54,661 bases of DNA from the IMG/VR virus record IMGVR_UViG_3300025030_000021, positions 1 to 54,661 of that record; one strand, given 5' to 3'. This DNA is from a virus (taxonomy: Duplodnaviria > Caudoviricetes). The position numbers and the translations under genes were made by a program. The number at the start of each line of letters is the position of its first letter. The first letter of the stretch is position 1. Of this stretch, positions 1-54,661 are shown piece after piece. The notes under the pieces are model-generated. The model searched no databases, was not told where the DNA came from, and saw only the letters and a program-made list of their open reading frames with translations.

Positions 1-127
1 ACTCATGGCCGAACCGCCTCTGCCTTCGGTCCACTACACTCTTCGCAGAGAGTTACCGGAGTAGCCGGGCCAAATCCGCACCAGTCACAAGAACCGTCGC
101 CAGGATGCGGGACCAGCGATTGGAGGG
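1..127. repeat. Terminal direct repeat, copy 1 (identical to 54535..54661); probable assembly overlap of a circular genome
   Basis: Bases 1-127 match the last 127 bases exactly, and the ORF at 3..359 runs through the junction. Confidence 0.95.
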
Positions 128-359
128 TGGTATTCTCAGCCGTCAACCACTCCACCTCGGTGCGACGAGCTTTCGACCTCTCCACGCCCGATCTAGCCTC
201 GGCTGGCATCACTCCCAGTTCAGCCAGCGCCGTTTCCAGTCGCTCCACCTCGGCAGTCCGAGAATCGGCCCCCGATTTGTACGCATGGCGGATCATATCG
301 TTAAAGCTGCACGGCATACGCCGGAATTTATCGCACATTTCATCTGTTAGGCTCTGCAT
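3..359 (-). CDS. Hypothetical early protein with coiled coil and C-terminal CxxC...CxxC
   Basis: ORF 3..500; GGAGGAGG RBS before MQSLTD at 359; CDWC...CEEC. Confidence 0.6.
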   Translation of the reverse strand: MQSLTDEMCDKFRRMPCSFNDMIRHAYKSGADSRTAEVERLETALAELGVMPAEARSGVERSKARRTEVEWLTAENTTLQSLVPHPGDGSCDWCGFGPATPVTLCEECSGPKAEAVRP

Positions 360-595
360 CTCCCCTCCTCCCGCTCTCGCGGGTGATATTACCTTCTGCC
401 AGCACACTCGTAGGGCTTGTCGGGGTGCGCGTTGTATTCGCAGTAGTTTGTGCCACAGCCGTGTTTCCTGATATTCCCCATGCATTTCCCGCACTGACAA
501 TCTAAGTTTTTACACTCGGCACATTCCGGCTTTGGAACCCCCGTCAATCTTCGCATAGACGTCATCCCTCTCCTCATGCGCCCCCCGAGGGGCGG

Positions 596-814
596 TTAGT
601 TGCCCGCCTTTGCCGCCATAATCGCCAGATACATCTCGGCTTTTAACTCATCTGGAATCCTGGCTATCACCTCCCGCGTCTGGACGGTATCTGCCACAAA
701 AGAAGCGGTGAGCAACATAAGGAGCATCCATCCAGCAGCCCACCCAAATGAGCCAGCCGCCAGCGATACCATCAACATGAGAACCGACACGCCAAAGCAG
801 ACATAATTCAACAT
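596..814 (-). CDS. Small membrane protein
   Basis: Two hydrophobic segments; GGAGGGAG RBS. Confidence 0.65.
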   Translation of the reverse strand: MLNYVCFGVSVLMLMVSLAAGSFGWAAGWMLLMLLTASFVADTVQTREVIARIPDELKAEMYLAIMAAKAGN

Positions 815-1001
815 ACTCCCTCCCGTTTCCCGCGATAGCGGGGTTAGACTACTTCTCTGATTTCGGCCATAACTTCTGCCATGACCTCCATCCCGAATAG
901 TGAATCAACCATGAAGCCGCTAGGGTCGTGGTAACACTTGATGAAGTACTCCCGGCTGTGTCCCGCCACGCTCCGGCAAAGTTCCTTGTATTCCCTGCGC
1001 G

Positions 1002-1310
1002 TCACATTCCCCCCCTTTGTCGGAACTCGTCACTCGCCCTGTAGTGGCACAACGCGTGCGCCCCCTGCCTGCTGCATCCGATTACCTTCCCAATGGCGCT
1101 AAAGGTCATCCCTTGCTCGCGTAGCGCCCTCGCCCGCTCCACGTTCCCGCTGGCAACTTTGCCCTTCCGCGCTCCAGTTGGCTGATAGTGGTACAATCTC
1201 GACGCGGCGGAGGGGGTGATGCCCATCTCGGCGGCTATGGCGCGGAAGGTGAGGCCGGAGGCGCGGAGGGACTTGGCCAACTTGTGGCGGATGATGTTAT
1301 ATGCGGTCAT
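1002..1310 (-). CDS. Tandem helix-turn-helix protein
   Basis: Two repeats: LRASGLTFRAIAAEMGITPSAA and LREQGMTFSAIGKVIGCSRQGA. Confidence 0.75.
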   Translation of the reverse strand: MTAYNIIRHKLAKSLRASGLTFRAIAAEMGITPSAASRLYHYQPTGARKGKVASGNVERARALREQGMTFSAIGKVIGCSRQGAHALCHYRASDEFRQRGGM

Positions 1311-1528
1311 GCGGGCACCTCTGTTTTATGCCCAACGCCAGCGGCTACCAACTCCGCATAAATACAAGACGTGCATCGGATGAAACGGGCGGACGACTCA
1401 CCCCAATCAACCGACAATGACGCCCCAAATATAGAGCACCCGCCCCCGGGAGTAGTATCGAGCCCGGGACAGTACGGGTGACAAAATTGAGGGTCAACAT
1501 TTTCCGGCACTTCTATCAGCAGTTTCAT
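1307..1528 (-). CDS. Cys-rich hypothetical protein
   Basis: ATGA-coupled start at MKLLIE; CxxxC and CxxC. Confidence 0.55.
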   Translation of the reverse strand: MKLLIEVPENVDPQFCHPYCPGLDTTPGGGCSIFGASLSVDWGESSARFIRCTSCIYAELVAAGVGHKTEVPA

Positions 1529-1725
1529 GCGGCCCTCGCTGCCATTTCGCAGGCTTCGGCGTAAGTTTCCAGGGTAGGGCAAGTTAGATCGTGGCTTTCG
1601 TTCCAAAGTTCGCAGAGTTTAACCCCATTTGCGGATGTCAACCTGCCGTTGCCGTCAGTAAATGGGCAGTGTCTACAGACAATTTCGACACCGCAAGCGC
1701 ATTCTTCTGGATTTTTAATCTGCAT
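1525..1725 (-). CDS. Cys-rich hypothetical protein
   Basis: GGGAGGG RBS before MQIKNP. Confidence 0.55.
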   Translation of the reverse strand: MQIKNPEECACGVEIVCRHCPFTDGNGRLTSANGVKLCELWNESHDLTCPTLETYAEACEMAARAA

Positions 1726-1790
1726 ATTCCCTCCCTGTACTAGATTGACGTTAACATTGCCGGATGCGCTCCGGCGGGCGGTTGGCGCAG

Positions 1791-2189
1791 TTAATTGCAC
1801 CAACCGGGATATTCCAATTTCTTCTTGGCGGCAGGCAGACAGGAGGCGCAAGCCTTGTTTGCGAATCCCACTTGGTGCAACTCTGAAACCTCACCGCAGA
1901 AGTGGCAGCGCAGATAGTTGCTAGTTATTGCGTCCCATCCATACACGCTTGGCGGCTTTATCGCGCAGCCGTCCGGCCCCCATATGCAAATCTGCGCCTC
2001 GTATTTCCATTTGCCGACATTGGTTCGACTCATGGCGTGAATCTTGTATCCGTCACGGACTAGGGTTGTCACCCTTTTGGCGGACTCGTTCTTGTACGTT
2101 GCGCGATGCTCCCACCCGTCCAGTTTGGCGGCTTCCCTAAAATCAATTACCCTCCGATACTCAGCCGCATCATTCGTAAAACCAAACAT
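1791..2189 (-). CDS. Hypothetical protein with C-terminal Zn ribbon
   Basis: Own promoter and RBS; CHFC...CASC. Confidence 0.7.
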   Translation of the reverse strand: MFGFTNDAAEYRRVIDFREAAKLDGWEHRATYKNESAKRVTTLVRDGYKIHAMSRTNVGKWKYEAQICIWGPDGCAIKPPSVYGWDAITSNYLRCHFCGEVSELHQVGFANKACASCLPAAKKKLEYPGWCN

Positions 2190-2222
2190 ATTTTCCCCCC
2201 GTTCCGCGTTTGTCTTAACCAT

Positions 2223-2271
2223 AGAATAGCACACTCCCCCACCATGTCAAGTAAAACTCTACCCAGTTAAG
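2223..2271 (-). promoter_or_regulatory. Sigma70 promoter with upstream 15-bp operator
   Basis: TTGACA-N16-TATTCT with TGn extension; operator at 2257..2271. Confidence 0.7.
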
Positions 2272-2609
2272 GAGATTTCCGAGGATAATTTGCACGACCC
2301 GCCACACTCCGCAATCTCTGAGCAGAGACACCCCTCGCCCTGGCACCACGACGCGCTCGACTGGGGGGAGGTGGGGGGAGTGACCGGGATATTGGCGAGC
2401 TTCCCCGGCTTCGCCCTCTTCTGCGCGATAGCGGCTAGTATCTCGGCGGGGGAGGATGACATGTGGGCGGTCACTTCGTCGTTAGTCCACAGCCGCCAAC
2501 GCTCAGACGGTTGAGACACCCACAATGCTTTAGCCTTATCCGTAGGACACTCCCACAATGACACCCCGCATACATCCAATATTATCATTGTAACCTCGCT
2601 ATGTTTCAC
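2259..2609 (-). CDS. Hypothetical protein, Cys-rich C-terminus
   Basis: ORF overlaps the stop of the upstream gene. Confidence 0.5.
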   Translation of the reverse strand: MKHSEVTMIILDVCGVSLWECPTDKAKALWVSQPSERWRLWTNDEVTAHMSSSPAEILAAIAQKRAKPGKLANIPVTPPTSPQSSASWCQGEGCLCSEIAECGGSCKLSSEISLTG

Positions 2610-3124
2610 TGTAGCGCCCGCACTGCATCTAGGAATTTGTAGCCGTCCCTCTCCATCAATACGTCTATTGGCCCGAATGACTTAGAACAAACAAAGCACC
2701 GGGCGATGTTGCCTTTAGCATAATGGCTAAGCGAGGGCGTTTTGTCTGTATGGCAAAAAGCTAGTGACTTGCCTTTTTGGAACTGGATCAATTCGGCTAC
2801 AGGATAGGCCCGCGCTCGGTCTTTCATCTCCTGTGTAACCTCGTTTTTGCTCGCCGGTTTACTCTTCCAGAATGCGTCAGCGTGCAGCCTCTTAATATCA
2901 TCTATGATCGCCCACGCCAGCGGCTTGCATAGAACGTCCCATGTCATTGGATCAGTTTCAACTTCAAGCCAAAAGTCTAGCTCATGCCATAGGTATGCCC
3001 GGCGTGAACTAATGGCATCCTTTAGCGACACTCCCATATCTAGCGCCGTTGCTTCTATGTCCCGTAGCCTAATTGGAGTAAATTTAAGGTATCTGCTGAA
3101 AAGATCCCCCTCACATCGCGGCAT
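2606..3124 (-). CDS. CHC2 zinc-finger (primase Zn-binding-like) protein without a TOPRIM domain
   Basis: FCHTDKTPSL...CFVC...GPIDVLM..DGYKFLDAVRAL matches the DnaG zinc-binding pattern. Confidence 0.75.
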   Translation of the reverse strand: MPRCEGDLFSRYLKFTPIRLRDIEATALDMGVSLKDAISSRRAYLWHELDFWLEVETDPMTWDVLCKPLAWAIIDDIKRLHADAFWKSKPASKNEVTQEMKDRARAYPVAELIQFQKGKSLAFCHTDKTPSLSHYAKGNIARCFVCSKSFGPIDVLMERDGYKFLDAVRALQ

Positions 3125-4643
3125 GGTTCGCCGCCTTTTCTCTACTTTTCGCGTTGCGGATATTCTGTGACTTTATCCACGACGAAACCGACTCGGTAAT
3201 TTTGGCCGGTTCGTGCTCCATACTTCTTGGGAAAACGCCGAATTTTTCCTTGTACTTGTGCGCTGCCCATCCTTGACTGAATCCCTTATTGCTGCAATGG
3301 CCAAGGAGCTGCGAATAAAACGACTGCTTCTCGTCATGGGTCGCTGGCTTGTCTTTGGGTTTCTTGCCCCCCATGCCAATGCCGCCCTTGTACACAATTT
3401 CACCTAGCACCCCATCAATATATTCCACATCCTGGCCGTATCTCCTCACCTCTGGTATGGTGCCACATCCAGGGCATTTGAGCTGGCCGGTATAGACTCT
3501 CCCGCATTTCAAGCAAGTGATTGGCCGAGAGTTCTTTTCTTTGCGTATGTCGTTCTTCTCGCTTGTCACCTTAACGGTTTCATCAAGAGTCCAATCACAA
3601 ATCTCTTCTACCGGCCCATGCTCCCAATAGACACCGGCATGGTCGAGAAGGATCATATCTTGCTTCCCATCACATATCCGCATACCTCGCCCAACGCATT
3701 GCAAGTACATAACAAGTGATTTGGTGGGCCGTGCCATTATGACGCATGAGATTTGGGGGATATCTACCCCCTCGGTAAAGACGGCACAGTTACACAAAAC
3801 CCTGACTTCGCCCTTGCGATATCGCCTCAATATCTCTTTGCGCTCTTCAACCTCACTCTTGCCGTCAACGTGCTCTGCTGCAATGCCCGCCGCTTGGAAT
3901 GCTTCACATAATGCGACCGAGTGCGCGACCGTAGCGGTAAAGCATATCGTTTGACGATCCTCGCCATACTGCTGCCAGTTTTCAATGATGCCTTTGGTTA
4001 TCTGGCCCTGCATCATGACCATGTTAAGTTGCTTCTCGTTGTAATCGCCAGCGGTGATTTTCACATCCTTCAAGTCCGGTTCAAACGGAGCGTAGTATCT
4101 GACAGGCACAAGGAACCCATCTTTTACTAGTTCTGCAACCGTGGCTACGGTTATAAGGGCGTCAAAAAGTTTCCCCAACCCTTTGCCTGACTTTCTCACC
4201 GGAGTGGCTGAAAAGCCAATTAAGAGCTTTTTCTGGAATGCTTCGATTACTTTGAGGTAAGTGTCGGCGGTCGCATGGTGCGCCTCGTCAATGACAATAA
4301 TGTCGGCAAGGTCGTAAGTTTTATGTTCCATGCGGCGAATTATGGTTTGTATGCTGGCAAGATTGACATTGTGGCGGGGGTCGTAAAGCTCGTTCGCCAT
4401 AATGATGCCGTGCGGAATGTTGTAGTGATCCATGTACGCGCTTACTTGGTTGAGTATTTCGCGGCGATGCACCAAAAACAAAACCTTGCTGCCTTTTGAA
4501 GATGCGCTATTGATAATGTGCGACAGCATGACGCCCTTGCCGCTGCCGGTAGGGGAGCAGACCATGATTCGGGTTTTACCTTGAACGAATGCTGCTTTGA
4601 TTTTATCAATTGCGCCCTGCTGATAATCTCGTAGTTCGTACAT
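3111..4643 (-). CDS. SF2 DEAD/DEAH-box helicase with C-terminal Zn finger
   Basis: LRDYQ, PTGSGKG, DEAHH, SAT, EGVD and QCVGRGMR motifs; CLKC...CPGC. Confidence 0.92.
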   Translation of the reverse strand: MYELRDYQQGAIDKIKAAFVQGKTRIMVCSPTGSGKGVMLSHIINSASSKGSKVLFLVHRREILNQVSAYMDHYNIPHGIIMANELYDPRHNVNLASIQTIIRRMEHKTYDLADIIVIDEAHHATADTYLKVIEAFQKKLLIGFSATPVRKSGKGLGKLFDALITVATVAELVKDGFLVPVRYYAPFEPDLKDVKITAGDYNEKQLNMVMMQGQITKGIIENWQQYGEDRQTICFTATVAHSVALCEAFQAAGIAAEHVDGKSEVEERKEILRRYRKGEVRVLCNCAVFTEGVDIPQISCVIMARPTKSLVMYLQCVGRGMRICDGKQDMILLDHAGVYWEHGPVEEICDWTLDETVKVTSEKNDIRKEKNSRPITCLKCGRVYTGQLKCPGCGTIPEVRRYGQDVEYIDGVLGEIVYKGGIGMGGKKPKDKPATHDEKQSFYSQLLGHCSNKGFSQGWAAHKYKEKFGVFPRSMEHEPAKITESVSSWIKSQNIRNAKSREKAANHAAM

Positions 4644-4654
4644 CCCTTATCTCC

Positions 4655-4846
4655 TTAGTAGTAAGGTGTTTGTATAGAGACAGAAACAGAAGCAGATACA
4701 TAAACAGAGTGTCCCGACACTTTACAGATTTTGCTTTTAAAATACGGCGTGTTGCAAAAATTACTTCGGGTTTACCCTACCACTTACCCCCCCTTAGTAA
4801 CCATGGGGGTAACCCCCGGGTAACATGTAGGGTAACGGCCATGTAA
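4655..4846. other. Putative replication origin region with GGTAAC/GTTACC iteron-like repeats
   Basis: Several GGTAAC/GTAAC/TTACC repeats at about 4770-4846, palindrome GTGTCCCGACAC and an AT-rich stretch, directly after the initiator-like gene. Confidence 0.5.
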
Positions 4847-5224
4847 CTACATCGGGCATCCGTCATCGTGCGTCAGTGTTCCGCCCTTTTTCCCCGAATA
4901 TTCGTCACGGTATTTGATTAAATTAGGGACGCCGATTATCAATTTACCGACACCGTTACTGCCGTCATATGACATGTCAATCAGCCCAACAGATTCAAAT
5001 TTTTTGAAAAAAACGCTCACTTTATGGTGGTGGCAACCAACCTTCCGCGCCCAAACGCTAAGAGAATATGCAGCTTCATACCTCTGGTTTTTCCCATCCA
5101 TTTGCAGTGCGATAACCTCTAGTAACGTCCACCAAAAACCAATACCCTCTAGCCCGAAAATATCTTTCATTTCCGAAAGCCTTTCATCGGAAGATGATGT
5201 TGCCATGTGCTTAAACCACCTCAA
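4847..5224 (-). CDS. Phage replication initiator N-terminal-domain protein (Lin1244/DUF4373-like winged helix)
   Basis: MRWFKH...D.RL......FGLEGIGFWW.LLE.IA pattern; TTG start with GGAGG RBS. Confidence 0.7.
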   Translation of the reverse strand: MRWFKHMATSSSDERLSEMKDIFGLEGIGFWWTLLEVIALQMDGKNQRYEAAYSLSVWARKVGCHHHKVSVFFKKFESVGLIDMSYDGSNGVGKLIIGVPNLIKYRDEYSGKKGGTLTHDDGCPM

Positions 5225-5254
5225 GTGAAACCTCCTGTGACTGCTGCCACAGTC

Positions 5255-5304
5255 TAAAAAAAGCGAGAAGCCACTAAACGCTGTGCAGGGCGTCTAGTGG
5301 CTTC
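5255..5304 (-). terminator. Intrinsic terminator/attenuator in the initiator leader
   Basis: Long stem GAAGCCACTAGACGC/GCGTTTAGTGGCTTC followed by a T7 run. Confidence 0.7.
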
Positions 5305-5394
5305 AAGGGTGCGGGCCGAATGGCCGTTACCGTTACGATTATGATCTGTCGATAGCCTGCACGCTCCGACAAAAGTTCGTTTTTTATTTGCCCC

Positions 5395-5444
5395 AGTCTA
5401 GCATAACTGCCCCACAAAGTCAAGATAAACTTCACTCAGTCAAG
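5395..5444 (-). promoter_or_regulatory. Sigma70 promoter of the replication operon with operator
   Basis: TTGACT-N17-TAGACT; operator at 5430..5444. Confidence 0.7.
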
Positions 5445-5456
5445 CCGGGGGATAAG

Positions 5457-6077
5457 TTAAAACAATTTCCCCTGCTGCTGGGCGCGTTCGATGCGCTCGC
5501 AGGCGATATCGAAGTATGTCCGCTCGAGTTCGATGCCAACGAAACGCTTCCCCTCTGCCGTGGCTACTGCGCCAGTAGTTCCGCTACCCATGCAAGGGTC
5601 GCAGATTGTAAGCGCGTCAGGCGGCAGTTGCGAGAGGGTCCAGTTCATGACCTTGTAGGGCTTTTGGGTCGGATGCTGCTTATCTTCGCCGCCCCAATGA
5701 TGGGAAAGGTGACGCGTCTGTTTTGCAAAGTCCGTCCATGCCATCTCGCACTCGGAGAATGACCGGCCATCATTTAGCTTGTGCCAGATAAGCCAAGAGT
5801 TAACAGGTGGCAGCGTGCTAGTGTAGTAGTTGCCACCCCAAAAGCAATGGTATTTGCCGACCGCTAGCATGGGCGCAAGGTCAATCAAGCCCGCGTCCCA
5901 TGCCTTGCCCCTTGCAAACTCTTTCTTGCCTGCACCAAGGGTCTGCTGGTTCGCATTGATACCATAAGGAGGATCGGTGACAACGGCATCAATGCCAGTT
6001 ATGCTCGGCAGCACTTCCCTGTAATCCCCCCACCACAGCTCCGCGTTGCCTATAATAACTTTCTCGGGTTCGCACAT
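5457..6077 (-). CDS. N6-adenine/N4-cytosine DNA methyltransferase (beta class)
   Basis: TDPPYG, HPTQKP, DPCMGSGTT and GIE motifs; start at MCEPEK coupled by TGATG. Confidence 0.9.
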   Translation of the reverse strand: MCEPEKVIIGNAELWWGDYREVLPSITGIDAVVTDPPYGINANQQTLGAGKKEFARGKAWDAGLIDLAPMLAVGKYHCFWGGNYYTSTLPPVNSWLIWHKLNDGRSFSECEMAWTDFAKQTRHLSHHWGGEDKQHPTQKPYKVMNWTLSQLPPDALTICDPCMGSGTTGAVATAEGKRFVGIELERTYFDIACERIERAQQQGKLF

Positions 6078-6300
6078 CACCTCCGCCCCCCGTCCATCGC
6101 CAGGTCCATGTTGACCACCAGCGGCCCCTGCGCCCATATCGAGTATCCGCATGAGCAGCAACGCTCTCTCGGGCCGCACGCGCCCACCTGACTTTCGTGG
6201 AAGGTGAGTGAACCGCATTTCTTACACTGTCTCTTGCCCGTATACTTTCCCGCCACTATCATACTTCCTCCTGTTTTATCGTTCAGTTGTCCATGCTTCA

Positions 6301-6519
6301 CTATTTCGCGCCGTCAACATCATCTTCGATTAATTCGTAAATAACGCGGTACTTTGCAACTTTATACTTTGCCGTGTTGCGAAAAACTCCGTGGCAGTTT
6401 GCGTTCCTTGCAGCCTCGGCGCTCCGAAAGTCATACTCGTCATGGCACGCTCGGCTATATGAGCCAACGTGGGTTCCAGTGGCTTTGTCGATGATGCGGA
6501 AGACCTCTTGTGGTTCCAT
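6301..6519 (-). CDS. Hypothetical protein
   Basis: AGGAGG RBS before MEPQEV; own promoter upstream. Confidence 0.65.
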   Translation of the reverse strand: MEPQEVFRIIDKATGTHVGSYSRACHDEYDFRSAEAARNANCHGVFRNTAKYKVAKYRVIYELIEDDVDGAK

Positions 6520-6613
6520 ATTCCCTCCTAGATAACAAAGTTCCCCCGACCGCAGAATTACGGAAGGGGGATTACCCGCGAGCACCACGGCGATGGTTGC
6601 GCGGGGTGAAAAC

Positions 6614-6664
6614 AATGTATGCTATTTGCGTAGCTGCGTCAAGCGTTTTCTTATCTTAGTTAAG
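6614..6664 (-). promoter_or_regulatory. Sigma70 promoter with operator
   Basis: TTGACG-N17-TACATT; operator CTTATCTTAGTTAAG at 6650..6664. Confidence 0.7.
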
Positions 6665-6691
6665 TTTATTTGCGTGAGATGGTCGCTGTCT

Positions 6692-6928
6692 TTATTGACC
6701 ATTGCCTGAGATTTTGCAACCGCCCGAGATGACAAACCCGGAAGGGTCAACATAGACACGCCCAAACTCACACAGTTCCCCGTTAACAGATATAGTCCGG
6801 GGTCCTACAACGTGTACGCCGTGAGCCACAAGGTAAGCGCCAATAGCTGTAGCGACTTCATCCCCGTCAAGTTCCACGTTTACGCCGGGGCCATATTCTG
6901 TGGTACCTTTCCCTAATTTTATATTCAT
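6692..6928 (-). CDS. Hypothetical protein
   Basis: GAGGGGG RBS before MNIKLG. Confidence 0.65.
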   Translation of the reverse strand: MNIKLGKGTTEYGPGVNVELDGDEVATAIGAYLVAHGVHVVGPRTISVNGELCEFGRVYVDPSGFVISGGCKISGNGQ

Positions 6929-7225
6929 TACTTCCCCCTCTCGCACCTCGCGGCAGCGGTCAGCTGTTGATACTATGTGAATCCAGCAAGCCACGTAAAA
7001 CAGTGAGCCAGCCATTATGGTCAATCATGAGTTGAACCTCCAATGGCATCTCTGCTATATTCAGCCGGACATGCTTAGCTGCCGATGCTATCTTGCAACT
7101 GGTGCACCGCGAATAGCCGTAGGCGTCTCGCTCAATCATTGTGTCCACCTCTCTAGTAATATAATACGGCAATAATACCCTCCACTGCATGACCGCGCAG
7201 GGCTACGCGTTAGCGTGGCATCGTT

Positions 7226-7504
7226 TTACATCCCCGACTGATAATCTCCACAGTTCCAGCAGATAATGCCCTTTGGTGAAATCATGAACATGTAGCAACC
7301 GCAGTTGCACGTCCACGCCTCATACTGCGGCTCGCACCCGTGCTTAAATAGCCCCTTCATGGTGTGGCACTCTGGACACTCAATATCTACCGTGCCAACG
7401 GGCGCAACTGATATCCACTCATGATGGCATCTTGCACAAAATGCTTCCCCTGACAGGTGAGGGCCGCGCTCGGTGCGGGAAGTCAGTTTAATAACTTTAT
7501 TCAT
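7226..7504 (-). CDS. Multi-CxxC Zn-ribbon protein
   Basis: CARC...CPEC...CNCG...CWNC. Confidence 0.7.
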   Translation of the reverse strand: MNKVIKLTSRTERGPHLSGEAFCARCHHEWISVAPVGTVDIECPECHTMKGLFKHGCEPQYEAWTCNCGCYMFMISPKGIICWNCGDYQSGM

Positions 7505-7739
7505 CACGGCCATTCGCTCCCCATCTGAATGATTGCCAACCTTCCACGGCCTTTGATGTTTGCAAGGGCGCACTCGCACAGGTCTTGTATTTTTTGACGG
7601 AGTATCTTATTTTCTTCGGCCAACGTGTCGTAGGCGTCGTCTATCTGAGTGGCAGAAATGAACTGTGACGGGGATATAAGTTTTGATTGGCTCACAGTAG
7701 CTCCTTCGCCGGATAATGCCCCGGCTGGCGATGGGTTGT

Positions 7740-7964
7740 CTATTTACACATCTCGCACACGGTTTGCCTGAAATTTGCCCTAAAGCTGTCATTAGTCATG
7801 TACATGGTCTGCATCTGCTCAGTCTTCTTAATCTGGCTTTGCAGATATGCCAGCATCATTTCTGTTCTTTCGTTTTCGGTTGCTGCCATATACGCACCAG
7901 CTGCACCGTCCGCTATAATCGCTGCCACAATTGATTTTGCTGTGCTTCCATCAAATCCGTTCAT
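7740..7964 (-). CDS. Hypothetical protein
   Basis: Promoter TTGACG-N17-TAGAGT at 8002..8030 and AGGGGG RBS. Confidence 0.6.
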   Translation of the reverse strand: MNGFDGSTAKSIVAAIIADGAAGAYMAATENERTEMMLAYLQSQIKKTEQMQTMYMTNDSFRANFRQTVCEMCK

Positions 7965-8108
7965 GTCATCCCCCTGCGTCGTTGTCGCTGCTTGTAGATA
8001 CACTCTAGCAAACGCTCCGCACTCCGTCAAGCTAAAACTTTACTCTGTGCAGAAAAATGTTGCTGATAAAAGAAAACCCCTACCGGAGTAGGGGGGTGAG
8101 GTGGTGAA

Positions 8109-8519
8109 TCATTCGTACCATGTAAATGTGAGCACACCCTCTTTGCCATTAATCTCGCCGATCCCTCGGAACGGGGCACCATGGGTGGCCGCAGCCGATA
8201 CCCTCTCCATCGTCAAGCCGCCATTGGTGACCAAAACCTCCGCACTAACACTCCGCTCCACCTTCGGCGGCTTCGGGCGCAAGTGGCTGCCGGTGAGCTT
8301 GACTAGCCCATCGTAATGGGCTGGATTGGGGCGGGTGAGGCCACAATAAACGACCACGCCTCTTGAGTCAAACCCCATCCACGATTCCACCTCAACCTCT
8401 TCCATCTCTGGCGGCGGGTGCAAGATCGAATTGACCCTGTTCGTAGTCTCGCGGCCGATATTGCAGCGTGCCGACAAATATTTGACAGCTTCTTTATATC
8501 GCTCCAACTCCGTTTGCAT
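8109..8519 (-). CDS. Hypothetical protein
   Basis: AAGGAGG RBS; terminator hairpin at about 8070-8097. Confidence 0.65.
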   Translation of the reverse strand: MQTELERYKEAVKYLSARCNIGRETTNRVNSILHPPPEMEEVEVESWMGFDSRGVVVYCGLTRPNPAHYDGLVKLTGSHLRPKPPKVERSVSAEVLVTNGGLTMERVSAAATHGAPFRGIGEINGKEGVLTFTWYE

Positions 8520-8578
8520 AATATTTCCTCCTTTTAGTACCCTCTCCCGCGAAGGAGATGGGGGGGTGGGGTGGTGTG

Positions 8579-8920
8579 TTACTCTTTCAGGTTATCTAGC
8601 GCGGCCTCTATCGCTTCGGTGAAGCCGCACCCGCCGTTATAATATTTGACGGTGAAATCTATAGTGCCGTCCTCTTGCACCTCAGCGTCAAAGATGTCCT
8701 CGCCTTCATCGTGCCGCTTTCTCTGGACAGAGAATATGGCGCTTTCGGTTACAACGTAGTATTCTGTGGAATCTTGTAACTCGTCAATCCATGTGTGGTT
8801 GTAGCTGGACAGTTCTAAGCCCAAGCCCTTGCATACACCCTCTGCAACCTGCTCAAGCGTCTGCCCTGTTGGATGCGGCACTCGCGTCAATTTGCCGGTG
8901 TAGTGGTCTGTCTCGCTCAT
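8579..8920 (-). CDS. Acidic hypothetical protein
   Basis: GGAGG RBS; C-terminal YYNGG.GF.EAIE motif. Confidence 0.7.
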   Translation of the reverse strand: MSETDHYTGKLTRVPHPTGQTLEQVAEGVCKGLGLELSSYNHTWIDELQDSTEYYVVTESAIFSVQRKRHDEGEDIFDAEVQEDGTIDFTVKYYNGGCGFTEAIEAALDNLKE

Positions 8921-8988
8921 ACTTGAAACCTCCGTTGTGGTTGAAACCCCCGACGATAGGCCGGGGGTAGTTGGCTAACTAGCTGATA

Positions 8989-9420
8989 TCAAAAGGGAAT
9001 ATCCGTTGTGTCGTCAAAGGGGTGCTCGGTGTGAGCGCTCCCACCAGACTGCGGCTTCGCGCTACCGGTGGGGTCGGACTTGCCGCCGCCCTTGCTGGAT
9101 AGCATCTGCATCTTTTCGCCCACAATCTCGGTCGTGTAGCGGTCTTTTCCTTCCTTATCCGCCCACTTACGAGTCTGCAACCTCCCCTCGATGTAGCAGG
9201 TTGCGCCCTTCGCCAGATATTCCCCGGCAATTTCCGCTAGCCGCGCCCAGAGGGTGACGTTGTGCCACTCGGTTTTCTCTTCCCATTCCCCATTTTTACC
9301 CTTGAACTTTTCGGTAGTGGCGAGGGAGAAGGAGGCAACAGCGGTGCCGCCTGCGGTGTATCGAACTTCTGGGTCTTTGCCAAGATTCCCGATGAGCATC
9401 ACGCGATTTAAACTTGCCAC
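8989..9420 (-). CDS. ssb: Single-stranded DNA-binding protein
   Basis: [20 protein letters not shown]...[11 protein letters not shown] fold; acidic DIPF tail. Confidence 0.97.
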
Positions 9421-9503
9421 AATATTCTCCTAATCGTTGAGGTTATCCTACTTAACACCGTGAATTTTAACATAACTTAGTCAAGTATGCAAGCGCAAAG
9501 ACG

Positions 9504-9971
9504 CTAAAAATCCAACTGTCCCAGCCCATACAGCGGCCCGCCGGTCCAAGGTATCTCGCTGATCGGAGTGATATTCATGCTCGCCCACTCCTCCGGTGGC
9601 ACCTTGCGGCACTTGGCAATTTTGAACCCCTGGCGCTCGTCATCCCTCCGCCGCGCTTCACTGTCGATTTCCCGCTGCTCCGCCTCCGTCATCAACTTTG
9701 GCACCATGCGCTTTACCCACGGCTTAAGCTGTTCCACCTGGGGGTAATCTTCGTGCATTTCGGGGCCGTAGTGTTTCATCTTGGCGTAGTCCCGCACCTT
9801 CGGCTCTAACGTTACCCCCGATGTCCGCGCAGATGCCGAGTTAGGCCCATTGTACCGATTAGCGTTAGTGGCCTTTTTGCGGGCAGCTTTGCACGTTGGG
9901 CAGAACATGAATTTTTTACTCAGCGCCGGATCAAGCGTTTCGTTGCATCCTTCCGTTATGCACACCCTCAT
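9504..9971 (-). CDS. Hypothetical protein with N-terminal Cys motif
   Basis: ATGA-coupled start at MRVCIT; C..EGC...FCPTC. Confidence 0.6.
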   Translation of the reverse strand: MRVCITEGCNETLDPALSKKFMFCPTCKAARKKATNANRYNGPNSASARTSGVTLEPKVRDYAKMKHYGPEMHEDYPQVEQLKPWVKRMVPKLMTEAEQREIDSEARRRDDERQGFKIAKCRKVPPEEWASMNITPISEIPWTGGPLYGLGQLDF

Positions 9972-10366
9972 GCTGCCACCCCCGCTAGATGTCTGGCGTT
10001 CGTCCACGTGCCAAACCTGTTTTGAATGGTCGAGACATTTACGTCGCCCATGCAGCGCGCCAATGAGTATGACGGCATCCGGCGCACTTGGTCGAGTAGA
10101 TAATTATCGCTGTACACCTTTGGCCGTGGTGCCAATGTCCCTTTCACGCGTCCCGTCCCTCGCCCCTTACACTCGTCCCGCATGGCAGACTGCGGCGGAA
10201 AGTGCTTGTGCAGGTCGAAACGCGTGAGGATTTGGCGGAAGTACGACAGGTTGAATTCCAATATCTCAGCCGTAGCGGTACGGGAATATCCCAACTCCGC
10301 AAACCCGCGCACCACGTCCACGAATGGCTCCCCAAACTCCTTGCGTACCGCCATTAGCTTATTCAT
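9968..10366 (-). CDS. HTH protein with homing-endonuclease-associated repeat-like C-terminus
   Basis: GYSRTATAEILEF HTH; YSDNYLLD...PSY...STIQNRFGTWTNARHLAG. Confidence 0.6.
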   Translation of the reverse strand: MNKLMAVRKEFGEPFVDVVRGFAELGYSRTATAEILEFNLSYFRQILTRFDLHKHFPPQSAMRDECKGRGTGRVKGTLAPRPKVYSDNYLLDQVRRMPSYSLARCMGDVNVSTIQNRFGTWTNARHLAGVAA

Positions 10367-10532
10367 TGAGCGCGGCCCTCCGTGCCATAACTCCCATTAT
10401 CTCGGCCAGCGCCTCTTCGGCGGAATCGCGGAGTATGGTGCGGAACTGCTCGATGTCGTTGCGGTCCATCCATCGGGCGGTGAACTTGTTGCCGCCTTTC
10501 GTTTTGCGTATGATTATTGCGTATGTTTCCAT
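10359..10532 (-). CDS. Small hypothetical protein (57 aa, METYAIIIRK...; not in ORF track)
   Basis: AGGAG RBS; translated by hand; overlaps the next start. Confidence 0.5.
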   Translation of the reverse strand: METYAIIIRKTKGGNKFTARWMDRNDIEQFRTILRDSAEEALAEIMGVMARRAALNE

Positions 10533-10985
10533 TTGTGGCTCCTAGTAAAGTGGTCCGCCAGCGGCGAAGGTGACGGCATCGGGGTAAGAATGTTCCATCG
10601 GGCATCCGAGGAGGTGGGCGCGTGTCCATGCGTAGCACTTCTCTGACCGGCATGGAGATAGCGGGCATTGATTACAATTCACCTCACCATGCACGTTAAA
10701 TGTTGGATTATCTACTTTCATGCAACCCCCTCAGCACGGTCACCCCTGCGGCGACGGTGGCGTAATGGTCGATGTATGCGGCGGCGTCTTCGGTGTCAGT
10801 CGTTTTCATGTGTCACTCCTGTTATCATCAGTTTTCACAACTCGTTAGCAATTTTCAGGTGGATACAAAATGTGCATCGCGGCCACCCATCGGCCACGGA
10901 GTAGCAGGGGGCAACTTTGCACGCGGCCTGCATGAGGGCGCGGCGCTCGGCCTTGGTCATCTTCGGAGGCCGGGCGGGATCGGGC

Positions 10986-11693
10986 TTAGACATCGGCTAG
11001 TATTCGGGCGCAGTCTTCGGGCGAGTACATGGCACGGGCGGCTAATTTAATCATCATGATACGCTTGGCCTTCATGACATCATCGCCATAGCTATATGCT
11101 ATAACCAACCTTTCCCGTGCAGATAGTAACGCCTTGGCCGAATCGTCTGACTTTCCATGCTCCCACCATGTTTGAGCTGCCTGTTTCACGTCCCATGCTT
11201 CAATGGCCGAATCGAGCGTCCCTGTGCAGCAATTACCCCACTCTTTCATTTCTTCCTGCCATTTAAGGTTGCACGCCAACTCTGAACAATCCACCGTTAC
11301 AGACGGCAGCGACAGGTCCAGCGGGGCGGGGGTGGGGTGATAGCCGTATTTGGTTTCTACGCAAAACTCTAAATGATCGGGGGCGGTGGCTGGATCGTCC
11401 GAGCGGAAAGGGTCCGCCGCGTAATCTTGATCCTTAGCTATCCCCAGCACCGCATACCCTGCGATATCCCGATAGGGGGATTCCCCGAGCGCGTCCTTCG
11501 CTGTGGCTATCCTCATCTGCTTGTCGAATATCCGCACCATGCAGAGGGCATCCCCGTACTGGCCCGGCTCGATACCGGCAGGGTAGAGTATGCGGAGGAA
11601 ATCGCCGGTTTTGGCAAAGCTATCTCCATACGCCAAATTTTTAGCTGTGACTGTTTCCCCTATCTCTGCGGCTATTGCTTTGAACTTTCCCAT
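10986..11693 (-). CDS. Nucleotide-modification-associated (DUF1599/Nmad1-like) domain protein with C-terminal extension
   Basis: KN.AYGDSF...RI.DK..RI...ESPY.DIAGYA.L pattern. Confidence 0.65.
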   Translation of the reverse strand: MGKFKAIAAEIGETVTAKNLAYGDSFAKTGDFLRILYPAGIEPGQYGDALCMVRIFDKQMRIATAKDALGESPYRDIAGYAVLGIAKDQDYAADPFRSDDPATAPDHLEFCVETKYGYHPTPAPLDLSLPSVTVDCSELACNLKWQEEMKEWGNCCTGTLDSAIEAWDVKQAAQTWWEHGKSDDSAKALLSARERLVIAYSYGDDVMKAKRIMMIKLAARAMYSPEDCARILADV

Positions 11694-11706
11694 TAACGTC
11701 TCCCTT

Positions 11707-12033
11707 TTAATTGAGTTCCTTTTCGTGCCAAATTACCGCCTTGCGCCCCTTCCCCATTACTAACCAACTAGCCGTCTGGTCTAGCTTGGCGAGTAGCAAC
11801 CAAGGGCGCTTCTTGGCGTTCGTGCGTGCCTGTGTGATAAATGCGGGGAGGTTAATCAGCTTGCAATTCTTAACTTCGACGCTGATTATCTCCCCCGTTG
11901 GCGATTCCACCAGCAGGTCATCCGTGGATAGTCCCGATGAGGTGTCGGCAAGTATGGAGTAATCGCGGTCAGCGAGGAGGTGCTTTGCAGCACTCTCCCC
12001 ACGTCTCCCTTTATCGCGGGACGGTTTCCCCAC
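11707..12033 (-). CDS. Holliday junction resolvase-like PD-(D/E)xK nuclease
   Basis: SRDKGRRGE...D.L...VEVKN...QA motif; GTG start overlaps the upstream TAG. Confidence 0.8.
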   Translation of the reverse strand: MGKPSRDKGRRGESAAKHLLADRDYSILADTSSGLSTDDLLVESPTGEIISVEVKNCKLINLPAFITQARTNAKKRPWLLLAKLDQTASWLVMGKGRKAVIWHEKELN

Positions 12034-12926
12034 TATGCCGCCCCTTTCAACGCTGCCGCCTCTTTCATTTCCTGTATCCATATCAGCACTTCAGGGAACT
12101 GTTCAGCGGTGATGTCAGCGGTGGACCCAATACTAAACTGGCTCATCAATTCAGGGGGTGTGACAACCTGCCCCATCTCAGAGACAAGCTGCTTCCGCTG
12201 GTCCATGGTGATCTTAAGGACGGCGGGCGCGGGCGGCTCTGCGCCAGCGTTCAGCCAATTCGACAGCATCAGCCCTGTCTGCTCCGTTATCGGTTGCGGG
12301 TCGCCCACGAAAAGGCCGGTACGGTCCTTGGATGCTACGGCAAAGTGTCCATCATGAACAATATCCAAGACCACGGACATCTCATACTCGAATCCGTCAC
12401 GCTGTTCGGTTTTCATGCCGAGCTTCACGACCTTCTTCTTGCCGTTGTTCCCCTCTTGCTGTGCCGTTTCCGTCTTGCTGCGTCCCGTTGCGATAACGTG
12501 CATGTTGCATTGCAGCATCGTGTCAATAAATGCCCTGTGGCGCGGCGTGAGGTCGCTCCACGCGCTCCATGAGTTGCCGCCATACTTGGACCTAGCTACA
12601 GCGTCAACTAGTTCCAGCACGCCACCTGGGCCGCTCCACTCGTGTGACGTTGAGTCAACGATAAGCACGTCATACCCTGCCTTCTCCGCCTCCTTTATGG
12701 CCGATATGTAGGCTTCCGGCGTGTAAGGCGCGGGGAGGTTCATAACGTCGAAGTCAAGGATGTGCTCGTAAAGTGACGCGCTCCCGTTCTCCGTGTCGAT
12801 ACAGGCGATCTTACCGCCTAGTCCCTTGGCGATCTGCAACGCGCCCCAAGTTTTGCCTGAACCGGAAGGTCCAGTTAGTGCGAGGCGTAGCTTCGATTTC
12901 TTCTTGACTGCTTTCGTGAATGCCAT
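12033..12926 (-). CDS. AAA_24 / Sak4-like recombination ATPase
   Basis: GPSGSGKT, IDTENGSA and IVDSTSHEW motifs. Confidence 0.88.
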   Translation of the reverse strand: MAFTKAVKKKSKLRLALTGPSGSGKTWGALQIAKGLGGKIACIDTENGSASLYEHILDFDVMNLPAPYTPEAYISAIKEAEKAGYDVLIVDSTSHEWSGPGGVLELVDAVARSKYGGNSWSAWSDLTPRHRAFIDTMLQCNMHVIATGRSKTETAQQEGNNGKKKVVKLGMKTEQRDGFEYEMSVVLDIVHDGHFAVASKDRTGLFVGDPQPITEQTGLMLSNWLNAGAEPPAPAVLKITMDQRKQLVSEMGQVVTPPELMSQFSIGSTADITAEQFPEVLIWIQEMKEAAALKGAA

Positions 12927-12965
12927 GGTTTCTTTCCCCCTTGCGTTGATTTAAATCGTAAGACC

Positions 12966-12994
12966 ACTATAGCCTATTCCTTAACTGTGTCAAT
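12966..12994 (-). promoter_or_regulatory. Sigma70 promoter overlapped by an operator
   Basis: TTGACA-N16-TATAGT; operator at 12980..12994. Confidence 0.7.
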
Positions 12995-13354
12995 TTATTT
13001 CTTCACTTTTTAAAGGAAAAACCCCGCTCCGTTAATGGCGGGGGTAAGGTTTAATCTGCATCTGAGGGTGGGCGCTTGAACCGCCTCCTCTCATCATTGT
13101 TCTCAAGGTGGTCGATTTCTTCCATGGCTAATCCTCCTAAAATGGGTGCTCGTTAAGATGCGCTTCAATAACATCCACCATAGCGAATCCTGCGGCTATC
13201 ATATTTTCCGATCTTTCAACTTCAAAAGGTTTGAGTGGGCCGGCAGCTGGCCCGTAAGGACCGGGATAGTTAATTAGCGCACCCCTGATGATTTCCATTT
13301 CATACCGGGAAAGCCATACCTGCGTTTTGCCAGTGGTGATATCCACAATGCCCC

Positions 13355-13837
13355 CTATCTAATCATCAGACTCTTACCCACGCTCAACTCGTACCCTGGC
13401 ACCGTACCGCCCGCCTTGAGCGTATCCTTGATCTTGGCGGTATCCTCCACCACTGATTGCGGTATCACGATCTGGAACTCAGGCGGGCAGAGTGAGGCGT
13501 CGATAACTTTGAGGGCGGGGGGATTTTTTTGGATGCTGATCTTGAATGTTCCCGCCACCAGGGAATCGACCTGCATTAGTTCCATGCTCGACTGCACATA
13601 TGCCTTTAGCTGTGCGGCCTTGTTCTCTAGCGCCTTCCCTCTGTCGGCTATGCGCTTCGCCTCCACCTTGTGCGCTTCAGCGGACGCCGTGAGGTCTTTA
13701 ACAAAATGCGCGATGCGGCAATCTTTGGCGGCGATGTCACCGAATGCGCGTTCTATCGCTTCGCCGTCGCAGTCTTCGGCTTCGATAAGTTCCATCATCT
13801 GCGCGGTCATCGTGTATAAACTGAGTCCCTTTTCCAT
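13355..13837 (-). CDS. Siphovirus gp157-like protein
   Basis: SLY...coiled coil...KNPPAL...D..KIK..LKAG..VPG.EL pattern. Confidence 0.85.
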   Translation of the reverse strand: MEKGLSLYTMTAQMMELIEAEDCDGEAIERAFGDIAAKDCRIAHFVKDLTASAEAHKVEAKRIADRGKALENKAAQLKAYVQSSMELMQVDSLVAGTFKISIQKNPPALKVIDASLCPPEFQIVIPQSVVEDTAKIKDTLKAGGTVPGYELSVGKSLMIR

Positions 13838-14103
13838 TACGCGGCCTCCTCCATGTCAGGATGTTGCGCCGAAGTCGGTCCCATCTCTGCGGCGGCTTGC
13901 GTGTCCAACCTTGACGCCAGCAGCGCGAAGGCGTGCTCATAGCTGATGCCCGAGCATACGCACTCATTGCCGCAGTGCATGGTGATACCTACGAGCGTTT
14001 CGGAGTAGTCGGGTGACCAGTTTTCAGTCTCGCCATACGAGATACTGAATTTGTTGCCGCCCGCGATATTCGCTAATTTTGCTTTTGCCTGTAAGTAAGT
14101 CAT
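13837..14103 (-). CDS. Hypothetical protein
   Basis: AGGGGG RBS; TAATG coupling to the gp157-like gene. Confidence 0.6.
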   Translation of the reverse strand: MTYLQAKAKLANIAGGNKFSISYGETENWSPDYSETLVGITMHCGNECVCSGISYEHAFALLASRLDTQAAAEMGPTSAQHPDMEEAA

Positions 14104-14162
14104 GGTACATTCCCCCTGTTAGTTACACTGTTAAAGGTGGAGGCGCACTCGCAATGCGCCTT

Positions 14163-14402
14163 TTACTCTCGCCCGCTCTCCATGATATCCGCCTCAATCC
14201 GCCCCAGCGTGTCCGCGCTCAGCATGTTGATGATGTCCCGCCCCTTCATCCAGATTGCTTCCAGCTCGACAACTCCATCCTCGTCCGGTTCCAGCGGCAC
14301 CCCGTAGCTGTCGCGTTCCCCGCGAGACGGCGGGTAGTAGTGGAAATCAACGCTCAGGTCGCGCCCCCAAAATGTGATATCGATGTTATCGCCTCTTGCC
14401 AT
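14163..14402 (-). CDS. Hypothetical protein
   Basis: Promoter TTGACA-N16-TACAAT at 14433..14460; AGGAGGGAG RBS before MARGD. Confidence 0.7.
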   Translation of the reverse strand: MARGDNIDITFWGRDLSVDFHYYPPSRGERDSYGVPLEPDEDGVVELEAIWMKGRDIINMLSADTLGRIEADIMESGRE

Positions 14403-14768
14403 GCTCCCTCCTGTGTGCGCTTGATAGTTGACATTGTAGCGCATACCGTAAGCATGTCAAGTCAAATACCGACATAGTTAAGATATTTATTTCAGCGATG
14501 CGCGTGCTTGGTACTTGCAAGCGCCCTTTAGGTTATTTGAGTTAACGCCATCCGGCACCATTGAGGGTACAGTCGCGGCCCATGCCACCATCAGCATCAC
14601 TGCGGCAATGGCAAAAGTTACCGCCGCCATGAATTTAATTGACCTTTTTCGTGTACTCATTTTCCCACCTCGCTATGATTTCCATGTCGATCCGAATAAA
14701 CTCCTCGCGCATACCCTCGCAAATGTTCGCACAGAAGAGTTTGCGCCACCATTTGCACTTATCGCATG

Positions 14769-15119
14769 TCATGACACCCTCCCCATGAGCCGATCCGCCG
14801 CCTGCTGGAATAGTTCAACGTGGACACCCTCGCGGCCAGGTGTCTCGGTATATCCGCAAACCCGATTGAACGCGGCCAAAGTATCCGGCGACCACGGACG
14901 GGGGCAATCTGCGGGCTCGATGTAGGCATCCGTAAACTTTTCATCCAACCAGTAGCGCCCCACCCCCTCTAGTATCCCCTGTAACCATTTGACCGCACGC
15001 GACCACTCTAGCGGCTGGACGTTGGCAACCTCGGAGTGACGGTACGGCTCGCCAGCGCAAGGGACATTGGAAACAACCACAACATTGAATAGGCTCCGGT
15101 CAGTATCGGTAAATGACAT
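14769..15119 (-). CDS. Hypothetical protein
   Basis: AGGAG RBS. Confidence 0.55.
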   Translation of the reverse strand: MSFTDTDRSLFNVVVVSNVPCAGEPYRHSEVANVQPLEWSRAVKWLQGILEGVGRYWLDEKFTDAYIEPADCPRPWSPDTLAAFNRVCGYTETPGREGVHVELFQQAADRLMGRVS

Positions 15120-15329
15120 TACATCTCCTAGTTTGAGGTTGGCTACCGGGCTGCTTTCTCTTGCCGCATTTGCTCCATGCTCCGCCGCTTGCGCTCCTCT
15201 CTCGGCACCGTGCGGATAAGGTGGGCGGCGTCCATTTGCACATCATCCATGCCACGGAGTAGGCGGTGGAGTTCGGAGGCTATGGCGCGGATCTCTTCGT
15301 TGCTTAGTTGCATGTTGGCACCCCTTAAG

Positions 15330-15533
15330 TTATGCTGCGCCGTCTAGATACCCGTCTGCGCGAAGTGCTGCCAAAATATCCGCGCTGATTCCGATTTGCC
15401 GCTTGCCGCAATGCCCCGCCAAAAACTTGGCCAAGGTGGAGTATTTGAAACCTTTTTTCTCCGCCCAAGTTTTCAGAGTGACGTTTTTTCTTATTAGCGT
15501 ACTGCAATTTCTTAACATTGCCTTATCTACCAC
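15330..15533 (-). CDS. Cro-like HTH regulator
   Basis: TLKTWAEKKGFKYSTLAKFLAG HTH; divergent from the repressor; GGAGG RBS before GTG. Confidence 0.75.
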   Translation of the reverse strand: MVDKAMLRNCSTLIRKNVTLKTWAEKKGFKYSTLAKFLAGHCGKRQIGISADILAALRADGYLDGAA

Positions 15534-15670
15534 TTGACATATCCTCCCATTGCATAATAATATCAGTAACTAGATTTTGTCGCGGTAGTGACAACTACAA
15601 CCTGCGTAAAGTTTTAGCACGACTCAGATAAGTTCGTCAACACATTTTATCACTAAGGGGAAAATAAATT

Positions 15671-16036
15671 ATGGCAATGGATATTAGCAAAAAAGTTTAC
15701 GCGGTCAGGAAGGCTAAAGGGCTGACTATGAAAGAGTTTGCCACTCCGCTGCATATCTCCGAAGGCTACATTTCGTCTATCGAAGCCGCGAAGAAAGTTC
15801 CTAGTGACAGCCTGATAGACTTGATGATCTCGAAATATGACATATCTCTGTCATGGTGGAATACGGAGGAGGGGTCAATGTTCAAGGACGTGAACGGGGG
15901 GAAGCCGCCAGCGGGGAGCTTGGACGCGCTAGTGCAAGAGTTGATAGGGTCCGAAATGGATAAGCTCCCGACAAGCGGCGAAAAGTTTGACCTTGCCGCC
16001 GACCTGCGGGAGTTTTTGCGAAAGCGGAGGGGTTAG
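15671..16036 (+). CDS. CI-like XRE-family repressor (no peptidase domain)
   Basis: RKAKGLTMKEFA..LHISEGYISSIE...P HTH_3; W..TEEG.MF. Confidence 0.85.
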   Translation: MAMDISKKVYAVRKAKGLTMKEFATPLHISEGYISSIEAAKKVPSDSLIDLMISKYDISLSWWNTEEGSMFKDVNGGKPPAGSLDALVQELIGSEMDKLPTSGEKFDLAADLREFLRKRRG

Positions 16037-16227
16037 TGTACGCGGCCCTTGAACCATGCGCAGATGTCATCTACCGCGCCAGGATCTACAATGAGCATGA
16101 TCTTATACATGGCTTTTAGCAGATGCTCCTCACTGTACATTGCATCTCTGATGAGTTCAAGTTTCTCTGCGTCCGCCATTGCTTCCACTTTTGCGAGGAT
16201 CTCCATGTCGATCATTACATACCTCAA
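16033..16227 (-). CDS. Small hypothetical protein convergent with the repressor
   Basis: ORF track; helical composition. Confidence 0.45.
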   Translation of the reverse strand: MRYVMIDMEILAKVEAMADAEKLELIRDAMYSEEHLLKAMYKIMLIVDPGAVDDICAWFKGRVH

Positions 16228-16340
16228 AGTTGACTACGTTACGTGGCCTCAGTTGTGCGGGAACGGTACGCCATTGTATTCTAATAAACAATAGTCTTGT
16301 TGGTTCTCATTACATTATAAATAATTAAACGGATATAGAG

Positions 16341-17351
16341 ATGAAAGTAAACATGAAGCCACACGCCACCCTCCCCGGTTGGTACACTCTCGACTACCGG
16401 CCCGATGGATCGGGAGGGAAGAGATATAGGGACCACGTCAAGGGGTTTGACGAGGCGCAAGCGGCCAAAGCGGAGCTGGAGTGTAGGTCAATAGACCCCA
16501 CGGATACTGCTACCTCCCCCCGCCTTAGCGACATAGTGGGCGAATATCTAGCGTGGGTAAAGCGCAACCAGGCCGACGCCACTTACGCGGGGAAGCTGTG
16601 CCGGTTTACAAAGCACATCATCCCCGCCCTTGGCGATAAACGAGCGGCTGACATATCGCAGCGGGTGCTCGATGGATACGGGGCGCACATGGCGCGTGGG
16701 AGCTTCCGACAGGACTTGGTAGATATACAGGCGATGCTCGGATGGATGGTAAAGCGCAAATATGCCGAGCCGCTGAAATTCAAGCCGGAACTGCCAACGT
16801 ATCGGGCGAAGATTAAGCACCTCCCCTGCGCTAGCGATATATTGAAATTCATCGCCGCGCTCCGGTTTCCGATGCACCAAGCCGTCTGCCAGCTAATGCT
16901 CTACACCGGCCTGCGGTGGAATGAGGCGCGGAGTCTAAGGTGGGAGGATTACCGAGGATCGGAGATATTGGCACGGGTGACGAAGACGGATAATCCCGAG
17001 ATAATTGCCATCCCCGCCGCTTGTGCCGAGTGGTTTAAATCGCATAAACAGCCGAGAGGGTACATATTCAGCGCGGACAAGGGCAAGACTGCGCTTTGTA
17101 ACTTAGGTCGTCCGCTGAGGACTGCATTCGTCGTGTCAGGGGTATATATGACCGCTCACATGTTCCGCCACGCCAGCGCTACGTTCCTCTATGAGTTGAC
17201 CGGCGACATTTACGCGGTTCAGCACCATCTGCGGCATAGCAAGGTGACCACTAGCCAGATATATACGCGGTACTCGGCAGTTCAGCGGCGAGGGTCGGTT
17301 GACATATTGGCGGGGATGCTGGACGAGTTGGGAAGGGGGCAAAAACCCTAA
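16341..17351 (+). CDS. int: Tyrosine recombinase / phage integrase
   Basis: Catalytic set GLRWNE (R), HMFRH (HxxR), LRHS and TSQIY (Y); N-terminal arm-binding-like strand. Confidence 0.93.
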   Translation: MKVNMKPHATLPGWYTLDYRPDGSGGKRYRDHVKGFDEAQAAKAELECRSIDPTDTATSPRLSDIVGEYLAWVKRNQADATYAGKLCRFTKHIIPALGDKRAADISQRVLDGYGAHMARGSFRQDLVDIQAMLGWMVKRKYAEPLKFKPELPTYRAKIKHLPCASDILKFIAALRFPMHQAVCQLMLYTGLRWNEARSLRWEDYRGSEILARVTKTDNPEIIAIPAACAEWFKSHKQPRGYIFSADKGKTALCNLGRPLRTAFVVSGVYMTAHMFRHASATFLYELTGDIYAVQHHLRHSKVTTSQIYTRYSAVQRRGSVDILAGMLDELGRGQKP

Positions 17352-17580
17352 ATTCCTTTTGTCCAATTATTTTGAAAGATAACTTGATATTCACTCAGAT
17401 AACAAATACTTAGCTTGGTAATGTAAAACTACCTTTTTTTAGGACAAATGGAATGCGACGCAAATATGCGGAATAACAACTATAATTCGTCTTCGTTTTA
17501 CGTTCTGCCACAAAATACAGCAGTAATTAAATCAAGTAGTTTGGCGGGGCGTTTTGTCCAATTTGTCCAACGTGGACAGC
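17352..17580. other. Putative attP with arm-type repeats and IHF-like sites
   Basis: TTTGTCCAA at 17358, 17553 and 17562, inverted TAGGACAAA at 17440; AT-rich; near matches to WATCAANNNNTTR. Confidence 0.65.
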
Positions 17581-17615
17581 GCGAAAATAAATTTAAAATA
17601 AATCGCATTTTCCGC

Positions 17616-17644
17616 TTGACGAAACCTAACCGCTTTGGTATATT
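17616..17644 (+). promoter_or_regulatory. Sigma70 promoter of the post-attP operon
   Basis: TTGACG-N17-TATATT. Confidence 0.7.
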
Positions 17645-17686
17645 TATTTCACAAGGAACGACAAACGCGGAACGGGGGGATTTATA

Positions 17687-17929
17687 ATGTATGCACTCAT
17701 AAACACCATGGGCAAAATTCAGAACGATTCGATAGGTACCGTGCTTTCTTTTCACCATACCGTCGAAGCCGCAGAGAAGGCGAGCGACAAGACCCAGCGG
17801 CAAGTTAAACGCGCTAATGGTGACAACTCTTACCTGCCAACGATCATAGTAGAGATCAGGGGCAAGTACCGGCTGGGAGAGCATGTCAGCCCATGCGACG
17901 CTACCGGAGTCGGCGAAGAGGAATATTGA
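17687..17929 (+). CDS. Hypothetical protein
   Basis: Promoter and GGGGGGA RBS upstream. Confidence 0.65.
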   Translation: MYALINTMGKIQNDSIGTVLSFHHTVEAAEKASDKTQRQVKRANGDNSYLPTIIVEIRGKYRLGEHVSPCDATGVGEEEY

Positions 17930-17980
17930 TAACGCCCCAACATGCCGAGCCCACCGGCCAAAGTGGGCAGGGAGTCAATC

Positions 17981-18337
17981 ATGAAAACCGCCGAACTAAT
18001 CAAAACCGAAAAGCAATTTGGTTACGAATTCGCAGAGTGGACACATAAAAACGAAGGCACTGATGGGGTGGTTGACATCGCTGCCATGTGCAACGGCACC
18101 TCCGGTATCCCCGATGGGGATTACACTGAGATTGTTGCTTCCGGTATCGAAAACCCTGACACTCGCCAATACTGGAAAGGGTATAACGAATATATGACCA
18201 ACGTCAACAAAGACCCCGCCGCCGTATCCCTTGGCCGCAAGGGTGGCTTGGCGAAGTCGGACGCGAAGACGGCAGCGGTGCGGGCGAACGGGAAAAAGGG
18301 CGGCTGGCCGAAGGGGAGGCCGCGCAAAATAGCGTAG
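17981..18337 (+). CDS. Hypothetical protein with basic C-terminal KGG-type tail
   Basis: DPAAVSLGRKGG...NGKKGGWPKGRPRK; GGGAG RBS. Confidence 0.65.
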   Translation: MKTAELIKTEKQFGYEFAEWTHKNEGTDGVVDIAAMCNGTSGIPDGDYTEIVASGIENPDTRQYWKGYNEYMTNVNKDPAAVSLGRKGGLAKSDAKTAAVRANGKKGGWPKGRPRKIA

Positions 18338-18385
18338 CGGGAAAGTGGCAGCGCATACTTCAGTTCTACCTTAAGGGGGGGCAAC

Positions 18386-18748
18386 ATGAAAAGGCTAATT
18401 ATCGCAATGGCGCTACTTATCGGCGGGTGTGGCAGCGGTGGCGGCGAAGCTCAACCGGCAGCGGATACCGGCAAGCTCGTTGAATCCACGCAAGAGGCGG
18501 GGTTTTTCCTCTCATCTGTCGCGGCGGATGGGGCGCACTACAAGACGGTCACGACCAAGGGGGAGTTTGTCACGCTGACGCGCATAGGCGGGATATCGAC
18601 GCGGGGCGATAAGCGGGCGGTAGTTTGGACCATATCCAATGATAAGACCGGCGAGATATCGTCGCAGTGGGTGCGCGTGTATACCACTAATACTAATTAC
18701 GATGTGGTGAGTGCGAGGATAATTAACATCGTTTCGCTGCTACCATAG
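18386..18748 (+). CDS. Lipoprotein (superinfection-exclusion candidate)
   Basis: MKRLIIAMALLIGG-C lipobox signal followed by a Gly linker. Confidence 0.75.
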   Translation: MKRLIIAMALLIGGCGSGGGEAQPAADTGKLVESTQEAGFFLSSVAADGAHYKTVTTKGEFVTLTRIGGISTRGDKRAVVWTISNDKTGEISSQWVRVYTTNTNYDVVSARIINIVSLLP

Positions 18749-18750
18749 TA

Positions 18751-18790
18751 TAACAGCGGCGTATCCCTTAATAAGGACCGCCGCTATTAA
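18751..18790. terminator. Hairpin between convergent operons
   Basis: AGCGGCG...CGCCGCT stem between the stops at 18748 and 18794. Confidence 0.55.
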
Positions 18791-18793
18791 CAT

Positions 18794-19192
18794 TTACTCG
18801 GGCATAGGGCCGTTCATCGTGAGTTTCCCGGTGTTCCGCCCGCTTCCCCCTATCCGCACTCCCGCCCAGAAGCACGTTCGATTGAACCACCCGTCACCGT
18901 TCGCCTTCATCGCCTCCTTTAGCACGGCATCTGCCTGCTTGCGAGATATGCCGGAAACTGAATACATGTAATCGTGCACCACTGCTGGCCTCTTCGCGAT
19001 GCCGCCGAATAGCCACCAGATAACCGGCAGGCGCGGCACGCTGGCGAAGTCGGTCACGAAACCCTTCGGCACCTTCACGATGTAGCCGAGGACTTCGCTC
19101 AGGTAATAGAAGTCTTCCGTGAGCTGCCACACGTCGGGGGATTCGTGCATGAGGTCGAGGCTCAAATGTGGGCTAATAAATTCACCTGGCAT
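18794..19192 (-). CDS. DUF1353 family protein
   Basis: VPKGFVTDFASVPR...AVVHDYMY...ADAVL.EAM...GVRIGG. Confidence 0.9.
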   Translation of the reverse strand: MPGEFISPHLSLDLMHESPDVWQLTEDFYYLSEVLGYIVKVPKGFVTDFASVPRLPVIWWLFGGIAKRPAVVHDYMYSVSGISRKQADAVLKEAMKANGDGWFNRTCFWAGVRIGGSGRNTGKLTMNGPMPE

Positions 19193-19337
19193 CAGTGGTC
19201 TCCTTGAACCGGCAGTGTTGGCATCGCGGGTGCTTGCCGTGAACTTTGTCCCTTTCGTAGATAGGGCAATATGAGTTATCGGCGTAGCCGGTTAGCAGCG
19301 CCACGCGCTCGTTATCGGTCATTCTGGTAGCACTCAT
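19182..19337 (-). CDS. Small hypothetical protein (51 aa; not in ORF track)
   Basis: ATGA-coupled to the endolysin stop; C...CQHC. Confidence 0.45.
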   Translation of the reverse strand: MSATRMTDNERVALLTGYADNSYCPIYERDKVHGKHPRCQHCRFKETTDAR

Positions 19338-19891
19338 GCTCCCGCCCTTAGCGCCGACTCCAGCTTGGCGGCATACCCCGCTATGAGTTCGGCAACATCG
19401 GTGCCGTTGATAACGCGCCTCGCGTTGAGGTAGTCACAGACATCACCATGAATATAGCGATTCAGCCCGACGCCGGTAAACGTGCCATGCCGCATACCGT
19501 AGGACATGATTTTGTAGGCAATGGCGGGATCAAGCGCGAGGTCGGGGTTATTCACCAAGTCAATGTTAAAAATATCCCCCATTGCTCGATAGTTCCCTTT
19601 GTGGGTAATCTGCACCAGCCCTCGACCATAATAAACTTTCCCTGTAATAGGGTCAGCTTTACCATATTTATACCCCTTCCCCCTGCCATATTCCTTGATT
19701 GGCTTCCACTCGTCCCCGCACTCGCGCTTCACCGTGGCGAGCATGTACGCGGCGTGGCGGATGTCGGTAATGCGGCTATCGGCTTCCAGTGCGGCGAGTA
19801 GCGTTTCGATGCCATCAACTTGAGGCTGAGATAGCGGCCCGAAGTGGGCGCGGTATGCGGTGAAGAACTTTTCACGGTCAATTTTCTGCAT
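19334..19891 (-). CDS. Endolysin, glycoside hydrolase family 19
   Basis: AYMLATVKRE, YYGRGLVQITHKGNY, NPDLAL and ARRVING motifs. Confidence 0.9.
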   Translation of the reverse strand: MQKIDREKFFTAYRAHFGPLSQPQVDGIETLLAALEADSRITDIRHAAYMLATVKRECGDEWKPIKEYGRGKGYKYGKADPITGKVYYGRGLVQITHKGNYRAMGDIFNIDLVNNPDLALDPAIAYKIMSYGMRHGTFTGVGLNRYIHGDVCDYLNARRVINGTDVAELIAGYAAKLESALRAGA

Positions 19892-19926
19892 TCATTACTC
19901 CGAGTTCAGCGCAAGGGGCGGTTGGC

Positions 19927-22197
19927 TTAGTAGAACCCAAAAGGGACGACTGCAACCTTGCGGTCAGTGCCATACCTGTTTGTTATGGTTATGCTCGACC
20001 CTGTGAGAAATACGTTGAACTTGCCAGCGGTGCCGGGGTCCGTGGTACCTACGGCAAAGTCCGCCCCGGTGACCATTGCGGTCAATGCCGATCCGTTGGA
20101 ATAGAACATTGCGTACCCCCCCACGCCAGAAGCATCAGCATATACCATGTAGATTCCACGCCTGTTCACATTGGCGCTATTGTCCATTGTAATGGTAGCC
20201 GAAGCTGTGTTAGCAATCTGTGCGTTGAACGCCGGAGAGGTTATCTGCTGGCCCTGATAAGGCAACGGCGTAATGTAAACACCATCAATATACACAGCCT
20301 CTGTGTTGGTGCTGGACGTGAACAGCTTGAAGCGATCGGCGGCGTTATCCCCTATCGCCGCTAACTGGCTGCTGGTAATATCCCAAGAGACTGAAGTTCC
20401 GTAACTGCTCGGCACAGTCTTTGCCCCGAGGTCTAACTGCTTTACCTGCAAGGATATGGAGCCAACACCTGTTGCGGACTTTGCGCGAACCGAGAGGCGT
20501 AACCCACCAGGGTAGTCTTTCCATGAAGTCCATGGAATGTTAGCAACTGTCTGACTAGCACCGCTCTCAACAAGTACACTCTTCTGAAAGTTCGTAGCTG
20601 TTGCATCATATTGGAGCTTGTTACTGTTCATGGCTATCGCGGAGATAGACGTAAGTGCACCCCTTGAGTTCTCGTACTTACCACTGTCCCTTAGCCCGCT
20701 TGAGCTTATTGTTGAAATTGGGTATTCAAACAGTACTGACCGGTTAGAGTTGGTATAGAGCAGACCGATGTTGTCTGAGGACAGATTGTCGTGTACGTTC
20801 GCCGTAGAACCACCAGTGGCGTAAAGTAAGTACGTGTCGTTTGCAAAACCCGAAAAGCTATTGCCTGTGACCTCAATACAACCGTTAGCGATGGACACAA
20901 TTGCACTGTACTTGTTGGAAAGTTTGAAATTAGTGAAGTGGCTATGCGTAATCAATGCACGCTGAGCATAACCGAAGTCGAATAGCACCCACGGGCCAGT
21001 AGCCGGTATTCCGCCGAAAGCACCCATGCCCCACTCGAACTTGCTACCGCCGATAAACCGGATGATGTCAAGGTTAGAGTTGATATGCGACTTGACGTAC
21101 GAGCCTTTATTGCCCTCCCAGTGGCATTTCGTAAAGGTGAGATTGTTCACGTTCATGTCAGGGTCATTGTTGTACTTATCGTCTATGTAGACGACCCCGT
21201 TAACCTGTGAATCATTCCCACGGAACATGCAATCATCGAACACGCCTTCCCACCATACGCGCAGCCTGACGGCAGTGCCCACTGAGTTATGGAAGCCACA
21301 CCCCTTGAAGCGCACGACTGAGTACCCCTCACCAACGAGCATCGCATCCGTGAAAGTAGACCCTGCCCCGTTAAATACGACATTCTCGATCAGGCCACCG
21401 GCTACAACAGACGTAAGGCTGTCAAATTTAACCAAGTACTCTTGAGATGCCGACCATGGCAGGATTGAACCTAAACTGCTTACCCATTTTCCTTGCCCGA
21501 CGGATTGAATGTTTAGACGCTTTGTGATTCGGAAACCGGATGTTTTATACATACCAGTTAATCGCAATACCCCGCCATCAACCAGAGAGTCGTGCGCGGC
21601 TTGCAGCGCCAAAGTGTCATTGGCCGCATTATCGCCAACCGCCCCGAACCACTCAGGCCACGCCTCTTTCATGCCGGTAACCGCTCCCGTCCCGTTGAAC
21701 ACCTGCGCCATCGGCCACCGCGCCGTGCTGCCCGCGTAGCTGATCGTGTACGCGGCGTGGTTGATAATCGCACCATTAAGCGGCAAAAGTTCGATATTGG
21801 CGGGGATGGTGATATTGGCGGTGAGAGTAGTATCCGCGTCAATGCCGACAGTTTGATTATTTGCGCCCACAGTTGCCAGCATTGCCGCAAGTGAGCCGTA
21901 GGAGGATAGCAACATGTACCCGCTGGACGTGGGGCCGGGAGCACCCACCAGCACGTCAACGAGCCTTTTGGTGATACCGCCATAGTAATAAACGATGTCG
22001 TAATTGCCATTCACGGCGTAAAACGAATAAGCCCCGTCTTCATCGGTAAGAATTGGCGCAGTGGTCACGGCAAACGCGGAGTCGTAGATGGTTGCAGCAT
22101 CACCAGATGGGTAGTCGAACACCCGTATTGCCACGTTGGAAATCGGACCGCCTGTAGCGCCGCCTGCGATGCTGTTCTGATATTCCACGATTGCCAT
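19927..22197 (-). CDS. Tailspike 2 with right-handed beta-helix (putative depolymerase)
   Basis: N-terminus shared with the 22368..24398 protein; PEWFGAVGD..NDTLALQAA pectate-lyase-like start; beta-helix repeats. Confidence 0.85.
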   Translation of the reverse strand: MAIVEYQNSIAGGATGGPISNVAIRVFDYPSGDAATIYDSAFAVTTAPILTDEDGAYSFYAVNGNYDIVYYYGGITKRLVDVLVGAPGPTSSGYMLLSSYGSLAAMLATVGANNQTVGIDADTTLTANITIPANIELLPLNGAIINHAAYTISYAGSTARWPMAQVFNGTGAVTGMKEAWPEWFGAVGDNAANDTLALQAAHDSLVDGGVLRLTGMYKTSGFRITKRLNIQSVGQGKWVSSLGSILPWSASQEYLVKFDSLTSVVAGGLIENVVFNGAGSTFTDAMLVGEGYSVVRFKGCGFHNSVGTAVRLRVWWEGVFDDCMFRGNDSQVNGVVYIDDKYNNDPDMNVNNLTFTKCHWEGNKGSYVKSHINSNLDIIRFIGGSKFEWGMGAFGGIPATGPWVLFDFGYAQRALITHSHFTNFKLSNKYSAIVSIANGCIEVTGNSFSGFANDTYLLYATGGSTANVHDNLSSDNIGLLYTNSNRSVLFEYPISTISSSGLRDSGKYENSRGALTSISAIAMNSNKLQYDATATNFQKSVLVESGASQTVANIPWTSWKDYPGGLRLSVRAKSATGVGSISLQVKQLDLGAKTVPSSYGTSVSWDITSSQLAAIGDNAADRFKLFTSSTNTEAVYIDGVYITPLPYQGQQITSPAFNAQIANTASATITMDNSANVNRRGIYMVYADASGVGGYAMFYSNGSALTAMVTGADFAVGTTDPGTAGKFNVFLTGSSITITNRYGTDRKVAVVPFGFY

Positions 22198-22200
22198 AAT

Positions 22201-22362
22201 TCAAATCTCCAGTAGGTCGAAAGATACAGCGCAGGCTGCGGGGTCGAATGTTTTGCTCATGACCATCATTTTCTCATTGCCACAAGTGCCGCCTTATGTC
22301 GCGGCAGTGGAGGGAAGCATTAACCCTGTGGCGCCTACCATCTGCCCGACACTCAACGTCAT
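22201..22362 (-). pseudogene. Degenerate duplicate of the last 53 codons of the hub gene
   Basis: Translates MTLSVGQMVGATGLMLPSTAAT*GGTCGNEKMMVMSKTFDPAACAVSFDLLEI, versus hub GQMVGVTGLMLPTSGATWG...VMSKTFDPAACTVSLDLLEI. Confidence 0.85.
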
Positions 22363-22367
22363 TTTAA

Positions 22368-24398
22368 TTAGGGATGAACCTGTTTCACCAGATCGCCGGT
22401 GCGGTAAAAGTCTCCATTCACTAGACCTCCAGCCAATGCCGCAGCGTTGTCTGCGTATTCTGGCGTATATGGCACACTTAGCACCCCGGAGGATTTAACC
22501 ACTAGTGAGGTGTCCGCAGTAGCGCCCGTAGTTGCCTTGTATGTCTTGACGACAAACTTGCCGATGGTCCCGCTTGCGTCCGCGCTCGTCGCCTGGGCTT
22601 CGGCAGACACGAATGTGTCAGACAGCCTAATCACGCCCGCCGCTGGCACGTTGGCGTACTTAGTGGACAACCCCGCCCCAGCGATGCTTAGCCCGTTAAT
22701 TGTCCGGTAGGCAACCGCAAGGTCGGTTGCCGCAGGGTATGGCCCCTGATCTAACTGGATTACGGATGCGCTTACATCGGCACGGCTAGAGTTATTTTCT
22801 ATGCTGCGGTATGTGGCTGTAACATTTGTTGGACCCACCGAGTACGCCCCCGGCAGATGGAACGTGTTACCCTTGACCGTTGCCCCCACCACCGTAGAAT
22901 CCGCATTCACGCCCGAACCGGAAGCCTCAAAAGCATAGTGATATATGTCGTTTCCCGTAACAATCAAACTGGCTAAATTAGTTCCCTCGATGGCGCTCCC
23001 GCGGGATTCGGCAATCCGGTTGCCTTTTATGGTTACTATCCCCGCTACAGAACTGGCATTCCCCATAGCCCATATAACCGGGTTGTTTGATACGGCAGAT
23101 CCAGAGATGAGGTTCCCTTGTATATTCACCGTAAAGACATACCCGCCGCCAAACATAATGGTCGGCCCATACGCGCCAGATAAGTCACAGTTTTCCACGG
23201 TGCCTACAGACAATTCAACGGGCTGGTACGCTCTATCAACTTTGCAGTTACGCATGACCGCATTAGTCACCGGGACGGTACAGTTGAAGTTCATGCCGTT
23301 GAAGTTGGTGTCGTGAACGTACAGCCCATCATATATTACATTTCGTCTCGACACTGAGGTGTAATAATAAACAGCTTCGCCCTTGAACCCATAAACTTCC
23401 AGGTCTTTAATCAGTACATCACTTGCGAACCACGCCGCGATGCCTTTTTTGTTTATGTCGTCGGTCCACAATGTTGTAATGGACGGTGTGCCGGTCCAGT
23501 CGCCATGTATCTTGCCGGTCCCAAAAACCTTGAATCCGGTAGACGGAGCCGCAATGCTCCCGCCGAACTCGATGAACCCCCTATCGTATATGGTGTTGGC
23601 TCCGTTTATGTTCACAGGCCAGTCACCTTTTTGCGGTGCCGTTGCTAGTGCAACAGAGCTCAATTCGCCGTCAACTTCAAGGGCCACGTTATTCACCAGG
23701 TACGCAGTAAACCGGCCACCCGTATTAATGACAGTCGCACCTTTTTCGATAACTATGTGGTTTCCTGTGTTGAGTGTAATATCTCCGTTCAGCGAGTATG
23801 TGTTTCCAGGCGAGAATATCACCTTGGGCGCAGCAAGAAGTGCCTTGTTCACTGCCGCAGTGGTGGCGGTTGCGTTGGTATTATCGGTGAACGCCCCGAA
23901 CCATTCAGGACGAGCCACCTTTAGACCCGTCAACGTATACGCGTCGGCGTTGATGACCGCGCCGTTAAGCCGTAAAAGCTCGATATTGGCAGGGATGGTG
24001 ATGTTGGCGGTAAGGGTGGTATCTGCGTCAATCGCAACAGTCTGATTGGCGGTGCTAACGGTTGCCACCATCGCTGCAAGCGACCCATACGAGGAAAGCA
24101 GCGTGTACCCACTGGACGCTGGGCCGGGAGCGCCAGTGACGCCGCCCACCAGCACGTCAACGAGCCTTTTGGTGATACCGCCATAGTAATAAACGATGTC
24201 GTAATTGCCATTCTCAACATAAAATGAATAAGCGCCGTCCTTGTCGGTGATAATCGGTGCGGTGGTCACGGCAAACGCGGAGTCATAGATGGTTGCAGCG
24301 GTACCGGAAGGGTAATCGAATACTTGGATGCTCACGTTAGATATCGGCCTGCCGGTGGCACTGTCTGCGATGCTGTTCTGATATTTCACGATTGCCAT
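22368..24398 (-). CDS. Tailspike 1 with right-handed beta-helix
   Basis: Same N-terminal anchor as tailspike 2; PEWFGA; I.GN.I beta-helix repeats. Confidence 0.85.
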   Translation of the reverse strand: MAIVKYQNSIADSATGRPISNVSIQVFDYPSGTAATIYDSAFAVTTAPIITDKDGAYSFYVENGNYDIVYYYGGITKRLVDVLVGGVTGAPGPASSGYTLLSSYGSLAAMVATVSTANQTVAIDADTTLTANITIPANIELLRLNGAVINADAYTLTGLKVARPEWFGAFTDNTNATATTAAVNKALLAAPKVIFSPGNTYSLNGDITLNTGNHIVIEKGATVINTGGRFTAYLVNNVALEVDGELSSVALATAPQKGDWPVNINGANTIYDRGFIEFGGSIAAPSTGFKVFGTGKIHGDWTGTPSITTLWTDDINKKGIAAWFASDVLIKDLEVYGFKGEAVYYYTSVSRRNVIYDGLYVHDTNFNGMNFNCTVPVTNAVMRNCKVDRAYQPVELSVGTVENCDLSGAYGPTIMFGGGYVFTVNIQGNLISGSAVSNNPVIWAMGNASSVAGIVTIKGNRIAESRGSAIEGTNLASLIVTGNDIYHYAFEASGSGVNADSTVVGATVKGNTFHLPGAYSVGPTNVTATYRSIENNSSRADVSASVIQLDQGPYPAATDLAVAYRTINGLSIAGAGLSTKYANVPAAGVIRLSDTFVSAEAQATSADASGTIGKFVVKTYKATTGATADTSLVVKSSGVLSVPYTPEYADNAAALAGGLVNGDFYRTGDLVKQVHP

Positions 24399-26972
24399 TT
24401 AAATCTCCAGTAAATCAAGGGATACAGTGCAGGCTGCGGGGTCGAATGTTTTGCTCATGACCATGAATTTTTTATTGTTGCTAGGAACGCCCCACGTCGC
24501 ACCGGAGGTGGGAAGCATCAATCCGGTGACGCCTACCATCTGACCGAGGCCAACAGAGTAGAACCGTGGGGGGAGGTCGCTGGCTTTGATTTTGGCCTTC
24601 GGATTGGCGAACCATGCGTCCATGCGGTCAGCTAGCGCGGAGCGGGCGGCGTCGGTCGCGTTCCACTTCTCTTGCCAAGTTTTCTGATATCCCGGCTTCG
24701 CTTGATACTCGGGGTCGCCGCTGATCACGTCATCATTGAGTCCCCAGTTGATCTCCGCAGCGTTGTTGATTTTCACAAAGGCGTTGTAAAAATCCTCGTC
24801 ACTGTTGGACTTTTTAACTGGCGCCGAGTACCACGCGGAGCGGTAACTTGCCCCTACGGTTGGCGTTGTGGCGGTCGTGGCGGTGTGCGCGTTGATACAG
24901 GTATAAAGCGGGCCTGCCTTGGTCACGGTGTCGCCAAGGTCGTAATCTGTGCCGTCTATCCACTCCGTAGCCCAATACGCACGCCTTGCCGGTCCTACCG
25001 CTGGCTCTGTTGCGCTGGTGGATTGGTGGGCGGCAAGACACCGATATACAATGCCGGTGCGGTAGATAGTATCCGCACGGTCAAAGTCCATGCCCGACGC
25101 CCACACCCACGGCTGAGTCCCTGCCACGGTGCCGAGCGCCCACATGGACTCCCACGCTGTACCTACCCCCGGCTGCTGGTCGGCTACAGCGGTATGCACG
25201 GACGTACAGTTATAGGCGGTGCCAGCGAGGTTAATCACCATGTCGCCAATGGCATACGTTTTGCCGAGTACCCATGTGCCGCGTGCTATGCCGTCATCAA
25301 GGTCGTTTACGTGGCGCGGGTTATATAAGATCTGCTGCCGCGTGAAAAGTTCCGCTTGCCCTAATTCCAGCGGCGAGAAGGTCGCGTAATCGGTGCTTAT
25401 CTCTGCCACGTTCGCGGCTGCGGGGTCGTAAAGTTGGGCGCTGATCTTGCCGTTTGGCTGCTGGAGGAGGAACACGCCCGCGAGCACTGACAGCTCCTCC
25501 ATCAGCTTGGTCGCGTCCTCTTTGGCGTCCTTGTCGATACGGCGGCTAATGTTCCAATCTGCGCCCGCCCTCGCCCCGGTTGATAGCGCCGTGAATGATG
25601 CCCGGTCGAGGTACCTATCCGGCATCCCCATCGCTTCCGCGAGGTCGAGCATTACATCCATGATATTGGCGTTGATGCGCTCCCATGGCGGACAGGTGAG
25701 GTCGTCGCGGACGCCGCCTAGCGCCCTCTCTGCTGGCAATTTGACCTTGGCGAACCGGGAGAATATGGATCGGGTCTTGATATTGATAGTCCCTTGGTTG
25801 AAGTCGATGCTGCCGTCATACCAGAGTCCGGTGAATATCGGCTCAAAGTCTGCTGCCGCCATGCCGAGGAATCCGTGTTTAACCTGCACAAGCTTGTTGC
25901 GGAGGTATCCGTCTTTCAACAAGTCGAATGTGCCGCGAAGAAAGAACAGCTTTGGTGATACTTCCCCGATGCTGCCGAGCTTCATCAACTCAATCTTCGT
26001 GTTGAGCGGGCTAATGCTCGCTTGCAGGTACGGCTTCGCGCCCAGCGTCGGCACGTCCTCATGCGTTGAGTAGGTCTTATATTGGCTATCGCCGCCAGAA
26101 ACTCCTATCTCCCGCAACATCGGCGTGTCGGGGCCAGTGGAGGTGAATGACGCGGTGAAGTCGTAATAGCGATATGGCGCGAGTGCGTCACCGTCTGTCA
26201 CCGTGCCGAGCGCGGTCCATGTGGCGTTATCGTTGCTACCGCGTGCCGTGTAGACTAGTGTGGCAATTGCGGAAGAACGGTCGTTTACGGCGAAAACGGA
26301 GTCATCGGTAGGAATAAGGCCTAGGTCGATGCTCTTGGTTTGCGTGTACGCGGTTGGGACGTGTGATGTCTCGTAATCTGTAATATAATTCCGTATCCAT
26401 GCGAAAACGCCTAAGTCGGTATTATTGCAAGCCAAACGAAAAGACCATGCACCTTTACTTAGAGGTATGTGATACGTAAAATATCCGTAACCGCCACCGC
26501 CTGCAACAAAGGTAGCCAATGTCAACCAAGTGCCACCATCGCGCGAACCTTGTATTGTGAATTGGCGGGACTGTACGCCGTCGGCATTGTCCCAGAAAGA
26601 TGTGATATTAAAAGTCACTGAAACCACCCTGCCGTTAGTTCCATCGACAGATGGAGACGTTCCGCCAGAAAAACCACCTACCGGCGACCAAGGTATTGAC
26701 TGTGTAGCTACATATCCCGACGATGGCCCCACTTCAGTTAAATTCCCTTGATACACCCCCGCGTGAACCTCTGCCCCATCCGTCGCCATTATCACCACCC
26801 CCGCGTCATCGAGTGGCGAGTTGGTCACAATGTTCGTCTGCACCGGCCCCGCTTCCCACCCTGCGCGGTCGAATATCGACACGTTGATAGCGTCGGTGGA
26901 TTCGATACTCATCGCCAGTACTGGGCGGCGGTCGGTCTTATTTGCGGCGGCTAGCCACGCGGATGACGGCAT
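24399..26972 (-). CDS. Tail tip/baseplate hub protein with three CBM5/12-like repeats
   Basis: Follows the distal-tail gene; W..G..Y..GD.V......Y.C...HT....P.....W repeated three times. Confidence 0.7.
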   Translation of the reverse strand: MPSSAWLAAANKTDRRPVLAMSIESTDAINVSIFDRAGWEAGPVQTNIVTNSPLDDAGVVIMATDGAEVHAGVYQGNLTEVGPSSGYVATQSIPWSPVGGFSGGTSPSVDGTNGRVVSVTFNITSFWDNADGVQSRQFTIQGSRDGGTWLTLATFVAGGGGYGYFTYHIPLSKGAWSFRLACNNTDLGVFAWIRNYITDYETSHVPTAYTQTKSIDLGLIPTDDSVFAVNDRSSAIATLVYTARGSNDNATWTALGTVTDGDALAPYRYYDFTASFTSTGPDTPMLREIGVSGGDSQYKTYSTHEDVPTLGAKPYLQASISPLNTKIELMKLGSIGEVSPKLFFLRGTFDLLKDGYLRNKLVQVKHGFLGMAAADFEPIFTGLWYDGSIDFNQGTINIKTRSIFSRFAKVKLPAERALGGVRDDLTCPPWERINANIMDVMLDLAEAMGMPDRYLDRASFTALSTGARAGADWNISRRIDKDAKEDATKLMEELSVLAGVFLLQQPNGKISAQLYDPAAANVAEISTDYATFSPLELGQAELFTRQQILYNPRHVNDLDDGIARGTWVLGKTYAIGDMVINLAGTAYNCTSVHTAVADQQPGVGTAWESMWALGTVAGTQPWVWASGMDFDRADTIYRTGIVYRCLAAHQSTSATEPAVGPARRAYWATEWIDGTDYDLGDTVTKAGPLYTCINAHTATTATTPTVGASYRSAWYSAPVKKSNSDEDFYNAFVKINNAAEINWGLNDDVISGDPEYQAKPGYQKTWQEKWNATDAARSALADRMDAWFANPKAKIKASDLPPRFYSVGLGQMVGVTGLMLPTSGATWGVPSNNKKFMVMSKTFDPAACTVSLDLLEI

Positions 26973-27748
26973 TAGCTAACCCTCGCGGTGAAGGGGATTT
27001 TGGGTATTGACGCCATGCCCATTTTCATGGTCGGCTCATATTTCCACTTTTTGTCCACATAGCCGAAATAACACTCGCTGCTTGCGGTATCTGGCACGAA
27101 AAAGAACCCCTGCGCGGTTTCGACACACGCCGCTTTCCAATTGGAGAATGCAATCTCCTCCACGGCGTCAACTTGGCCGAAGGGGATATTGAACGGACGG
27201 ATTACCCGCTGCGTCACGCTGCCGAGGAATAGGCCCGCGTAGCTGATAAGGTGCTGCCCTTCCGCCTGTATCGGGTTGCCGCAGAAGCCGTCTTCCATGA
27301 ACGGGAGCGGGGAGAGGAGGCCGCAGACAACGTGCTTTATCTGCATCGCGGTAGAGTGACCGGCAACAGTAAGCCGAAGGTATCGGTATGTGGATGTCGC
27401 GTACTTAAGCCAGAACTCGCCCGCGTTGGTGATGGTCGTCTCTGCTATCAGCGTCACCCCTGCCGACATGTCGCTATTGGCCGAACCTGTCAGCGTGATA
27501 GATACGCCCTCGATGTTGGCCCCCACTAGCGCCAAATAGTCAGTTGTGGCAGAGTATCCGAGGTCGATGGTGATAGTTGACGCTGTGGTGACTGCTGGCT
27601 TCCACCCGTTGTTTTCATCGGCCTGCAATATGTCTACGGCGCTATACCCTGCCGCAGTGGTGGACGCGGTGACGGTTGCCGAAGGGCCGTAGGTGGCATA
27701 CAGGAACGCGGGCTGCTCGGGCAAACTCTCAGATAAAAACGTGCTCAT
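26972..27748 (-). CDS. Distal tail / minor tail protein with galactose-binding-like domain
   Basis: Directly after the tape measure gene; ITIDLG...YRYLRL pattern. Confidence 0.6.
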   Translation of the reverse strand: MSTFLSESLPEQPAFLYATYGPSATVTASTTAAGYSAVDILQADENNGWKPAVTTASTITIDLGYSATTDYLALVGANIEGVSITLTGSANSDMSAGVTLIAETTITNAGEFWLKYATSTYRYLRLTVAGHSTAMQIKHVVCGLLSPLPFMEDGFCGNPIQAEGQHLISYAGLFLGSVTQRVIRPFNIPFGQVDAVEEIAFSNWKAACVETAQGFFFVPDTASSECYFGYVDKKWKYEPTMKMGMASIPKIPFTARVS

Positions 27749-27757
27749 ATTCGCCCC

Positions 27758-29920
27758 TTAATTTACGTACTGAATGGTCACGCCACGCGAACCGGCTTGA
27801 TTGAGGGCAGGGACAAGGTTCTCTTCCACCCACCTATCTTCACCGATTACGTTGCCCGCTATCTGGATAGTGACATTGCCCTGCTGCTGCGCGGACGCGC
27901 CGGAGGGTTGGGTGACAACGGGGTTATAGGTGCCGCCTGGAGAGGTTGCGCCACTAGACGCACCTCCCGCCCCGCTGCCGCCTTCGGGATCTGCACCCCA
28001 GATAACGCCAAGCTGAACGGCGCCGGTAGCTGCAACAAATGCGGCCTTAGCTGCCTTCTCGTACCACGAAGAAGATGTTTTATCCGCCCATGCGTCCATC
28101 ACGCCGGTAGCGGTGGAAACAATAGTCTGTGCCGATTTAGCGCCCTGAAATGCCCTGAAAGCCACCTTGTCCCGTTTGCCTATCAGATTGTGAAGCTGAA
28201 GCATCAAATCGCCGGTCTGCCCCGCGCCGTTAGCCACCAATTGAAGTTTTGTGCGCTCCTCGTTCTGCTTGTTCTGTATCCGGCGCTTGGACCAGTTGTC
28301 CTCGATCTGCGTCATCCGAGATTGATAGACTTCAAAGCTATCCGTCTGCATGGCCCACGACTGTTCAAGGTGTTCAGCCTCCATGTCGATAGCAAGTATT
28401 CTCTGTTCGTATCCACCGTCACCATTCTGTGCTGCCAGTGCCGCAGAGAAACTGTCCTGCTGCTGTTTGGCTGCGCGGTCGGATGCGGCGTTGCGTGTCG
28501 CCCATTCACCCTGCATGGATGTGCGGTCAAAACGGTCCTGCTCGGAGGTGGCGTCACGGCTAAAGCGGGGTAATGGCCCTTGGTCGGAATCCCAACTATC
28601 AACATTGGTGCCGAGCAAGCCGAGAGGGTTGCGCCACGCAGAGCTACCCTTAAGCGTGTCAACGTCCGCCATGGCGTCACTGTCGGCCATCTGCTGCCGA
28701 ATATCTGCGATGTCTTGCAACTCTTTGTGGTATGCGGTGAGCGCGTCGGTGCCGACTTCCATCGCGGCGTTGAGGGCTAGTTCAGCTTCGCGGGCGATAC
28801 GGGCGGCTTCGGCGCGACCGTCCGAACCACCACCGGCCCCTGTTTTTGGCGGGATGACTGTATCGGTGCGTCGCTTACCGCTATCCCTGCCTACTTCGGG
28901 GAGGGTGTCACCCATCGACCGATTAACTACCTCAGCGATCACCTCGTCACGGTTCTGGTTGATAACCTTTACAGCTGCGTCATACTCGGCCCTAGCCTTC
29001 TCTGAAAATATACCCTGTGCGTATCCGCTCTTGATCCGTGCGGCCAACTTATCGTAAGTGGCCCCCGCGCTAGCGCCAAGCGTTTCGGTCCAATAAACCA
29101 TATCCTTGAGGCCGGAAACGACCGGGCCTAGGATATCGAGCGTTGCCTTGATTACCGGCTGCAACCCTGTGCCGAAGGCGGCTTTCAATTCAAACGACTG
29201 CTGCGCGGCCTTAGCTTGCGAGCCTGCGAAACTGTCCATCATGCGGGCTGAGTTGCCCACCTGTCCCTCTGTTTCTTTCAGTATCCCGTTGAGCTCGGCG
29301 TGACGTTTCTGCGATTGGGTGAGTTTGTCGGCGGTAGTGCCATGTTGGGCGGCGTACTCTTTCCACATGACGGACACGTTTTTAGTTACGCCCGCGTTGT
29401 CAACGAGTATGGAGTTTTCGTTCTTCAGGCCCTCTGTAGCAGAGACAACCGACTCGCCAAACTGCAAAGAAGCCTGACGTCCGTAAGCGGCGGAATCTTT
29501 AAACCCGTTCATGAGTCGGATTGATTCATCAAGAGAGAAACCGCGACCTAGCAGGTTTTGCAGCGCCTTGGACGATTCGGCAACAGACATTAACCCGTCG
29601 CTTGACAGTGCCTTTGCCGCCTTATTTGCCTCGTCCATTGCAACGCCGGTATATCTTGCGGTTATCGCGAGGCCGGTTACTGCCCTATCCATCTGGTTCG
29701 CAGCGTCAACGGCAGATCGTGCATAGTTGGCGAACGCGATAGCGCCCATGGCCTGAGCAACCGTTGTTACTGCCGATTGGAAACCAGCTACGCCCTTGTC
29801 TAACTGCTTTATCCCACCAAGGAGTGACGTTGAAGCGTCTTCCATATTCCGCATGGATTTGACGCCCGCGCTGGTGTCCGCCGTGACCTTGATGCCTACT
29901 ATTTTAGTTTCATCGGCCAC
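27758..29920 (-). CDS. Tail tape measure protein
   Basis: 720 aa, Ala-rich and helical; GLKNENSILVDNAGVTKN motif; follows the chaperones. Confidence 0.9.
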   Translation of the reverse strand: MADETKIVGIKVTADTSAGVKSMRNMEDASTSLLGGIKQLDKGVAGFQSAVTTVAQAMGAIAFANYARSAVDAANQMDRAVTGLAITARYTGVAMDEANKAAKALSSDGLMSVAESSKALQNLLGRGFSLDESIRLMNGFKDSAAYGRQASLQFGESVVSATEGLKNENSILVDNAGVTKNVSVMWKEYAAQHGTTADKLTQSQKRHAELNGILKETEGQVGNSARMMDSFAGSQAKAAQQSFELKAAFGTGLQPVIKATLDILGPVVSGLKDMVYWTETLGASAGATYDKLAARIKSGYAQGIFSEKARAEYDAAVKVINQNRDEVIAEVVNRSMGDTLPEVGRDSGKRRTDTVIPPKTGAGGGSDGRAEAARIAREAELALNAAMEVGTDALTAYHKELQDIADIRQQMADSDAMADVDTLKGSSAWRNPLGLLGTNVDSWDSDQGPLPRFSRDATSEQDRFDRTSMQGEWATRNAASDRAAKQQQDSFSAALAAQNGDGGYEQRILAIDMEAEHLEQSWAMQTDSFEVYQSRMTQIEDNWSKRRIQNKQNEERTKLQLVANGAGQTGDLMLQLHNLIGKRDKVAFRAFQGAKSAQTIVSTATGVMDAWADKTSSSWYEKAAKAAFVAATGAVQLGVIWGADPEGGSGAGGASSGATSPGGTYNPVVTQPSGASAQQQGNVTIQIAGNVIGEDRWVEENLVPALNQAGSRGVTIQYVN

Positions 29921-29929
29921 ATTGACTCC

Positions 29930-30340
29930 TTACTTGCGCTTGTCCATCTCTTCGCGGCGGTGTCTTGCCCGCTCCTGCCGCACTATCCTTACCGCTTCGA
30001 TGAACCATGGCGGCTGGTCAAAGTACGTCCCTTCGAATGGCATGTGGAGGATTTCGCAATTCTCCGGCCCGCATAAATCGTTGACCATGCGGAGTATCTG
30101 CCACGTTGAGCGAGTGATGCATCCGATAGGGCAGGACATGAACTTGGTATCGGCAATCTTTAAAACATGCAGCGACTTGCGCGAGATAGACCGCCACTCA
30201 ACCGCGCCCTCAAGGATTTCATGCCGCACCCCTCGCCGGTTGTGACAGTTGCGGTTTTTCCTCTGCAACTCAGTGCAGCCTTTGCACTCCCATTCGTCCG
30301 AATGCGCTAGACTAAACCGGACTCCGGCACGAAGTTTTTT
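29930..30340 (-). CDS. Tail assembly chaperone GT-like extension (-1 frameshift product)
   Basis: The -1 frame is open from slippery A AAA AAC (30340..30334) into ORF 29930..30268; G.Y.DQP.WF.EA motif. Confidence 0.8.
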   Translation of the reverse strand, partial: KKLRAGVRFSLAHSDEWECKGCTELQRKNRNCHNRRGVRHEILEGAVEWRSISRKSLHVLKIADTKFMSCPIGCITRSTWQILRMVNDLCGPENCEILHMPFEGTYFDQPPWFIEAVRIVRQERARHRREEMDKRK

Positions 30341-30726
30341 CTCTCTGCGAGCGATAGCTCAGTGGTGGACATGACGGAACGGATGCACCAGTTGACCAAC
30401 TCGGGGGGCGCTTCCTTGTAGAAGGTCTTGAAGTCCATCCCGCCGTCCGCGTCCAGTTCCACGCCGTCAATCTCAAGCCCTTTGATGTGCGCGAACTTGG
30501 AGCCGACGAACTCTATCGACTTGTCACGCTGCAACTCTTCCGCTTTGTCAACCGCGTAATCAGCCTGGATGCGGGACAGTTCGCGGCGGTAGTCGTCCTG
30601 CTCCGGCAAAGTTGCCACCTTTAGCCCGATAACGATCTGGTCTTTACGCTCGTCGCCCGCAAGCATCCTGTTGTTGAGGTATGGCGGCAAAGTGTCGTAA
30701 ACGTGGTTTTTGTTCTGTACCTTCAT
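30307..30726 (-). CDS. Tail assembly chaperone G-like
   Basis: Lies between the tail tube and tape measure genes; ends ERKNF at the slippery site. Confidence 0.8.
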   Translation of the reverse strand: MKVQNKNHVYDTLPPYLNNRMLAGDERKDQIVIGLKVATLPEQDDYRRELSRIQADYAVDKAEELQRDKSIEFVGSKFAHIKGLEIDGVELDADGGMDFKTFYKEAPPELVNWCIRSVMSTTELSLAERKNFVPESGLV

Positions 30727-30775
30727 GGATTCCCTTTCTTGGGTAGAGTTAGGGGGCGGTTAGGCCCCCATTGAG

Positions 30776-31870
30776 TTAGTATGCGGTTGCTTTGTCGGTG
30801 GTGGTCATCGCCATCGGGTAGCCTGTGGTGGCATCAACGAGGGACGCATAGGACAGCTTCATGCTCGGCGTCTTCCCCTCCGTCCCGCGCTCCGGCGCTG
30901 TGAGATTGGCGAGCATGTAAGGGAGGTCGATAACTGCGGCATAGTTAGCCGTGGCCGTCCCTGCCAACTGCGCGTTGTCCAGAACTACGATGATGTTGTT
31001 GGTAGCGGCACCGCTGAAAATGCGCTTAAACTCATCGGCGCTGGAAAACTCCCCTGCGGTCGGGTCGGTGTAATCGATGGTGCCGTCAACGGAGGCGGTG
31101 AACTGCTTGCTGCGGTAGCTCTTGGAGGCCCCCTTGATACCGTTGATAACAACCTTGTCCTCGATGCCAGAGGTGAACTTGATGGTGAGGTCATCGGGCC
31201 GGAACGGGAGCGCAGTGCCTGCGCCGAGGGCAGTGTAATCGGGCGCGGTGCCAGTTCTGACCGGAGTGCCGCCGATGTAGAAGAGTGCATCCGATGTGCA
31301 GAAGGGGGTTGCTACCGGCCACGATACGCCAGCGATTGCCGTCTGGTCGGGTGCGCCTACCCATGAGCCAGCGCCTGCAATCTCGAACGAAAGTTTGATG
31401 TCATCCAGTCCCTTGAGCGCGATGGATACCGACTTGATTCGCCCGCCGCCGTATATCTGCGACTTGGTAACGCCTTCCTCGTCCGTGTTGATAGCGAACG
31501 CTAGCGCCTTATCGAGAAGCGGGGCCGATGTGCCGTAAGGGGTAGCGACAGGGTAGAGAATGCCCTTGTAGGCGGTCGTGTCGGTGACTGCGCGGGTGCC
31601 AGCCTTACCGAGCGCGTGCTTAAGCAGCATCCCCACTTCAGCGCCGGGATACCATGAGCACTCAAGCGTCCACGTCCAGTTGGATTCGCGGCGAACAACA
31701 GAGCTATCACCGAGCGCGGTATCTGCACCTTTGAACTCTTTGCGTGGCTCGTCTTTGGCGGCGAATGTCGGCTGGAGCTTGCCGGTGATCGGTAGGAACT
31801 TCCAAGAGGGGGAGCCGGGCAGCGTGCCGCGAGTGGTTTCTTCGCAAAATGCGACATATTGATTAGCCAT
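30776..31870 (-). CDS. Major tail tube protein
   Basis: E.T.GT.P N-terminus, size and position. Confidence 0.8.
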   Translation of the reverse strand: MANQYVAFCEETTRGTLPGSPSWKFLPITGKLQPTFAAKDEPRKEFKGADTALGDSSVVRRESNWTWTLECSWYPGAEVGMLLKHALGKAGTRAVTDTTAYKGILYPVATPYGTSAPLLDKALAFAINTDEEGVTKSQIYGGGRIKSVSIALKGLDDIKLSFEIAGAGSWVGAPDQTAIAGVSWPVATPFCTSDALFYIGGTPVRTGTAPDYTALGAGTALPFRPDDLTIKFTSGIEDKVVINGIKGASKSYRSKQFTASVDGTIDYTDPTAGEFSSADEFKRIFSGAATNNIIVVLDNAQLAGTATANYAAVIDLPYMLANLTAPERGTEGKTPSMKLSYASLVDATTGYPMAMTTTDKATAY

Positions 31871-31922
31871 TCTTTATATCTCCTTTCACAACTGCCTCGC
31901 GGCGTTGTAAGTGCGCCTATCC

Positions 31923-32087
31923 TTACTTGCTGTCTGCCGCAGCGGAAATGGCTTTTCCGGTTGCCGCCTTCGCGTGTCCGTACTGGATGAACGCGGCCCC
32001 GTCAGCATCGCTAACGTCAACCTCTTCGCCCGCTGCGACGGTGCGCCCGCCTAATAGTTCTCTTGCCTCGGTAAATATGACTTTCAT
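31923..32087 (-). CDS. Small virion-associated protein (54 aa, MKVIFTEARE...; not in ORF track)
   Basis: GEEVDV.D..G..FI..G.A pattern; GAGGTG RBS; abuts the upstream stop. Confidence 0.6.
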   Translation of the reverse strand: MKVIFTEARELLGGRTVAAGEEVDVSDADGAAFIQYGHAKAATGKAISAAADSK

Positions 32088-32498
32088 TTAAAGCACCTCA
32101 TCGCGTTGGAATGGGATAGTGACGTTAATCTGATACCTGCCCGCGTCAACTGCGCCGACAGTGATAATCTTCGGGGTGAGCGCCCAGACGCCAGAGAAGC
32201 GAGCGTTGCGGAATATGGCGGCTGCGGTATCTGCGAGAGCTAGCGCGGCGTTATCCCCCGTACCGTCAAGCGCGTAAATCTGTGCGACGATCAAGCCGTA
32301 GCTGCGGTATTGGTTGCGCCCGTCTGGGTCGCCAATGGTGCGCTGGTTCGATTCGGCGTCAACGATGTAAAAGCGCACGTAGTGCAACGCAACAGGGGGA
32401 GTAAATGCCACGTTGGGCCATGCTACCGGCGCGGCGGTGGCGTTCCATGCTGCGGCAAACCTCGCCCTAATCGCTGCGTGCTGAGTGCTAAATCCCAT
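32088..32498 (-). CDS. Tail terminator-like protein
   Basis: VAWPNVAF.PP...G....Q.Y...GTG...QINVTIPF pattern; position. Confidence 0.75.
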   Translation of the reverse strand: MGFSTQHAAIRARFAAAWNATAAPVAWPNVAFTPPVALHYVRFYIVDAESNQRTIGDPDGRNQYRSYGLIVAQIYALDGTGDNAALALADTAAAIFRNARFSGVWALTPKIITVGAVDAGRYQINVTIPFQRDEVL

Positions 32499-32898
32499 AG
32501 TGGCTCTTTATCTCCATCACCGTTGATTCGACCATGTGAGCGCCCTGCTTGCTATGCCCTTCGTTAAGGGCGAGGATATAACTCAGTCCGTTCGAAATGT
32601 AGATTGCCTTGCCCGATTGCGCCCCATTGATCGCAGTAGACGCTTGTGCTATCTGCGCCCCTGGTGCGGAGCCTATCGGCTGCTTGTCGGTGCTTTCGCT
32701 GATAACGGCATACGGTGCGCCCACTCGGACGCCCCAATTTGCCCGCGCCCTGCCGGTATCCACTGGCGTCTTCATGACCATGCCGGTGAACGCTTGAAAT
32801 GCTATCTTTTTGACGACCACCGCGTGATGGTTAGGAATGATGACCTTGAAGATATCCCCGAAGTCGAACGCCACCTTGTCCAAACCCTCGACGCCCAT
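32488..32898 (-). CDS. HK97 gp10-like tail completion protein
   Basis: TPVDTGRARANW...YISN...Y...LNEGHSKQ. Confidence 0.85.
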   Translation of the reverse strand: MGVEGLDKVAFDFGDIFKVIIPNHHAVVVKKIAFQAFTGMVMKTPVDTGRARANWGVRVGAPYAVISESTDKQPIGSAPGAQIAQASTAINGAQSGKAIYISNGLSYILALNEGHSKQGAHMVESTVMEIKSHYGI

Positions 32899-33252
32899 CT
32901 ACTTCCTCACTTGGCACGTACTCAGCAGCGCCTCGCCCTGCGGCGATAGCGTATCCACCGCGATTACCTGCCACACCGCGCCCATGATAGTGAGCGTGTC
33001 GCCGGGGGTAGGTTCGATAACATCGGCGGAGATAACCGCCTTCTTGTCGCCAGAGATAATGGTGGTCCCTGGCGCGTTGATGATGCCGTCCCTGTAGCTC
33101 TTGGTGATTCCGTAAACCGTCCACGTCTGCGTAACTCCGCCAGAAGCGACGCCCGTAATGGGGTCATACGCACCCGAACTCACGCGGGTCAATACCATTG
33201 CCTGCCCCGATTTACGGAGGTCGGCGGCTATGTTGGCGGCTTCGGTCATCAT
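32899..33252 (-). CDS. Head closure / head-tail connector
   Basis: G.YDP.TG...I..GD...P.PGD; ATGA-coupled start. Confidence 0.75.
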   Translation of the reverse strand: MMTEAANIAADLRKSGQAMVLTRVSSGAYDPITGVASGGVTQTWTVYGITKSYRDGIINAPGTTIISGDKKAVISADVIEPTPGDTLTIMGAVWQVIAVDTLSPQGEALLSTCQVRK

Positions 33253-33512
33253 TTCCCACCCGTCAGCAGTGTGGCCCAAAAACCCTTAGTGAATATGGCG
33301 ATGAGCCCGAGAAAGATAGCGGTCAAGAGCAGCTTGCCAATGACGCCGGACGCTGTGTTGAACGCGCTAAGGAATCGTTTCAACATTGACACTTCGTCAG
33401 GTGTTAACCCTACGTTGCACGCCGATTGCACATGAAGTGCTGCGGCGATTGCTGCTATATCCGCGTCAGTTAGCGTCCGCTGACGGGCTATGCGCTCAAT
33501 TGGCTGCGTCAT
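33249..33512 (-). CDS. Small membrane protein (holin candidate)
   Basis: C-terminal TM segment VIGKLLLTAIFLGLIAIF. Confidence 0.55.
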   Translation of the reverse strand: MTQPIERIARQRTLTDADIAAIAAALHVQSACNVGLTPDEVSMLKRFLSAFNTASGVIGKLLLTAIFLGLIAIFTKGFWATLLTGGK

Positions 33513-33513
33513 G

Positions 33514-34032
33514 TTATCCCCTTATGGCATCCGAGGATGATTTCAAAAACCGACCGATGAGTTGATCGACGACCGGGTAGGAGGCTTGATAATTGCCGAC
33601 AACGTATTCCCATTCCAAGACATCAATTTTCTTGCGCTTGAGGCGGTCCGTGGCGGCAATATCTGCGGCAAGCGGGGCGGTGAGTGCGCGGAGGGCGAGC
33701 TCGCAGGTTGCGTCACTGATCTCTTGCGGGATCTGGTCAGATGGGTAATTGCTGTAATAGTTGCCAGCGCGAAGACCGCCTGCCAAACCCGTATTGAGGT
33801 TGATGCCGTAGCGCGGGAACTCTAGGGACTGGACCACGGAGTTGACGCGCGTTCCCTTGAACCTGTCGCGGTACTTGCCATCCAGGTATCGAGTGGCGAG
33901 GACAAGGGCGCGCTCGTATTCGGGGTCGGTGGCAGCGGGTAAAGCGATAGTGCCGACATACGCCTTGAAATTAGCAAGCGTCTCGTATGAGTTGGCACCT
34001 GCAACGCCCTGCCCCACCTCTACCGTTAGCAT
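33514..34032 (-). CDS. Head-tail adaptor (DnaT-like family)
   Basis: G.G..GANSY...E.ALV.AT.YLD...Q.L.FPR...IP.....A.CELA. Confidence 0.85.
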   Translation of the reverse strand: MLTVEVGQGVAGANSYETLANFKAYVGTIALPAATDPEYERALVLATRYLDGKYRDRFKGTRVNSVVQSLEFPRYGINLNTGLAGGLRAGNYYSNYPSDQIPQEISDATCELALRALTAPLAADIAATDRLKRKKIDVLEWEYVVGNYQASYPVVDQLIGRFLKSSSDAIRG

Positions 34033-34169
34033 CTCTTACATGCCTCCATGGAGGGGGTTTCGGTGCAGCACTTGCCGCCGTTCTTCATCATATCTTCGCA
34101 ACATTTGACGGCCTTCTTCATCTCTGCGGTAGCGTTGCCGCCATTGGGTGCTTTCGGTTTCATTTCCAT
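34026..34169 (-). CDS. Cys/Met/Lys-rich 47-aa mini-protein (not in ORF track)
   Basis: MEMKPKAPNGGNATAEMKKAVKCCEDMMKNGGKCCTETPSMEACKRC; AAGGAG RBS; coupled at both ends. Confidence 0.6.
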   Translation of the reverse strand: MEMKPKAPNGGNATAEMKKAVKCCEDMMKNGGKCCTETPSMEACKRC

Positions 34170-34312
34170 TAATTGCTCCTTGGCCGCTTCTTCGAAGTGT
34201 TATCGGTGGCTGCACCCTCAACGAATACTTCCATCGTGGCAGCGTCGAAATCGGCGTCTTCGATGATGATGAAATCGCCTTGAGTTTCTTTGTGGCTAGA
34301 CTTTATCCGCAT
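34169..34312 (-). CDS. Small post-capsid protein (47 aa, MRIKSSHKETQGDFIII...; not in ORF track)
   Basis: AAAGGTG RBS; GDF.II...DFD pattern. Confidence 0.65.
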   Translation of the reverse strand: MRIKSSHKETQGDFIIIEDADFDAATMEVFVEGAATDNTSKKRPRSN

Positions 34313-34364
34313 ATGTCACCTTTCAGAATGAGGGGGAGAGCCGAAACCCTCCCCCTTGTAGTCA

Positions 34365-35516
34365 CTAGCCGAGCAACAGTGCGCAATGCTCCGGCTTGAT
34401 CATCTTGACCCCCCAGCACGCGCTGATCTCGTACTGCATCTGGCGATACTGAGGATACAGGGCAATTTCGAAGGACAGCCCCGAGCGCGGATCGGTGATG
34501 GATACGCGGTCAACGGCAAGGTCACCTTCAGCGGGCAGTGCGGGCATGCGGGTAGCCAGCACGATAGCGCAGCGGTCAAACGCCATGGAGCGGGCGGCGG
34601 CGGCGACTACGGTAAGCGCCACAGCAGAGGCCGGAAGCGCCTGACGAAGGCCGGGAGCGGCAAGGGTGATTACCCCGCCCGAAACAGCGCCGACGCCGGT
34701 CTTGACAACGTACTTGTTGGCGTCGTTGGCGAAAGTGATTACGTCGCCGGCCACGATGGTGCCCGTGCCGACAGCCGCGAGGGTGATAGCGGTCGCTCCG
34801 ATTGCATAGCCTGCCGTGTTGGTGGTGGCAGATGCGCCAGTACCGGCAACGGAGGTTTTCACCTGGCCCGATTCGCGCAGTTTGAAACCGTGGATGTCGA
34901 GGAGGGTGCCCTGCTCACGAAGAGACATGGTTCCGGCCTCGTTCGCCTTGGTCAGGATGCCCAGCGAGCGGGCTTTTGCACCGGCTGCGGTGTCGATAAC
35001 CAGCGACATGTCGGACATGTGGCATCCGTTGTCGGCAAGAATCTTGCGAGCCTGGGCGGTGTCGGAAAGGTCGGAGGCAAACGGAGTGGTGCCAGCGGTG
35101 CCGTAGGCGCGGGAAGCTGCTACGTGCAGCGCGGCGATGTCGGCTTCCATCTCGTTAGTCAGTGCGCGGATTGCCTGGGCAAGCTGGCTCTGTTTGACGT
35201 TGAGCTGTCCAGGGCCGTTGTTATTCAGCGCAAGGGTCTGCTCACCATTCCAGCGCAGAGGCACCCTGCGGGCTTTGGTAATCTGGAGCTGGACAGAGCC
35301 AATGGTCTGGTCACCGTCATTCGGAGGGGTGACGCCGGGGGTGATGTCGGACGCGGTGGATTCGGGTGCTACGAAGCTGGTCACGTTCTGGCCGACAGCA
35401 GCGCGGGAGACATCAGCGTCGAGGGTGACGGAGGGGATGAAACCTACCTGCTCGCGGGAAACAACGTCCAGCGATACGTAGAGGTCAGCGATAAGATTCG
35501 TGATCGTATTACTCAT
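34365..35516 (-). CDS. Major capsid protein (P22 coat-like HK97 fold with inserted beta domain)
   Basis: Follows the scaffold; LDVVSRE.VGFIP, TDP.SGL.F and WGVK..KPE motifs; AAGGAG RBS. Confidence 0.9.
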   Translation of the reverse strand: MSNTITNLIADLYVSLDVVSREQVGFIPSVTLDADVSRAAVGQNVTSFVAPESTASDITPGVTPPNDGDQTIGSVQLQITKARRVPLRWNGEQTLALNNNGPGQLNVKQSQLAQAIRALTNEMEADIAALHVAASRAYGTAGTTPFASDLSDTAQARKILADNGCHMSDMSLVIDTAAGAKARSLGILTKANEAGTMSLREQGTLLDIHGFKLRESGQVKTSVAGTGASATTNTAGYAIGATAITLAAVGTGTIVAGDVITFANDANKYVVKTGVGAVSGGVITLAAPGLRQALPASAVALTVVAAAARSMAFDRCAIVLATRMPALPAEGDLAVDRVSITDPRSGLSFEIALYPQYRQMQYEISACWGVKMIKPEHCALLLG

Positions 35517-35560
35517 TTGTGATACTCCTTACGGTCCTGTCTCTCGACGGTCCCTGTTAG

Positions 35561-36346
35561 TTAATCGGTAATTGTCACACGGGCAATCGACAATGCCGAC
35601 TGTTCCGCAGGGGATTTTGCTGTGAACTCTGCGCGGGTGATGGTCTTGGCATCCGCCGTCTTGGTCGTGGTGCTCTGCTGCGCCCCGCTGCCGCCGCCTG
35701 TAGCCAGCTTGTAATGGTCGCGCTTGGGGTGAGCGTCAACGAGCGTTGCAAATGCCGTCTCGAAGTCGGCAGGCGCTCCGTATGCGTCGAGGATCTGCCT
35801 GCCGTCATCGTAGCGGCCAACCTTCTGCCCGTTTTCGATGGTGAAATTCTTGCCCCACTTCAACTCGGCGTCCTCTGGGGTATCCTTCCAGATGGTCGAT
35901 TTGATGTATTCCGACATGGCGAACCCTTTGCCGATCTGCTCCTTGTAGAGCTGCCCGTCGCGCTCGGCTATCACCTTGTCACGCTCGGCCAACTGGTCAA
36001 CGAACGGCTTTACGGACGCCTGGACGAGCTTCTGAATGCCGTCATCGTCCATGACCTTCTTGCCCTCCATCGAAGCCATGAACTGAATACCCTTCAGTGC
36101 TTCGGCGGGGTCTTCGATACCTGCGAACGCTGCCAACTTTTCGGCGGCTTCCTTGAGCGAGTGGCGGGAGTCACTGTCCAGCTTGTTGAGCCTAGCGATG
36201 TTCAGCCGGTTAGCCTCTGCATCAACTGCGCTCTCCTTGCCGTCAGTGTCGTTGACATACAGGGGATTTCCGCCCGACAGTACGCCATACTCCACTTCTT
36301 CCCCGTCTTCGCCCTTGATCACTACCGTCTTCAGTTTCAGCGCCAT
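35561..36346 (-). CDS. Capsid scaffolding protein
   Basis: Coiled coil, GGGSGA linker and C-terminal TITRAEF capsid-binding helix. Confidence 0.85.
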   Translation of the reverse strand: MALKLKTVVIKGEDGEEVEYGVLSGGNPLYVNDTDGKESAVDAEANRLNIARLNKLDSDSRHSLKEAAEKLAAFAGIEDPAEALKGIQFMASMEGKKVMDDDGIQKLVQASVKPFVDQLAERDKVIAERDGQLYKEQIGKGFAMSEYIKSTIWKDTPEDAELKWGKNFTIENGQKVGRYDDGRQILDAYGAPADFETAFATLVDAHPKRDHYKLATGGGSGAQQSTTTKTADAKTITRAEFTAKSPAEQSALSIARVTITD

Positions 36347-36529
36347 TTGTCGTGCTCCTTACTTGGCATCTCGCCAGTGTGAAATGATGTTGCGAGGGCT
36401 TCAAGCCCGTGGTACGGGGGGGAGCGTCGCGCTCCGTGGGACAGTGTTATTTCTAATAAGACTAAAGAGGTCTTGTTTGTCTTAAGACCAAAGGGATAAT
36501 ATTTGTCTTGTTGCGCGATGCCTTTTTCA

Positions 36530-36895
36530 TCTTTCCCCCTTCCTAAGCATGGAGCCTGATAAGCAAGACTTTCAGCTAGGTCGCACTCAATCAGTGCTGG
36601 AGTACTCGATGCTTTCCCTCTTGGGCGGTCGATGCCCGAAGTTTCAGAGGTACTATTTCCCCTGTCAGCTTTCTTTGCCCCGCTGACCGCGATAATGGGG
36701 ATTGAATCCGCTATCGCGCTTCCAGAGCCACCTATTTAAAGGCCGGAAGGTCGGGTCGGAAGATGAACCGTTGCCCGTTTAGTTTTGCGTCCACAAGGCC
36801 GGGACACTCGGCGGAAGTTTTACCAGCGTGCCTGTATAGCTGGCGTCACCTCCCCGCTACAACGCCGCAGGAGTCGGGCACTTACTTTTTTACGC
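36530..36895 (-). ncRNA. Putative long structured RNA / leader upstream of the scaffold-capsid-tail operon
   Basis: Follows a strong promoter; no credible ORF; many nested hairpins. Confidence 0.55.
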
Positions 36896-36899
36896 GCCC

Positions 36900-36949
36900 A
36901 CATTATCACAACTTCTTATCTTTGTCAAGTGCATAATTACTTAGTCATG
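36900..36949 (-). promoter_or_regulatory. Sigma70 promoter with two operator copies
   Basis: TTGACA-N17-TAATGT with TGn; operators at 36915..36929 and 36935..36949. Confidence 0.7.
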
Positions 36950-36999
36950 ATTATGACGGAACGGAGTAAACATTAATCCTGGCACAGTGAACTATTGTG

Positions 37000-37028
37000 T
37001 TGACTTTAGCGCCCATACGTGGCAATAT
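37000..37028 (+). promoter_or_regulatory. Divergent sigma70 promoter of the plus-strand island
   Basis: TTGACT-N17-CAATAT. Confidence 0.55.
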
Positions 37029-37067
37029 GTACACATGCAGCACAAAACGGCTAATAAGGGGTGATAC

Positions 37068-37292
37068 ATGTCGAATAAATCAAACGGCGGGTTATTTTCA
37101 AGTGACGGGCGGGTGATGGACGATCAGTTATATACAAGGCCGGAGGTGTCTGTGATTCTTAGCTGTTCAATCAATTTTCTCGCCAAAGATGCCATGAAGG
37201 AGACTCCGCTACTGCCATTTATCAAACTGTCTCCCAAGTTTGTCAGGTATCGCGGGTCGGACATCAAGAGGTTTATGAACGGGGGTAAGTAG
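37068..37292 (+). CDS. Excisionase/AlpA-like winged-helix protein
   Basis: LYTRPEVSVILSCS...LPFIKL....VRYRGSDIKRF. Confidence 0.75.
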   Translation: MSNKSNGGLFSSDGRVMDDQLYTRPEVSVILSCSINFLAKDAMKETPLLPFIKLSPKFVRYRGSDIKRFMNGGK

Positions 37293-37293
37293 T

Positions 37294-37815
37294 ATGAACA
37301 CGGTTAAACTTTGCAAGAGGGGGCATGAGCGGACGCCGGAGAATGTGAACAAGCGGAATGACTGTAAAATATGCCAGGCGATGAGAGCCGAAATATGGCG
37401 CAAGGACCACGCCGATGTTCTGCGCGAGCGCCGTAGCGTTGTTAGGCTCGGAGATTTAATGTCTGCCAGGGAGAAGGACCGTATAAAGCGTACCCAAAAC
37501 CCTGAAGCAGCCCGACTCCGTAGCGCCGCTTGGCATGCCGCACACCCAAATGAAACTCAAGCAGGCAACCGTAAATGGCGGGCCGAAAACCCAGAAAGGG
37601 CGAGGTCCAATAAGAACGCATGGAATAACGCAAACAAAGATAAGCTTGCCGCCTACAGCAAGAAGAGTGCTGAGGACATAACTATGTGCTACGTTGCGGC
37701 TAGACTGCGCTTGCCAGTTTCGAAATTAACTCCAGAACTTTTTGAAATCAAGAGAGATAAAATATTAATGAGCCGAGAGTTGAAGCAACTGCATTTATCA
37801 ATTAAGGGAGAATAA
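37294..37815 (+). CDS. Zn-finger basic helical protein (HNH-accessory-like, no nuclease core seen)
   Basis: CKRGHERTPENV...CKIC; W...NPE repeats. Confidence 0.65.
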   Translation: MNTVKLCKRGHERTPENVNKRNDCKICQAMRAEIWRKDHADVLRERRSVVRLGDLMSAREKDRIKRTQNPEAARLRSAAWHAAHPNETQAGNRKWRAENPERARSNKNAWNNANKDKLAAYSKKSAEDITMCYVAARLRLPVSKLTPELFEIKRDKILMSRELKQLHLSIKGE

Positions 37816-37816
37816 C

Positions 37817-38206
37817 ATGGGAATCATCGAAACGGAGTACATGGACATTCGGGAAATAAGGAAGCAGCTTGACAGTGGGAAGATTGACAATGAGCGGGCG
37901 CTTGTACTGATGAAGATTTACAGCGAACTTGGCAAGCGCGTTGACCAGACGATTAAGCTAATGTGCCTTGACCTCAACCACGGGGCGAAGGCATCGAAGC
38001 TGGTCAACTCCAAGAACCTCCTTTCGTCTGGCACCGCCATGCAGGCGGATGCGCCGATGTTGGAAGAAAAGGTGAAGTGTCCAGAGAAGGGTGACCTTCT
38101 CGTTTGCCGCCAAGAATGTCTTGATTATAGCGGAGACTCCCGCCACATAGACGCTTGCCAGAAGTGTGACCAGTTCTCAATAACCCGCAAACAGATTTGC
38201 CCATAA
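37817..38206 (+). CDS. Hypothetical protein with C-terminal Cys cluster
   Basis: AAGGGAG RBS; CP...CRQEC...CQKC. Confidence 0.65.
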   Translation: MGIIETEYMDIREIRKQLDSGKIDNERALVLMKIYSELGKRVDQTIKLMCLDLNHGAKASKLVNSKNLLSSGTAMQADAPMLEEKVKCPEKGDLLVCRQECLDYSGDSRHIDACQKCDQFSITRKQICP

Positions 38207-38220
38207 AAAGGAGCTACTCA

Positions 38221-38412
38221 ATGAAGATGACCGTCCAGCAATACGTGGATTCTCACCCCTATCACACCATGGCGTCATTCCGGTGGATTCTATTCAACCG
38301 CGCCACTAACGGTCTGAGCGCGTCCGGTGCTATAATCAAGCTCGGCAAGAAAATAATCATCGACGTGGAGAAAGCGGAAGCGTGGGAAAACAGCAAGCGG
38401 GAAACATTTTAG
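38221..38412 (+). CDS. Small excisionase-like DNA-binding protein
   Basis: R..LFNR..NGL...GAI.K.G.KI.ID...AW pattern; AAGGAG RBS. Confidence 0.7.
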   Translation: MKMTVQQYVDSHPYHTMASFRWILFNRATNGLSASGAIIKLGKKIIIDVEKAEAWENSKRETF

Positions 38413-38526
38413 CGCGCCTAGCAACTTAACCAAGTAACCACACCCCCTCCTGTGCCACTAAATAGTTGACAGGGTGAAGGGGGTTTGGTATTCTCTGGAT
38501 GTGGGAAATTATAAGGGGGGCAAAGT

Positions 38527-38916
38527 ATGCAAACGATTAAGGGTAAGATAACGTTGCTATTTTCAGAAAAAGGAATGTCGATTAGGCTGGACGATTCAGA
38601 CGCCGTGATCGCATTTTGCGACATCGAGCTTGACGCAGAACAGACCTGCGCGGCAATGTCCCGCCAAGCGCACGTTCCTTGCGTTATCAACGTGGGGGGC
38701 CTTGAAAACGTGGGGAAGGTGCGGGAGCATAAAAGTTTCTCCTTCCCGATAGGTGTTGACGGTTATGATCGCAAGAAGGACGTTGCCATTGCTGCGTGTG
38801 CTGTTCATTGCCCAGAGGGATGGACGCCCGATAACTATTTCGGCTCACAGGGGTCATTTTACACTGCGGAAGATGGGACGCAGATGGCCCGATGCATGAT
38901 AATGCGTTGGGCGTAG
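38527..38916 (+). CDS. Hypothetical protein
   Basis: Promoter TTGACA-N17-TATTCT at 38466..38494; AAGGGGGG RBS. Confidence 0.7.
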   Translation: MQTIKGKITLLFSEKGMSIRLDDSDAVIAFCDIELDAEQTCAAMSRQAHVPCVINVGGLENVGKVREHKSFSFPIGVDGYDRKKDVAIAACAVHCPEGWTPDNYFGSQGSFYTAEDGTQMARCMIMRWA

Positions 38917-39277
38917 TCGCCCCGCTAGCGCGGCAGTGTTAGCGTCAATCTAATGGAGGGGGAAATTATGCGTGAGTCGGATCTTGCAGGCGCATTCTTC
39001 GAAGCTGTCGGCAAATTCACGGTGATGGCCATCGCCATACTTGGCACCATCTGCCTGCTATTGTGGGCGTTCAACTAACCCCCGCCATGCCGCGAGGGTA
39101 AATTACAGGGGGTGGAGATGAAATGTGTAAAGTGTGGTTTTGAGCATTGGGCAACAATGGAGTTTGTGTTCATTGACGGTGAGGCGGTCTGCGTTGATTG
39201 CGCCGGCTTCGCCCCGCCAACATGCGGAAATAACGGGGATTACTAACCGCCCGGCTCTGCCGCGCAAGGAGTTATGA

Positions 39278-39460
39278 GTGAGAGAAATTGAGAGCATATC
39301 GTGCTCATGCGGTGGAGCGGTGGAGGAACAGGAGCCTACCTCTGTCGAGGAGATCGCACACGGTTGCGGCACGTCGGGATGCTGCGTCAACGCTTGGCAA
39401 TGCGCGAAATGCGGCACGCGCTTTACGGTGGCTCTGGAGGCTCCAGAATGCGAGTGGTGA
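39278..39460 (+). CDS. Cys-rich Zn-ribbon mini-protein
   Basis: CSCG...GC...CC....CAKCG; AAGGAG RBS. Confidence 0.6.
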   Translation: MREIESISCSCGGAVEEQEPTSVEEIAHGCGTSGCCVNAWQCAKCGTRFTVALEAPECEW

Positions 39461-39929
39461 TGGAATGGACAAGTGACGCGCCCACGGAGGCGGGGTTTTA
39501 CTGGCTACATCAAGCGCATCGTCTGCTGCTAGTGCGCGTGGGTCAACCCATCGGTGACTCCCGCCTCTGGGTGCAATATCACGGCACAAAGTACGAGGAA
39601 ACGGTGGATCACCTGGGCGGGTGGGAGTGGTACGGCCCCCTCACTCCGCCAGTATGAGCGAACGATACCAGCTAAATTTCATGTGGGGATCTGTGGGCAT
39701 CGGCGGCAAATGGCACCATAACCCGTATCTTGCCAAAACGGAGGATGTACAACTCGCGGAGAATGTCGCGGGCGGCTCAGTTTGCGCGGCATGTAGGCAT
39801 ACGGTCAATACGTGCAAGTGCGCCAGTATGACGTATTTAGCATAATGCGCGGATATGGCAACGGAGTCATAGCTAGCCCCTGCGATAATTCTTATTGACA
39901 ACTGCGGCATGACAGGGTAAAGTTTAACG

Positions 39930-40131
39930 CTACTGAGCGAGCGGCAAGGGCCGACTTCGCCAACCATAGAGATCACATCGAGGCGATATGCCATAGATTA
40001 GCATGAGAGCCGAACGGGGCTATAAAAGACCTAATACCCGAAATCTACGGTACACCACCAGCGGCCAGCGGCAGGCCATAGAGCCACGACGCAAGTAAAA
40101 AGCCCGCCTCAGATCGAGTGCGGGCTTTTTT
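39930..40131 (+). ncRNA. Putative stand-alone small RNA of about 200 nt
   Basis: Promoter TTGACA-N17-TAAAGT at 39895..39923, several hairpins, terminator at 40097..40131. Confidence 0.55.
40097..40131. terminator. Bidirectional intrinsic terminator
   Basis: AAAAA-GCCCGC...GCGGGC-TTTTTT. Confidence 0.85.
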
Positions 40132-40210
40132 GTGTTCGCTGCGATGGTTGCGGGGGCTGAAATGTATCACCATTGGAACGTTCGGCGGGGGGCGGGGGAA
40201 TGTCCGTATG

Positions 40211-41752
40211 CTAGGCGAACGCGCGGGCGAAGGCGGCGGTTTGGCGTTCCTTCAAGTCAGAGATAGAATACACGATACCCTTATTGTCCGCGAAGGTAGT
40301 AACCGGCGCTCCCTCCCAAAACAACTTGGCCCGCGTAGCGCCGAGCATGTCCCTTACCTCCTCCTTCGATTGCCCCCTCATCCACTCATCCATAGTGATA
40401 TCTGCGCGAACGGGGCCATTTTGGGACGCACGCAGCGATGGCGGGAGTTCGTCAAGGTCGATACCGAGTTCCTTCCACGTAGCGAGATTAGGGGAGGCGA
40501 AACTGCGGCAGTTGGGGTGCCTTGGCGGTATCGGACCCTCGCCTATCTTATGGACAGAACCCGAAAGGGATCGGCATGTAACGCTCGTTTTGCCGTCAAG
40601 CGTAGAGAGAAACGTCCACGACTTAACAATGTCCTTATTCTGCGCGTAGGTCGCCTGTATCGCTTGATTTGAGATATGGTTGACGCTGGTTCTCACCAGA
40701 GTTTCACACTCCCTCCGCACTATCGCAAATATCCCGGCCTCGTAATCCCTCGCGCTGCCGGTCAACCTCCGCACGATGGCTGCGATGCCTTCGCCCTCCG
40801 TGACGCCCAATCGTATCTGTTGCGCCACTCTCAACGCCGCTTTCGCGTCCATCTGCTCCCATAATTCACCAAGGAGTGCGCCCTGTATCGGGGCGTTGTC
40901 GACGAGTATTTTTAGCTGATCGATGTTGGGGGTGATAACGTCTAGCGCCACATTCAGCAAACTAGGCGGCACACTGTCAACGAGTGGGGTGAACCCTCCT
41001 TCCGGTATAGAGACGATGAACTCGTAATAACCGCTGTCTCTCACGTAAAGCGCCACAATGTCATCGACGGGGATTTTGTAGGCCATTGCTACGCGGTCCT
41101 TATCGGTGAACTGTTTTGCTAAGTCCCTATCCCCAAAATAGGCGGTTAATGCCTTAGCGTTACGCTCTTTAATTGGCGCGTCGGCCCGGTATAGTACAAC
41201 CGAATCCCCATATTGAGCCCTGATAGACTCACGCACATTTTCCCATCCCTGTGCTATCTCTGCGGTCGTTTTATCTCCGCTGGAAACCAACCTGTCGAGC
41301 GCCCGCAACTGTCCGGGCCTTACGCCCTGTGCATCCTCGTCTAACTCAAATCGCACGCGGGACGCCTTGGAAGACTTTAGCCCAAGGTCAAGGAGTTCAT
41401 CTGTCACCTTTAATTCTTCCGCGTCTAGCCCTAAAGACCGGCGCAAGCCCGCTGCCGCACCTTGGGCCTCATGCGCGGCGAAGTCGGCTAAAGGAGCCTG
41501 TATCGCTTCGTAGACCACCTTACCACCATCCGCCACCATCGCCGTGAGCGCGTCCACTAGAGATTGCAACCGCGCCGAAGTCCACGCGCCTTCCTTCACT
41601 TTCATGTGGCGCTTGATGAGTTGGGCAACGAGGTCTTCGTTGGCGTCATTGAGTAGACTGACGATATCGCGCACCAGCTTATTGGCAAACCGGCTGTTGT
41701 CAATCTGCGCCCGAATTGCGAGGGACATCAATTTATCATTCACATTTGCCAT
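40211..41752 (-). CDS. MuF / SPP1 gp7-like minor head protein with an internal ART-like insertion
   Basis: TLVRT..NH, STLD.KTS..CRSL and PP.HPNCRS motifs; about 155-aa extra domain at residues 110-265. Confidence 0.88.
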   Translation of the reverse strand: MANVNDKLMSLAIRAQIDNSRFANKLVRDIVSLLNDANEDLVAQLIKRHMKVKEGAWTSARLQSLVDALTAMVADGGKVVYEAIQAPLADFAAHEAQGAAAGLRRSLGLDAEELKVTDELLDLGLKSSKASRVRFELDEDAQGVRPGQLRALDRLVSSGDKTTAEIAQGWENVRESIRAQYGDSVVLYRADAPIKERNAKALTAYFGDRDLAKQFTDKDRVAMAYKIPVDDIVALYVRDSGYYEFIVSIPEGGFTPLVDSVPPSLLNVALDVITPNIDQLKILVDNAPIQGALLGELWEQMDAKAALRVAQQIRLGVTEGEGIAAIVRRLTGSARDYEAGIFAIVRRECETLVRTSVNHISNQAIQATYAQNKDIVKSWTFLSTLDGKTSVTCRSLSGSVHKIGEGPIPPRHPNCRSFASPNLATWKELGIDLDELPPSLRASQNGPVRADITMDEWMRGQSKEEVRDMLGATRAKLFWEGAPVTTFADNKGIVYSISDLKERQTAAFARAFA

Positions 41753-41886
41753 TCGCCCACCTTTGCATCACAGTTGCAGCACACGATAGCGCCGTCATCG
41801 CGGAGAAAGAACTTCGTCCCACCGCAAGAGTGTATCCACCATCTCGGCTCCGGCACCTTGCGGCGTATGTCGATGATATCGGCCAT
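41740..41886 (-). CDS. Small Zn-ribbon protein (48 aa; not in ORF track)
   Basis: MADIIDIRRK...HSCG..KF......IVCCNC; overlaps the MuF start. Confidence 0.5.
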   Translation of the reverse strand: MADIIDIRRKVPEPRWWIHSCGGTKFFLRDDGAIVCCNCDAKVGEWQM

Positions 41887-41918
41887 TGGCCTATTATAGC
41901 ATTAATTCGCGGTAATTG

Positions 41919-43736
41919 CTACTTTCGGCGCTGCTTCAGAAACACCAGATCCTGCACCGTCTCCACATTGCTGCCGTCCGTACTCTGCACCCGCACCGTC
42001 TGCCGCGCGAGGTTCTTCATCACGTCGAACGGGCTGGAGTATGTAGCGGTCGGCGTGCATCCCGCACCGAAGCAGTATTTCGTGGTCCCTGCGGTAGTAG
42101 TGAGGGAGAGTTGCTGCGTGGTGAGGTAGCGACCGGGTGCTTTGGACGGCGTAGTCGTGGGGGCGACGCCTGCAGCGTAAATACCTGCCGCCGTCATCGG
42201 AGTGCCTAGATAACTCCAGATATAATCCGTAAGCGGTGAGTCTGTAGTACCACTTAATGCGGCAAAGCCCCGATCACCACTGTTAGACGCAGCATACGCC
42301 TTCATTTTGGCCGACCACGCAGTCTCATTTGCAAGCGGCCAAAGTGGGGTAGCCCCTGTGTCATTCCATCCTGCCGCGCCGTGGATATTCCCCGTCCCAC
42401 CTATCTGGTACATGATGTTTGGCCCGATAGTCCCTGTTTCTACGCGTGGGAGGTGCCTGACAATCGAAGTCATAGGATTTGTGGTAGTGTCCAACCCTGT
42501 GGATGTACACCCAACACCAGAAAGGCACGTATTGGATGTGTTGTTGTATGCGATGGTGTCAGTAATAACCCGACTCATAGTTTTATCTGTGTCGCCAAAG
42601 GCTGACACAGTGTTGCCAGTGAAAATTGAATTGCTGATATTGTATTGGTTGTTGAGCCGGGTGGCTGTTAATGCCACGCCATACGTGGTTGACCCTACGA
42701 GCATGTTTGAGACATTCCACACGTTTTTATTACCAGATACATTATAGGCTGAGTCACCTATGGCTAGATTGTAGGGGTAGAACCCGTTTTCATTTCCCCA
42801 CAATACGCTATTGGCCCAAACGTTCGGCTTGGTGTCGTCCATTACCCCTTTTTCATTACTGAAGCCCCACCTGCCGGGGTTATTCAGCGCGATATTTCCG
42901 TTGAAGATGTGTGACCATTCGCCTGCCGAGCTACTCCCTCCAAGGGCAAATGCGATACACTCCACGCTCGGTGAGTTACATCCCAGCCCGCCTGCGCCAT
43001 TGTCAACCAGCGAATCAATCACAATGCAGTTCTGCATCGAATTGTTGTTCGAATTATAAAATCGAAGACTTGCGCTCATGTAACCTGTAGGTGAAGCATC
43101 CAGTCTAACAACTACCCTTCGGAATATGGAGTGGTCCGTGCCTCCAAGGATTGATCCCGTGTAAAACCCGTAACGACCCTTACCCCAGACCCAACAATCT
43201 TCAACCAGATTGTAAGACCCCTCCGTGATTGAGGCAATTGCCGTTTCAGTGTTGGACGCTACAGGCATTCCGTCTTCAAAGCCACAATTTGACACCCAGT
43301 TATAACTACCTCCAAGGTAGAATAGCCCGCTCAACCCGTGCTTGAAATGAATCCCGTCGACATGTAGATAGTTCACCGTGTTGGTGTCATAAACTTGGAA
43401 TGCTGCCCGCAGATACTCAGCATCCACCACAACCCCGCCGACGCTCTCAGCCTGTATCGTGGTGTAGTTTCCCGCAGTTCCGCTGGGGAGGGACTGTAAA
43501 GTCACCCCGTTCCAGCCGATGATATTATTAGCCCCCGTGTATGTGCCGTTTTTGATGACGAGCGTGTCTCCTGAAGCGAGCAGTGACGCGCCCGAGCGGA
43601 TGTATTTCTTGGGGGTGCTTATCGCCCCGTTGCCAGCATCATCAATCACACTGCCGTCAACGTAATAGGTCGCAGCGTGAGCGCCGCCAGAAGCACAGCC
43701 CAGAAGTATAATTAAGAGAATTAGTCGCAGTTTCAT
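41919..43736 (-). CDS. Secreted right-handed beta-helix protein (polysaccharide-lyase-like) with C-terminal chitobiase/Fn3-associated domain
   Basis: Signal peptide MKLRLILLIILLGCASGGAHA then ATYYVD...G....P; GDTLVIKNGTY; C-terminal PTTTPS..PG.Y...Q.LSLT. Confidence 0.75.
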   Translation of the reverse strand: MKLRLILLIILLGCASGGAHAATYYVDGSVIDDAGNGAISTPKKYIRSGASLLASGDTLVIKNGTYTGANNIIGWNGVTLQSLPSGTAGNYTTIQAESVGGVVVDAEYLRAAFQVYDTNTVNYLHVDGIHFKHGLSGLFYLGGSYNWVSNCGFEDGMPVASNTETAIASITEGSYNLVEDCWVWGKGRYGFYTGSILGGTDHSIFRRVVVRLDASPTGYMSASLRFYNSNNNSMQNCIVIDSLVDNGAGGLGCNSPSVECIAFALGGSSSAGEWSHIFNGNIALNNPGRWGFSNEKGVMDDTKPNVWANSVLWGNENGFYPYNLAIGDSAYNVSGNKNVWNVSNMLVGSTTYGVALTATRLNNQYNISNSIFTGNTVSAFGDTDKTMSRVITDTIAYNNTSNTCLSGVGCTSTGLDTTTNPMTSIVRHLPRVETGTIGPNIMYQIGGTGNIHGAAGWNDTGATPLWPLANETAWSAKMKAYAASNSGDRGFAALSGTTDSPLTDYIWSYLGTPMTAAGIYAAGVAPTTTPSKAPGRYLTTQQLSLTTTAGTTKYCFGAGCTPTATYSSPFDVMKNLARQTVRVQSTDGSNVETVQDLVFLKQRRK

Positions 43737-43753
43737 AACATCCCTCACATCCC

Positions 43754-45034
43754 TCATGGCGTTGTGTAGATCTTCATGTTGAGGGTTTTCGCCCCGATGT
43801 TTTCATAGTGCGTACCCGAGTTTTGGTACGAGTGCAGTGATTGCCATCCCGCTATCCCCGCGCCGTAGCGTAGAGTGGCGTAATTCGCAGCGTCTGCTGC
43901 ACCGTCTGCGGGCTGCACCACAATTACGGCATTCTGGGGGAAATTCACAGCCGCCGGAAACGTAAATGGAATGTATGCAAATGTGCCGGTAATTGTCGAA
44001 CCAGAAACAGCGTCAGATGTGCCTAACAGAGTACCTAGCGAGGAGTTGGCTGTCGCCGCAGAATACGCTTTGGCTACGTAAGATTTACTACTTATATCCC
44101 CAGCTCCGACCTTCAATTCTATGTCAATCGCACAAATGCTGTAGGTTGTCACGTCGGCGTAGAAGACACCCACCTTGCTTCTGTTTGCTGAATCGCCCAC
44201 GGATGTGTCTATGGTCCCGCCCCCAGTGTAAGTTACGGTCGGAGTTGAGTTGCACGCTACCGCAGGTGTTACTCCCGTCCCGCTCAAAGCCACTACTGTA
44301 GGCGTCCCCGCCGCATTATGCGGGAATTCAAGTGATGCAGTATATGGTCCGCCCGCAGTCTCCCCCGGAGTAAACATCACGCTCTCTAGGCAGTCGGCCG
44401 AAGGGTTTACGGTCGCCGCGTTGCAGGCGTCCGAGGAGATGCTGAACTTGGCCGCGTCGGTGCCGGCTATCGACGGCGCGCCGACAACCAGATCAGCCGT
44501 GCCTGTATTGGTCAGCGTCGCCGTGAGCGTGCTCGTCGTCCCCGTGTCCACGTTACCGTAGTCAAGCGTTGACGGGCTGGCTGAGGCAACTGGTGCGCCT
44601 CCTGTCCCCGTACCACTCAGTGCCACGCTCACCCGTGCGATATTCGGCGCGGAATAGCTGGCGAACCCTGTAAATGCACCATTGCCTGCCGGCGTGAATC
44701 TCACCTTGGCGGTGCGTGTGCGGGCGGCTGAGATATTGCCGAAAGTAGTCGAGCTGTAGAGACTGAACCCCCCCCCTGTCACCTTGGTGGTCACGTCCTC
44801 CGCCGTATCGTTGCCGGAGTTCGTGACGGTGAACGTGGTAGTCGCAGAGGTGCCTACGTCCTTGCTGCCGAAGTTGTGGGTGGGCGTGGACCACCCGAGA
44901 GACTGGACGAGATCGACCCACTGGGCGCGGGCCTTTCCTCCGAACCACGTACCGAAGCCGAACCCAAAGCCAAAGCCCCAACTCGGAGCAGCGACCAGTA
45001 GCACCAGCGCGGCGGCTAGCAATATTCGCTTCAT
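43754..45034 (-). CDS. Putative head spike fibre with signal peptide, (FG)n motif and two ASH/choice-of-anchor-D-like Ig domains
   Basis: MKRILLAAALVLLVAAPSWG-FGFGFGFG; two FG.V.VG......T.TN.G...V.FTP...V.LSGTG repeats; AAGGGG RBS. Confidence 0.7.
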   Translation of the reverse strand: MKRILLAAALVLLVAAPSWGFGFGFGFGTWFGGKARAQWVDLVQSLGWSTPTHNFGSKDVGTSATTTFTVTNSGNDTAEDVTTKVTGGGFSLYSSTTFGNISAARTRTAKVRFTPAGNGAFTGFASYSAPNIARVSVALSGTGTGGAPVASASPSTLDYGNVDTGTTSTLTATLTNTGTADLVVGAPSIAGTDAAKFSISSDACNAATVNPSADCLESVMFTPGETAGGPYTASLEFPHNAAGTPTVVALSGTGVTPAVACNSTPTVTYTGGGTIDTSVGDSANRSKVGVFYADVTTYSICAIDIELKVGAGDISSKSYVAKAYSAATANSSLGTLLGTSDAVSGSTITGTFAYIPFTFPAAVNFPQNAVIVVQPADGAADAANYATLRYGAGIAGWQSLHSYQNSGTHYENIGAKTLNMKIYTTP

Positions 45035-45044
45035 TGCGGCCCCC

Positions 45045-45305
45045 TTAATACAGAGCCACGATGTCTGTTGCCGTGGTCCCTGTCGCCAGCACGCGCTTGA
45101 CCATGTATGCCACATCTCCGCCCACGTCCTTTAGCACTACCGAAGTGGCGTCATCGGCCATTATCACCGCGATATCTCCAGCAACGCCGACGTGCAGGGC
45201 GCGTGACACTTCGGGGAGGTCAACGGTATCGGAAAGGGTCACTGCTGCTGCGCGGCGGGCGGGTGCGTTGGGGCCAAGTACTCTGTCTCTGTAGGGGTCA
45301 CTCAT
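45045..45305 (-). CDS. Head spike base protein (RcGTA Rcc01079-like)
   Basis: PA..AAAVT.SD..DL....RAL.VG.AGD..V.M.......V.RVLATGTTAT.IVAL family pattern. Confidence 0.85.
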   Translation of the reverse strand: MSDPYRDRVLGPNAPARRAAAVTLSDTVDLPEVSRALHVGVAGDIAVIMADDATSVVLKDVGGDVAYMVKRVLATGTTATDIVALY

Positions 45306-46741
45306 TATATATCTCCTTGTGCGTTGCGGTTGGTTAGTGTGCCGAGGCTTGGGCCTTCTGCGGCGAGTCGTTCACGGTTAAGTTCGATATCGAAGTCGCT
45401 CGGCGTCTCGCCTCTCCACCCCATAATTTCAAAGTACGACTCTTCGGAGAGCTTGCCGAGGGCGAGCGCCTTGTCGAGTGATGTCAAACCTGCATCCGAG
45501 CCTTTCGCAGCCCCAAAGTCGGTATTAATCGCAACGCTGCCCGCTTTCTTCGTATCAAGCCCCAGCATCTCCGCGAAGTATTGCAGCAGCAGTTCCAGCG
45601 CGTCAGAGTTGCATTCTGCTACCGCCTTCAAGCCAGCACACCCTTCCTCACTGTCGATAGCCGCAGCGGTCGCGGTCACGTTACCAGCACGCTCGACGCG
45701 AAGGGACGCGCCTGCGCTCTCGATGCGGGCTTCGATGTCCTTGAGGTAATCGCTGGCAATCTTGGCACCGGAACCGGATGGTGAGAGCCAGTAGAATTTC
45801 CCATCAGGCGCGACACATCGGGCTATCTTATTCGGGCCGACATCGCCAGACCAGTCCTCTTTAGTGACACCGGTTGCTGCCAGCATCTCAAAGCACGACA
45901 TGGTGACGGTGTTCTGCAACTCTGAAGTGACGCGCCAGTGGGCGAGGTTCAGCTCTGCGGTGGCCTGGAACGCTGGCTCACCTATCATGAAGCCCGTACG
46001 GTTGGTATAGAGCGCGATGAGGTAAATCTGTTTCATGGCGGTGATGTCTTCTTCGATCATCACCCACTCTTTGCCGTTCGCGGTCTCTTGCTCCTCCCAT
46101 ATCTGGTAGATAATGGAGCCATCCGGCCACCGCTCCAGCACGCGGATACGCTCTTGCTCGCGGTATCCCCACTTGCCATCAGGCACCTGAGTACATTCCT
46201 TGATGCGGATACGGGTAATCGTCCGCTTGCCGCCGATCATCTCGGAAACAACGGGGTCCAGCAGGCAGCACGCTTTGATGTGGACGGCATAGGGGCGAAG
46301 GTTGGCGGCGGTGCGGTCGGCTGCGGTGACGATCTTCTTGTCTGGCTTCTGCTCGTCGGCAAGGATGTATGTCACTCCGTCTGCCCACGCTGAGCGCGTG
46401 GCGTCCATAGCGAACGCGTTGAAGTCTCGCCCCTGGAGGTCGAAATCTTCCATCAGTGCGGCGATTTGGGGGGGAACGTCAGTGAGGGTGATCTGCTTGG
46501 CGAAGAGCTTACCGTTGGCTTTGTCGATAGCCTGCGCGGTGAAGGGGGTTAGCACGTTGCCAGCGAGACGCAGGTTATAATTCCCTCCTCCAATTTCCCC
46601 GGGGTGCTCCGGTAGCCACTTGCGGCCAGCGCGTTTCATGGCAGGAGTCCCGCCGAGGAGGTCGCGGGTTAAGGCTCGCCTCTCTTCCAACTCTATGTAT
46701 ACAGGACTCGGCGTGCTGACATCTATCTTCTGTTCTGCCAT
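45305..46741 (-). CDS. Portal protein (DUF4055-like)
   Basis: RDLLGGT.AMK.AG..WLP...E....Y..RL; follows the terminase. Confidence 0.9.
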   Translation of the reverse strand: MAEQKIDVSTPSPVYIELEERRALTRDLLGGTPAMKRAGRKWLPEHPGEIGGGNYNLRLAGNVLTPFTAQAIDKANGKLFAKQITLTDVPPQIAALMEDFDLQGRDFNAFAMDATRSAWADGVTYILADEQKPDKKIVTAADRTAANLRPYAVHIKACCLLDPVVSEMIGGKRTITRIRIKECTQVPDGKWGYREQERIRVLERWPDGSIIYQIWEEQETANGKEWVMIEEDITAMKQIYLIALYTNRTGFMIGEPAFQATAELNLAHWRVTSELQNTVTMSCFEMLAATGVTKEDWSGDVGPNKIARCVAPDGKFYWLSPSGSGAKIASDYLKDIEARIESAGASLRVERAGNVTATAAAIDSEEGCAGLKAVAECNSDALELLLQYFAEMLGLDTKKAGSVAINTDFGAAKGSDAGLTSLDKALALGKLSEESYFEIMGWRGETPSDFDIELNRERLAAEGPSLGTLTNRNAQGDI

Positions 46742-46783
46742 ATTGGGCGCTCCTGCCATCGCGGCGGTGCTGGTTGGATTGTG

Positions 46784-46999
46784 TTACGGGGCCTTCGGTA
46801 GCTCTTGCCAATGCGTCACGTTTTTACCGATACTGCCGCCTGAAGATCCTGCGATAGACCACCTTAATATGCCTTCGCTGCTTCGCCAGCAGTGGCCGAC
46901 ATCCATATCATCTCCGGCACGCCATGAAGGGTAAACCAATATATCCGTGTCGATAGGTGGCGGCGAAACATCTACTCTCTTCCATCCAGGCAACCCCAT
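46784..46999 (-). CDS. DUF551-like small protein
   Basis: W.....PP...VTHWQELP.AP. Confidence 0.75.
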   Translation of the reverse strand: MGLPGWKRVDVSPPPIDTDILVYPSWRAGDDMDVGHCWRSSEGILRWSIAGSSGGSIGKNVTHWQELPKAP

Positions 47000-47009
47000 C
47001 TTCCCCCCC

Positions 47010-48413
47010 CTACCACATGTGCTCGATGGACGCGGTTTTCTTGACTACTCCGATTCGATATCTCGTTGCGTCTCCGGCATGATCCTCGCTGGAGGTATCG
47101 ACATCATCCGGCTTCTTCTCGTCCCGCGCTAAAGTTGGCACCGTTCTGAGCCATTGACGGCAGTGGTTAAATACGAATAGCCCCGCGTCTTCCATTGGGC
47201 TTTGCTTACTAGCCGATATCCGCCCACGTAGCAATTCCCACCCGTTGATTCGGCTTCCAGGCGACTTGTCGCACCGCTCCCACCTTATCCCCTGCGCCGA
47301 CATGTTATCGGCTATGCAGTGGCCGTCTTGCGTGTCGAATATGCTATTATCGGCGGGTCCGGGGCGCACTTTGCAATCTAACAGCGCCTCGCGTTCTTTT
47401 ATGCCCTTGGCAACATCGCCAGCGAGCATCTTTAGCCCTTCATTCGGCTTGCCGTTCCATCCGTACCATTCGCTGATTAGAAAGAGCGTCCCGCGTGCAA
47501 AGTTGCGTCTACTCCCATCCTTTAGCGTTACCTCTGTGCCGTCTGATTCAGCCCACCACAGCACGGAAAAGGGTTTGGACGATCCCCAGTCAAACGAGCG
47601 GTCAACGCGCCACGTCTTCGGGATCTCAAACGGGGTGAGTATGTGCGTCCTATCACTCCACAGGTCATCAAACATGCCGCCGTCAACAATGTTCCAATCA
47701 CCGGAGCGCATGGCCTTGACGAGCGCGGGATTGCCTAGCCCTTCCAGCCGGTTCATGTATTCGGGGTCTTCGTCAAGAAGCGTCGGGTTATCGTCCATCT
47801 TGGCGGGGATATACTGCCGAAGCATCCCGCCCTCTTCCTTCGGTTGCCGCGTGACAGTCATCGGACCATGGTCAACGAACGCGGCCTTTACCCAATGATG
47901 CCCAGCGCCGCCGGGGTTACTGCCACATATGACGCGGGGGAACTTGCCCTTGTACTTCGCCGGTAAGTTTAAACCCGCCATACGGACACGACCGCGCAAA
48001 TAGCGGTATATTGAGTCGGTAAAGTGGGTCAGTTCGTCAATCAGCAGGACGTGTATCTCTGCGCCTTGGTACTTGTACTTATCTTTCTCATACTGGCAAT
48101 GGCAAAGGAATATCTTAGAGCCATTCCAAAACTCAATGGTGTTATCGCCGCCGTTTATCTTGACGAACTTCTTAGACACCCAATCCGATAGCATGACAGG
48201 GAAACTTGACGGGCCTTCCATGTGGTTCTTATTCAAGTCGCCGCTGATTCGCCGAAAAAGGTAAATCTGTAAGCCGGGGATTGCGTAGCACCATGACACT
48301 GCCGCCACTCGCATAAGGTGAGATTTCCCGCCGCCAGCCGCCCCGCCATAGAGCATTTCCGTGGCGATACTCTCGAAAGCCTTATGCTGTTGAGGGTGGA
48401 GGGTCAGATCCAT
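47010..48413 (-). CDS. terL: Terminase large subunit
   Basis: YGGAAGGGKS, LLIDELTHF, SNPGG, FDWGSSKPFSV and EDHAGDATRY motifs. Confidence 0.95.
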   Translation of the reverse strand: MDLTLHPQQHKAFESIATEMLYGGAAGGGKSHLMRVAAVSWCYAIPGLQIYLFRRISGDLNKNHMEGPSSFPVMLSDWVSKKFVKINGGDNTIEFWNGSKIFLCHCQYEKDKYKYQGAEIHVLLIDELTHFTDSIYRYLRGRVRMAGLNLPAKYKGKFPRVICGSNPGGAGHHWVKAAFVDHGPMTVTRQPKEEGGMLRQYIPAKMDDNPTLLDEDPEYMNRLEGLGNPALVKAMRSGDWNIVDGGMFDDLWSDRTHILTPFEIPKTWRVDRSFDWGSSKPFSVLWWAESDGTEVTLKDGSRRNFARGTLFLISEWYGWNGKPNEGLKMLAGDVAKGIKEREALLDCKVRPGPADNSIFDTQDGHCIADNMSAQGIRWERCDKSPGSRINGWELLRGRISASKQSPMEDAGLFVFNHCRQWLRTVPTLARDEKKPDDVDTSSEDHAGDATRYRIGVVKKTASIEHMW

Positions 48414-48921
48414 CTAGCACTCCGTTAACGTAGACATTCAACTCTGGCGTGCCGATTGACCCGCTGTGCTTCGTGTCCACCTCTTGCTTATCGCGCCAAT
48501 CATCGGGGAAGCGGTTGGTAACTTGGAGCCGGTAGGCGTTAGCGTTAAACTCGCGACTCCAGATGCCCATGTTGCCCTGAGACTCCCACCACGCAAGGGC
48601 TAGCTCCCGAGCGCGTAGCATGGCGTGACAAAAGTCAACATGCTCATCACACCATCTATCGAGCGTGACCCGCGCCACATCTATCTCCGCGTGTGCTGCT
48701 ATCATCGCCTTACTGTAGCCTTGTCGCCCCAGATCAACCACAATGTGACACATCTCTGGGCGGTAATCCGTGGGCCTACCGAAAGGTTCACCCGCAAGCG
48801 TTAGCGCCTTTGCTCCCGGCAGTGTGCATTTGCCAGTGAGCGGGGTAGACTTCGGCTTATCAATGGTAACTTCTACCATCTCCGTTTCTTCCCCCTGCGC
48901 TGCTTTCCCCTTCTTCGCCAT
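48382..48921 (-). CDS. terS: Terminase small subunit
   Basis: GRPTDY.PE, HTH and NRFPDDWRDKQEV; overlaps terL. Confidence 0.85.
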   Translation of the reverse strand: MAKKGKAAQGEETEMVEVTIDKPKSTPLTGKCTLPGAKALTLAGEPFGRPTDYRPEMCHIVVDLGRQGYSKAMIAAHAEIDVARVTLDRWCDEHVDFCHAMLRARELALAWWESQGNMGIWSREFNANAYRLQVTNRFPDDWRDKQEVDTKHSGSIGTPELNVYVNGVLDGSDPPPSTA

Positions 48922-48929
48922 ATCCGCCC

Positions 48930-49232
48930 TTACTCGTATTCAGCCGATGTGAGCGCCTGGTGCAACAGCCCCGCTAGCGCGTCCACGAATCCCTCGTTAT
49001 CGTTAAGCTGCCCCTGCTCTGTGTGATATATGCACATGTGGACGAGTTCGTGAATGAACGTGTGCTCAAGGCTACTCTGCGTTATCGGGTGTGAAGGAGA
49101 CGGCGGGACAAGTTTAATCCACTTCGCCTCAAAGCTGCATGACCCGAAGGAATTGCGCTCATAGAACCTCTCGGGGTCCTCTTTTACCTCTACCGTGTGG
49201 CCGAGTAGCTTAAATCTTTTAGGAATCAACAT
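48930..49232 (-). CDS. HExxH metallopeptidase-like protein
   Basis: TFIHELVH...E.FVD. Confidence 0.7.
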   Translation of the reverse strand: MLIPKRFKLLGHTVEVKEDPERFYERNSFGSCSFEAKWIKLVPPSPSHPITQSSLEHTFIHELVHMCIYHTEQGQLNDNEGFVDALAGLLHQALTSAEYE

Positions 49233-49791
49233 GTTGCGTATCCCTCGTTTTAATTACGGCGGCGCATAATTCAAAGAATCGGTCTTCACTGAAAACGCTT
49301 TCCATCCTATTGATATCTTTATGCACCCATTGTAAGTTTTCCAGAGTGTAACCGGCATCACTGTCTATGCGATCTAGTGATGCGGTGAACTTACGGCTAT
49401 ATGTCCCTTTCGCTTGTATATCCATACCAGAAAGTTTGCATTTATAGCTTTGCTTTCCTAGCAGGTCGGATATATCTTCAATGGTTAAATTATCATCAAA
49501 AGGTATCTTTCTCACTCTTGCAGATTTTTTTATATTCGTCCAATGGCCAAGACCTATATTATCGGTCCCTTCCCACCCCGGATTTCCAGGGCCTCGCTGC
49601 TTAGATATGCACCCGCATGATTTTATTCTCACAAAAGATGATGCCATTACATCTCTAACACTGCCGCAGTGGCATTTAACGACCCATAGCGCATGGTTAT
49701 GTTTGTCTTTATGGGTGCTTCGCCCTAAAGCAGTACATCCATTTACCACCATCCCCGTAATATCCCCGTATCTACGCCTGGTATTTTTCAC
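49219..49791 (-). CDS. HNH homing-endonuclease-like protein
   Basis: W..KCHCG...KSCGC N-terminus; SLDRIDS..GY..EN.QWVHK.IN; lower GC. Confidence 0.85.
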   Translation of the reverse strand: MKNTRRRYGDITGMVVNGCTALGRSTHKDKHNHALWVVKCHCGSVRDVMASSFVRIKSCGCISKQRGPGNPGWEGTDNIGLGHWTNIKKSARVRKIPFDDNLTIEDISDLLGKQSYKCKLSGMDIQAKGTYSRKFTASLDRIDSDAGYTLENLQWVHKDINRMESVFSEDRFFELCAAVIKTRDTQHVDS

Positions 49792-49912
49792 TCGGCTACC
49801 TTCGCGGGCTTCCCCGGCTTCGCCGCTGCCACTAATACCGCCGCGCTTCCGCGCAATACCTGGCTAAGTTGCCCTAGCGCCCAAAGTTCCCCGGTGTTTG
49901 ACATGGTTACAT

Positions 49913-50125
49913 CTATCCCGCTTTCACGCGCTCTTGCCTCCCAAATACAAACCTAACAACTTGCCAAACAATGCGCACCTTGTGTATGAAGGTGGTGTTC
50001 TGCACTCCAACGAAATGGAAATTAGACAGCGATAACCCCTGCACTCCCTCCATATAGATAGCCTGCGGGTTACGCGTGACAATGAGGTTACCCGCAGCAT
50101 CAATACTGTTTCCCACGAAACGCAT
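49913..50125 (-). CDS. Hypothetical protein
   Basis: AGGGGG RBS before MRFVGN. Confidence 0.55.
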   Translation of the reverse strand: MRFVGNSIDAAGNLIVTRNPQAIYMEGVQGLSLSNFHFVGVQNTTFIHKVRIVWQVVRFVFGRQERVKAG

Positions 50126-50134
50126 ATTTCCCCC

Positions 50135-50525
50135 TAAGTTAAATCGCGCCCCCACTCCGTGGCCTGTTCGCATCACCCGCGATTAGCCTTTATGCCACGC
50201 GAGCGAGGGGGCAAACTATTCCCGTTGACCTAGTTTCCAATACGACCGCACGGGAGAGGTAGTCGCGTAAGGGCTCTTTTTTGGGCAGTGAGCATCTACC
50301 GCCTCCATAAGGAGGTCTTCCAAACCCGATGCCTATAAGCTGAGATTAAGCAGCAGGGCAGAGCGGGAACTCAATAAGGTATCCCGATATTAGCGTCGGG
50401 AGTCGCGCCTTGCTACATAGCCGACCCTTGACCCGTGGGAGCAGGATACTCGACCAGTGGGAGGGCGACACCCCGCAGGAGGGCCGCTGGGCTAGCGTTA
50501 TACGCTATGTTGATTTCTCAACTTG
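50135..50525 (-). ncRNA. Putative long structured RNA / leader upstream of the packaging operon
   Basis: Follows a strong promoter; no credible ORF; many hairpins including a GAAA tetraloop. Confidence 0.55.
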
Positions 50526-50529
50526 CCCC

Positions 50530-50580
50530 ACGGTACACTAAAACACCCACTATGTCAAGTGGATTCTTTTCGGAGTTAAG
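50530..50580 (-). promoter_or_regulatory. Sigma70 promoter with operator
   Basis: TTGACA-N17-TACCGT; operator at 50566..50580. Confidence 0.65.
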
Positions 50581-50707
50581 TAAACCGGCGCGTGCATTCC
50601 AGTATGGCGCAAAACCATCCGGCTGCGGCCGAGAAGTTGCGGTTCATTGCCGCTCATCCCAGATTTACCCCAAACAGCACCATTATTGCCACATCCCATC
50701 CGTCCAT
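50576..50707 (-). pseudogene. Small membrane-protein gene interrupted by an in-frame TGA
   Basis: MDGWDVAIMVLFGVNLG*AAMNRNFSAAAGWFCAILECTRRFT; AGGAGG RBS. Confidence 0.5.
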
Positions 50708-50782
50708 ACTATCCCCTCCTAAGTTTGCAACCACAGCGGCTGCGCCGACTCCTGTACTCCGTGCCAATCCTCCGCCGCGCTC

Positions 50783-50917
50783 CTAACGTGTATCGGGGCT
50801 CCACCCTATTCTGCGCTGTGCGGTCTTGCCGCATTTACGGCAAACTCTATGCTCTAAAAAAATATCCCCGAATGTAAACCTCCCGCCCCATGCCGCCCAT
50901 CTGTGCCAGCAAAACAT
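50783..50917 (-). CDS. Small Zn-ribbon protein (DUF1660-like, 44 aa; not in ORF track)
   Basis: MFCWHRW...RVCRKCGK; AAGGAG RBS. Confidence 0.55.
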   Translation of the reverse strand: MFCWHRWAAWGGRFTFGDIFLEHRVCRKCGKTAQRRIGWSPDTR

Positions 50918-50923
50918 ATCTAT

Positions 50924-52840
50924 CTACTCCTTAAAAAATGGTATCCCGAGCTGGTGAGTGATGAGCTTCGACCCCCACAAAACCTTGCCGTGAATGATCG
51001 GGACGAACTGTAAATGATACTGTTTCCCCTCGTTCTCAAATGTTGCCACTCCCATCCCATGCTGCCAGTTCGCAACATCATCCTCGATGTACTCGGGGCT
51101 AAGGTCGCACCCGCACCCGCCCTCTATCCACACGTAAGAGCCGCCGCGCACTGTGCGGTAAAAGGCTCCACCTCGATGAGTATTCAGAGTTACCGTCACC
51201 TTGCCGTTGCGCCTAACTAGAACCGTGCCGTTATCTACGCTGACACACCAAACCTTGCCGCTATAGTTCTCCACAGTGATATTCTTTTTCCCAACCCTGC
51301 ACATGCTTCTAGTGTTGACCGTCAGCACAAAAGTAGATTGGTTCAAAATTTTGGATGATCTGTATCCGTTCCTAGCAAACATTTCCTGCAAGATGTCTAT
51401 CTCTGATTCCTTATTACTGCATATCTGATAGCTGTTCGCAGCCGATGAATTTTTGCACCCATCAGTTATAGAGTATTCGTCTAGCGCGACACTGACAAGT
51501 TCCGATGTCAAGTTTGCGAACCATGCCGGAAGCTGTTTTACTTGTCCGATTATGTTAGTATATTTTTTTGAGGATTCACAACTGACCCGTATTTTAGTTG
51601 TGCCTTTATCACCTTTTGAGCTTACACTGTAAGTCATCCCGAGTGTGTCCAACAATCCTATGAGGTGCGATATTTTCCTTTCCTTTTTCATGTGCCATCG
51701 TATCGCGTTGCCCTCGTAATGGCCGTCTGTGACAATATTTATAATCAGTCGTACCACGTTTTCATCAAGGTCAATGTTTTGTTCGTTGGGATTTGATTTT
51801 GCGCTGTTGTAGAACAACATTTCCCTGCCTGTGTTTATTATTTCTTGAGCTTCTGCTTCCTTTTGCTTGCCTCGCTTAGTCTCAAAAATAAGCCCGTGCT
51901 TATCGGTTACCATTAGGTCCACGGTTGTAGTCTTAATTTTGTGCAATTGGCGGTAATCGGCGTATTGGTGGAATTCGTTAATTCCGTTCCACTCAAACTG
52001 CCAAGATTTTTTGTTCATGGTGCCAACTTCATCTGCGGCAACTAAATCAAAGCCTTTGACCCACCCGCGCTTAGTCAGTATTTCAGTTTCTTCGTCAAAG
52101 CAATGGCCCGACATGCCGCTAGTCCCTTCCCGCGTATATTCAGCATTTGCGGTATAGGCTGATTGCTGGCGCACTATATGACCATGCTTGAACAGAGCGC
52201 CCTTGTACTGATAGTTTGGAGCGTAGCTGATATTTAACTCTTGGAGCCGGAACAGGTTAGGCAATTCCAGCGCCCTAATGCCATGCAGCGCCGTTGCGTT
52301 GCTCCAGAGGTATCTTTGCAGCCGGTCGGTATGGTTGGATTTCAATAGGCGGATTGTAGCGTCGGGGCAATACCCCCTTAGCCGCTTCATCAACTTAAAC
52401 GTTTCGTCTATCTCGTCCTGCAACTGGTGCGCCCTGGATGGATTCTTGTTGAACTTGGAAAGCGCGTAAAAGTCATGCAGTTCGTGAAGGATGATTTCGT
52501 TCGGTTGGATATGGCGGCAGAATTGGAGTTGGCAGTCAACCGCTTTCGCATCATGGTACGGGACATGCCAGTCATGCAGCGAGACGATGGTGTGATACCC
52601 TGCCACGGCTTCCGGCGCTGTAGAACTTTGCACAATATTTGTTGATTTATCTACAGCCTTCGCCCCCATCTTCGGCACCCACCCCGGCTCCCCCTCCCTC
52701 GGCATCTGGAAGACCATGCGGTTTGCCTTTATCACCCTCTGCGCCATGGAGGTTGTGCAACCTGCGGCCTTCGACAACTTATCTCTGCCAAAGGTGGGAT
52801 TCTGCGCGAATACGGATTCAGCGTGTTGGCGGGGGGTCAT
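50924..52840 (-). CDS. Calcineurin-like metallophosphoesterase with N-terminal HTH, interrupted by an intein
   Basis: DWH, SNH.D, HGH and split GH|TH motifs; ATGA-coupled start at MTPRQ. Confidence 0.85.
   Translation of the reverse strand: MTPRQHAESVFAQNPTFGRDKLSKAAGCTTSMAQRVIKANRMVFQMPREGEPGWVPKMGAKAVDKSTNIVQSSTAPEAVAGYHTIVSLHDWHVPYHDAKAVDCQLQFCRHIQPNEIILHELHDFYALSKFNKNPSRAHQLQDEIDETFKLMKRLRGYCPDATIRLLKSNHTDRLQRYLWSNATALHGIRALELPNLFRLQELNISYAPNYQYKGALFKHGHIVRQQSAYTANAEYTREGTSGMSGHCFDEETEILTKRGWVKGFDLVAADEVGTMNKKSWQFEWNGINEFHQYADYRQLHKIKTTTVDLMVTDKHGLIFETKRGKQKEAEAQEIINTGREMLFYNSAKSNPNEQNIDLDENVVRLIINIVTDGHYEGNAIRWHMKKERKISHLIGLLDTLGMTYSVSSKGDKGTTKIRVSCESSKKYTNIIGQVKQLPAWFANLTSELVSVALDEYSITDGCKNSSAANSYQICSNKESEIDILQEMFARNGYRSSKILNQSTFVLTVNTRSMCRVGKKNITVENYSGKVWCVSVDNGTVLVRRNGKVTVTLNTHRGGAFYRTVRGGSYVWIEGGCGCDLSPEYIEDDVANWQHGMGVATFENEGKQYHLQFVPIIHGKVLWGSKLITHQLGIPFFKE
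51182..52102 (-). mobile_element. Intein (307 aa) with LAGLIDADG-type endonuclease
   Basis: Starts CFDEETEILTKRGW; block B VTDKH; IVTDG and YSITDG helices; ends VWCVSV.NG....RRNGK..VTLN; +1 Thr; lower GC. Confidence 0.93.
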
Positions 52841-53016
52841 GCCCATATCCGGTAGAGAGTGGCACCAATACACCCGACAATAGAAGCAGCGCAAGTTACT
52901 AAAACCAGTATGAGCATTGGCAGATTGAAGTCATCTGATTCGTGTGTCGCGATTATCCGTACCGAAATCAGAAAAAATATAAGTGACGTGAGAAATATTT
53001 TAATTTCCAGATCCAT
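52837..53016 (-). CDS. Small two-TM membrane protein (59 aa; not in ORF track)
   Basis: MDLEIKIFLTSLIFFLISV...MLILVLVTCAASIVGCIGATLYRIWA; promoter at 53044..53072 and RBS. Confidence 0.6.
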   Translation of the reverse strand: MDLEIKIFLTSLIFFLISVRIIATHESDDFNLPMLILVLVTCAASIVGCIGATLYRIWA

Positions 53017-53043
53017 AATCCCCCCTAGTTAGCTAACGCGCCC

Positions 53044-53092
53044 ACGGTAGCCTAAAAACATTGCAATGTCAAGTAAACTTATCTCAGTCAAG
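53044..53092 (-). promoter_or_regulatory. Sigma70 promoter with operator
   Basis: TTGACA-N17-TACCGT; operator CTTATCTCAGTCAAG at 53078..53092. Confidence 0.7.
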
Positions 53093-53407
53093 TCACGGGG
53101 CGAGCCAAGGACGCGATTTGAACTTTGCGTACCATGCGGCCTGCGTGTCCAATATCGCCGCTTCGGGGTCAACCTCCCACCATGCCCATATCATCCGCCC
53201 CTGACTGCCGTGCTGCCGCATGTCGTGGTGGACTCGGCATAAAGGCAATGTTCTCTCGTCGCTGGGGCGCGTTCCTATTCCTCCCTGGCCCTCGGCTTGC
53301 TCGTGATGGGGATCATCGGCAGGGAATTGGCATACGCAGCACGGGAGGGATTTTACATAGTCAAGGTATTTACGGGACCGCCACACTGTCGGCTTCGGGA
53401 ACATCAT
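53093..53407 (-). CDS. DUF968-like HNH-type Zn-binding nuclease
   Basis: KYLDYVKSLPCCVC..PADDPHH...G.G...SD...LPLCR.HH. Confidence 0.8.
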   Translation of the reverse strand: MMFPKPTVWRSRKYLDYVKSLPCCVCQFPADDPHHEQAEGQGGIGTRPSDERTLPLCRVHHDMRQHGSQGRMIWAWWEVDPEAAILDTQAAWYAKFKSRPWLAP

Positions 53408-53682
53408 GATATCACCCGCCAAAATTCGCAGTTTTCCTTCTTCCGGCCCGGCATGGCGTGCGTGCAGTCGTGGTAATCGCCGGTATCCATAACGCACCCA
53501 TCGGGCGGCTCTCCGGCCATTAGGTCGCAATGGCATCCGAACACTTCCGGCACGAGCAATTTTCTTGCCGCTTGGAGATGTGCGATTAGCGCGTTTAGCC
53601 GCTCTAGCACAAAAACATGTGTGCCAGACCCGCATATAACAACCTCCACCCTGTTATCTTCCAGCAATCTTGGTTCTCTCAT
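53404..53682 (-). CDS. Hypothetical protein with C-terminal GCHC Cys-rich domain
   Basis: VPEVFGCHCDL..GE..DGCV.D.....DC...CEFW. Confidence 0.65.
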   Translation of the reverse strand: MREPRLLEDNRVEVVICGSGTHVFVLERLNALIAHLQAARKLLVPEVFGCHCDLMAGEPPDGCVMDTGDYHDCTHAMPGRKKENCEFWRVIS

Positions 53683-53840
53683 TTACTTACCCCCATCGCC
53701 CTAAATAGCTCGTCTATGCCACCCTTCGCCGGATTAGCACACTTCCCGCACATACACACGATGTCATTTCGCAGCTTCGCGTCACGGATCACGCCGAGAT
53801 ACGCGCGGCACTTGTGGCAATATATGGCGCGGTCGCTCAT
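53679..53840 (-). CDS. Small Zn-ribbon protein (53 aa; not in ORF track)
   Basis: YCHKC...MCGKC; ATGA coupling at both ends. Confidence 0.6.
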   Translation of the reverse strand: MSDRAIYCHKCRAYLGVIRDAKLRNDIVCMCGKCANPAKGGIDELFRAMGVSK

Positions 53841-54394
53841 TCATCCCTCACGCTGATGGGTAACCAATACTCGCAATCTTCCCGCTTTTCGCGCGCCCTC
53901 GCTATTTCTATGGCATAGAGACAATCATCCTCTTCATCCGTACCAATTACGCAAGAATCCGCCACCTCACCTGATGCGAGTTCGCAATGGCAACCATACA
54001 CCTCCGGCACCTTGGCGGGCTCCGCATACCGACCCTTGCTACAGCACATGTGATTACCCACCGCGCTCTGGTGTATCCCGTTTTCTACCGGCATACCGGA
54101 GTTGCAACCGTCGCACTGGTTGGCGGGCTCGGATGGAATAGCGGCGAGGATGGCCTTCTCTATACATTCAGCGATCATCCCGCCCTCATACAGCGCCCTA
54201 CCACTGAAAAATTTAACAGCTATCACCCCCGCCGCCCGCATACCGCCCTTGAACGCTTCCGCCCGCGCTCTGGCTATCTCCGCGTCCGCCGCCTGCTGCA
54301 CCTCGTCCCATACCTGCAATAACGCCTTACCCACGCTCACGCTGTCGGGGAAAGCTGTCTGGCTCTGTATCTCCTTGATTCTGTCGCTATTCAT
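53837..54394 (-). CDS. Modular hypothetical protein with C-terminal GCHC Cys-rich domain
   Basis: VPEVYGCHCEL..GE..DSCV......DC...CEYW; AAGGAG RBS. Confidence 0.7.
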   Translation of the reverse strand: MNSDRIKEIQSQTAFPDSVSVGKALLQVWDEVQQAADAEIARARAEAFKGGMRAAGVIAVKFFSGRALYEGGMIAECIEKAILAAIPSEPANQCDGCNSGMPVENGIHQSAVGNHMCCSKGRYAEPAKVPEVYGCHCELASGEVADSCVIGTDEEDDCLYAIEIARAREKREDCEYWLPISVRDE

Positions 54395-54540
54395 TTTGGC
54401 TCCTTAGTGGGCTCATCGTCGGCATCCATCGAGTAAAAGACGCTGCCGCATGTTGCGCACTTCTCCATATCGTAGCCCTGTTCAACATCATCCTCGTTGG
54501 CGCAATACGTCACTGGACATCCACATTTCGGGCAACTCAT
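54391..54540 (-). CDS. Small Zn-ribbon protein (49 aa; not in ORF track)
   Basis: MSCPKCG...KCATCG; ATGA coupling. Confidence 0.6.
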   Translation of the reverse strand: MSCPKCGCPVTYCANEDDVEQGYDMEKCATCGSVFYSMDADDEPTKEPK

Positions 54541-54661
54541 GGCCGAACCGCCTCTGCCTTCGGTCCACTACACTCTTCGCAGAGAGTTACCGGAGTAGCC
54601 GGGCCAAATCCGCACCAGTCACAAGAACCGTCGCCAGGATGCGGGACCAGCGATTGGAGGG
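54535..54661. repeat. Terminal direct repeat, copy 2
   Basis: Identical to 1..127. Confidence 0.95.

What the first reader, a model, noticed from the sequence alone, without database searches (positions are those of the whole stretch)
43754..45305. Head-spike fibre whose capsid-docking (F-G)n motif sits behind a Sec signal peptide: possible export-then-decorate capsid system
Seen: 45045..45305 has the pattern of the RcGTA Rcc01079 head-spike base. The next gene (start 45034) reads MKRILLAAALVLLVAAPSWG|FGFGFGFGTWFGG, followed by two ASH/choice-of-anchor-D-like Ig domains (one with a Cys pair, DACN...ADCL) and a beta-sandwich tip. Established (recalled, not searched): the RcGTA fibre Rcc01080 docks into the pentameric base through hydrophobic-Gly dipeptide repeats (like IALGLGLGL) at its extreme N-terminus. 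Inference: here the equivalent repeat (44951..44974) becomes N-terminal only after signal peptidase cleavage. The fibre would then be exported, folded and disulfide-bonded in the periplasm, and attach to cytoplasmically assembled capsids only at or after lysis. Virion proteins normally lack signal peptides.
Basis: partly seen in the sequence, partly recalled or inferred. Interest (0 to 1): 0.88.

Follow-up and report, generated by a model that had tools for sequence, protein, structure and literature searches.

The report
Phage head fibre behind a signal peptide
A phage encodes a capsid-spike socket protein followed by a fibre whose docking peptide lies just behind an export signal, so part of the virus particle may be finished outside the cytoplasm, which is not known for tailed phages.

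Summary
Gene 45045-45305 (-) is a bona fide Rcc01079-family spike base (NCBIfam equivalog 79.6 bits, cut-off 28). Ten bases downstream, gene 43754-45034 (-) starts with a classical n-h-c signal peptide. Directly behind it lies W19-G-F-G-F-G-F-G-F27, five aromatic residues spaced like the RcGTA fibre's five-point star.

New comparative evidence:
- In 111 other base loci the partner's motif was at an extreme N-terminus (40) or C-terminus (6), and never behind a signal peptide.
- The fibre belongs to a phage protein family in which 32 of 36 members have a signal-peptide-like N-terminus.
- In 13 of 36 members a small-x-small cleavage site is directly followed by a 5-of-5 alternating hydrophobic run, against 3 of 123 controls.
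- Two members lack the signal and start at the motif itself.

Cleavage is therefore more likely at S18|W19 than at G20|F21.

Complication: in five related phage contigs this fibre and the next gene, an exported enzyme, travel as a cassette with a different small upstream gene. Those contigs have no base gene. The window's base has no signal peptide.

Best reading (about 0.5): an exported fibre joins capsid-bound base pentamers at or after lysis. This is unproven, because no trained predictor, pentamer model or proteomics was available.

The parts
45045..45305 (-). Spike base protein, 86 aa, Rcc01079 family. It has no signal peptide. Its start overlaps the portal stop.
   Evidence: NCBIfam NF048002 79.6 bits, cut-off 28. 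PDB 6tb9 at 4.6e-5 and 8cjz at 4e-5. phrog_12296. Not flagged by the signal-peptide heuristic.
43754..45034 (-). Fibre gene (426 aa plus stop). Layout: signal peptide, aromatic-Gly motif, conserved Ig module, second Ig domain, variable tip.
   Evidence: Family alignment.
44981..45034 (-). Predicted Sec-type signal peptide, M1-S18. The n-region is MKR, the h-region is 11-13 Leu/Ala/Val residues and the c-region is A-P-S.
   Evidence: Sequence. Helix 2-14 in the AF2 model. 32 of 36 family members have a signal-peptide-like N-terminus. No trained predictor was available.
44951..44980 (-). Docking-type motif W19-G28, (aromatic-Gly)x5. It would be the new N-terminus after cleavage at S18|W19.
   Evidence: The nine residues from W19 are identical in P0005 and P0006 although their signal peptides differ.
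44600..44920 (-). Conserved N-terminal Ig module, residues 39-145, shared by the family.
   Evidence: 63-77% identical to L090, L091, L092 and L006-9/L093-94. Pfam ASH 49-122. pLDDT about 80.
44273..44590 (-). Second Ig-like (choice-of-anchor D) domain, residues 149-254, with the Cys204/Cys215 pair.
43757..44251 (-). Variable tip, residues 262-426, with Cys261 and Cys301. The fold is not established.
   Evidence: Shared only with P0005. AF2 pLDDT below 50. Atlas look-alikes are mostly viral proteins, which is a lead only.
41919..43757 (-). Next gene, 612 aa. It has a lipoprotein-type signal (probable start M8 at 43736, lipobox Cys codon at 43695-43697). The mature protein begins with a YYVDGS stretch, which I recall as typical of beta-helix enzymes. 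The last 82 residues (41922-42170) are conserved in the cassette.
   Evidence: The C-terminal 82 aa are 52-65% identical in L090-94/L006-9. Pfam finds nothing in the window protein. CHB_HEX_C_1 is seen only weakly in the L091 homologue, E 0.0034, below the cut-off.
45305..46759 (-). Portal protein (context: head module).
   Evidence: phrog_145 at 1.1e-91. Pfam DUF4055.
40211..41752 (-). Mu F-like head morphogenesis protein (context).
   Evidence: PF04233. phrog_241 at 3.2e-90.

Best explanation
The window is a complete temperate siphovirus-like phage. Its head module encodes a cytoplasmic Rcc01079-type spike base, which by homology sits as a pentamer on capsid vertices. The next gene encodes a fibre with a Sec signal peptide.

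Proposed mechanism:
1. Signal peptidase most likely cuts at S18|W19.
2. This creates a new N-terminus, W-G-F-G-F-G-F-G-F. It has the same length and spacing as the I-A-L-G-L-G-L-G-L star that anchors one RcGTA fibre in five hydrophobic pockets of the base pentamer.
3. The fibre would fold in the periplasm, where it could form its Cys204/215 and Cys261/301 pairs.
4. It would meet base-decorated capsids only when the inner membrane is breached by the holin, or at lysis, and would then plug into the vertices.
5. The next gene, an exported enzyme with a lipoprotein-type signal, may ride on the fibre or act beside it. The conserved C-terminal module of the enzyme is co-inherited with the conserved Ig module of the fibre.

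Shown: the gene order, the family memberships, the signal-peptide features, and conservation of the junction between signal peptide and motif.
Inferred: export, the cleavage site, binding to the base, and the timing of assembly.
For: 1. The base is a true family member.

2. The docking rule is published. The spike is a pentamer of base plus a single fibre, and residues 2-10 form a star (PMC7296036, passages).

3. In ZHS, Pben1 and RcapNL the gene after the base starts directly with the motif.

4. Survey of 111 distinct other base loci:
- 40 have a downstream gene with two or more hydrophobic-[GAS] dipeptides starting at residue 8 or earlier.
- 6 have a neighbouring gene with the motif at the extreme C-terminus.
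- 0 have the motif behind a signal peptide.
So the motif is normally terminal.

5. The window has only one such motif, it sits 10 nt downstream of the base gene, and no chance run appeared in 200 simulations.

6. Family evidence:
- 32 of 36 representatives have a signal-peptide-like N-terminus.
- 13 of 36 have a small-x-small site directly followed by 5 of 5 alternating hydrophobic residues, and 22 of 36 have 4 or more of 5. The controls with signal-peptide-like N-termini give 3 of 123 and 12 of 123.
- P0206 and P0244 lack the signal and begin at the motif.
- P0005 keeps the nine motif residues unchanged behind a divergent signal peptide.

7. The nearest base relative (L010, 62% identity) is also paired with an all-Phe-Gly motif, there at the C-terminus.

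8. The window has no homologue of the small upstream gene that precedes the fibre in the other phages. The base occupies exactly that position.

9. No in-frame start codon lies near the motif.
Against: 1. The base has no signal peptide. In five related loci the small upstream gene and the fibre agree in state: both have a signal in L090, L091, L092 and L094, and both lack one in L155. The window pair is therefore discordant.

2. The fibre-enzyme cassette occurs in phages with no base gene. These are G001 (94% complete) and G005 (75% complete). They also have no MCP or portal related to the window's. The family does not in general need a base or this capsid.

3. Alternating aromatic N-termini occur in family members that have no base. 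The motif as such is therefore not proof of base docking.

4. No trained signal-peptide predictor was run, and no pentamer model or virion proteomics is available.

5. The genomic contexts of P0005 and P0006 could not be fetched.

6. Assembly after lysis has to work against dilution. Two literature searches listed no tailed-phage precedent (listings and abstracts only).
Confidence: 0.5

Rival explanations
1. Secreted accessory cassette. The fibre-like lectin and the enzyme form a self-contained exported module, mobile among phages. It would act on the host envelope polysaccharide during late infection, for example to aid release or destroy receptors. The aromatic-Gly stretch would serve that module and not the capsid. 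The base would be an independent vertex decoration without a fibre.
For: - The cassette is found with a different small exported upstream gene, and without a base, in L090, L091, L092 and L094/L008.
- Its position in the genome varies between these phages, and they do not share MCP or portal with the window.
- 70 of 111 base loci have no recognisable motif-bearing neighbour by my criterion. Bases without an adjacent fibre are therefore common.
- Choice-of-anchor D domains are typical of secreted bacterial proteins (names).
Against: - The window lacks the small upstream gene, so the conserved N-terminal motif would have no partner.
- The window's motif has glycine at every small position, as base partners elsewhere mostly do. 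Cassette relatives without a base have N, D, S or K there.
- The genes are 10 nt apart in the head module.
- The nearest base relative is also paired with an all-Phe-Gly motif.
Confidence: 0.22
2. Cytoplasmic assembly with an uncleaved or unused signal. The hydrophobic N-terminus is not exported late in infection, and the internal motif docks on the base inside the cell. The leader stays as an appendage or is removed by another protease.
For: - Both genes sit in one late operon, and the base is cytoplasmic.
- The motif can work at either chain end (C-terminal cases), so a free N-terminus may not be strictly needed.
Against: - In the survey the motif is always at a chain terminus: 46 terminal cases and 0 internal.
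- The family keeps canonical small-x-small sites exactly in front of the motif, which argues that cleavage matters.
- An exposed 13-residue Leu/Ala/Val helix on a virion would be unusual.
Confidence: 0.1
3. The alternating aromatic N-terminus is not a star. It is a donor strand or membrane-binding patch that pairs the fibre with another cassette protein or with the outer membrane. Its resemblance to the RcGTA motif would be convergent.
For: - The run is family-wide and occurs in members without a base.
- The fibre consists of Ig-like domains, and N-terminal donor strands complete Ig folds in chaperone-usher pili (recalled, not searched).
Against: - The intervening residues are G, N, D and S. 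By recall these favour turns rather than beta-strands.
- In the window they are all Gly.
- The gene lies directly next to a known star socket.
Confidence: 0.1
4. Annotation artefact: the true start lies downstream, and the 'signal peptide' is untranslated leader sequence.
For: GTG at codon 11 is a possible start.
Against: - ATG 45034 has AAGGGGG 5 nt upstream, whereas GTG (codon 11) has no purine-rich stretch before it.
- Starting at codon 11 would still leave eight residues before W19.
- Relatives conserve full n-h-c leaders.
Confidence: 0.03

Closest known systems
RcGTA head spike: base Rcc01079 plus fibre Rcc01080 (PDB 6TB9; PMC7296036, passages read)
   Same: - The base is the same family.
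- The fibre gene lies directly downstream.
- A nine-residue run has five hydrophobic residues at alternating positions separated by small residues.
   Different: - In RcGTA the run is residues 2-10 of the primary product. Here 18 signal-peptide residues precede it.
- The residues are aromatic (W/F) rather than I/L.
- The fibre body is unrelated: Ig-like choice-of-anchor D domains, with no tblastn match in 50,697 phage records.
Base-fibre pairs of phages RcapNL, Pben1 and vB_EpM_ZHS, and of about 40 further loci
   Same: A base gene is followed by a gene carrying the hydrophobic-Gly motif.
   Different: All of these start with the motif at residue 8 or earlier and have no leader. 0 of 111 loci have it behind a signal peptide.
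Three-gene cassette of exported proteins in phage contigs L090, L091, L092 and L094/L008: a small protein, an Ig fibre and an enzyme
   Same: - The fibre's Ig module is 63-77% identical and the enzyme's C-terminal module 52-65% identical.
- Both proteins carry signal peptides.
   Different: - There the upstream gene is an exported 117-131 aa protein unrelated to the base (hhalign probability 0.13%), and no base is present.
- The window has a base and no such gene.
Sec-dependent late phage proteins (signal-anchor-release endolysins, spanin lipoproteins) and filamentous-phage coat proteins
   Same: These are phage proteins made late and sent across the inner membrane by host Sec. Coat proteins of filamentous phages are exported before assembly (abstract of PMC4823517 in the listing; the rest recalled).
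   Different: They are lysis proteins, or parts of a virion that assembles at the membrane. They are not decorations of a capsid that is built in the cytoplasm.
Extracellular tail development of Acidianus two-tailed virus (recalled, not searched)
   Same: Part of virion morphogenesis takes place outside the cytoplasm.
   Different: It is an archaeal virus, no signal peptidase step is involved, and its proteins are unrelated.

Membership tests
Spike base protein, RCAP_Rcc01079 family (NCBIfam NF048002) | Whole-protein score above the curated cut-off | tested here: met
   79.6 bits against 28, E 1.5e-22, covering residues 3-86.
Spike base protein, RCAP_Rcc01079 family (NCBIfam NF048002) | Sequence relation to the solved base chains | tested here: met
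   6tb9 Rcc01079 at E 4.6e-5 and 8cjz at 4e-5.
Spike base protein, RCAP_Rcc01079 family (NCBIfam NF048002) | Pentamer seated on capsid pentons through its N-termini | not testable with these tools
   This would need cryo-EM or a pentamer model.
RcGTA-type head-spike fibre (Rcc01080-like anchoring) | Run of five hydrophobic residues at alternating positions separated by small residues | tested here: met
   W19, F21, F23, F25 and F27, with Gly between them.
RcGTA-type head-spike fibre (Rcc01080-like anchoring) | The run lies at the extreme terminus of the primary translation product | tested here: not met
   18 residues precede it. In other loci there are 40 N-terminal and 6 C-terminal cases. 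The feature would be met only after signal-peptide cleavage.
RcGTA-type head-spike fibre (Rcc01080-like anchoring) | The gene is adjacent to the base gene | tested here: met
   10-nt gap on the same strand.
RcGTA-type head-spike fibre (Rcc01080-like anchoring) | The N-terminal peptide binds the base pentamer | not testable with these tools
   No pentamer could be modelled. A binding assay or a structure is needed.
Sec (type I) signal peptide | Positive n-region, hydrophobic h-region of 7-15 residues, small residues at -3 and -1 | tested here: met
   MKR, then ILLAAALVLLVAA, then A16-P-S18|W or S18-W-G20|F. My heuristic flags it from ATG 45034. That heuristic is not a trained predictor.
Sec (type I) signal peptide | The leader is kept in homologues while its sequence drifts | tested here: met
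   32 of 36 family representatives are signal-peptide-like. The leaders of P0005 and the window differ at most positions, while the nine motif residues are identical.
Sec (type I) signal peptide | Export and cleavage demonstrated, or called by SignalP or a similar tool | not tested
Choice-of-anchor D / ASH Ig-like domain proteins | Domain score above the curated cut-off | tested here: met
   NF012200 69.1 bits against 45. PF15780 48 bits against 27.
Exported three-gene phage cassette (small protein, fibre, enzyme) | Conserved Ig module of the fibre and conserved C-terminal module of the enzyme | tested here: met
Exported three-gene phage cassette (small protein, fibre, enzyme) | Small exported protein encoded directly upstream | tested here: not met
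   No significant tblastn hit (best E 0.34) and no hmmsearch hit in the window. A base gene lies there instead.

The most novel reading that the evidence does not exclude
A lineage of temperate tailed phages finishes its capsid outside the cytoplasm. The head fibre, and perhaps the lipoprotein-type enzyme encoded after it, are exported by Sec and fold in the periplasm, where disulfides can form. Signal peptidase itself creates the five-point docking peptide. The fibre then plugs into capsid-bound base pentamers only once the holin or lysis joins the two compartments. More widely, a whole family of phage fibres would use a neo-N-terminus made by signal peptidase as its assembly key. In that case the small exported upstream protein of related phages would be a second, periplasmic type of socket.
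Probability: 0.4. Interest if true: 0.9.

Novelty: new variant of a known kind. Interest (0 to 1): 0.74.

Why it matters
Tailed-phage virions are taken to assemble entirely in the cytoplasm, and a signal peptide is normally used as an argument that a protein is not structural.

If this fibre is exported and still ends up on the capsid:
- It would add an assembly step in which a host protease creates the docking key.
- It would explain how disulfide-dependent lectin or Ig modules of secreted bacterial proteins can be recruited as phage decorations.
- It would change how phage genomes are annotated, since 'has a signal peptide' would no longer mean 'is a moron'.

It is directly testable with one lysogen or a recombinant base-fibre pair.

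The survey also extends the known RcGTA rule. The hydrophobic-Gly anchor can sit at either end of the partner protein.

Tried and rejected
Complex prediction. I ran the base (four copies, alignment A3) with fibre residues 19-60 (alignment A1). The result was 'no answer', ipSAE 0.15 and 0.04 against a mark of 0.32, and the controls were not run. I do not use this for or against binding. A pentamer could not be modelled.

Structure models.
- The AF2 model of the fibre has mean pLDDT 42.8, and only residues 45-145 are confident. The tip fold is left open.
- The AF2 model of the small upstream protein of L094 has pLDDT 57.2. A Foldseek search against PDB gave 0 matches at E of 0.001 or better among 520 at E of 10 or better, so it is unusable.

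Profile comparisons (hhalign).
- Small upstream protein against the base: probability 0.13%.
- L155 upstream protein against that family: probability 1.1%, E 0.051.
- L155 upstream protein against the base: probability 0.4%.
No relation is shown in any of the three.

Searches for further genomic contexts.
- Genome contigs searched with the fibre alignment: none.
- Viral contigs searched with P0006, P0005, P0159 and P0187: none.
- P0244 gave only a 23-residue C-terminal match.

Other checks.
- The promoter and terminator scan of 41500-45500 found nothing above shuffled expectation.
- An Atlas search with the tip found mostly viral look-alikes with no family name. I treat this as a lead only.
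- PDB sequence searches with the fibre and with RcapNL gp30 found nothing useful.
- I could not identify the virus behind PDB 8cjz. The PhiM1 paper (PMC11440229, passages) does not mention it.
- Literature searches for exported virion or capsid-decoration proteins (listings and abstracts only) showed no precedent. This is weak evidence of absence.
- Supplements of PMC7296036 (pocket residues, head-spike figures) were not seen.

Limits of my own scripts.
- The signal-peptide heuristic is crude. It flagged 9 of 237 six-frame ORFs and mis-extends the h-region into the FG run.
- The motif regex misses degenerate N-termini such as those of L053, L095 and L109-111, and includes doubtful ones (L051, L152). 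The count of 40 is therefore approximate.
- Four of the ten 'C-terminal' hits were the base's own C-terminus, and I dropped them.

How the 36 family members were chosen. They came from the 150 listed, plus P0022 and P0024. I kept proteins of 502 aa or fewer whose single match starts near their N-terminus. I dropped P0141, which is N-terminally truncated, and the long multi-repeat proteins.
Full report
WHAT IS THERE

The window is a complete viral record of 54,661 bp with direct terminal repeats. On the minus strand it encodes, in order:
- small and large terminase;
- portal (45305-46759);
- an 86-aa protein (45045-45305);
- a 426-aa protein (43754-45034);
- a 612-aa protein (41919-43757);
- a Mu F-like head protein (40211-41752).

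Further downstream lie the major head protein (phrog_283), head-tail connectors, a tape-measure-like protein and tailspike-like proteins. An endolysin and an integrase are also present. The phage is therefore temperate and siphovirus-like.

THE BASE

The 86-aa protein matches the NCBIfam equivalog 'spike base protein, RCAP_Rcc01079 family' at 79.6 bits against a cut-off of 28. It also matches the solved chains 6tb9 (Rcc01079, E 4.6e-5) and 8cjz ('Spike Base Protein', 4e-5). It has no leader. Its ATG overlaps the portal stop, and my heuristic finds no signal-peptide features in it.

According to the RcGTA structure paper, each head spike is a pentamer of Rcc01079 plus a single Rcc01080 subunit. 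Residues 2-10 of that fibre, I-A-L-G-L-G-L-G-L, form a five-point star in five hydrophobic pockets (PMC7296036, passages). PMC10218006 repeats this point (passages).

THE FIBRE

The fibre gene starts at ATG 45034. This is 10 nt after the base stop, with AAGGGGG 5 nt upstream.
- The product begins with MKR, a 13-residue Leu/Ala/Val stretch, then P-S.
- W-G-F-G-F-G-F-G-F-G follows.
- Counting W19, the run has five aromatic residues at alternating positions. That is the number needed for a five-fold socket.
- The other in-frame start codons are at codons 5 and 11, so translation cannot begin at the run.
- Two Ig-like (ASH / choice-of-anchor D) domains follow.
- There are four Cys, at 204, 215, 261 and 301.
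- The last 165 residues could not be modelled.

The run is not chance. It is the only strong one in all ORFs of the window, and none appeared in 200 simulated windows.

IS THE MOTIF NORMALLY TERMINAL?

I collected base homologues from three sources:
- phage records: 89 of 50,697 records matched, and four were inspected;
- viral contigs: 125 relatives, of which the best 80 were kept;
- species genomes: 60 relatives.

After collapsing identical base cores, 111 loci other than the window remained.
- In 40 loci a gene starting within -25 to +60 nt of the base stop has two or more hydrophobic-[GAS] dipeptides beginning at residue 8 or earlier.
- In 6 loci (L010, L011, L066, L083, L095, L096) a neighbouring gene ends with such a run at its very C-terminus.
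- In 0 loci is the run preceded by a signal-peptide-like leader.

These counts are approximate, for the reasons given under Tried and rejected. The pattern is nevertheless clear: the anchor is a chain end. The window's run is terminal only if the leader is removed.

IS THE LEADER REAL?

No trained predictor was available, so I used comparison. Homologues of the fibre share a conserved Ig module (residues 39-145) and have different C-terminal domains. An exhaustive search with residues 1-150 gave further representatives. I kept 36 family members, chosen as described under Tried and rejected.
- 32 of 36 have a signal-peptide-like N-terminus.
- A script picked, for each protein, the small-x-small site followed by the best alternating hydrophobic run. 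It found 5 of 5 alternating positions in 13 of 36 and 4 or more of 5 in 22 of 36.
- Other fetched proteins with signal-peptide-like N-termini gave 3 of 123 and 12 of 123.
- Typical junctions are A-Q-A|F-N-F-D-F-G-F-G-V, S-N-A|W-D-F-G-F-N-F-G and A-S-A|L-D-L-G-L-G-L.
- P0005 has a different leader but the identical nine residues W-G-F-G-F-G-F-G-F.
- P0206 and P0244 have no leader and begin M-F-F-S-F-G, that is, at the motif.

Two conclusions follow. The junction between leader and motif is under selection, and the motif is meant to be N-terminal. By homology the window's cleavage site is S18|W19 (A at -3, S at -1).

THE COMPLICATION

In five contigs the fibre homologue is followed by a homologue of the window's 612-aa protein. 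The two proteins share their last 82 residues at 52-65% identity, shown for L090-L094 and L006-9. In L155 the shared C-terminus was read by eye.

In those contigs the fibre is preceded not by a base but by a small protein of about 103-131 aa.
- In L090, L091, L092 and L094/L008 all three proteins have leaders.
- In L155 the small protein and the fibre both lack one.
- These small proteins show no significant similarity to the base.
- No base is found in G001 (94% complete) or G005 (75% complete), with the window as positive control.
- These phages share neither MCP nor portal with the window.

The fibre and enzyme are therefore a mobile pair, usually with their own small partner gene. The window has no such gene anywhere. 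A base lies in its place, and the base has no leader.

WEIGHING

The aromatic N-terminal key is a family trait and needs a partner. In the window the only candidate is the base.
- The base is a documented socket for exactly this kind of peptide.
- It lies 10 nt upstream.
- The window's key has Gly at every small position, as base partners elsewhere mostly do. Cassette relatives without a base use N, D, S or K there.
- The nearest base relative (L010, 62% identity) is likewise paired with an all-Phe-Gly run.

Against this stand the mismatch in compartment and the fact that the family can do without a base. I therefore put 'exported fibre that joins base-bearing capsids at holin triggering or lysis' at about 0.5. 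The rivals are:
- a free secreted cassette, about 0.22;
- cytoplasmic assembly with an unused leader, about 0.1;
- a non-star role of the peptide, about 0.1;
- a start-codon artefact, about 0.03.

A second hint that spike parts can be exported comes from L011/L012.
- The base ORF there carries an in-frame 36-residue leader ending A-V-A|Q, directly before the conserved base sequence.
- It is followed by a protein with a leader that ends R-M-G-M-G-L.
- However, a GTG at codon 37 could be the real start.

NOVELTY

The base is a new member of a known family. The pairing of a cytoplasmic base with a fibre whose anchor lies behind a conserved signal peptide is a new variant. I found it in none of the 111 other loci, and the literature listings showed nothing like it. 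The assembly route it implies would be categorically new for tailed phages, but it is not shown.

Noticed in passing
L010:2054-4084; L066:376-2463; L083:1900-2397; L011:2800-4812; L095:3258-4022; L096:3255-4022: Genes next to spike-base genes can carry the hydrophobic-Gly anchor at the extreme C-terminus. Examples are ...GFGFGFGL, ...LGVGIGIGV, ...ILALGIG, ...RMGMGL and ...YGIALG. The published RcGTA rule describes only an N-terminal anchor. L095 and L096 may have a run at both ends.
   Followed up: partly
L011:2384-2764 (same in L012): A base homologue (48% identity) lies in an ORF with an in-frame 36-residue leader: n-region, a 19-residue hydrophobic stretch, then A-V-A|Q. The leader ends directly before the conserved base sequence. 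The next gene also has a leader. A GTG at codon 37 could be the true start instead. It is the only such case among about 55 distinct viral base ORFs inspected.
   Followed up: partly
L148:3228-6221 (Erythrobacter colymbi contig): The gene overlapping the base stop encodes a protein of at least 998 aa. Its N-terminus looks like a twin-arginine (Tat) signal: T-R-R-S-F-M followed by a hydrophobic stretch. My heuristic did not flag it.
   Followed up: no
L155:3681-7367: This is a leaderless version of the cassette. A 103-aa protein without a signal precedes a fibre homologue that starts at the motif. The enzyme after it still appears to have a leader if read from the ATG just after the fibre stop. 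No base is found in this 75%-complete record.
   Followed up: partly
window 41922-42170 and homologues in L090-L094, L006-L009, L155: The enzymes of the cassette have different N-terminal domains but share an approximately 82-aa C-terminal module. It ends in a basic tail (K-Q-R-R-K or similar). Pfam CHB_HEX_C_1 is seen only weakly (E 0.0034, below the cut-off) in the L091 homologue.
   Followed up: partly
window 18386-18748 (+): A 120-aa ORF with a lipoprotein-type leader (lipobox L-I-G-G-C) lies close to the integrase (16341-17351). It has no PHROG or NCBIfam match. It may be a lysogeny-expressed surface protein.
   Followed up: no
L024:2908-4338 and L106:3286-3783: Other base loci are followed, at 146 nt and 57 nt, by unrelated proteins with leaders. 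One is a Thr-rich secreted protein and the other a 165-aa lipoprotein. Neither has a hydrophobic-Gly run.
   Followed up: no
L010:1849-2043: A 64-aa Cys/His-rich ORF sits between the base and the fibre gene in the closest relative of the window's portal-base pair.
   Followed up: no
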